IMG/VR virus record: IMGVR_UViG_3300032232_000235
Span: 1 to 33,200 of that record
DNA: 33,200 nucleotides
Origin: a virus
Taxonomy: Duplodnaviria > Caudoviricetes
Reading direction: 5' to 3' (one strand)
Positions 1-33,200 of the stretch are shown here, one piece after another. The position numbers were made by a program, and so were the translations under genes. The notes below the pieces were generated by a model. It was not told where the DNA came from. It did not search any database and saw only the letters and a program-made list of their open reading frames with translations. Positions within the stretch are counted from its first letter, which is position 1; each line of letters begins with the position of its first letter.

Positions 1-956
1 GTAAGACAGCCATGTTTGAGCGTCTAGTAGCAAAGACAGGGTTCAAGGGTATCTATATCGACACACCGAACACAGAGTTGGGTGACATTGGTATCCCAAT
101 GCCTAACCATGAGACTAAGACTACTGCTCTCTATCCCAATGAGAACTGGGGTTTCCATTTACAGCAAGCGTGCATGATATTCATTGACGAGTTCACTAAG
201 CCTTCATCAATGGCGGTTCAGAATATGTTGCACCCATTGCTCAACGAGAGACGCATTGGTGGATTTAATTTGCACCCTGACTCTATCGTAGTAACGGCGG
301 GTAACAATTCAACTGATGGTGTAGGCGACATGCTCAAAGCGCATAGCCTTAACCGTATCACGATATTGCCAGTACGCAAGCCAACTGCTGAAGAGTGGAT
401 TCATTGGGGCGCAGGTAGTGGTATCGCGGCAGAGGCATTGGCATGGGTGAAAGCGTACCCACACGCATTGGCATCTTACAAGCACGCGGGGCAAGAAGAG
501 AATCCCTACATCTTCAATCCCAAGATTCCACAGCGTTCGTTTGTATCTCCACGCTCATTGCACCGCGCATCTAACATCTTGTTGAAGCGTCACCTCATTA
601 CTCGCAATGCTTTGATAGCAGGCTTGACTGGTTCTATCGGTGAAGCAGGGGCAAGAGACATGTTGGCTTATGTAGAAGTAGCAGACTCATTACCTACATG
701 GCAAGAAGTAATCGACGATCCGAAGGGTTGCAAGTTACCGAGTTCTCCTGCGGCTTTAAACATCATGGCTTATGGTGCTATGCAACGGATAGATCGCGCC
801 AACATTAGCAAGTGGTTTGAGTACTTGAAGCGTACACCGAAAGAATTGCAGAGCGTGTTCTGCTTGTCAACAAGCAAGCACCCTGAGAAGAAGCAGATCC
901 TCATGACAAGCGGTGCGTTTGTCACTTGGATGCGCGAGAACCAATACTTATTCTAA
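1..956 (+). CDS. MoxR/CbbQ-like AAA+ ATPase, 5'-truncated by the window edge
   Basis: The frame is open upstream of the ATG at 12: nt 1-11 read (G)-K-T-A, the end of Walker A. Walker B IFIDEF, NMLHPLLNERRIG, sensor-1 VTAGN, arginine finger SLNRI, sensor-2 SPRS. Confidence 0.9.
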   Translation, partial: KTAMFERLVAKTGFKGIYIDTPNTELGDIGIPMPNHETKTTALYPNENWGFHLQQACMIFIDEFTKPSSMAVQNMLHPLLNERRIGGFNLHPDSIVVTAGNNSTDGVGDMLKAHSLNRITILPVRKPTAEEWIHWGAGSGIAAEALAWVKAYPHALASYKHAGQEENPYIFNPKIPQRSFVSPRSLHRASNILLKRHLITRNALIAGLTGSIGEAGARDMLAYVEVADSLPTWQEVIDDPKGCKLPSSPAALNIMAYGAMQRIDRANISKWFEYLKRTPKELQSVFCLSTSKHPEKKQILMTSGAFVTWMRENQYLF

Positions 957-965
957 GGAGATGGT

Positions 966-1091
966 ATGACACCGACGCAACTTTACGATCTGCTTGAGAA
1001 GGCAGGTGTCGAATACGCAATCGTGGAGATATTTGAAGGGGTTCGTATTTTAAGTATTGAAGTAAACGACGATAAGGAGGAAACCGAATGA
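966..1091 (+). CDS. Small hypothetical protein (41 aa, MTPTQLYDLLEKAGVEY...), not in the ORF track
   Basis: AAGGAG RBS at 955-960; stop overlaps the next start as ATGA (1088-1091); fills the gap exactly. Confidence 0.75.
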   Translation: MTPTQLYDLLEKAGVEYAIVEIFEGVRILSIEVNDDKEETE

Positions 1092-1282
1092 CGATCGACT
1101 CTAGACTTTATTTTATTGTGATGACGATTTGTGCCTGTGGCTTTGTTGGGCTAGGCATATACACGGAGGGCTACCTATCCAAGATCGCGATCTTAGCGGG
1201 TGGGTTGTACTTTGGTCACCTCATCACGGAGGCACTTAACTACGACGAAACGAAAGGAGACTTATATGCATGTAACGAATAA
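1088..1282 (+). CDS. Small membrane protein with two hydrophobic segments
   Basis: AAGGAGG RBS; hydrophobic stretches LYFIVMTICACGFVGLGIY and IAILAGGLYFGHLI. Confidence 0.75.
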   Translation: MTIDSRLYFIVMTICACGFVGLGIYTEGYLSKIAILAGGLYFGHLITEALNYDETKGDLYACNE

Positions 1283-1502
1283 GGAAATGCGTGAGATCAA
1301 AGAGTTAAAGAACAAAGTGGGACAACTCTTGGAAGGGGCTAACGGCTCTATGTTTATGTGTGTTCTCACTAGCCTGATAGGAGATGCAGGTGTGCAATGG
1401 CGCGAGGGTACACCCAAGCGTGAGTTCATTGCTGAAACTGTAGAAGCAATCAGCATGTGGTACGACTGGTATTTAAAAGAAGCGGAGGAAGATGATGAGT
1501 AA
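1266..1502 (+). CDS. Hypothetical protein (78 aa; start revised from 1200 to 1266)
   Basis: AAGGAGA RBS at 1254-1260 precedes ATG 1266; in frame with the track ORF. Confidence 0.7.
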   Translation: MHVTNKEMREIKELKNKVGQLLEGANGSMFMCVLTSLIGDAGVQWREGTPKREFIAETVEAISMWYDWYLKEAEEDDE

Positions 1503-1635
1503 GAAAGATTTTGTAATGGCATGGCTACTCGCCTCACAAGCGGGTGGCAGACTCACGGAATATACGGACAGCCTTATAGATCAGGCTGAAGAAATATGGG
1601 AACTAATGGAGAAAAGATATGAAATTAACGGCTGA
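1492..1635 (+). CDS. Small hypothetical protein (47 aa, MMSKKDFVMAWLLASQAGG...), not in the ORF track
   Basis: GGAGG RBS immediately upstream; overlaps both neighbours and fills the gap. Confidence 0.65.
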   Translation: MMSKKDFVMAWLLASQAGGRLTEYTDSLIDQAEEIWELMEKRYEING

Positions 1636-2881
1636 ACAACGCATAGAGCGTGCGCATGTACGACTCATGCAAAACCCTGACTTCTGTTTATTCTCAGGAG
1701 TATTCATGGTGGGTAAGGTTACTGTATCGGAGAAGTGTAAGTCTGCGCGTACCAACGGGCGAGATGTAGAGTACGGGCGCGGGTTCGTAGATATGCTCAA
1801 CGACAAGCAACTTGCCTTCCTTGTTGTGCATGAAGCAATGCACAAAGCCTATCGCCACATGACGGTGTGGAAACATCTGCCCGATAAGCAAGTAGCAAAC
1901 TGGGCTATGGACTTTGTTATCAACTTACAGATACGCGACACCGACCCTAGCGAGACTGAGGTTGCTATGCCACGCGACCCCCAGACTGGTAAGTTGATCG
2001 GTTTGATTGACGAGAAGTATCGCGGTATGGATACCAAGCAAGTCTACGACCTACTCATTGAAGAGGGCGAAGGTGGCGAGGGTGATGATGGTGAGTGCGA
2101 AGGTGACGGAGATGATGGGATCGGTCATTCCTCTCCTGACGGTGGACAAACTTCCAATCCGAAAGTATGTCCTGATCAACTTGACGAGCACGACTGGCAA
2201 GGCGCACGCGAACTGACTCAGGTAGAAGTAGAAGAGTTGGAACGCGAGATCGATTCAGCGTTGCGTGAAGGTTCAATGCTTGCGGGAAAGATGAAAGGCA
2301 AAGTCCCACGCGGTATTGAAGAGATCCTTCACCCCAAGGTTGACTGGCGCGAAGCGTTGCGTGAATTCATCAAGACTGCTACACGCGGTGGCGATCAATC
2401 CACATGGCGCAGACCCAATCGTCGCTATCTTGCAAGCGGAATCATTATGCCAAGCGCAGAGACTCACAGAGCCGAGTGTATTGCTATCGGGATAGACACA
2501 TCAGGTTCTATTGGTGGTCCCGAACTTGGTAGGTTTCTCGGAGAGATGAAATCAATCTGTGATGAGGTAGCACCAGAGAAGATCGAGTTGATGTATTGGG
2601 ATAGCCATGTCGCGGGTCATGAGACTTACTCAGGTGGCGAGTTGCAAAACATTGCATCACTTACACAACCCAAAGGCGGTGGTGGTACTGAACCCGCTTG
2701 TGTTCCCGCGTACATGCAGAAGATGCGCATCACACCTCAATGCACAGTAATGCTAACTGATGGTTACTTTTATGGAGGAGGTTGTGGCGACTGGTCATCA
2801 AGCAACGCGCCAGTCTTATGGTGTGTGGTAGGCAACAAGAACTTTGTTCCTACTGTTGGTCAATCTGTTTTAGTGGAGTAA
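1619..2881 (+). CDS. Metallopeptidase-like + VWA domain protein (DUF2201-type), partner of the AAA+ ATPase
   Basis: HEAMH (HExxH) followed by NWAMDFVIN; acidic Gly-rich linker; STWRRPNRR; MIDAS elements DTSGS, GGGT and TDG. Confidence 0.9.
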   Translation: MKLTAEQRIERAHVRLMQNPDFCLFSGVFMVGKVTVSEKCKSARTNGRDVEYGRGFVDMLNDKQLAFLVVHEAMHKAYRHMTVWKHLPDKQVANWAMDFVINLQIRDTDPSETEVAMPRDPQTGKLIGLIDEKYRGMDTKQVYDLLIEEGEGGEGDDGECEGDGDDGIGHSSPDGGQTSNPKVCPDQLDEHDWQGARELTQVEVEELEREIDSALREGSMLAGKMKGKVPRGIEEILHPKVDWREALREFIKTATRGGDQSTWRRPNRRYLASGIIMPSAETHRAECIAIGIDTSGSIGGPELGRFLGEMKSICDEVAPEKIELMYWDSHVAGHETYSGGELQNIASLTQPKGGGGTEPACVPAYMQKMRITPQCTVMLTDGYFYGGGCGDWSSSNAPVLWCVVGNKNFVPTVGQSVLVE

Positions 2882-2883
2882 GT

Positions 2884-3054
2884 ATGGAGAAAGGAGATAG
2901 ACGCACGCTAAGCGTAAACGCAGTAGCGTATGAGTACTTGAAAGTTATACAAACAAGGCTTGAGGGGGAGATTGGTTTTAAGCCATCAATGTCTCAGGTG
3001 ATTGTGTATCTTGCAAGCAAAGTGGACACCTATAAATCAATGGAGGAAGTATGA
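2884..3054 (+). CDS. Small putative DNA-binding protein, ribbon-helix-helix-like (56 aa; start revised to 2884)
   Basis: GGAG RBS; beta-strand RTLSV, then helix AYEYLKVIQ and second helix SMSQVIVYL; ATGA overlap with the next gene. Confidence 0.6.
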   Translation: MEKGDRRTLSVNAVAYEYLKVIQTRLEGEIGFKPSMSQVIVYLASKVDTYKSMEEV

Positions 3055-3923
3055 CGACAGAAAGCATAAGCATTGCAACAAGTGCAATGATGGTGGAACT
3101 AAACATCTCATGTTGGACAGCACGCAAACTCGACAAGCGTGTATCAGAGGAAGTGGACTCAGCGAAGAACACGAAGGTTAAGGCTGGCAACTACCACAAG
3201 CATTTGCTTGCAGGGAACCCACACCACGAAGCCGTGATCCGTTACGCGGCATCATCTCGCTTGTGGAATACCAAACAGACTATCCCTTGGTCTGACTCAG
3301 GTCCTCGCATTGTCACTATGGAAAACTTATTCAACGGCGGGTACAAGCGCACGCTTGACGAGAGGAAAGCAGAGTTTGAACGCTTAGTTGATGTGTTTAT
3401 AAATGTGTACCCTACGCTGATATCAGCGGGTGCATTCCAACTCGGTGACTTGTTCGATCGTGAAGAGTATCCCGCACCCGAAGAACTCGCTAAGAAGTTT
3501 CGCTTTACCTACACGCTAACCCCGATCCCAACGGCAGGTGACTTCCGTATCGAGATAGGCGAGCAAGCGAAGGCAGAACTGGTAGCACAGTATGAGACTG
3601 CATTCAACGAGCGACTCAACCATGCCATGCGTGATGTGTGGCAACGACTGTACGAATGCTTGACTCACATGAGCGAGCGCCTGTCGAGTGATGACGAAGG
3701 CAAACGCAAAGTGTTTCACGGCACGATACTCACCAATGCACACGAGTTGGTTAACTTGTTGAGCCGACTCAACATTACTAACGATCCCAAGTTAGAGCAA
3801 GCGAGACGCGAGTTAAGCGCAGCGCTTACGCATACTGATCTTGATACTCTGAAAGAGAGTGATTACATTCGCGAGAATGTGAAAGCCAAGGTTGACGATA
3901 TTCTTAAACGCTTTGAATGGTAA
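3051..3923 (+). CDS. Conserved helical phage protein, DUF3150-like
   Basis: N-terminal VELNISCWTARKLD, central YP..EEL..KF.F.Y, long coiled coil and LNITNDPKL; sits next to the AAA/VWA genes as this family typically does. Family call from memory. Confidence 0.6.
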   Translation: MTTESISIATSAMMVELNISCWTARKLDKRVSEEVDSAKNTKVKAGNYHKHLLAGNPHHEAVIRYAASSRLWNTKQTIPWSDSGPRIVTMENLFNGGYKRTLDERKAEFERLVDVFINVYPTLISAGAFQLGDLFDREEYPAPEELAKKFRFTYTLTPIPTAGDFRIEIGEQAKAELVAQYETAFNERLNHAMRDVWQRLYECLTHMSERLSSDDEGKRKVFHGTILTNAHELVNLLSRLNITNDPKLEQARRELSAALTHTDLDTLKESDYIRENVKAKVDDILKRFEW

Positions 3924-3933
3924 GGAGATAGAT

Positions 3934-4161
3934 ATGAAAGTAGAAATGGGTGGAGACAAACTCCAACAAGTATCGGGGCAGATCATTGATGTGATGCGTA
4001 AGGCAGAACTGAAACCTGACGAGGTGCTGAACATCTTGATAAACATACTGGCGCGATCGTCAATCATTACTTGCGTAGAGAAGGAAGAGATTGTCGGTGG
4101 GCTAGCGTTAGCCTACGACATGCACCTCTCGCAAGAGAACAGTAACGAGACATTGAACTGA
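3934..4161 (+). CDS. Hypothetical protein (75 aa; start revised to 3934)
   Basis: TAAGGAG RBS overlapping the previous stop; ATG at 3934. Confidence 0.7.
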   Translation: MKVEMGGDKLQQVSGQIIDVMRKAELKPDEVLNILINILARSSIITCVEKEEIVGGLALAYDMHLSQENSNETLN

Positions 4162-4170
4162 AAGGAATTT

Positions 4171-5055
4171 ATGAGCGAACCTATGGACTTCACAAAACTA
4201 CCATACAAGTACGACCCGAAAGGCAGACACGAGTATGGCATTCACCCTGACTTGCATATCATGCTGTGTGACCTCACTATCAAGTTACCAAAGATTGCAT
4301 TCGAATCCAGCGCCGTGTCGCTTCACCGTAAAGCCGATGGTAGTCATGGCGACCGTGTGATAGGCGAGGTAATCGTATACAACAACGAGGAGAAGATCGG
4401 CAAGATCAGCATACAGCAAGACTATATAGATGGTAAGTACATAAATGTGTATCAACTCGACTCGCCTAGGATTCAACAACAACGCGGTATGCGTAACCGA
4501 AAGAAAACGAAGCACTACAAAATTGCATTGAGGAGTGCGCTAGATGCGTTCAAGGAATTCCCGCCTGACGAGGTAGCCAAGACTATGATTACTGACACAG
4601 GTTACCGAATGAGCGCTCTGCGACAGAATGCAAATAGTCAAGTTACTTCATGCGTGAACACAACTGTAGTCGCGGCTTCCCTACTACAGTACCTAGTAGA
4701 TGTAGAAGAAAACGGACCGCAAGAGTTACCGCCTATCATGATTGACTCTAAGTGGCGAGATCACCTATCGACATACAAGATTGTTGATAGCGTGTTTAGA
4801 GCATGGGAGAACAGAACTGGCATTCTAGTTAAACTTCTACCGAGTGGGGTTATGACGGTGGTGGACTTGACAATCGGAGAAGTGGTGATGGTGACATCTA
4901 ATACTTACGATTTGCCTGTAGAGTATCAAGAGAAGTTAGCCATACTCAAGATCATGGAAAATAACCAAGCGATCGAAGGCATGGGTGTTAAGGTAGAAGA
5001 TACTCACATACCACACATCTACATGACTGCGGGGGCTATAGAGACCACTTGCTAA
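4171..5055 (+). CDS. Hypothetical phage protein (294 aa)
   Basis: Long ORF with AAAGGA RBS; last gene before the terminators; no motif recognised. Confidence 0.8.
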   Translation: MSEPMDFTKLPYKYDPKGRHEYGIHPDLHIMLCDLTIKLPKIAFESSAVSLHRKADGSHGDRVIGEVIVYNNEEKIGKISIQQDYIDGKYINVYQLDSPRIQQQRGMRNRKKTKHYKIALRSALDAFKEFPPDEVAKTMITDTGYRMSALRQNANSQVTSCVNTTVVAASLLQYLVDVEENGPQELPPIMIDSKWRDHLSTYKIVDSVFRAWENRTGILVKLLPSGVMTVVDLTIGEVVMVTSNTYDLPVEYQEKLAILKIMENNQAIEGMGVKVEDTHIPHIYMTAGAIETTC

Positions 5056-5076
5056 CATAGTTAAACCTTAACTACT

Positions 5077-5114
5077 AGGGACATACTTTCAAATCGAAAG
5101 TATGTCCTTTTTTT
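5077..5114 (+). terminator. Intrinsic terminator 1
   Basis: 12-bp perfect stem GGACATACTTTC/GAAAGTATGTCC, 5-nt loop AAATC, followed by T7. Confidence 0.85.
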
Positions 5115-5115
5115 C

Positions 5116-5142
5116 GCCCGACCTATTGTGTCGGGCTTTTTT
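5116..5142 (+). terminator. Intrinsic terminator 2, in tandem
   Basis: 7-bp GC-rich stem GCCCGAC/GTCGGGC, 7-nt loop, followed by T6. Confidence 0.8.
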
Positions 5143-5154
5143 ATGTGCTATACT
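5126..5154 (+). promoter_or_regulatory. Sigma70-type promoter with extended -10
   Basis: TTGTGT (5126-5131), 17-nt spacer, TG-n-TATACT (-10 at 5149-5154); AGGAG RBS downstream. Confidence 0.65.
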
Positions 5155-5185
5155 GTGTCAACAATAAATAACTAGGAGTGAGTAC

Positions 5186-5482
5186 ATGGCTATGACACCC
5201 GAGGCTAAAGTTAAGAGTAGAGCAAAAGAGATACTCGACAAGTTAGGTGCATACTATTTCATGCCCGCTACTGGTGGGTATGGACGTAGTGGAATCCCTG
5301 ATATCGTAGGTTGCCTTAATGGTGTATTCTTTGCGATCGAATGCAAAGCGGGTAAGGGAATCCCTACTGCGCTACAAGAACGAGAGATAAACAAAATTAG
5401 AAATGCTGGAGGGCACGCATGGTTAGTAAACGAGAACAACGTCAACGAACTGTTTGAGTTGATGAGCGAGTTGTCCTTGTGA
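5186..5482 (+). CDS. VRR-NUC domain nuclease (Holliday junction resolvase-like)
   Basis: TPEAKVK, GYGRSGIPDIVGC, FFAIECKAG and TALQERE motifs (PD-(D/E)XK). Confidence 0.9.
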   Translation: MAMTPEAKVKSRAKEILDKLGAYYFMPATGGYGRSGIPDIVGCLNGVFFAIECKAGKGIPTALQEREINKIRNAGGHAWLVNENNVNELFELMSELSL

Positions 5483-5643
5483 CCCCCACAATGACCGTTC
5501 CCCACGAAGGTGCCACTAACAGTCGTGGTACGCCAGTTTTTGACTGGCCTTTCCCTACGCACCCACTAAAAGCTTGGACTAAGAAACAAGAAGAGCAATA
5601 CCAACAACAGCAGAGAAACAAACTACCCGAGGCACCACTATGA
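5479..5643 (+). CDS. Small hypothetical protein (54 aa, ...DWPFPTHP...KLPEAPL), not in the ORF track
   Basis: GTGA overlap with the VRR-NUC stop (alternative ATG at 5491) and ATGA overlap with the next gene; open frame fills the gap exactly. Confidence 0.65.
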   Translation: MTPTMTVPHEGATNSRGTPVFDWPFPTHPLKAWTKKQEEQYQQQQRNKLPEAPL

Positions 5644-5879
5644 CACACGAAGAACAGATCGTTAAGTTGACAGAGATGTTAGAGATACAACAAAAGTTGC
5701 ATGAAACAGCGATAGATATGCTTAAGCCTGCAATAGAAGCAGAGCGTGAGGCGTGTGCAAAGTTATTAGAAACAACAGACTTAAGTGGACTAAAAGATAA
5801 CCCAGCAATACAGAGTTGGGTTGTAGAAATGTTGTTGGCTTATGTCAAAGCAATCAGAGCAAGGGGAGAAAACAAATGA
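5640..5879 (+). CDS. Small hypothetical protein, EREACAK...AIRARG module
   Basis: ATGA-coupled at both ends; shares motifs with the next gene. Confidence 0.75.
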   Translation: MTHEEQIVKLTEMLEIQQKLHETAIDMLKPAIEAEREACAKLLETTDLSGLKDNPAIQSWVVEMLLAYVKAIRARGENK

Positions 5880-6039
5880 CACAAGATGAAATCATTGAGA
5901 TGGCTAGACAGGCTGGCGGCATAGACATGACAAACACACTTGCAGGAAACTTTACTGCTTGGATTGGCACAGGAACTCCTGAGTTCCTTGAACGCTTTGC
6001 CAAACTGGTAGCAGAGAAAGAGCGTGAGGCGTGTGCAAA
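5741..6039 (+). repeat. Exact 21-nt direct repeat AGAGCGTGAGGCGTGTGCAAA (5741-5761 and 6019-6039)
   Basis: Read directly; encodes EREACAK in adjacent genes. Confidence 0.95.
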
Positions 6040-6151
6040 AGAAGCAGATAAACGATTGTATGACTTCACCATGCTTACCTCCAACCCTCCACAAAATGGT
6101 TCGGCATGGAGTATTGCATCCGCAATCAGAGCAAGAGGAGAAAAAACATGA
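5850..6151 (+). repeat. 30-nt direct repeat GCAATCAGAGCAAG[G/A]GGAGAAAAnAnATGA (5850-5879 and 6122-6151)
   Basis: 27/30 identical; encodes AIRARGE and also contains the next gene's GGAG RBS and the ATGA junction. Confidence 0.95.
5876..6151 (+). CDS. Small hypothetical protein, MTQDEIIEMARQAG...LERFAKLVAEKEREACAK...AIRARG (start revised to 5876)
   Basis: GGGGAG RBS and ATGA overlap at 5876-5879. Confidence 0.8.
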   Translation: MTQDEIIEMARQAGGIDMTNTLAGNFTAWIGTGTPEFLERFAKLVAEKEREACAKEADKRLYDFTMLTSNPPQNGSAWSIASAIRARGEKT

Positions 6152-6327
6152 TGGAAAGTAGAGAGAAATTTATAGAAGTCGCAAAGAACAACAGCCTGTA
6201 CTGGGCGGAGCGGTCTTATGAAGCTAACGGTGAATGTGACCTCATGTATACCATGCTCTTGCAGTGGGCTATGGGTGACGAACTGTTTGGAGAACAGTGG
6301 GACAACTGGGAAAGGAAACAAGCATGA
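6148..6327 (+). CDS. Small hypothetical protein (59 aa; start revised to 6148)
   Basis: GAGGAG RBS; ATGA overlaps at both ends. Confidence 0.7.
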   Translation: MMESREKFIEVAKNNSLYWAERSYEANGECDLMYTMLLQWAMGDELFGEQWDNWERKQA

Positions 6328-6572
6328 CTAAATTAACAGGAGCCGCCCTTGACCGAGCCGTAGCCAATGCTATGGGACTTAAAAGCGTAAACAACTGTGA
6401 ACAATGGGGGAAAGAAATGACTGAAGAAGACGATGACATCCAAGATTACAAGAAGCCTTGGGTTGGGTTGACGGATGAGGAAAGATTGGAAGTGGGAAAG
6501 CAAACTATGCTAAGTGGTCTTGATGCATTCGCCAAAGCCATTGAAGCCAAACTAAAGGAAAAAAACACATGA
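6324..6572 (+). CDS. Small chimeric protein: DUF2591/NinX-like N-terminal fragment + WVGLTDEE...AIEAKLKEKN module (start revised to 6324; internal ATG at 6418)
   Basis: AAAGGA RBS and ATGA overlap; LTGAALDRAVANAMG resembles the DUF2591 N-terminus. Confidence 0.65.
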   Translation: MTKLTGAALDRAVANAMGLKSVNNCEQWGKEMTEEDDDIQDYKKPWVGLTDEERLEVGKQTMLSGLDAFAKAIEAKLKEKNT

Positions 6573-6781
6573 CTAAACGAGAAACATTGGTGGCCTTTCT
6601 TAGAGATATGTTGCGTCCAAGAACATTGGAAGAACTTATTGATATCGAGATGCGAGATGCGTACCTATCAAAGATGCACGCGGAGAAGTCTCTTGAGTAC
6701 GCTACTAGCGTAGTCGAATACAACCGTCAGCGCATCCGTCGCCTTGAAGAAAAATTAAAAGAGATAGGAAGTAGCAAATGA
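6569..6781 (+). CDS. Small coiled-coil hypothetical protein
   Basis: AAAGGA RBS; ATGA-coupled at both ends. Confidence 0.75.
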   Translation: MTKRETLVAFLRDMLRPRTLEELIDIEMRDAYLSKMHAEKSLEYATSVVEYNRQRIRRLEEKLKEIGSSK

Positions 6782-7095
6782 CACCCGAAGATGAAGAGTT
6801 CACACGCATCGAGATGGAGTCTCGAGTTAAGCAAGAGTATGTGCGGTCTATGAACCGCAAGCGTCAGATCGCCGAACCACGAGATGCCGTAGTTCACTTG
6901 ATGGACGAGTTAGCCATAGCAAGGATTGCTGTCAGAGAACTAGGTGATAGGCTCTCAAAGGTAGAGAAAAGCAACATCCAAGTTAGAAACGATACGCTAG
7001 AAGAAGCGATAAAAGAAGTAGAGTATCTTGCCGTTGTTTTAGGTGTAGATACAGTGCATGTTTTTATGACTTTGTTAAGGAGTATGAAAGAATGA
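6778..7095 (+). CDS. Hypothetical protein (105 aa)
   Basis: ATGA-coupled at both ends; AGGA RBS. Confidence 0.75.
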   Translation: MTPEDEEFTRIEMESRVKQEYVRSMNRKRQIAEPRDAVVHLMDELAIARIAVRELGDRLSKVEKSNIQVRNDTLEEAIKEVEYLAVVLGVDTVHVFMTLLRSMKE

Positions 7096-7442
7096 TAGAC
7101 GTACTATTGAGGGATCAGATTGCTATGGCGGCTATGCAAGCAATGTTGATACGAGGAGATACAGAGGGCGTAGCAGAAGAAGCTTACCTACAAGCAGACA
7201 GGATGCTTGAAGCAAAAGTCAAAGCCCCTGCAAGTGATTGGTTAAGGGAAGACCCCGCAATTTATTTAGAACTACCAAGAAGAGTAGCAAACGCAGTCAG
7301 AGCACAACACATCTTAACTATGGAGGACTTATTGGATACGAGAGCGTATTTTTGGTTAAACCGAGTGCCCAACATGGGCGCAATGTCAGCAAAGCAACTA
7401 TTCACCGCATTGGAAAATCGCGGTCTTAAACTTAAATCTTAA
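7092..7442 (+). CDS. Phage helical module fused to an RNA polymerase alpha-subunit C-terminal domain homologue
   Basis: LELPRRVANAVRAQHILTMEDLL...VPNMGAMSAKQL...LENRGLKL aligns with RpoA-CTD [23 protein letters not shown]...TPNLGKKSLTEI...LASRGLSL; N-terminal LRDQIAMAAMQAM...AYLQADRML is a common phage module. Confidence 0.85.
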   Translation: MIDVLLRDQIAMAAMQAMLIRGDTEGVAEEAYLQADRMLEAKVKAPASDWLREDPAIYLELPRRVANAVRAQHILTMEDLLDTRAYFWLNRVPNMGAMSAKQLFTALENRGLKLKS

Positions 7443-7452
7443 AGAGGAAAAT

Positions 7453-8079
7453 ATGGCAAAGAGATCACAAGCAATGAGCACAAAAGTGCGTAAGTATTTA
7501 GCAAAGCACCCACTGGCAAAAGCACAGGCAGTAGCCGACGCTACTGGTGCAACGGTGCAATACGTCCACAACATTCGGTACGCTGATAAGAAGAATGGTG
7601 TGGTTAGTACACCGGCAGTGAAAAAGCCCAAATGGAAACTCGCAAGCGTATCGACGAGTAAGAAATCAATTAAAGCCGACATGGAAGCAGACGCGCAGTT
7701 TGAGAAAGACCAAGACAAGCGTAGAGCACAGGGTTGGCAAGGTCAGCATGTTGGGGATAGGTTTATGGCAGTCCCAGTAGGGTTTAACGGCATGACTATT
7801 CATGATGTTGAGAGAGCATTTGATAAAGCAAACAAGGAAGACATAGTTGCCACACACCACACCGACATGGTTAATCACCCACCGCACTACAAGATGGGCG
7901 GTATCGAGACTATCGACTTCATTGAGGCGAAGCAGTTTGGTTACAACCTAGGAAACGTAGTTAAGTACATCAGCCGTGCTGACTTCAAAGGTAGCCACTA
8001 CGAGGACTTGCTCAAAGCACGTTGGTATTTGAATCGCGAGATCGCTAAGTTCTCACCAGACACAAAGGTAACCAAATGA
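7453..8079 (+). CDS. DUF3310 (T7 gp1.7 nucleotide kinase-like / SaV-like) protein with N-terminal HTH-like region
   Basis: C-terminal DMVNHPPHY..GGIETIDFI...GNVVKYISRA..KG...EDLLKARWYL; N-terminal KVRKYLAKHP..KAQAVADATGATVQYVHNIR. Confidence 0.85.
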   Translation: MAKRSQAMSTKVRKYLAKHPLAKAQAVADATGATVQYVHNIRYADKKNGVVSTPAVKKPKWKLASVSTSKKSIKADMEADAQFEKDQDKRRAQGWQGQHVGDRFMAVPVGFNGMTIHDVERAFDKANKEDIVATHHTDMVNHPPHYKMGGIETIDFIEAKQFGYNLGNVVKYISRADFKGSHYEDLLKARWYLNREIAKFSPDTKVTK

Positions 8080-8321
8080 CAACGAAAGCAAAAGACGACG
8101 ACAAGGCTGAACTGCATAAGTACACGACCTTTAAACTAGACGGCATCACTTACGTACCACACTACCGAGACACTAAGAGATACGTTGGCCCGGGATATCC
8201 AAGACATACCACTTCTGTATATACAGCATCAGACCTGTTTAGCGCTGGTGCTGTGCCAACCATCTCGTTTCTTTGGAAGCGTTCTGAGTTTGGCATTGTA
8301 AAAGTTGGGAAAATTGGATGA
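8076..8321 (+). CDS. Hypothetical protein (81 aa)
   Basis: ATGA-coupled to both neighbours. Confidence 0.7.
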   Translation: MTTKAKDDDKAELHKYTTFKLDGITYVPHYRDTKRYVGPGYPRHTTSVYTASDLFSAGAVPTISFLWKRSEFGIVKVGKIG

Positions 8322-10174
8322 ACCTAATCACCCTTGACTTCGAAACGTTCTACGATAAAGACTTCTCTCTATCCAAGTTAACAACTGAAGAATACATTCG
8401 CGATGACCGTTTTGAAGTTATCGGTGTAGGAGTAAAAATAAATGATGACGAAACGCAATGGTTCACAGGAACTCACGCCGACACCAGTGAGTTTTTATCT
8501 CGCTTTGACTGGGATAGTTCTTTTCTCCTTGCTCATAATTGCATGTTTGATGGTGCTATCCTTTCTTGGCGGTTTGGTATTAGGCCAAAAGTACTTCTCG
8601 ATACTCTAGCAATGCTACGTGCCATTGATGGCACAGAGGTTGGTAACAGCCTAGCAAAAGCCGCCGAGCGTTATGGTTTGGGGGTGAAGGGTACTGAGGT
8701 AGTCGCGGCTATGGGTAAGCGCCGTGCTGATTTCTCTGCGCAGGATCTGGCGCAATATGGTGTGTACTGCAAGAACGACGTTAAGCTGACGTACGACTTG
8801 TTTAATATCTTGCAAGCAAACTTCCAGAAGCCAGAGCTTAAGCTAATAGACATGACTCTCCGTATGTTCACAGAGCCTACGCTACGTCTTGATCTACCTG
8901 TGCTGGAGCAACATCTCGTACTTGTACAAGAGAAGAAGGAAGCCTTGATCGCCGAAGCATGCGCCGACAAGGAAGTGCTCATGTCCAATCAGAAGTTCGC
9001 CGAGCGACTGATTGAGTATGGTGTGCCACCACCCATGAAGGTTAGCCCCACGACAGGCAAAATGGCTTTGGCTTTGGCTAAGAGCGACGAGGGATTTAAA
9101 GCGTTGGCAGACCACTGGGATGAGCGGGTGCAAGCACTTGTCGCCGCGCGTCTTGGGACAAAGTCCACACTAGAGGAGACACGCACGCAACGATTCATTT
9201 CCATTGCCAAGCGTGGTAGCCTCCCAGTCCCCCTCAGATATTACGCCGCGCACACAGGGCGTTGGGGCGGGGACGACAAACTAAACCTACAGAACTTGCC
9301 ACGCAAGTCACCCCTCAAGACTGCTATCGTAGTACCCGAAGGCTACATCATGATCGACGCCGACTCTTCACAGATTGAAGCGCGGATCGTTGCATGGTTG
9401 GCGGGGCAAGCTGATTTGGTAAGCGCGTTTGCAAAAGGTGAAGACGTTTACAAGATCATGGCAACAAAGATATACAACAAACCTCTTGGAGAGATTGACG
9501 ACTCTGAAAGATTTGTGGGTAAGACTACGATTCTTGGCGCGGGCTACGGCATGGGTTGGCGCAAGTTTCAGATGCAACTCAAGAACTTTGGGGTAAGTCT
9601 GGATGACAACATGTGCCAACATATCTTGAAGGTGTATCGCCAAGAGTTCCCATATATCCCTGCACTATGGGATGAAGGACACAAAACCTTAGACGCACTG
9701 GCAAGCCCTAAACTTGTCACTACTCCGTTTGGGAAACAGGCACAGGCAGTAAGCGTACTCCCCGGAATTGGGTACGATCTTCCTAGCGGTTTGCCTCTCA
9801 AGTATATGAACTTGCGTGCCCCTGAGATTGACTTACATGGTCGACCACAGTACGTCTACGATACCCGCAAAGGTGAAGTCCGTATCTATGGCGGTAAAGT
9901 AGTTGAGAACTTATGCCAAGCACTTGCACGCTGTGTGATTGCCGAGCAGATGCTACGGATAGCGAAACGCTACAAGCCAGTTCTGACTGTGCATGATGCC
10001 GTGGCGTGCGTAGTATCCGAATCAGAGCGCGATGAAGCCATTAAATATGTAAACGAATGTATGCGTTGGCGACCCAAGTGGGCTGAGACGCTACCACTAG
10101 CGTGTGAAATTGGCGTAGGAAAAAGCTACGGCGACTGCGGTAAAAAAATGTCTATTGAGAAATGGGGGCTGTAA
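8318..10174 (+). CDS. polA: Phage family A DNA polymerase with 3'-5' exonuclease
   Basis: Exo I LDFET, Exo II AHNCMFD, Exo III YCKND; HTGRW, NLQNLP; motif A DADSSQIEAR, motif B RFVGKTTILGAGYG, motif C TVHDAV. Confidence 0.96.
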   Translation: MNLITLDFETFYDKDFSLSKLTTEEYIRDDRFEVIGVGVKINDDETQWFTGTHADTSEFLSRFDWDSSFLLAHNCMFDGAILSWRFGIRPKVLLDTLAMLRAIDGTEVGNSLAKAAERYGLGVKGTEVVAAMGKRRADFSAQDLAQYGVYCKNDVKLTYDLFNILQANFQKPELKLIDMTLRMFTEPTLRLDLPVLEQHLVLVQEKKEALIAEACADKEVLMSNQKFAERLIEYGVPPPMKVSPTTGKMALALAKSDEGFKALADHWDERVQALVAARLGTKSTLEETRTQRFISIAKRGSLPVPLRYYAAHTGRWGGDDKLNLQNLPRKSPLKTAIVVPEGYIMIDADSSQIEARIVAWLAGQADLVSAFAKGEDVYKIMATKIYNKPLGEIDDSERFVGKTTILGAGYGMGWRKFQMQLKNFGVSLDDNMCQHILKVYRQEFPYIPALWDEGHKTLDALASPKLVTTPFGKQAQAVSVLPGIGYDLPSGLPLKYMNLRAPEIDLHGRPQYVYDTRKGEVRIYGGKVVENLCQALARCVIAEQMLRIAKRYKPVLTVHDAVACVVSESERDEAIKYVNECMRWRPKWAETLPLACEIGVGKSYGDCGKKMSIEKWGL

Positions 10175-10632
10175 TGCAGATAGGAGTTAGCCAAAACTTT
10201 CTTGGAAGTAAACCAGATGTTATAGATAGGTATGGCCCCGGCTGGACAGTAGAGAGAGTCAATACTGCGATAGCAACAGAATTAGCAAGTGATGTAGGAA
10301 CTTATTTAACAAGGAAGGCAAAAATGATTTTGACAGACTACGAAAAAGCAACAGAGATTACAGAGACTGCGGACAAAATGTTCAAGCGCAACATAAGCGC
10401 TTTGATGAACACCACAGAAGAACTACAAACCAACATCAAGAAAGTCTCAGGTAATGTGCGTAAGGCGGCAGATGATTTGGCGGCGGGGCTAACCAAGGTT
10501 GAGAAGACCGCAAACTTTGCAAACCTAGAACGCTACGTCAACTTACTTGAGCGTGCGGCAACTGCAATGTCGACTCTTGCTGAGTTGGAAAAAGAAGGTA
10601 AGTTAGACAAAATTTCGAGCGCACTCAAATGA
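10174..10632 (+). CDS. Hypothetical coiled-coil protein (start 10174; alternative at 10323)
   Basis: TAATG overlap with the polymerase stop; ATGA overlap with the next gene; heptad-like C-terminal two-thirds. Confidence 0.7.
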   Translation: MQIGVSQNFLGSKPDVIDRYGPGWTVERVNTAIATELASDVGTYLTRKAKMILTDYEKATEITETADKMFKRNISALMNTTEELQTNIKKVSGNVRKAADDLAAGLTKVEKTANFANLERYVNLLERAATAMSTLAELEKEGKLDKISSALK

Positions 10633-11294
10633 ATTACACATGGTCGTATTCAAGCATTTCGCTGTTTCAGCAGTGCCCACGTAAGTACCACAGGATGCGT
10701 ATCGTCAAGGATATCGTCGAGCCACCACAGGAACACCTGCTTTACGGCAGTGCGGTTCATAAGGCAGCAGAAGAATACATCCGTGATGGTACTGCGATAC
10801 CAGAAAAGTACGCCTACATTCAGCCGTTCCTTGACCCACTGAAAGCCTTGTCGGGCGAGAAGTTATGTGAGCATGAGATGGGGTTGACCAAGGACATGCA
10901 ACCATGCGCGTTTAGAGACAAGAATGTTTGGTTCCGTGGTATTGCCGACCTGCTTGTTATCGATGGCGAGAAGGCACGGATCGTTGACTACAAGACTAGC
11001 AAATCCAGTAGGTACGCGGACAAGAAGCAACTAGAATTACTGTCCCTTTTGACCTTCAAGCACTTCCCGCAAGTTAAAACAATCAAGGCTGGCCTGATGT
11101 TCTTGGTAGTCAAAGACCTAGTTGCCGCCGAGTTCAATACAGATCAACAGACTGAGGCTTGGGGCAAGTGGATACCCGAGACAAATCAGCTAGAGAGTGC
11201 GATGATTACAGATGTTTGGAACCCTAGACCAAACTTCACATGTCGTGGTTGGTGTCCTGTCACCGACTGCGAACACAACAGTAAGAGGAGTTGA
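10629..11294 (+). CDS. Cas4/RecB-like PD-(D/E)XK exonuclease with a predicted Fe-S cluster
   Basis: WSYSSISLFQQCPRKY, GSAVHKAAE, GIADL...VDYKT and C-terminal CRGWCPVTDC (1+3 Cys pattern). Confidence 0.92.
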   Translation: MNYTWSYSSISLFQQCPRKYHRMRIVKDIVEPPQEHLLYGSAVHKAAEEYIRDGTAIPEKYAYIQPFLDPLKALSGEKLCEHEMGLTKDMQPCAFRDKNVWFRGIADLLVIDGEKARIVDYKTSKSSRYADKKQLELLSLLTFKHFPQVKTIKAGLMFLVVKDLVAAEFNTDQQTEAWGKWIPETNQLESAMITDVWNPRPNFTCRGWCPVTDCEHNSKRS

Positions 11295-11295
11295 A

Positions 11296-11562
11296 ATGCC
11301 ATACGTAAACAAACCTAGACCATACAAGCACGAATACGAAACCTATGACGGCACCCCTGCCGTTAAGAAGAAACGTGCGGCAAGAAACAAAGCACGCGCA
11401 ATCATGGAGAAGGCAGGGCTAGTCCACAAAGGTGACGGCAAAGACGTTGACCACAAGAAGCCGTTAAGCAAGGGCGGAACTACTGTCCGAGGCAATCTCC
11501 GCGTAAAAGCCGCTAGCGATAACCGATCTTATGCACGCAAATCAGACCACACAATTAAGTGA
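11296..11562 (+). CDS. Small HNH endonuclease-fold protein (88 aa; start revised to 11296)
   Basis: GAGGAG RBS; DVDHKKPLSKGG...NLRV....DNRS motif. Confidence 0.88.
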   Translation: MPYVNKPRPYKHEYETYDGTPAVKKKRAARNKARAIMEKAGLVHKGDGKDVDHKKPLSKGGTTVRGNLRVKAASDNRSYARKSDHTIK

Positions 11563-11824
11563 GGTTACTTTAAGTAGGCGCGACGAGAGGGCGATTAAAA
11601 AGCATTTCTGCCGTGGAATGACTGATGACCAGTTAAAAGCGGCGTTTCTATTGCACTTTAACAACCGCCCTGTTAGCGCGTATGAAATAAGAATGGTACG
11701 CAACTCAGACAACGATATGTTTTTTATCGTGAACGAAATGATTGGTCGCCAGTTGTTCATCATGCGCCCAGACTTTGGGCAAGCAGTTTACGTACTAAAA
11801 GAAGATTTACATGCAAGTAGTTGA
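11531..11824 (+). CDS. Hypothetical protein, possibly a small winged helix; start uncertain
   Basis: Fills the gap between the HNH and helicase genes on the coding strand; no clear RBS. Confidence 0.55.
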   Translation: MHANQTTQLSEVTLSRRDERAIKKHFCRGMTDDQLKAAFLLHFNNRPVSAYEIRMVRNSDNDMFFIVNEMIGRQLFIMRPDFGQAVYVLKEDLHASS

Positions 11825-13352
11825 AAACAAATACCTAGTCATACAGACTGAAGAGCCACAGAAGATTCTCTCGACGATTGCTAAGAGCGCCGAGTACACC
11901 GAGGATTCGGTGGCTGTCCATTGGGGGTTGAAAGAAGCACAAATGTTAAAGACGCTTGGTTGGGAGGGCGTGCCGTCCCCGATTGACCGAGACTATGACT
12001 GGCCCGGACTCCATAGGCCAATGAACCACCAAAAGGAAACTGCATCCTTTCTAACCCTACACCCCCGCGCTTTTTGTTTTAACGAACAAGGGACTGGCAA
12101 GACTGCATCAGCTATCTGGGCATCGGATTATCTAATAGCGCAGGGATACATCAGCCGTGTTCTGGTTATTTGTCCTGTATCCATCATGCAAGCCGCATGG
12201 CAAGCCGACCTATTTAAGTTTGCTGTTCACCGCCATGTGGATGTAGCGCACGGAGATCGCAAGAAACGCAAGGCTATCGTAGAAGGTGTAGCCGAGTACG
12301 TCATCATTAACTACGACGGTGTGAGCATTGTTGAAGAAGAACTCAAGGCTGGTGGGTTTGACCTCATCATCATTGACGAAGCCAATGCCTACAAGAACTC
12401 TAGGACTGAGCGTTTTAAAACGTTAAGAAGAGTAACCACTCCTGATACTTGGATATGGATGATGACTGGTACACCCGCAGCTCAATCACCATTAGATGCC
12501 TACGGCCTTGCCAAACTATGCGTACCCGCAAGAACCCCACACTTGTACACAGCGTTCCGCGATGTTGTGATGTATCAGTTCTCACGATTCAAATGGATTC
12601 CAAAACCGCAAGCCCAAGGCATAGTGCACAACCTCTTGCAACCTGCAATTCGCTTTGAGAAGAAAGACTGCATCGACTTACCTGATGTGACGCACACTTC
12701 GCGGTTCACTCCGCTAACACCACAGCAGTCTAAGTACTACAAAGACCTCAAGAAAGAGATGCTGATTGAAGCAGTTGGCGATGAAGTCTCTGCCGTGAAT
12801 GCGGCGGCTCAACTAAACAAACTATTACAAATCTCCTGCGGGGCTGTGTATACAGATACCAAGAATGTCATAGAGTTTGACGCATCGAACCGATTAAACA
12901 TTTTGTTAGAAGTTATTGAGGAGGCAAGCCATAAAGTTCTAGTGTTTGTGCCGTTCACGCACACGTTAGCTTTAATACAGGATTTCCTAACTAAGAATAA
13001 AGTAACGTCAGAGATTATCAATGGCTCTGTAAGCGTGTCAAAGCGTACCGACATCTTTAAAAGATTTCAAGAGCAAGAGGAGCCACGAGTACTTTTGATT
13101 CAACCACAAGCGGCGGCACATGGGGTAACCCTTACTGCGGCAAACGTAATCGTATGGTACGCTCCTGTCACGTCGATTGAAACATACTTGCAAGCAAACG
13201 CACGTATCGATAGGCCGGGTCAGCGTAACCCTATGACGATCGTACATCTTGAAGGTAGTCCAGTAGAAACAAAACTCTACGGAATGTTGCAAAACAAATT
13301 GGACTTCCACAACAAGATTATTGATCTGTATAAAAGTGAAATTAACTCTTGA
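11811..13352 (+). CDS. SNF2-family (SF2) helicase
   Basis: Q motif MNHQ, EQGTGKT, VICPVS, IINYD, IIDEAN, MTGTP, HGVTLTAA, QANARIDRPGQ. Confidence 0.95.
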   Translation: MQVVENKYLVIQTEEPQKILSTIAKSAEYTEDSVAVHWGLKEAQMLKTLGWEGVPSPIDRDYDWPGLHRPMNHQKETASFLTLHPRAFCFNEQGTGKTASAIWASDYLIAQGYISRVLVICPVSIMQAAWQADLFKFAVHRHVDVAHGDRKKRKAIVEGVAEYVIINYDGVSIVEEELKAGGFDLIIIDEANAYKNSRTERFKTLRRVTTPDTWIWMMTGTPAAQSPLDAYGLAKLCVPARTPHLYTAFRDVVMYQFSRFKWIPKPQAQGIVHNLLQPAIRFEKKDCIDLPDVTHTSRFTPLTPQQSKYYKDLKKEMLIEAVGDEVSAVNAAAQLNKLLQISCGAVYTDTKNVIEFDASNRLNILLEVIEEASHKVLVFVPFTHTLALIQDFLTKNKVTSEIINGSVSVSKRTDIFKRFQEQEEPRVLLIQPQAAAHGVTLTAANVIVWYAPVTSIETYLQANARIDRPGQRNPMTIVHLEGSPVETKLYGMLQNKLDFHNKIIDLYKSEINS

Positions 13353-13376
13353 CATTGTCAACAAAAAGAGTATAAT
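13349..13376 (+). promoter_or_regulatory. Consensus sigma70 promoter with a palindrome over the -35
   Basis: TTGACA (13349-13354), 16-nt spacer, TATAAT (13371-13376); TTGACA-T-TGTCAA inverted repeat at 13349-13361. Confidence 0.85.
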
Positions 13377-13381
13377 AATTT

Positions 13382-13404
13382 TTGTTGGTGGCAGACACCG
13401 ACAA
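13382..13404 (+). other. 5' leader hairpin
   Basis: TTGTTGGTG-GCAGA-CACCGACAA, a 9-bp stem with one G-U pair, starting about at the predicted +1. Confidence 0.55.
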
Positions 13405-13429
13405 CATAAATAAATAATTTGGAGTGAGT

Positions 13430-13825
13430 ATGGAATCAGATTTTTCTATTGAGAAAGTCGTCGAGGCTTACATTAAGATTCGCGACACTAAAGAAGCAAT
13501 GTACGCAAAGTACAAAGCCGAGTCTGCCCAGTTAGAAGAGCAGATGACTATCCTAAAGCACAAGTTACTTGAGGTCTCGAAAGAGACTGGCGTGACTAGC
13601 TTTTCAACACCGCAGGGCACTGCGTATCGAACCGTCAAAGACCGCTTCTGGACTAATGACTGGGAAAGCTTCTATAAATTTATGCAAGAGCATGAAGCAA
13701 TGGGGCTATTGGAGAAACGTATTCATCAAACAAATATGAAAGAGTTCTTAGAGAACAACCCCGATGTTGAACCTATGGGTTTGAACATTGATCGGGAATA
13801 TGAAATCACCATTAGGAGGAAGTAA
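13430..13825 (+). CDS. Conserved phage replication-region protein (coiled coil + small beta domain)
   Basis: GGAG RBS, ATG 13430; YIKIRD...GT.YR...DWESFY.F...LLEKRI pattern; directly upstream of the SSB-like gene. Confidence 0.8.
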   Translation: MESDFSIEKVVEAYIKIRDTKEAMYAKYKAESAQLEEQMTILKHKLLEVSKETGVTSFSTPQGTAYRTVKDRFWTNDWESFYKFMQEHEAMGLLEKRIHQTNMKEFLENNPDVEPMGLNIDREYEITIRRK

Positions 13826-14001
13826 TGGACAGTGAAGAATTGATGTTCCGCATGGAACGTGACCAAATGTACTACCGAGAGCGTGCGGTAGATCATGCGC
13901 TTGAGCTGAACAAACAGAACAAGCAATACGTATCAGTTGAAGAATTGGTACATAACGCAAATGTCTTTTTCAATTTTATTAAAGGAACTCCAAATGAGTA
14001 A
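13825..14001 (+). CDS. Small hypothetical protein (58 aa, MDSEELMFRMERDQ...), not in the ORF track
   Basis: AGGAGG RBS, TAATG overlap; open frame ends overlapping the next start. Confidence 0.75.
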   Translation: MDSEELMFRMERDQMYYRERAVDHALELNKQNKQYVSVEELVHNANVFFNFIKGTPNE

Positions 14002-14860
14002 CGACCTCGCACTTTTCAGCACCAATCTACCTGACTACCTAAAGGAAGTCGGCCTCGATGACATGACCAAAGCACTTGCCGGTAACACTGGCATGAAGCG
14101 CATCTCCATCCGTGGTGGTGTGTTCCGCATGATGGTCAGCGGTGAGGAAATTGCAAAGAATGAAAACCGTGCAATGAACATTGTCATTGTGAACGGCGCA
14201 ACCAAAGTGTCGCGTTCTTTCTACGCTGGTAAGTATGTTGCTGGTGAAACTTCGCACCCTGACTGCTGGTCTAACGATGGCGAAAAGCCCGATGCAAGCA
14301 TCGAGTACCCACAACACTCTTCTTGCGAAGGCTGTTCACAAAACATCAAAGGTTCTGGTCAGGGCGATTCACGCGCCTGTCGTTATCAGCAACGCTTGGC
14401 TGTTTTGTTAGCCGACGACGTTGGAGGTGATGTGTTCCAGTTGGTGTTACCCGCCAAGTCAATCTTTGGTCGCGGTGATGTGGACAAGATGCCGTTCCAG
14501 CAATACGCTAAGTATGTTGGCGCACAAGGCAAGAGCCTCGGCACTTTGGTAACAGAGATGCGTATGGACAGCGATAGCGATACCCCCAAGTTGACCTTCA
14601 AGCCCGCACGTTTCTTGACCAAGGAAGAGTGGTTAGTTGCTAAAGACAAAGGCGATAGCCCTGCCGCAAAATCCGCTGTCGTGCAGACACCATCACAGAC
14701 CGACGGTGTTAAGCGCAAATCGATTGCCGCCCCTGCACCTAAAGCTGAGGTAGAAGACATACTGCCTGAGCCAACTAAGCGCACTGCTAAGAAAAACGTT
14801 GAACCCGCCCCTAAAAAGGAGTTCAATGATGTACTGAAGCAATGGACTGATGACGAGTAA
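13994..14860 (+). CDS. Putative ssDNA-binding protein with Zn-binding Cys (start revised to 13994)
   Basis: AAAGGA RBS; RISIRGG, PDCWSNDG..PD, CEGC..N.KGSG...RAC; low-complexity linker and acidic aromatic tail WTDDE; replication-module context. Confidence 0.7.
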   Translation: MSNDLALFSTNLPDYLKEVGLDDMTKALAGNTGMKRISIRGGVFRMMVSGEEIAKNENRAMNIVIVNGATKVSRSFYAGKYVAGETSHPDCWSNDGEKPDASIEYPQHSSCEGCSQNIKGSGQGDSRACRYQQRLAVLLADDVGGDVFQLVLPAKSIFGRGDVDKMPFQQYAKYVGAQGKSLGTLVTEMRMDSDSDTPKLTFKPARFLTKEEWLVAKDKGDSPAAKSAVVQTPSQTDGVKRKSIAAPAPKAEVEDILPEPTKRTAKKNVEPAPKKEFNDVLKQWTDDE

Positions 14861-15102
14861 TGGATAACAGAGGTTACGCAACTCGAATCGTCCGCGCCAA
14901 CCAAGAAGCAGATATTAAAAGTCCCGGCGTAAAGCTGGGGCGCTTCTGTATCAAGAAAGACTATTCCGTTCGTGAAGTTTCCGAGTACTTTGGAGTCAGC
15001 CGCATGACCATCTACAAGTGGTTTACAGGCGAGTGGATTCCACGCAAGGTACACGAGGCCAAAATTAACGAGATGCTTTCAAAGGTTGGGTTTGTTCAGT
15101 AG
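14860..15102 (+). CDS. Cro/XRE-like HTH protein
   Basis: SVREVSEYFGVSRMTIYKWFTG...P helix-turn-helix; TAATG coupling. Confidence 0.88.
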   Translation: MDNRGYATRIVRANQEADIKSPGVKLGRFCIKKDYSVREVSEYFGVSRMTIYKWFTGEWIPRKVHEAKINEMLSKVGFVQ

Positions 15103-15143
15103 CGTTCGGATGGGGCTCGCCGCGCCCTTCCGACGCATTTCTT
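15102..15143 (+). other. GC-rich imperfect hairpin (weak terminator or attenuator candidate)
   Basis: GCGTTCGGATGGGGC / GCGCCCTTCCGACGC followed by ATTTCTT; fills the only gap before the primase. Confidence 0.45.
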
Positions 15144-15153
15144 AGAGGCGGCT

Positions 15154-17967
15154 ATGACAAGAGCAGATTTACTGTCGACGGTGTTATCGTCTGACGGGTG
15201 GTACTGCGTGGTGGGTCTAAAGAAGACAGGCCACCCTCGACAAATGTTTGTTGAGGACATGCAGGGAGTAGAAGATGCCGTTCAGACTTTGCTGGACGAA
15301 GGATTTGACGTTTACTTTGCGTGTGCAAAGTACGAAGAATCAGGTTCACGTACTAACGATAACGTGAAAAACATCAAGTCGTTTTGGCTTGATATCGACT
15401 GTGGGGTAGGTAAGCCGTATGCCGATCAAGGTGACGGACTAGCCGCGCTTAAAACATTCTGTAAAACTGTTGGCTTACCGAAGCCGACGATTGTGAACTC
15501 TGGTCGTGGACTGCATGTCTACTGGCCTTTGACTGAACCAATCTCCCGCAAAGAGTGGGTTAACACCGCTAAGCGTTTAAAAGTCGTGTGCAATCAGGAA
15601 GGCTTGGAGGACGATCCCGCTAGAACTGCCGATGCCGCGTCTATTCTGCGGATGCCAGACACATTCAACCATAAGACTGAGCCACCACTACCAGTAACAG
15701 TTATGGTGATGGGCGATGAGATATCGTTCGGTGAGTTTAAAGACAAACTGGGCGTGATAGATGAGACGCCAGACTATCTGCCTACATTTGCAGATGACAT
15801 GACCAAGGCGTTGATGGGCAATCGTCAGCACCGATTCCAAATCATATTAGACAAGAACGTAAGTGGAACAGGCTGCCTGCAGCTAGCTAGAGCAATCACT
15901 GACCAAAAGATCTTAGACGAACCACGTTGGCGTGCCACGTTATCTATTGCTAAGTTCTGCACAGACGTCGACACCGCCATACATGATGTATCTAGAGATC
16001 ACCCCGACTACCACCCTGACGAGACAGTCGCCAAGGTACAACTAATCAAAGGTCCTTACACATGCGATTCGTGGGAGGCTATCAACCCATCAGGTTGCGC
16101 AGGTTGCATCCATAAAGGCAAGATTAAAAGCCCTATTGTTCTTGGCGCAGAGATTGCCGCCGCTACAGCAGAGGACAACACGGTTGAGTACGTGACGGAA
16201 GAGAAGACGGTTATCTACGATATCCCCGAATATCCTTTTCCATACTTCAGAGGTAAGAACGGCGGCGTCTACCGCAAGTCAGATGATGATGACCCCGAAG
16301 CCGACTTGATTTACGAGCATGACCTATATGTGGTCAAGCGATTAAAAGACCCGCAAGCGGGTGAAACCATTTGGATGCGTCTGCACACCCCTCGTGACGG
16401 CGTAAAAGAGTTTGCGTTGCCTGTGGTGGATTTGCTGACAACGGATAAGTTACGCGAGAAGCTGGCTTGGTTTGGTGTCGTAGCGTTGAAGAAGCAAATG
16501 GAAAACATCATGGCCTATATCGTTCGTTCGGTAAAGGAGATGCAATATAAACAAGGAGCAGAGATTATGAGGACGCAGTTCGGTTGGACCGAGAAGGATA
16601 AATCGTTTATCTTGGGTGAGCGGGAGATTACCGCACAGGGTGACAAGTACAGTCCACCATCTAGTTACACAGCAGACCTTTCAGATTGGTTCAACCCAGT
16701 CGGTGACTTTGAAGAATGGAAAAATGTAATAAACAAGTACGACATTCCGGGGTTTGAGCCTCATGCGTTTGGATTCTTTACTGCATTTGGCGCACCGCTA
16801 ATGAAGCATCTGCACCTCAAAGGCGCAATCATTAACATGATTAACAATGAGTCCGGCACAGGCAAGACGACAGCCATCAAAGCCATGCACAGCGTGTACG
16901 GACATCCCGAAGAATTGATGTTGATCGAGCGGGACACTATGGCAGTGCGCTTACACCGACTCGGTGTGATGAACAACATTGGCCTAGGGTGTGACGAGAT
17001 TACCAAGATGAAGCCAGACGACTGTTCTGACTTTGCCTATGCAGTTTCTCAAGGCCGAGGCCGTGGGCGGATGAACTCCAACTCGAACTCTGAGCGCAAG
17101 AACTTTGCTAAGTGGCAGACTATGCTTCTTTGTTCGTCAAACGCATCGATCGTAGACAAGCTTAAGTCCTTGAAGTCCACACCCGACGGTGAGTTGATGC
17201 GGGTAATTGAGTATCAAATCCCTGAGACTAAGCTAATCACTAAGGAAGAAGCCGACGATCTGTATCCCAAGCTCTACACAAACTACGGGCATGCAGGGTC
17301 TATCTACATCCGTGACTTGGTAGAAAACTTGGAAGAACGTATCTTAGAAGTTAAGGAACTACAGCGCATCATCGATAAGCAGATTGGATTTACAGGCCGT
17401 GAGCGGTTCTGGTCAGGTGTGGCGGCGTGCAACATAGCTGGTGCTTTGTTTGCCAAGCGTCTAGGGATCCATGATATCGACGTAGGTCGCGTACTCAAAT
17501 GGGCAGTCGCCGAGTTCGGTCAGATGCGTACAGAGATTAAGCCACCAGCCACAACCCACAGCAGTGTGATCGGCGAGTACTGGAGTGAGCACCGTCGCAA
17601 TACCTTGGTGATTAACGATCAGGCGGACAAACGAACGGGGGTAGAGATGCTTCCTATCTTAGAACCACAGGGCGAACTCATCATTCGGATGGAGCCTGAT
17701 ACCCGCAAACTGTTCATCATCAGTAAGAAGTTACGGGCTTGGTGTGCTGAGCACCAGATCACGATAAAGGATGTGCTTACCTCACTTACCAAAGACGGTA
17801 TCTATGTTGGCACCGTGAAGAAACGCATGGCTAAAGGCACGAAGATTAGCGGCATCCCGCCAGTTGACGCGTTTGTATTTGATTGTTCTAAGGGCGACTT
17901 CCTTGACCCTGATGCTTTCATAGGTACTACAGATACGGATGAGGCGCAAGCCGATGAGGATAAATGA
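15154..17967 (+). CDS. Primase-helicase: AEP (RepB-like) primase + Cys-rich helical domain + DUF927/Cch-like helicase
   Basis: WLDID, SGRGLHVYW, ILRMP.T.NHK; Cys cluster; QFGW, GTGKTT, CDEIT, QGRGRGR, SSN, NYGHAG. Confidence 0.92.
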   Translation: MTRADLLSTVLSSDGWYCVVGLKKTGHPRQMFVEDMQGVEDAVQTLLDEGFDVYFACAKYEESGSRTNDNVKNIKSFWLDIDCGVGKPYADQGDGLAALKTFCKTVGLPKPTIVNSGRGLHVYWPLTEPISRKEWVNTAKRLKVVCNQEGLEDDPARTADAASILRMPDTFNHKTEPPLPVTVMVMGDEISFGEFKDKLGVIDETPDYLPTFADDMTKALMGNRQHRFQIILDKNVSGTGCLQLARAITDQKILDEPRWRATLSIAKFCTDVDTAIHDVSRDHPDYHPDETVAKVQLIKGPYTCDSWEAINPSGCAGCIHKGKIKSPIVLGAEIAAATAEDNTVEYVTEEKTVIYDIPEYPFPYFRGKNGGVYRKSDDDDPEADLIYEHDLYVVKRLKDPQAGETIWMRLHTPRDGVKEFALPVVDLLTTDKLREKLAWFGVVALKKQMENIMAYIVRSVKEMQYKQGAEIMRTQFGWTEKDKSFILGEREITAQGDKYSPPSSYTADLSDWFNPVGDFEEWKNVINKYDIPGFEPHAFGFFTAFGAPLMKHLHLKGAIINMINNESGTGKTTAIKAMHSVYGHPEELMLIERDTMAVRLHRLGVMNNIGLGCDEITKMKPDDCSDFAYAVSQGRGRGRMNSNSNSERKNFAKWQTMLLCSSNASIVDKLKSLKSTPDGELMRVIEYQIPETKLITKEEADDLYPKLYTNYGHAGSIYIRDLVENLEERILEVKELQRIIDKQIGFTGRERFWSGVAACNIAGALFAKRLGIHDIDVGRVLKWAVAEFGQMRTEIKPPATTHSSVIGEYWSEHRRNTLVINDQADKRTGVEMLPILEPQGELIIRMEPDTRKLFIISKKLRAWCAEHQITIKDVLTSLTKDGIYVGTVKKRMAKGTKISGIPPVDAFVFDCSKGDFLDPDAFIGTTDTDEAQADEDK

Positions 17968-18148
17968 CCTTGACTATCAGATTAACTGGCGCAAGTTCAA
18001 AAAGGGTACGTCGTTCTTCGTGCCCTGCCTAAAACTAGAGGAAAGTAAAACAACGGTGTTGGCTGTGACCAAGCGTCTTGGTTTCAAGGTAGCAATAAAG
18101 GCCGTTATCGAAGACGGCATCAAAGGACTACGCATCTGGCGTAAGTAA
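17954..18148 (+). CDS. Small basic conserved phage protein, putative DNA-binding (start revised to 17954)
   Basis: W..FKKGTSFFVPC...GLRIWR pattern; GAGG RBS; overlaps the primase end. Confidence 0.75.
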   Translation: MRINDLDYQINWRKFKKGTSFFVPCLKLEESKTTVLAVTKRLGFKVAIKAVIEDGIKGLRIWRK

Positions 18149-21100
18149 CTAGCGCAGTCTCTTAGCGCCCGACAAAACTGGTGCGGTTTCTTGCAGTAGG
18201 TTCTCTGGGATATCTACACCAAGGTTTACCCCAGCATTTGCTAGTCCTTCGTACTTCTTATCAAAACTATCTTCAATAGTTTTTTCTGGATCATCAATAA
18301 AAATAGGGTGTTTAGCGGCGAACTTGTAGAACTCTTGACGTGCTACGTTCTCGGCTGGACTGCCAGCCAAATGCTCTACCCAAATGCGATCCAACAACTG
18401 AGACTTTTTGGTGTTTAACCTAAGCATTCTTTCTGATGCTGCTGAATTTGCACGGTCTACTAGCGATAACTTTTCTGGGCGAATACCGATAGCCTGTGCC
18501 GCAATGTCCAACTTATCGAATTCATCCTTGTGCAAGACAGTCTTGCCCGAAATACGTTTAGCACCTTCTTCATTAAGTCGGTAAGCAACGGCTGGTTTGG
18601 TAACGATTGCAGGAAATAGCTTTTCATACGCACGTTCGTAGTGCCCTTTTTGCGCAAGTTGATATGCAGTAGGTATGTTATCAAGCATGTAACTTGGGAA
18701 TGCGCCAAGATTGCTAATAACCATATCCTGCAGTTCTTGTTTAGCATCAGCGTAGTAGCGTGCATTACGGAAAAGCATCTCCCCCGGGTTAATACCAATA
18801 CGCTCGGTCAAACTCCAGTTAGTTACAGCCGCAGGAATTCCGCGTGCAACTGCATGCGCGGCTTTTATACCTAACTTTTCTGCACTCTCTTCGCCCATGC
18901 CAGACTGCATTGCTAGTTCAGATACAGCTCCGCTAAAGTCGTTCATTAGCATATTAAAGAACCAAGTCTCAAAGTCATCCCAGTCTTCGCCGTCTGGAGC
19001 AAACATGCGGGCAATCGCTGGCAATAATGATACTAAGAAATACAAAGGCGTACCCTCTGCCCCAGCCATTAAGAATGCAGTCACATTGATGATGACTACC
19101 TTACGGAAAGCTTCGCGGTGAATTTCTTTTTGGTAGGCTTCGTATTCTTTTATCTGCTGGTCTACGATCTGTGTGACGTTAGGAGCACCCTTGTACTGTG
19201 CTTCTAAGAATTTCTTAAACTCGTCCCGCTCTGCTGTTGTCAACGGCGCACCAAATGCCAGCCACATATCGCGATAGATGGCACGGAAAATAGTAATACT
19301 CACCTGCTTGAACTGCATCACAAGTGCACCGACAGGGCCTGAGAATGCACGTCCTTTTAGTTGGCGCAGATATTCACCAAGCGAAGCCGCCGCCGCGTCA
19401 CGCGCATCTTCAATCGCTGCGTTAAATGCCTCTTCTTCTGTGTACTTTAGTGGGTCACCTGTATTGGGGTCACGTTGTATAACGCCACGCTCATCGCGTT
19501 TGTCAGCAGTTAAGTATTGCTCATACGCTAAATCAAATACAGACATCAGCGTTACTTCACGAGTCAAGCGGTCAAGCTGATGGAACGGCATCGCTATGCC
19601 TTGCATGATTCGGCTAAACATCCCGTTGCTATACAGCTCGGATGGGCGCTCTGCAAAATCAAACACATCACTGGTTTGCGATACGTTAATGTCGCCGTCG
19701 TCGGTAAATTTTTGTGCGGCACGGGCAGATGCGCCCTTTAGGTAGCCACCTTCCACAATAGAAGGCCACGATATTTCAGCCTTCAAACCTTTACCGATTG
19801 GAGCAAGCGTGCGTTTAGGCATTGTCCGCATGTACTGACCAAAGTATTTAGCCATTACTGCATTTGCTTTAACGACACCGTACTTACCGCCTATGGTGCG
19901 CTCAGCCATAATAGGGAATGCCAAGACGTTCATTAGCGCACTAGCAGGCGCGGTCAAGTTGACCATGAACATCATTTGGTTAGCACCGCCAGCAAATCTA
20001 GCCGCCGCACTTTTATCTTCCATGCTAAAGATGTGCTTGTAGCGTTTTTCAACTTCGTTGATGTAGTCGAGTGCTTCGGTCTGGCGCTTTCCTTGTACAA
20101 ACGCACGAATGTAATCATGTGCGTTGCTCATGTTGTTTAGGAACGGCTGAACATACTTGAACCGAGACTGTTGATATGCCGCCCTCACAGCTGTATCCGA
20201 GAACACACGCAACATATCACCACTTGCGCCTTGCACGGCACGGCGGTTGATAAACATCTTACGCATGCTTTGTTGCGGCAATAGGACGTAGACAAGTTGG
20301 TCAACTGCGCCTTTAATTTCGCTCTTAATAGCATCAGCCGACTTCTTAGTCGTAAAGGCTTGGCCCCCTTGGACTGTAGTCACTGTGTCAGATATATCAT
20401 CGATAAGTTGATTGACGTCTCTTAGCGCACCACCTATATCTTTGTTGTCGGTGTACAACTGAGATATGGCGTTACCCGCCCGCATGCTTTCAGCAGCAGC
20501 TTTTTGAGTTACGTTGCCGTTGGATAGTTCAGCGTACCGTTTGTCGTACGCCAAGTCACGATCAATGTGATTTTCAAATGTGTAGAACTCAGTGCGTCCG
20601 TTAGCAGTAACTTGGAACCAAAAGTCTCCGAATCTCCGTAATGGGAAATAGGGGCGGCTAAAGTTTTCTTCAGCAAACTGCTTGTTGATCTTGCGTATCA
20701 AGTCTTTCTTTTCTGCTGACGTTTTACCGCTTGCTAGTACGCGCATTTTCATTTCACGGACAGTAGCCTTTAGTAAGTCAGTGTAGTAATTACGAACTTC
20801 ACGATACAAGTTTTGGAACTTAGGATCAAGTTTGTTCCATGCATCAACAAGTTGCTGCGGTGCAACTTTATCTTTAGGCCCAGCAGTTAGTGGGTCTATA
20901 TAGCCGGGGCCTTGCGGGTCAACTTCTATGCCTTGGATAGTAGCTTCCAACATGACGCGGGACATCAAGCGAGATTGTGCTGGTGCATCCAACTGCATCT
21001 GCGCCCATTTCTGAATGGTGTCTTTGGCACGGCTAAGCATACGCCCACGGTATGCAAGCATGTCAGTGATAATCTTTACTGCCGAGCCGATGTAAGGATT

Positions 21101-24100
21101 ACTTTGCTGTACATCCTCTTTAAGCATACGTAACCCTAAGAATGGGAACTCTAAACTACGTAACTTAAATTTGCCTGCGCGACGAGCCGCGCTAGCTAAA
21201 CTAGATGCTGTAGGAATACTAGCCATTGCACCTTTAAGTGCATCGCTTAGACGGACTGCTGCATCCTCGGCGGTACGCCACTTACTTGTAAGCGGCCCCT
21301 GCTTGTATCTACCCTTCTTACCTTTGATCGGTGGGGCAAAACGTAATGACCCAGAGATTGCACCTGCTGGGCGGAACGCAGAGAAGATTTCATTTGCTTG
21401 GATTATTGTTGCGCCAGCTACATTGTCGGCACCAAACATCTTCATTGCAAAACGCAGTAACGAGTTATACACCGACCCTTGTGTTGGTGCATATTGGATA
21501 GTACGTAATTTCTTTTGAAAGTCAGCGTTAGTCAGTGCTTCAGCAACAAACTCAAATACGTTCTTAAATCCGTAGGCTTCAATATTTAACTGGCCTTTTG
21601 CGTAGTTGTACATGACATACAACTGAGTCACTGCTTCACGTTGGCGTTGGGTTAAGCCTTTGGTGTCACGCAATACAAACTCAGTAGCGGCGTGCACTAC
21701 TTCATGCAAAAACACACGGTTAGTTAAACCAAATTGCCCGCCAGTTCTAAGGCTGATTGCGTCAGAGCTAGGCATGTACAAGCCAGAATGCACGAGGCCG
21801 GGCATAGCCTTATCAAACTCATCACGCACTAGCGCCAACTGCATGTTCAATGCAGAGGTGTTGTACTGGGGTTTGTACAATTCTTTTAGACCTGCATAGA
21901 CGAGTTCTAAACTCTCAGGCCGATCGTAGTTCTTGAAGTATTTTTCAAACAGTTCTGGGTAGGCACGGCGTACGTAGGTAAAGAGTTGAACCTGCTGCTG
22001 ACTAGACTTGCTGTCTATGTGCTGGCGTACCAATTCTCTTTCACGATTGAAACCAATCGTCGTAGGCAGGTTCAGTTCTGCCAACCGTGCGGCAAGTACG
22101 GAGTACAAGCCAGATGTGTTCTTAGCTACAGCACGTAGAGCGCCGCTGATGTCGTTGTTGTTTATTGCTTCAACTACGGAAGGGTGCAAGCCCTTTTGCA
22201 CGATCTGTCTAAACGTCTGATCAGCCTTACCTTCTGCAAGCATGTCATCAGATACAAAAGTACCATCGCCACGCAAGACGGCGTTTAAGCCTTGAATGAT
22301 TGGGTCGTCGCTGGTTATGCCGAATACTGACTTAAGTGCCTCAATGAACTCACGTACCCACTGCTTTGCTTTTTGGAACTTAGTACCAGCATAGTAGCGA
22401 TCAGATAGAAGATTAGATGCGTTAACCGCCCAGAATTCTGAAGGGTTAAACAGCGCGTACATTTCATACGGCACATCACCATCTTGGATAGCCTTAGACG
22501 CAAGCGCCCAAGCAGCCATGTCTTGCTCAGTGTTGGCTTTGATTACGTTATTTAGATAGAACTGAAGAGCTACATTCTTGGTCTTAGCGGCTTCTTTTAG
22601 TTTGTTTCTAATCTGGCGTGACCACTCATTACGGATCAAACGGCGTATCTGCACGGGCAACATACGCTCGGTATGGTGCAAGATTTCATGGACGGCAGTG
22701 TCTTCTTTAGTAGCGGCGTAGCGTTCAGTTTCTTTATCAGTCTCGAATGGGCTAGGTGCTTTGCGTGTAACTAAGCGAACTATTCTTGCAATAGGGGTGT
22801 AATACCCAGCGGTGCCTTCGTTAGCTTCTTTTTCCCTTTTTGTTTTTGGAAGAGCAATCTTAATAGCTAGGTCATCTGCAAGCGCAGGGTTCTGAATCAA
22901 GAACCAAATAGCAAAGTCGGCGGTCTCTGGGCTGATTCGTCCAGCTTTCTTAGCGTCTTCTAGTGCTGTTATGACACGACCAAACCCACGTTGTTTACTT
23001 TTATTACTACGATTTTTATCTGCACGCTCTTGGATGCTTTCGTTAATCTTGAGCATCGCCTCTGCGTATTGCTCTGCAGTAATCTTGCCATCTTTGTAGA
23101 GCGCATCTAGTTTGTTTATGCCCCTTTGATTATGGGCAATAGATTCGGCAAGGCTTGGCTCAACCTCTCCTGACGGTAAAGCGTTAGCAACGATGCTTCT
23201 AAACATGTTCCTGCGTCTATCTGCAGCCGCAGCAGATGCAAGGTTTGGAGTTGTAGTAGCAGAATCAATAGTTCTATTGACTGTCTTTGTGGGGGGCGTG
23301 AATACATTACGCTCAAGCCCGTCACGGTTCTCTGGTTTGCCTGATAAGAGAGACGCCAGATTTGCAGGATTGTCAGGGACGATGAAGACCGACGAGCCGT
23401 CCATCTGCTTGAGATGGTTGTCAATCAGGAACTTGTATGTTGGTTTGTTTACGTTGATGCAACCAAACGAATAACGTGAGTCTGTCTCGCTATCGCTAGC
23501 AATAGCCTTTGCCCGCATTGAAGCATCAGATTCATTGAGCCACACCGAGTGCATCAGCGTCATGCTGTACTCGCCACTAAAAACTTTATCTAGTACAAAT
23601 ACCTTACCAAAGTCATACTCACCAGCAGTTGTTGCTTCCCCAGCGCTACGTAATGCATCACGAAGACCGAATGTGAAGAACCCTGCGGGGGTAATACGGT
23701 TTTGTGGGAGGGTATTGTTACCTTTAAAGAAGTCCCCGGGGGCCAATCCTGTCAGCGTCTTGGTACGCAACAATAGAGTCCCGTTAGGCTTAAACAAATA
23801 CGTGTGGCCTTTGGGCTTATCTACGATGGTAAGGATCTTGTCGTCTGCTTGCAGCTTATCTTTGATTGCTGGATACAAAACTTTGTAAGACTGTTTAGCC
23901 CCATCCGACATCATCTCCGTGCCTGTTGGCAAGTCGGCAAGTACCTGTTCCGTTATGGCAATCGTGGCGGTTGGGTAAGTAACAAACTCGGCGGTGCTTA
24001 CATTTGTTGGGTTAAAGATGATCGCCGCAGATAGGACACCTATATGCAACTTACCAATAATGTCGCGAATGGCTTCGGCAATAACCTCGGCACCTTCATT

Positions 24101-27100
24101 GGCGTAGCGAACAATGTCCTCTTTGACTTTGAGAATAAAGTCACGCGACCCCGCGCTCAAACCATAGTGTTTCTCTAGGCGATCTATATCTGGTGCAGGG
24201 AGTGCCGCAAGCTGTGGTGCTACGGTTTCTTCTACGATACGGGTTTCACCCTCGATGGTGTAGGGCTCATGAGTAAGCGCAGTAAATGCGTTCTCGGCTT
24301 CTTTCTCTAGCACTTCCCATTCAGCATGCGCTTTTTCTCGTGCGTCAGATAGTTGCTTAAGTTTTACAGGAGAAGGCTGGCTACCATCAGAAGGTTCTTC
24401 TTCATTAGACAGTGCTTCATCGGCAAGCGATAGAACTTCCCACGCCTTCTTTGCCTTGGCAGTAGCAGAATCATAGAGCGCTTGTAGATCAGGCGACGCT
24501 TGGTCAGGTGGCGGCAGTGCAGGTACTTGCTGTACGGTTGCAGGTGGAGTTATAACTACAAGGTCAGTACTGACAGGGGCTGGCATCCCATTAAATTCTG
24601 GTGCAGCCCGTTCCGCTACAGCAATATCAACTTCTAATCTTGAAATTTGCCCCCACAATCCGTCCATTTGTCGGGTAAGCGCCGCCCACTCTCTACCTTT
24701 TTTGCTATCAGGTTTAGGTTCCTTGCCTGTGGGCGTAAGCAATTTATTGCGTTGACCCTTTAGTTCTGCAATTTCTTGCTCAAGTTCAGCGACAGTTTTT
24801 GGCTCTTGTCTTTCTAACGCACGCACCTGCATCCCTGCAGCTTTTGCTTTCTTTGCATCTTCAAGGTTAGTAATAAGTCTAGGGTTAGACGGTTTGTCAT
24901 ACCTACTAGTACTTGGCACAATAGCGTAGTAGTCGTAGCCCGGCCATAAATCACCCGTACTTGGGTCTATATCATCTTCATCTTCTATATCAAAATAAAT
25001 ACCTTCATCGTCTATTTTTTCGGCTATTTCTTGTTCGTTTTCAACAGGCGCAAGACCACTGCTATCTGCAATATGTTTCTTCTCAGCCTTATCTATATCT
25101 CTAAGCGCTTGCTTACGCTTGTCTTTTAACGCATCAACTTCTTGTTCCGCAGCTTCAATTTTGTCTTGTAGCGCTTCGCGTTTAGAAATAGGTAATGTAG
25201 ATAAACCTTCTGATAGTTCGTCTTCAAGGGCACCGAGTCTTTCTTCGGAAGCATCGAGTTCATCTTGTATTTGTTGGCGTTGCTGTTTAAAGTCAGGCGC
25301 AGTAGTTTCAGCTTTGATCTCTTTAGCAGGTGCAGGTGGTGCGGCCTCTAATTTCTTTTGTACGTCTGGCAGTTCTAATGATTGAATGTCGTCAAGCGAT
25401 AGCCCGTGTTTTTCTTGGCCTTCTTTTATGGAGGCTAAATAGGCTTCAAACTCAGCAATCTCATCTTCTGTGTAACCTCTTAGTCTGGAAAATTTCTTCC
25501 AGTCGCCGCTGTTGTAGGCGGCTCTTTCTTCTGGTGTCCAGTCTTTAGGGTTGCTTTCTTTTTCTTTAGCTGCTACTTTATTAGAAAGATCTATATGTTT
25601 AGCTTCCCACTCTTCAACTGTTTGCGTCGGTGCGGCTTCTTTCTTTTCGCCAAAGATATCGGGAGGCTCTGGGGTTCCGTCTTCGGGTGGTGTAAATACT
25701 TCTGTAGATTGAATAGCTGCGCGTTCGTCGGCGGCTTCTTCAGCGGCTAACTTCTCGTCTTCAGTTTGTTGAGGTGCGGCCTCTTCAGCATCTATCTGAT
25801 CTTGGTTGTACTTATCTAAGTCGGCGATAAGATCGTCTTCAGATTTTGTTTCCTTACTTTTTTCTTTGCGTAAGAATCCTTTTGACTTGGCTAAATCTTC
25901 TGCCGACATCGGACGTTGGTCAACAATGGTTTGGGCTAGTTTGTTTGTCTGCTCTTGGACAACCTCACCAGTGCGTTGCAATGCACGAGCGATGACAGCG
26001 TGTCCGCCACCCATACCAGCACCAGCCATTAAGCCTTGTGCGGCGGCTTCTTCTACACCTTCATTCCAAGGACGACCAGTAGCAAGGTTAGTAAAGATTT
26101 GTTCCTGCGCCGACTGGGGCATCTCTTCAAAGACACCTTCTTTAATCAACTCATTACGTACAACTTTCGCAAGAGATTGATTTGCAGCACCAGTACCTAC
26201 ACCTTTAATTCCTGCAGAACGTGCGGCAATTTCGGTTTCTACGTCGCCAATACCAAGTTTGGACGCTGCTTTACCTGCAACAATACCAATAGCCGCAGTG
26301 CCAAAACCCGCCGCTATCGCAGGGGCTACGTAATCTTCCCAATCTTTACCAGCAGCACGGGCTTGGTCAGCGATAGAACCGGCAGTCTGTGCGCCCTCGG
26401 TAGCGCTCGCGGCGGCGGCAATTTGGACAGTTTTTTCTTTTACTTTCTCAGTAATAAACTTCTGTGCGGCTGCGCCTTTTATTCCAAGTTCTGTGGCTTC
26501 TGTAGCGGCTTTACCTGCAAGATACCGTACATATTTACCAGCAACAGCGCCAGCACCAACAGTTCCGGGGAGAGACTCAATAATGGTGTCTAGCAGTGCA
26601 AGCGGGTTTACTGCAAGCGCACTAACAGTATTAAAGAACCCTTTGGCTTGAGCAACTTCGTTTTGTTGCAACTGCATTTGTGGAGACTGCAGTCCAGAAA
26701 TAAACTGGTTAGTTTTCTCGGGGTCATAGCCGAGTTTATCCAGCATCTTGCCCCACTGGCCTATTTGTAATGGGTTAATGTTTGGGTCGCTAGGAATCCA
26801 ACCAGTAGTAAGTTGCGCCAAACCAGCAGCGGTTTGCCCTAGACCCACAACACCTTTAGCTACGGAACCAGCAACGTCTTGCCCAAAAGAACCAACGCCA
26901 TATCCTTCTTGTTCAGCTTGGCGCTTAAGTAAAAACTCTTTAGTTGCGGCTTGCTCGGCGGCTTTCTTAGAGGCAATGCCTTGCTCTCTATCTTTGCGTG
27001 CATTACCACGCATGATCTGCTGATCGATAGCTTCGAGCTGACGACCGGGGGTAAACATAACCGACTCAGGACTACCGCTCTGGCGCATAGTCTCCAAGTT

Positions 27101-27355
27101 CTTCTGGTAGTCAACGTTGGGCGGCTCCATCTTGATGCCGCGTTCAAATATAGATTTGCCTTTAGCAACTGGGCGGGTAGGCATCTCCTCCGCTTCTTCC
27201 ATGCTGACGCCAGACGTTCCCACACTCGTAGGAACGGTCATTCTTCCTTTTACGGATTGGCGTGCTACGGCGTCACTAGGCGGTGTCCATGCTTCGCTAG
27301 ATGCGTCAGAGGATGGCTGTACTGCTACAGCATCAGAAGGTGGTGTCCAAGCCAT
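18149..27355 (-). CDS. Giant internal virion/ejection (polyvalent-type) protein with an L,D-transpeptidase domain and two zincin metallopeptidase motifs
   Basis: 3068 aa, last gene of the virion operon; Gly/Ala-rich N-terminus with EG..EE..Q...EQ; YkuD motifs IVDK, ITPAG.F, H1269 and SFGC1299IN; HEILH at 1556 with SEFWA; HEVVH at 1884 with FEFVAEA; large helical C-terminus with YFPLRRFGDF. Confidence 0.85.
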   Translation of the reverse strand: MAWTPPSDAVAVQPSSDASSEAWTPPSDAVARQSVKGRMTVPTSVGTSGVSMEEAEEMPTRPVAKGKSIFERGIKMEPPNVDYQKNLETMRQSGSPESVMFTPGRQLEAIDQQIMRGNARKDREQGIASKKAAEQAATKEFLLKRQAEQEGYGVGSFGQDVAGSVAKGVVGLGQTAAGLAQLTTGWIPSDPNINPLQIGQWGKMLDKLGYDPEKTNQFISGLQSPQMQLQQNEVAQAKGFFNTVSALAVNPLALLDTIIESLPGTVGAGAVAGKYVRYLAGKAATEATELGIKGAAAQKFITEKVKEKTVQIAAAASATEGAQTAGSIADQARAAGKDWEDYVAPAIAAGFGTAAIGIVAGKAASKLGIGDVETEIAARSAGIKGVGTGAANQSLAKVVRNELIKEGVFEEMPQSAQEQIFTNLATGRPWNEGVEEAAAQGLMAGAGMGGGHAVIARALQRTGEVVQEQTNKLAQTIVDQRPMSAEDLAKSKGFLRKEKSKETKSEDDLIADLDKYNQDQIDAEEAAPQQTEDEKLAAEEAADERAAIQSTEVFTPPEDGTPEPPDIFGEKKEAAPTQTVEEWEAKHIDLSNKVAAKEKESNPKDWTPEERAAYNSGDWKKFSRLRGYTEDEIAEFEAYLASIKEGQEKHGLSLDDIQSLELPDVQKKLEAAPPAPAKEIKAETTAPDFKQQRQQIQDELDASEERLGALEDELSEGLSTLPISKREALQDKIEAAEQEVDALKDKRKQALRDIDKAEKKHIADSSGLAPVENEQEIAEKIDDEGIYFDIEDEDDIDPSTGDLWPGYDYYAIVPSTSRYDKPSNPRLITNLEDAKKAKAAGMQVRALERQEPKTVAELEQEIAELKGQRNKLLTPTGKEPKPDSKKGREWAALTRQMDGLWGQISRLEVDIAVAERAAPEFNGMPAPVSTDLVVITPPATVQQVPALPPPDQASPDLQALYDSATAKAKKAWEVLSLADEALSNEEEPSDGSQPSPVKLKQLSDAREKAHAEWEVLEKEAENAFTALTHEPYTIEGETRIVEETVAPQLAALPAPDIDRLEKHYGLSAGSRDFILKVKEDIVRYANEGAEVIAEAIRDIIGKLHIGVLSAAIIFNPTNVSTAEFVTYPTATIAITEQVLADLPTGTEMMSDGAKQSYKVLYPAIKDKLQADDKILTIVDKPKGHTYLFKPNGTLLLRTKTLTGLAPGDFFKGNNTLPQNRITPAGFFTFGLRDALRSAGEATTAGEYDFGKVFVLDKVFSGEYSMTLMHSVWLNESDASMRAKAIASDSETDSRYSFGCINVNKPTYKFLIDNHLKQMDGSSVFIVPDNPANLASLLSGKPENRDGLERNVFTPPTKTVNRTIDSATTTPNLASAAAADRRRNMFRSIVANALPSGEVEPSLAESIAHNQRGINKLDALYKDGKITAEQYAEAMLKINESIQERADKNRSNKSKQRGFGRVITALEDAKKAGRISPETADFAIWFLIQNPALADDLAIKIALPKTKREKEANEGTAGYYTPIARIVRLVTRKAPSPFETDKETERYAATKEDTAVHEILHHTERMLPVQIRRLIRNEWSRQIRNKLKEAAKTKNVALQFYLNNVIKANTEQDMAAWALASKAIQDGDVPYEMYALFNPSEFWAVNASNLLSDRYYAGTKFQKAKQWVREFIEALKSVFGITSDDPIIQGLNAVLRGDGTFVSDDMLAEGKADQTFRQIVQKGLHPSVVEAINNNDISGALRAVAKNTSGLYSVLAARLAELNLPTTIGFNRERELVRQHIDSKSSQQQVQLFTYVRRAYPELFEKYFKNYDRPESLELVYAGLKELYKPQYNTSALNMQLALVRDEFDKAMPGLVHSGLYMPSSDAISLRTGGQFGLTNRVFLHEVVHAATEFVLRDTKGLTQRQREAVTQLYVMYNYAKGQLNIEAYGFKNVFEFVAEALTNADFQKKLRTIQYAPTQGSVYNSLLRFAMKMFGADNVAGATIIQANEIFSAFRPAGAISGSLRFAPPIKGKKGRYKQGPLTSKWRTAEDAAVRLSDALKGAMASIPTASSLASAARRAGKFKLRSLEFPFLGLRMLKEDVQQSNPYIGSAVKIITDMLAYRGRMLSRAKDTIQKWAQMQLDAPAQSRLMSRVMLEATIQGIEVDPQGPGYIDPLTAGPKDKVAPQQLVDAWNKLDPKFQNLYREVRNYYTDLLKATVREMKMRVLASGKTSAEKKDLIRKINKQFAEENFSRPYFPLRRFGDFWFQVTANGRTEFYTFENHIDRDLAYDKRYAELSNGNVTQKAAAESMRAGNAISQLYTDNKDIGGALRDVNQLIDDISDTVTTVQGGQAFTTKKSADAIKSEIKGAVDQLVYVLLPQQSMRKMFINRRAVQGASGDMLRVFSDTAVRAAYQQSRFKYVQPFLNNMSNAHDYIRAFVQGKRQTEALDYINEVEKRYKHIFSMEDKSAAARFAGGANQMMFMVNLTAPASALMNVLAFPIMAERTIGGKYGVVKANAVMAKYFGQYMRTMPKRTLAPIGKGLKAEISWPSIVEGGYLKGASARAAQKFTDDGDINVSQTSDVFDFAERPSELYSNGMFSRIMQGIAMPFHQLDRLTREVTLMSVFDLAYEQYLTADKRDERGVIQRDPNTGDPLKYTEEEAFNAAIEDARDAAAASLGEYLRQLKGRAFSGPVGALVMQFKQVSITIFRAIYRDMWLAFGAPLTTAERDEFKKFLEAQYKGAPNVTQIVDQQIKEYEAYQKEIHREAFRKVVIINVTAFLMAGAEGTPLYFLVSLLPAIARMFAPDGEDWDDFETWFFNMLMNDFSGAVSELAMQSGMGEESAEKLGIKAAHAVARGIPAAVTNWSLTERIGINPGEMLFRNARYYADAKQELQDMVISNLGAFPSYMLDNIPTAYQLAQKGHYERAYEKLFPAIVTKPAVAYRLNEEGAKRISGKTVLHKDEFDKLDIAAQAIGIRPEKLSLVDRANSAASERMLRLNTKKSQLLDRIWVEHLAGSPAENVARQEFYKFAAKHPIFIDDPEKTIEDSFDKKYEGLANAGVNLGVDIPENLLQETAPVLSGAKRLR
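27263..27352 (-). repeat. Duplicated N-terminal decapeptide AWTPPSDAVA
   Basis: Residues 2-11 and 22-31 of the giant protein are identical, with several synonymous codon differences. Confidence 0.9.
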
Positions 27356-27357
27356 GA

Positions 27358-29871
27358 TTACTGCTTAGTATAGGTTACGCCATCAGGTCCGACTAGTGAT
27401 TGTCCTTTTTTAAGTGTTGCCCATTTCTCATTAAATGCAGTGGGGGTCATTGCGCCAGTAGCTGCTGGTGCCGCTGCAGGTGCAGCGTTAGGGTTCGCTT
27501 GGTTAATTCCGGGAATATCTGGCATCGTTGTATTTCCAAGAACAAAATCTTTAGACTGGCCTATTGTTTTGGCATGTCCACCCATTGTTTCTTCGTAATG
27601 CTTTTTATACATTTGTTTGTACTGACTATCTTGATCTTTAGACCCAATAAGGTTCTTTGCCGACATTTCTTGAAGCGCTAATTTACGGGCTGTCTCTGAA
27701 GATTTAAGCGACAAATTACCAAGGATTTGCTTAGTTCCAAGATCAATTGCATTAGGACCTTTATCAGAGGTATGAACTTGTTTGGCTGTCATATCACCAG
27801 CCGTAGCTTTAATACGAGCTTGGAACTGCGCAGGTGATTCGTTCTCTTTGGGTTTTTCAGTTGCTAACAAATTAGCTAAATTATCGTCATACAAACGCTC
27901 GGGCAACTTAGGTGGTTTAGGCGCACTACCCGCCGCGCCACGAGGTTGGCGTAGAGCCGTCGTCATCTTGGCGTAATTAGCGCCCTCTGCAGACGTACGA
28001 GCACGAGCTTCTTTAACCGCATTAAGTCTTGCGCCCTCGGCGTCTTGTACATCCTTGCGGGCTTCACCAAACAGACCCATGTTTTCCTTGCGCTTAGCGT
28101 CAGCCAAGTGGAATTGCATCTGGTTAAGGTAGCGTTTCTCAGCACGATCAGATTTAGCGGCTTCTGCGAATCCAGTACCAAGGGCACCTGCTGCTGCACC
28201 GAGGCCACGCATAGCATTTCCGCCTTGAAGGATAGCTGGAATTGCTTGCAAAGCAGCAAAACCTTTGTTTTGTTCTAGGACCCTAGCACTGGTCTCTTTA
28301 TCTTCGGCTACTGATTTCTCAAACGCGCCGTATGGATCGGGGCCAGCCATTTCTTTTAGCTCATTAAAAGACCGCTTTTGTGCAGAAAGTCTACCCGCAC
28401 GGCTTAGAGGGCTGTACTGTGGGGTATTCCTTAGCCTTTCTTGTGAAGCCATAAATGCTTGTGCCATAGCATTTTGTGTAGGCGTGCCAGTAAAGCCAAC
28501 TGAACCGTCGTCTTGTGGTTCAGACAATCTTTCATCATCTTCTTCGGCGTCTTCTGGCGGCACAAAGCTAGCATTCTTACCACTAAAAGCCAAAATGCCA
28601 CCACCAGCAGCACGGACTACGCCGTCTTGAGTTTCAGGGGGTAGGCTATTAAACGCACTGCCAAGGCCACGGTCGATAGTAGCATTCTCTGATAGGCGTT
28701 TGTTTTCCGCCATTTGCTTCTGTAGGGCAATCTCAGCATCTAAGTCACCACGAGCCGCCGCCATCTGGTAGGAGGCAGGTAGTTGCTTTGCTGGTAAAAA
28801 TTTGGAAATGCTTCTGACGTTCTCTTCGCTAGTTACAGAGCCTTGGTCACCTGCATAGTATTTAATTTCTCCGCCGTCGGCGTATCCGTGGACTTCGCCA
28901 CCGCCTGCTCTGCTTAGCTGATTGATACCATACGCGCCAAGACCCAAAGCACCTGCCGTTTGAATAGCGGAAGGAGGGGCTTGATACATCTGCGTAGTAG
29001 ATTGCTGACCCAGCGGTAGCCCACGAATCATGTCGGACATAAAGCCCAACTGTTTGTATGGATAGTTTTGCTGGTTGAGGAAGTCTTGATACGAAGTATC
29101 CAAACCTTTTTGCATCTGAGCTTGTTGTTGACCACCGTACTGCGCTTGCAGTTGGTTGATGCCCATCTGCTGACCATACTGGTTTTGACCGAGTTGGCCC
29201 AAGTTAGCGGCAGACTGATTCAGCAAGCCGTAGCCAGCAAGTTGGTTCTGTAGCCCTTGGTTATATTGGTTCTGTGCGCTATTGAAAGCCGTGTTGTAGC
29301 CTTGACCAATAATGCTATTTAGACCCATATTACGGTTACGTTCATTCTCCGCAGCCATAATCGCTTCACGGGAACCGCCAAACGCACCGGCCTGTGTTGC
29401 CGCGCTCTGTTGTTTAGTAGCACCAATATCATACTGACGATTAGCCTCCGCTAATTGAGGAGCCAAAGACATTTGCAAGTAGGGGTTCATGTAACCACCG
29501 ACTTGGCTCTGGAATCCATAAGGATTAGCCTGACCTGCTACATTCATGCCGCCAAGTCCAGCCATAGTTGCGCCAGCAGTTGCTTCCCCCGTTTGCGGAG
29601 TTACAGACATACCTTGAGCGTTTTGCATAGCCTGCTGCTGCATTGGGGAAAACCCTGCAATGCGGTTTTGGTCATAAGTCTGGTACGGGTTTTGATTGAC
29701 GTCGGTTAACGCCTGACCCTTAGCCAGTATGTCTTTAGCATACGGTTTCGCCCATTCAGGCAGTTCTGTACTAGCCTTTTGTTCTGCGGCTGGTTGGTCG
29801 TTACCCCCGTCCATATAGTAAAGACGGCGACCGTCGCGGGAATATCCGTTGTGTTTATTTGGGATCAACAT
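27358..29871 (-). CDS. Internal virion / DNA ejection protein (837 aa)
   Basis: Gln/Gly/Asn-rich N-terminal half with GAFGGSR and YPY.QL motifs typical of phage DNA-transfer proteins; GG-motif linker; coiled-coil C-terminal half. Confidence 0.8.
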   Translation of the reverse strand: MLIPNKHNGYSRDGRRLYYMDGGNDQPAAEQKASTELPEWAKPYAKDILAKGQALTDVNQNPYQTYDQNRIAGFSPMQQQAMQNAQGMSVTPQTGEATAGATMAGLGGMNVAGQANPYGFQSQVGGYMNPYLQMSLAPQLAEANRQYDIGATKQQSAATQAGAFGGSREAIMAAENERNRNMGLNSIIGQGYNTAFNSAQNQYNQGLQNQLAGYGLLNQSAANLGQLGQNQYGQQMGINQLQAQYGGQQQAQMQKGLDTSYQDFLNQQNYPYKQLGFMSDMIRGLPLGQQSTTQMYQAPPSAIQTAGALGLGAYGINQLSRAGGGEVHGYADGGEIKYYAGDQGSVTSEENVRSISKFLPAKQLPASYQMAAARGDLDAEIALQKQMAENKRLSENATIDRGLGSAFNSLPPETQDGVVRAAGGGILAFSGKNASFVPPEDAEEDDERLSEPQDDGSVGFTGTPTQNAMAQAFMASQERLRNTPQYSPLSRAGRLSAQKRSFNELKEMAGPDPYGAFEKSVAEDKETSARVLEQNKGFAALQAIPAILQGGNAMRGLGAAAGALGTGFAEAAKSDRAEKRYLNQMQFHLADAKRKENMGLFGEARKDVQDAEGARLNAVKEARARTSAEGANYAKMTTALRQPRGAAGSAPKPPKLPERLYDDNLANLLATEKPKENESPAQFQARIKATAGDMTAKQVHTSDKGPNAIDLGTKQILGNLSLKSSETARKLALQEMSAKNLIGSKDQDSQYKQMYKKHYEETMGGHAKTIGQSKDFVLGNTTMPDIPGINQANPNAAPAAAPAATGAMTPTAFNEKWATLKKGQSLVGPDGVTYTKQ

Positions 29872-30313
29872 CTAAATGCTCCTTGCGGTACTCATCAAAC
29901 CGCTCGTAAAAAATTGTTTTCCACATGTCAGGCAAAACTTCTTTTGCTTTTTCTGGGCCAACACATACATGGACCGCATACGCTAAGATGTTTCCAACAG
30001 CATATCTCAAGCCGTGGGCAATCTCAATGCCATGCGGGTCTTTGTTTTTTTCAAAGGAATTAGCAGTTTCATACGCAGAAACTACAACAAGCCACATAGG
30101 TAGGATTTGTTCTTGGATACTGCGATAAAACGGATTAGCTGGCAAATAAACCAAACATGTTAAAAAAGCACGATTGATCTCATCTGCCGAAACAGGTTTA
30201 TCTTTGTCTATGAGGTCGTCCCAGATGTGCGCTAAATCAGCGAACGCATGGTAGACATTCAAAGCATCTTGATTGCCCCCAAACCATTCTAGTTTCCCAC
30301 GACTGTTTTTCAT
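29855..30313 (-). CDS. Small helical protein with a DDxxD motif; putative isoprenoid-synthase-fold / prenyltransferase-like enzyme
   Basis: HIWDDLIDKD (D32-D36) at the end of an amphipathic helix; ATGA-coupled to the upstream gene and overlapping the downstream gene by 17 nt. The CDS is secure; the function is an inference. Confidence 0.6.
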   Translation of the reverse strand: MKNSRGKLEWFGGNQDALNVYHAFADLAHIWDDLIDKDKPVSADEINRAFLTCLVYLPANPFYRSIQEQILPMWLVVVSAYETANSFEKNKDPHGIEIAHGLRYAVGNILAYAVHVCVGPEKAKEVLPDMWKTIFYERFDEYRKEHLDVDPK

Positions 30314-32361
30314 GCAGGTAGGTATTTATCCGCACGGTTGTTCTTTGCAACCTTGCCCTTACCGACTGTACGTTTCCGTGATGCCTGAACTCTGTCTAGC
30401 ATAGCGTATAGTTTGCGTGCGCCAGCCTCGGTTGAGCCATTGCCAAACTCCGACACGATACGGGCTGGAACTACAAATTCACCGTCGGCTAAACGAGCAG
30501 GTTGCTTCTTGCCTATTACGGCAGGGATCGAATCAGATACGCCATCTCCCGGCCCGCGAAGTAAACGACCGCCATCAGAATAGCCACCCAAGTTATATCG
30601 CGCATCGGAGAGTCCTCCTCCTGCCTGCTGTTGAACGTACTGCTGATCGTCTTGGTTGTACATATAGCCAAGTCCGGGGTTTGCATCTTGTTCTCTTTTT
30701 CTTGTCATGCCAAGCAAGCGCCCTATGGGTCCTACAGGCTGATCATCCGGGGCGTCTTGGACATTTAAATCGCCACCAATTCTGTAACGGGGGATACCGC
30801 CATCAGCCATTTGAATGTACTGACGAGTTTGGGGGTTGTAGGCGTAACTAGGTATGCCATTAGAACTAGGTGGTATATATGACCCCATCGGAGTCGTCAG
30901 CCCATCCCTTGCAACCCCTGCTGAAAAGTTATCTAAAGCTGCCGCCGCGCTAGCCCCAAAATCTTGAGGTGCGTTGCTTGCCCCACCCATTGATGGGCCA
31001 CCTATGTATTTTCGGGCTTGTGGGTCATATGTATAGGAGGGTCTGCTCTCTTCAGCTTCGCCACCTTCAGCCAACCGAGTACCCTGCATATTAGGTTCAC
31101 CGTTCATGGTTACACCGCTGTCGCTGGTAGGCGCAAGCATATTGGTAGACACAGGAGACTGATAAGGCGTAGCAAAAGATGACGTAGCCATGTTAGCCAT
31201 TGGGTACATAGTGTTCGCACCCATCGCGGCTTGGTTAGACATCCGCTCAACAGGCATACCACCATCAGCAAAATTGTAGAGGTCTTTAGCCTCGGTTGGG
31301 CTTATTGCTGTGTATGTAGGTTGTTTAAAGTATTTTTGCTGACGACCAAAATTGCCGCCCCCATATAGCATCTCATCGTAGGTTGGTACGTCTGGTGCAG
31401 GTGCTGGCTCGTATTTTCCGCCAGTAAAACTATATCGCTGACCCATATCTCTGTCGGGCTCAGCGGGTTTTGGAGGCCCTTTTTGCATACCCATAGCGAC
31501 GCCTGTGGCGGCAACAAGGGAAGATTTGGGGTTTGCAGCAGCATAATCGTAAGCGTTTTCAAACGAAGCGCCGCGCCCCATAGCTGATATTCTTTCCGAA
31601 GGGGTCATATCTGCAAAAGATTTTGGTATGTCAGGCCCTGCATAACTAGTCCCTTGCATTGCTGACTCGCCGGGGAATGTGGTCCCACCACCTTGAGGTG
31701 CTGCTGTTGGTATCCCTTGCGTTGTTGGTGCTTGCATACCTACATGAGCCGTTTCGCCACCTAGCATGTTTTGACCAGCGTACTGCCCAGACTCTGGGTT
31801 TATAAACGCATTCGGCCCTGTAGTCGGCGTGACGTTATACCCAAGTGCATTTACTCCGTTTGCTGCGCTCCCAGTTGTCTGCGCTAGGCTAGGTGCAACA
31901 CTTGATTGAACACCTTGGGTAGCTTGAGCGGCTCTAGCCATAGCATCGGTGTCGGCGGCAACTGCTTGCCCTGCAGACGGAGCCGCTTGTGAAACTGCAC
32001 CCGCAGTGCCAAATGAGCTAGCCAAACCTGCGCCGCCATAAGCACCAAAGCCAGCCATAATGCCTTTACTCAGACTACCAGACTGTGCAGTTCTTAAACC
32101 ACCTACGAGGAATCCTGCTGTCATTGGGTTTATAGCCCCACCAGAAACAGCCATTAAACCTGCGCCAGCTATCATAGGAAGCATGGCACTAAGGAACCCC
32201 GCTTCGGGCAGTCCAGTGTGTGGGTTAATAGTTAAAGACCCACCGTTTGCTTTTGCAATTTGTTGAAGACTTGCAATCTCACCTTTATCCATGTGGATAA
32301 GTTCGGTGTCTTTACCACGACCGTGAGCGGCTAAATGTTTGGCAGCGTGTTGTAGGCTCAT
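30310..32361 (-). CDS. Internal virion / ejection protein (683 aa)
   Basis: N-terminal GRGKDT.LIH...GE...TINP.TGLPEA domain, Gly-zipper hydrophobic segment, repeated xA[DE]GG motifs, C-terminal GPGDGVSDSIPA...LADGEFVV domain like that in tape-measure proteins; GAGG RBS. Confidence 0.8.
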   Translation of the reverse strand: MSLQHAAKHLAAHGRGKDTELIHMDKGEIASLQQIAKANGGSLTINPHTGLPEAGFLSAMLPMIAGAGLMAVSGGAINPMTAGFLVGGLRTAQSGSLSKGIMAGFGAYGGAGLASSFGTAGAVSQAAPSAGQAVAADTDAMARAAQATQGVQSSVAPSLAQTTGSAANGVNALGYNVTPTTGPNAFINPESGQYAGQNMLGGETAHVGMQAPTTQGIPTAAPQGGGTTFPGESAMQGTSYAGPDIPKSFADMTPSERISAMGRGASFENAYDYAAANPKSSLVAATGVAMGMQKGPPKPAEPDRDMGQRYSFTGGKYEPAPAPDVPTYDEMLYGGGNFGRQQKYFKQPTYTAISPTEAKDLYNFADGGMPVERMSNQAAMGANTMYPMANMATSSFATPYQSPVSTNMLAPTSDSGVTMNGEPNMQGTRLAEGGEAEESRPSYTYDPQARKYIGGPSMGGASNAPQDFGASAAAALDNFSAGVARDGLTTPMGSYIPPSSNGIPSYAYNPQTRQYIQMADGGIPRYRIGGDLNVQDAPDDQPVGPIGRLLGMTRKREQDANPGLGYMYNQDDQQYVQQQAGGGLSDARYNLGGYSDGGRLLRGPGDGVSDSIPAVIGKKQPARLADGEFVVPARIVSEFGNGSTEAGARKLYAMLDRVQASRKRTVGKGKVAKNNRADKYLPA

Positions 32362-32389
32362 TTTTGCCTCGTATATGGGGGGTTAATCG

Positions 32390-32418
32390 AGTTTATCATG
32401 TTAGGCCGTTGGGAACAA
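32390..32418 (-). promoter_or_regulatory. Candidate internal sigma70-type promoter for the ejection operon
   Basis: On the - strand: TTGTTC, 17-nt spacer, TG-n-TAAACT; lies at the only sizeable intergenic gap of the virion arm in this window. Confidence 0.45.
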
Positions 32419-33060
32419 GGACGACACAAACGACATTGTGGCTACCACAGACTGGGTAGACGGTTTGGTTGGCGTACCAGACGCAGCGAGATGTTGAATA
32501 CTCACGGCAACATTAGGCACAGACCAATAAATTTCAATGTAGTCGTTTGCCGCCATGCTTAGAAAGTAATTCCAGCCAATGATTGAATGCCCATCCGTAC
32601 CTCCGTGACTACCCGGAATAGATACAAAGCCAGTCGATCCCGGAATGTTAGTCCCGTTTTGACGCAGCCAAATATATACATCTTGGACGTTACTGTTTGT
32701 GTTTGCAAACTGTGTGCTGAACTGTAAGTTATAAATCCCTGATCTCGCTACAGTAATCTTAGATGAATCAATAGATATGTTGTTAGCAAAATCTGTTGTG
32801 TTCAGTGTCATCAACGTGGCTGTGTTAGCCGTTGTTGTTTGGTCTTGGTCACTTGAAAACGCCCCGTAAGGCAACTGCAAGAATCCCCCGCCTGTGCCAG
32901 AAGAAAGAGCCTGCGTAAAGTTATCAATGGTGTTGAAATACTGACGCAAAATGCCCGTTAAGGTATCTACGTATCTCTGGTCGTACTCAACTGGAGCCGC
33001 AGGTAGGCGCGGCGCATTGGGTGGGATTAACGCAAAGGAGCGTTCTAAAGGTAATGTCAT
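32401..33060 (-). CDS. Tail-associated protein: N-terminal adaptor/coiled coil + C1q/TNF-like beta-sandwich
   Basis: PRLPAAPVEYD N-terminus; YGAF, SGIYNLQFS.Q, IWLRQNG.NI.GS and DYIEIYW strands. Confidence 0.75.
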   Translation of the reverse strand: MTLPLERSFALIPPNAPRLPAAPVEYDQRYVDTLTGILRQYFNTIDNFTQALSSGTGGGFLQLPYGAFSSDQDQTTTANTATLMTLNTTDFANNISIDSSKITVARSGIYNLQFSTQFANTNSNVQDVYIWLRQNGTNIPGSTGFVSIPGSHGGTDGHSIIGWNYFLSMAANDYIEIYWSVPNVAVSIQHLAASGTPTKPSTQSVVATMSFVSSLFPTA

Positions 33061-33200
33061 CGACGACCGTCCGGTCTTACATCAATACGCGGTGCACCTA
33101 ACTGCCACTGCGTACCAAGGTCTGATGATGAAATCTTAAATGCCATCTGACGTCCACGTATCCGCACAAACACTTGCTGGGTAAATTGCTGGACGTTATA
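33057..33200 (-). CDS. C-terminal 47 aa of a tail nozzle/stabilisation-like protein (5'-truncated by the window edge), not in the ORF track
   Basis: Reads YNVQQFTQQVFVRIRGRQMAFKISSSDLGTQWQLGAPRIDVRPDGRR*; ATGA-coupled to the next gene; beta-rich RxRGRQ...W.LG..R.D..PDGRR ending seen in podovirus tail proteins. Confidence 0.7.
   Translation of the reverse strand, partial: YNVQQFTQQVFVRIRGRQMAFKISSSDLGTQWQLGAPRIDVRPDGRR

Follow-up and report, generated by a model that had tools for sequence, protein, structure and literature searches.

How short-tailed phages prepare their ejection proteins for packaging and membrane insertion is poorly understood. The helper called IVP-A, whose role has been obscure since T7 gp13, is characterized as a non-virion assembly protein of the acetyltransferase type (Hardies et al. 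2016, PMC4819975). Examples include T7 gp13, P22 gp14, and the phrog_4470 genes of Bcep22-like and F116-like phages (Bcep22 gp69 and JC1 gp63). To our knowledge, enzymatic action of the T7 IVP-A has never been shown, so a chaperone, not an enzyme, may be what the slot requires. According to the JC1 paper, gp63 has the same slot arrangement as the phrog_4470 records and does not appear among the JC1 virion proteins listed there. Replacement of the acetyltransferase-type gene has a precedent: phiRIO-1, PA11, and CW02 carry an unrelated, small, non-structural gene (the phiRIO-1 gp39 family) that Hardies et al. (2016, PMC4819975) already noted as an IVP-A substitute.

A second group of described systems shares features with the protein reported here. 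Trans-isoprenyl diphosphate synthases and their relatives have the isoprenoid-synthase alpha fold, with ~10 or more helices and ~260 to 350 residues, and the trans-prenyl synthases have their first Asp-rich motif where a long helix reaches its C-terminal end. ComQ-type enzymes have a FARM and a pseudo-SARM (NDxxx) ~130 residues apart, as given in the StheQ preprint. Heteromeric prenyl synthases have small subunits (those compared here are S. aureus and B. subtilis heptaprenyl synthase component I, M. luteus HexA, and plant GPPS) that lack an Asp-rich motif and are active only with a catalytic partner, according to a review (PMC7839719).

Here, we analyzed a 33,200-nucleotide (nt) stretch of phage DNA (the window), in which a gene for a 152-amino-acid (aa) protein lies within an operon of ejection genes. 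We lean toward reading this small gene as a non-orthologous replacement of the GNAT-type IVP-A helper, encoding a cut-down, isoprenoid-synthase-like, Mg-dependent enzyme that serves the ejection proteins. An invariant Asp cluster on a predicted prenyl-synthase-like scaffold, together with alternation with a GNAT family, suggests, as a concrete hypothesis open to testing, that the phage modifies its ejection proteins chemically.

Gene organization of the ejection operon

The 152-aa open reading frame (ORF) (29855..30313, minus strand) starts with ATG, belongs to the phrog_21390 family (PHROG match, E 4e-24), and encodes a predicted all-helical protein. Its Asp-rich motif, HIWDDLIDKD (residues 29-38; codons at 30200-30229, minus strand), closes helix 15-36 on its C-terminal side. 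Upstream lies a Gly/Ala/Pro-rich, virion-type gene of 683 aa (30310..32361, minus strand), for which we found no PHROG or Pfam match; its TGA and the ATG of the small gene share a 4-nt ATGA overlap. The 3′ end of the small gene overlaps by 17 nt the start of an 837-aa ejection-type gene (27358..29871, minus strand), and the sequence AAGGAG can be read 7 nt upstream of that start. Residues 30-324 of the 837-aa protein match phrog_4287, “DNA ejection protein,” and a tblastn search of phage records with its first 330 aa returned no match; in many relatives its counterpart is divided into genes of ~330 to 410 aa and ~530 to 620 aa. The operon ends with a giant virion protein of 3068 aa (18149..27355, minus strand; phrog_10089, E 2.7e-39; PF18858, E 1.2e-14) that combines an LPD39 domain with a C-terminal region resembling DarB. 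The first-pass annotation had described the ORF and its motif, translational coupling to both neighbors, and an absence of metabolic genes around them, and all of this was borne out: a Pfam scan found no PF00348 polyprenyl synthase in the record, and there are no isoprenoid pathway genes nearby.

This arrangement recurs across the 93 loci that we tabulated (L001 to L094 without L088). The small gene overlaps the downstream gene by 4 to 58 nt, except in five of the loci, where the two are 1 nt apart. The 4-nt upstream overlap is seen in most loci of the clade that includes the window, and a gap of ~300 nt takes its place in the 13 loci of the clade of Achromobacter phage CF418P1. Even in CF418P1 (29% identity), the order of small gene, ejection protein or proteins, and giant protein is kept. 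Linkage to ejection genes thus held in nearly all loci and broke down in a further homologue, L100, which follows a gene for a 1138-aa tail protein in a module of tail-fiber-like genes that includes no ejection gene. A scan for further contexts of this kind found the same contig and five weak, probably spurious matches.

The locus also has the layout expected of IVP-A, the functional class of non-virion helpers that precede IVP-B and are needed for morphogenesis, in that a gene of ~140 to 160 aa stands directly upstream of, and often overlaps, the first internal or ejection gene of a podovirus operon, followed by larger ejection proteins and a giant DarB-like protein. By analogy with what Hardies 2016 describes, the small protein would be a helper that stays out of the virion. 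We found homologues of the CF418P1 ejection protein in 71 phage records, and in all 10 of the other records that we examined, which are from cultured phages, the ejection gene is closely preceded by an acyl-CoA N-acyltransferase gene of phrog_4470 (directly so in 9; one 88-aa ORF intervenes in POI1126). This agrees with Hardies 2016 and with the earlier suggestion that a GNAT-like gene often stands next to internal virion genes. We found no phrog_4470 gene in the record containing the window, which is ~53% complete. The protein itself is not a GNAT-type acetyltransferase by our searches, since the PHROG scan gave phrog_21390 only and the model is all-helical; compared with the phrog_4470 IVP-A, its sequence is unrelated, and a predicted helical bundle with DDxxDxD contrasts with the GNAT alpha/beta fold.

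Family size and sequence conservation

phrog_21390, a family of unknown function, comprises at least 1853 clusters, so that a very large unannotated family appears to occupy the IVP-A slot in alternation with GNATs. The DDxxDxD motif is present in 248 of 248 sequences (50/50 aligned homologues and 198/198 listed database relatives), and D32, D33, D36, D38, N60, E88, R103, G119, E137, and Y142 do not vary among relatives with as little as ~25% identity, a pattern like that of an enzyme. Taken by itself, the motif is weak, because DDxxD would be expected by chance 0.07 times, and DDxxDxD 0.006 times, in a 152-aa protein of such composition. A single DDxxD occurs in the protein. As the first-pass annotation had noticed, there is no second Asp-rich or NSE motif, nor did we find a pseudo-SARM; the nearest conserved candidates (A84, N85, and E88) do not follow a motif pattern. 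Readings of the Asp cluster as an EF-hand or other Ca-binding loop, an HD domain, or a MazG-like motif were set aside as a matter of judgment on sequence pattern.

Profile searches did not connect the family to known enzymes. A Pfam scan of the 152-aa protein at E ≤ 10 matched 0 families, 44 family members likewise gave nothing, with no PF00348 match at E ≤ 1, and searches of PDB sequences, made with both the protein and the profile, reached a best E of 0.064, to a designed scaffold. Using hhalign, the family profile matched an alignment of 32 proteobacterial polyprenyl synthases (genomes G001 to G032) with a probability of 0.7%, and DDxxD was not aligned with the first Asp-rich motif. A tblastn search of 50,697 phage records with the 152-aa protein and with its homologue from locus L094 matched only CF418P1, so any relation to the phiRIO-1 gp39 family would be remote.

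Among longer forms, the sole fusion found (P0121) combines the domain with a class I SAM methyltransferase, which again groups the domain with a group-transfer enzyme. The nearest relative of P0121 on viral contigs is L100 (57% identity), which is unfused.

Predicted structure and comparison with prenyl synthases

The AlphaFold2 model of the 152-aa protein (pLDDT 93.1; pTM 0.86) is all-helical, as had been proposed from the sequence, with helices at residues 8-11, 15-36, 43-59, 61-89, 93-102, 106-134, and 139-146. When two models were compared with 48,161 chains using VIA-align, both lists consisted mostly of trans-prenyl synthases, MoeN5, and class I terpene synthases, and in both the best structural resemblance was to small subunits of heteromeric prenyl diphosphate synthases. 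The top matches were 5h9d_D (188 residues), 9kp1_A, 3aqb_A, and 3qkc_A, probably small regulatory, non-catalytic subunits of such synthases; for 5h9d_D and 9kp1_A, this reading is based on chain length. The ESM Atlas gave HexPS-like, HEPPP_synt_1, and DUF2600 among its nearest named clusters, with a score (0.76) at the level of chance. The isoprenoid synthase match that the first-pass annotation had hoped for from Foldseek did not materialize: the best E against the PDB was 1.7, with no isoprenoid synthase among the rows, and a search of BFVD returned only four matches, all uncharacterized members of the same family.

Like trans-isoprenyl diphosphate synthases, MoeN5, ComQ, and StheQ, the protein is a predicted all-helical bundle; its DDxxD, a candidate counterpart of the first Asp-rich motif, ends a long helix. 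Unlike the trans-isoprenyl diphosphate synthases of PF00348, it is half their length, has neither a SARM nor a pseudo-SARM, and has no Pfam match. It does not fit the ComQ type, in which a pseudo-SARM is present and the neighboring gene encodes a small Trp-containing peptide, here an 837-aa ejection protein. The pairing of DDxxD with an NSE/DTE triad that defines class I terpene synthases is likewise absent, and no Pfam match (PF07307 or PF22538) or PF00348 partner gene places the protein among heteromeric small subunits, from which it also differs in that its DDxxDxD is invariant, no partner gene is nearby, and it is phage encoded. Every known catalytic isoprenoid synthase is twice its size.

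The fold comparison raises the idea that the protein imitates a prenyl synthase small subunit or acts on a host isoprenoid, binding a host synthase or the undecaprenyl carrier and altering envelope synthesis, with its place in the operon incidental. The top folds are small subunits or chains of that size, the chance-level ESM leads (HexPS-like and HEPPP_synt_1) point the same way, and L100 lies outside an ejection module. We nevertheless regard this as very improbable. The hosts seen are Burkholderiales, which, as far as is known, use homodimeric prenyl synthases. Furthermore, the tight, conserved linkage with ejection genes at nearly every locus and exchange with the GNAT IVP-A argue for a role in virion assembly, and the Asp-rich motif that is invariant in phrog_21390 is lacking from small subunits (PMC7839719).

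Candidate roles in ejection protein assembly

In the reading that we prefer, the 152-aa protein would fill the IVP-A slot as a non-virion helper encoded directly before the first internal or ejection gene, and it would likely substitute for the GNAT-type helper of related phages. A predicted Mg-dependent, cut-down isoprenoid-synthase-like enzyme would then modify the ejection proteins, or help to assemble them, before packaging. The similarity in fold may reflect descent from isoprenoid synthases, the Asp cluster with N60, E88, R103, E137, and Y142 may form a metal and diphosphate site, and the candidate target is the N-terminal part of the ejection protein encoded downstream. Should prenyl diphosphate binding prove true, the protein would show the isoprenoid-synthase fold in minimal form.

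The 837-aa protein begins with a 20-aa N-terminal leader, followed by M-D-G-G and a conserved LPEWAKPY segment. Both the leader (RRLYYMDGG) and the LPEWAKPY Trp had been put forward as prenyl acceptors, and neither is conserved: of 78 N termini, 37 have W at the Trp position, 25 have Y, and 16 lack the position, and the leader represents just one class among at least three, which are unrelated and differ between clades. There is no invariant nucleophile in the N terminus of the downstream protein, in which only P38, A72, and Q78 are near-invariant. Prediction of a complex between the small protein and downstream residues 1-120 gave a score of 0.01, which is not evidence either way.

Alternatively, the small protein may be a non-enzymatic assembly chaperone or scaffold, holding the ejection protein leader, its Gly-rich start, or the core proteins until procapsid loading, with the acidic cluster used for binding. 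Hardies 2016 places IVP-A among assembly proteins that are not part of the virion, the small gene is translationally coupled to its neighbors, the closest folds are regulatory subunits that work by partner binding (PMC7839719), and the tail-fiber context of L100 is also compatible. However, the nine polar or charged residues that are invariant at ~25% identity more closely resemble a catalytic or metal site, the partner N terminus is highly variable compared with the strongly conserved small protein, and the usual occupant of the slot and the one fusion partner both come from enzyme families. We consider a chaperone unlikely, if a serious contender; were it only that, the assignment would still help to annotate environmental phage genomes in their thousands.

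The first-pass annotation had proposed a minimal prenyltransferase, binding Mg-coordinated prenyl diphosphate at DDxxDxD, perhaps as a dimer, and prenylating the first ejection protein for insertion into the host membrane. The motif, the coupling, and the GNAT slot stood up to examination; Foldseek and the profile searches gave no support, there is no second motif, and the acceptors are not conserved. The structural lists dominated by prenyl and terpene synthases, the invariant motif in the kind of place where trans-prenyl synthases have their first Asp-rich motif, and the invariant Arg, Asn, Glu, and Tyr that could complete a diphosphate site are all consistent with such an enzyme. Furthermore, lipid or acyl transfer to the neighboring protein makes a coherent theme, because other phages fill the slot with a member of an acyl-CoA N-acyltransferase family. 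Against it are the missing second metal-binding motif, the lack of a sequence-profile relation to polyprenyl synthases, and best structural matches that are probably non-catalytic. Prenylation of the ejection protein may occur but finds no support, as the Trp suggested as its acceptor lacks conservation; the leaders, too, are unrelated between clades. In line with the earlier statement that no such system is described, a full-text literature search found no report of prenylated phage virion proteins. Overall, we judge this reading doubtful.

For our preferred reading of a cut-down, isoprenoid-synthase-like helper enzyme, we counted as adverse the small size of the protein; the null results from Foldseek, hhalign, Pfam, and the PDB sequence search; the context of L100; the lack of an invariant N-terminal nucleophile; the missing second Asp-rich motif; and top structural matches that are probably non-catalytic subunits.

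More speculatively, and with a low probability in our estimation, the podophage IVP-A slot could be served by at least two unrelated enzyme families, GNAT or mini isoprenoid-synthase-like, either of which would covalently lipidate, by acylation or prenylation, the Gly-rich start of the first ejection protein as a membrane anchor for the trans-envelope DNA conduit. If true, no earlier system that lipidates virion proteins of phages would be known, and no known prenyltransferase would be smaller. Six GNAT-bearing relatives (PBC5, Atu_ph08, Mwe-JY25, Itty13, Skulduggery, and RHph_TM3_14A) have an ejection protein that starts MG(K/G), which we counted in favor of the minimal prenyltransferase reading. 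In POI1126, MG(K/G) is found at an internal Met of the ejection protein.

Genomic context and distribution of the small protein

The 152-aa open reading frame lies at positions 29855 to 30313 on the minus strand, starts with ATG, and encodes HIWDDLIDKD (30200 to 30229, minus strand) as residues 29 to 38 of its product, as the first-pass annotation had described and as we read from the window sequence. The stop codon of a 683-aa upstream gene (30310 to 32361, minus strand) overlaps this ATG (ATGA). The product of the 837-aa downstream gene (27358 to 29871, minus strand) aligns with phrog_4287 (“DNA ejection protein”) at residues 30 to 324. The start of this gene overlaps the 3′ end of the small gene by 17 nt and is preceded, at a distance of 7 nt, by an AAGGAG box. 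The operon continues into a 3,068-aa giant protein (18149 to 27355, minus strand) that contains LPD39 and is DarB-like at its C-terminal end; a replication module occupies the other half of the window. Neither a polyprenyl synthase nor a phrog_4470 gene was found in this 33.2-kb, ~53% complete phage fragment.

The small protein belongs to phrog_21390 (E value, 4e-24), whose function is unassigned in PHROG; a Pfam scan (E ≤ 10) and a PDB sequence search gave no match. A collection of 5.8 billion proteins holds 1,217 relatives, and at least 1,853 by a profile of 12 divergent members, none with a precomputed Pfam domain or informative name. Many JGI entries in the family are called “purine-cytosine permease-like protein,” which looks like a propagated misannotation ill suited to a 150-aa soluble helical phage protein. 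Related stretches occur in viral contigs (n = 327) and in prophages of Cupriavidus and Achromobacter genomes; the one cultured phage with a relative is Achromobacter phage CF418P1 (29% identity), whose clade is also present in viral contigs. The first-pass annotation had made its reading depend on conservation of DDxxD among homologues, and DDxxDxD is present in 50/50 aligned members and in all 198 database proteins among the matches listed (chance expectation, 0.006 such sites for a protein with this amino acid makeup). Across 12 aligned sequences with identities as low as 25%, these positions (window numbering) do not vary: A17, D32, D33, L34, D36, D38, L54, L57, P58, N60, F62, E88, R103, G119, E137, and Y142.

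The proposed linkage to ejection genes holds across the 93 related loci for which we tabulated gene order: the small gene overlaps its downstream neighbor by 4 to 58 nt in all but five, where the two are 1 nt apart, and the upstream overlap is 4 nt in most loci of the window clade. The downstream partner is one long protein or a pair (~330 to 410 aa plus ~530 to 620 aa), and the giant protein comes next; CF418P1 shares this order. An exception is locus L100, where a 174-aa homologue follows a 1,138-aa tail protein among tail-fiber-like genes, with no ejection gene. In one database protein (P0121, 401 aa; one cluster, two contigs), the domain, with HFWDDLIDRD, is fused to a class I SAM methyltransferase (Methyltransf_11; E value, 9e-14).

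Predicted fold

AlphaFold2 modeled the window protein (44-row alignment) as helices only, with the Asp motif terminating helix 15-36 (pLDDT, 93.1; pTM, 0.86), and a Cupriavidus prophage homologue (36% identity, 50 rows) was modeled with similar scores (94.6 and 0.87). Both models were compared with 48,161 PDB representatives using VIA-align (50 rows per model), and a cut-down isoprenoid-synthase-like fold is likely, not established. This grading reflects three results: the Foldseek check proposed earlier returned no isoprenoid synthase among its PDB rows (best E value, 1.7), hhalign of the family profile against 32 polyprenyl synthases gave a probability of 0.7%, and the nearest named ESM Atlas clusters (HexPS-like, HEPPP_synt_1, and DUF2600) scored 0.76, which is chance level. 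Judging from chain length, the best-matching chains are probably noncatalytic small subunits, a resemblance that would suit a mimic targeting host isoprenoid metabolism; however, such subunits lack DDxxD in the relevant part of a review (PMC7839719), whereas DDxxDxD is invariant here, and we consider a mimic very improbable. The earlier remark that a second DDxxD is missing was correct, and the small protein has no pseudo-SARM motif either, in contrast to ComQ-type enzymes, which retain one according to the portion of the StheQ preprint that treats them.

A second occupant of the IVP-A slot

IVP-A, as named in the pertinent section of Hardies et al. 2016 (PMC4819975), is a nonvirion assembly protein of acetyltransferase type encoded directly ahead of the first internal protein gene; that section identifies T7 gp13 as IVP-A, with homologues in P22 and epsilon15, and also records one unrelated replacement, shared by phiRIO-1, PA11, and CW02. 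Phage JC1 likewise has an acyltransferase-type gene in the slot; the corresponding part of its report (PMC9144972) does not count the product, gp63, as a virion protein.

In all, 71 phage records encode a homologue of the CF418P1 ejection protein. Besides CF418P1, we examined Bcep22, PEp14, SopranoGao, PBC5, POI1126, Atu_ph08, Itty13, Mwe-JY25, Skulduggery, and RHph_TM3_14A, and the small gene of the slot encodes the GNAT-type phrog_4470 acyl-CoA N-acyltransferase in 10/10, in line with the GNAT gene anticipated at this locus; in POI1126, an 88-aa open reading frame separates it from the ejection gene. It is unannotated in Erwinia phage PEp14 (L102:1846-2307, plus strand) and Sinorhizobium phage PBC5 (L104:1971-2423, plus strand). 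The PEp14 record instead annotates an opposite-strand frame, PEp14_00023, probably a miscall. Given phrog_4470 in this slot in relatives, the definition of IVP-A, and the lack of phrog_4470 in the window, the slot has a second, nonorthologous type of occupant in the phrog_21390-type family, which is far more abundant.

We lean toward a helper of the IVP-A type that takes the place of the GNAT one and is probably an enzyme that requires Mg and is built on a reduced isoprenoid-synthase-like scaffold. A pure chaperone would also be at home among nonvirion assembly proteins; for a family with an invariant DDxxDxD, we regard it as unlikely. Full-text literature searching turned up no publication describing a phage system of this kind.

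Ejection protein N terminus as a candidate substrate

The ejection protein N terminus has three parts. First comes a leader of ~20 aa, MLIPNKHNGYSRDGRRLYY in the window, of at least three unrelated classes in the window protein (residues 1 to 45) and its relatives at loci L002 to L081: MLIPNKHNGYS.DG.R.Y, MFKLSxLLxFLLGP, and MFKIWKWLFNPDWF. Met and a Gly-rich run follow (GG[GDS] within the first 50 residues in 55 of 78 unique N termini), and then a conserved [ILV][PA]x[WYF][ALV] segment. The leader looks like a removable or recognizable element. In three loci (L069, L070, and L048), the protein begins directly at the Met before the poly-Gly run.

A genuine prenyltransferase lipidating the ejection protein, as first proposed, would account for an Asp-rich motif beside ejection genes. 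The segment's aromatic residue is W in only 37/78 N termini, Y in 25/78, and absent from 16/78, and only P38, A72, and Q78 are near-invariant within the first 120 residues, so the suggested acceptors are not conserved; we rate this explanation as distinctly unlikely.

In relatives with a GNAT gene, the ejection protein either opens with MG(K/G)... or has a hydrophobic leader ahead of KKGSSKAPAPDP. Since Gly-rich starts occur in both GNAT-bearing and phrog_21390-bearing loci, the Gly-rich start of the putative mature domain is the one common feature across slot types. N-terminal acylation of the ejection protein by IVP-A is a candidate idea worth testing, by analogy with the eukaryotic N-myristoylation signal, Gly at position 2 with Ser/Thr a few residues on, which the phage proteins recall. 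Where the slot holds the GNAT enzyme, the first ejection protein opens with MGKGSSKAP, MGGGKGKSKAP, or MGKPKAP (proteins examined: L104:2468-3670 [PBC5 gp19], L106:1468-2628, L108:1282-2457, L107:1102-2583, L109:1465-2628, and L110:1459-2547). The CF418P1-type protein (L001:5844-7031) opens with MGCMSTE.

Other proteins of the operon

The 683-aa protein (30310 to 32361) had no family match in PHROG and Pfam scans; its C terminus has a conserved-looking GDGVSDSIPA...LADGEFVVPA segment. It and the 837-aa protein contain many repeated short [AS]DGG- or GGG-containing motifs (YNFADGGMP, QMADGGIPRY, GGYSDGGRLL; HGYADGGEIKYY). The giant protein (18149 to 27355, minus strand) carries, beside LPD39 and the DarB-like C terminus, two HExxH-type zincin-like motifs (HEILHH and LHEVVHA) and SFGCINV, which resembles an L,D-transpeptidase catalytic Cys motif; these motifs suggest that protease and cell-wall-acting domains may be present.
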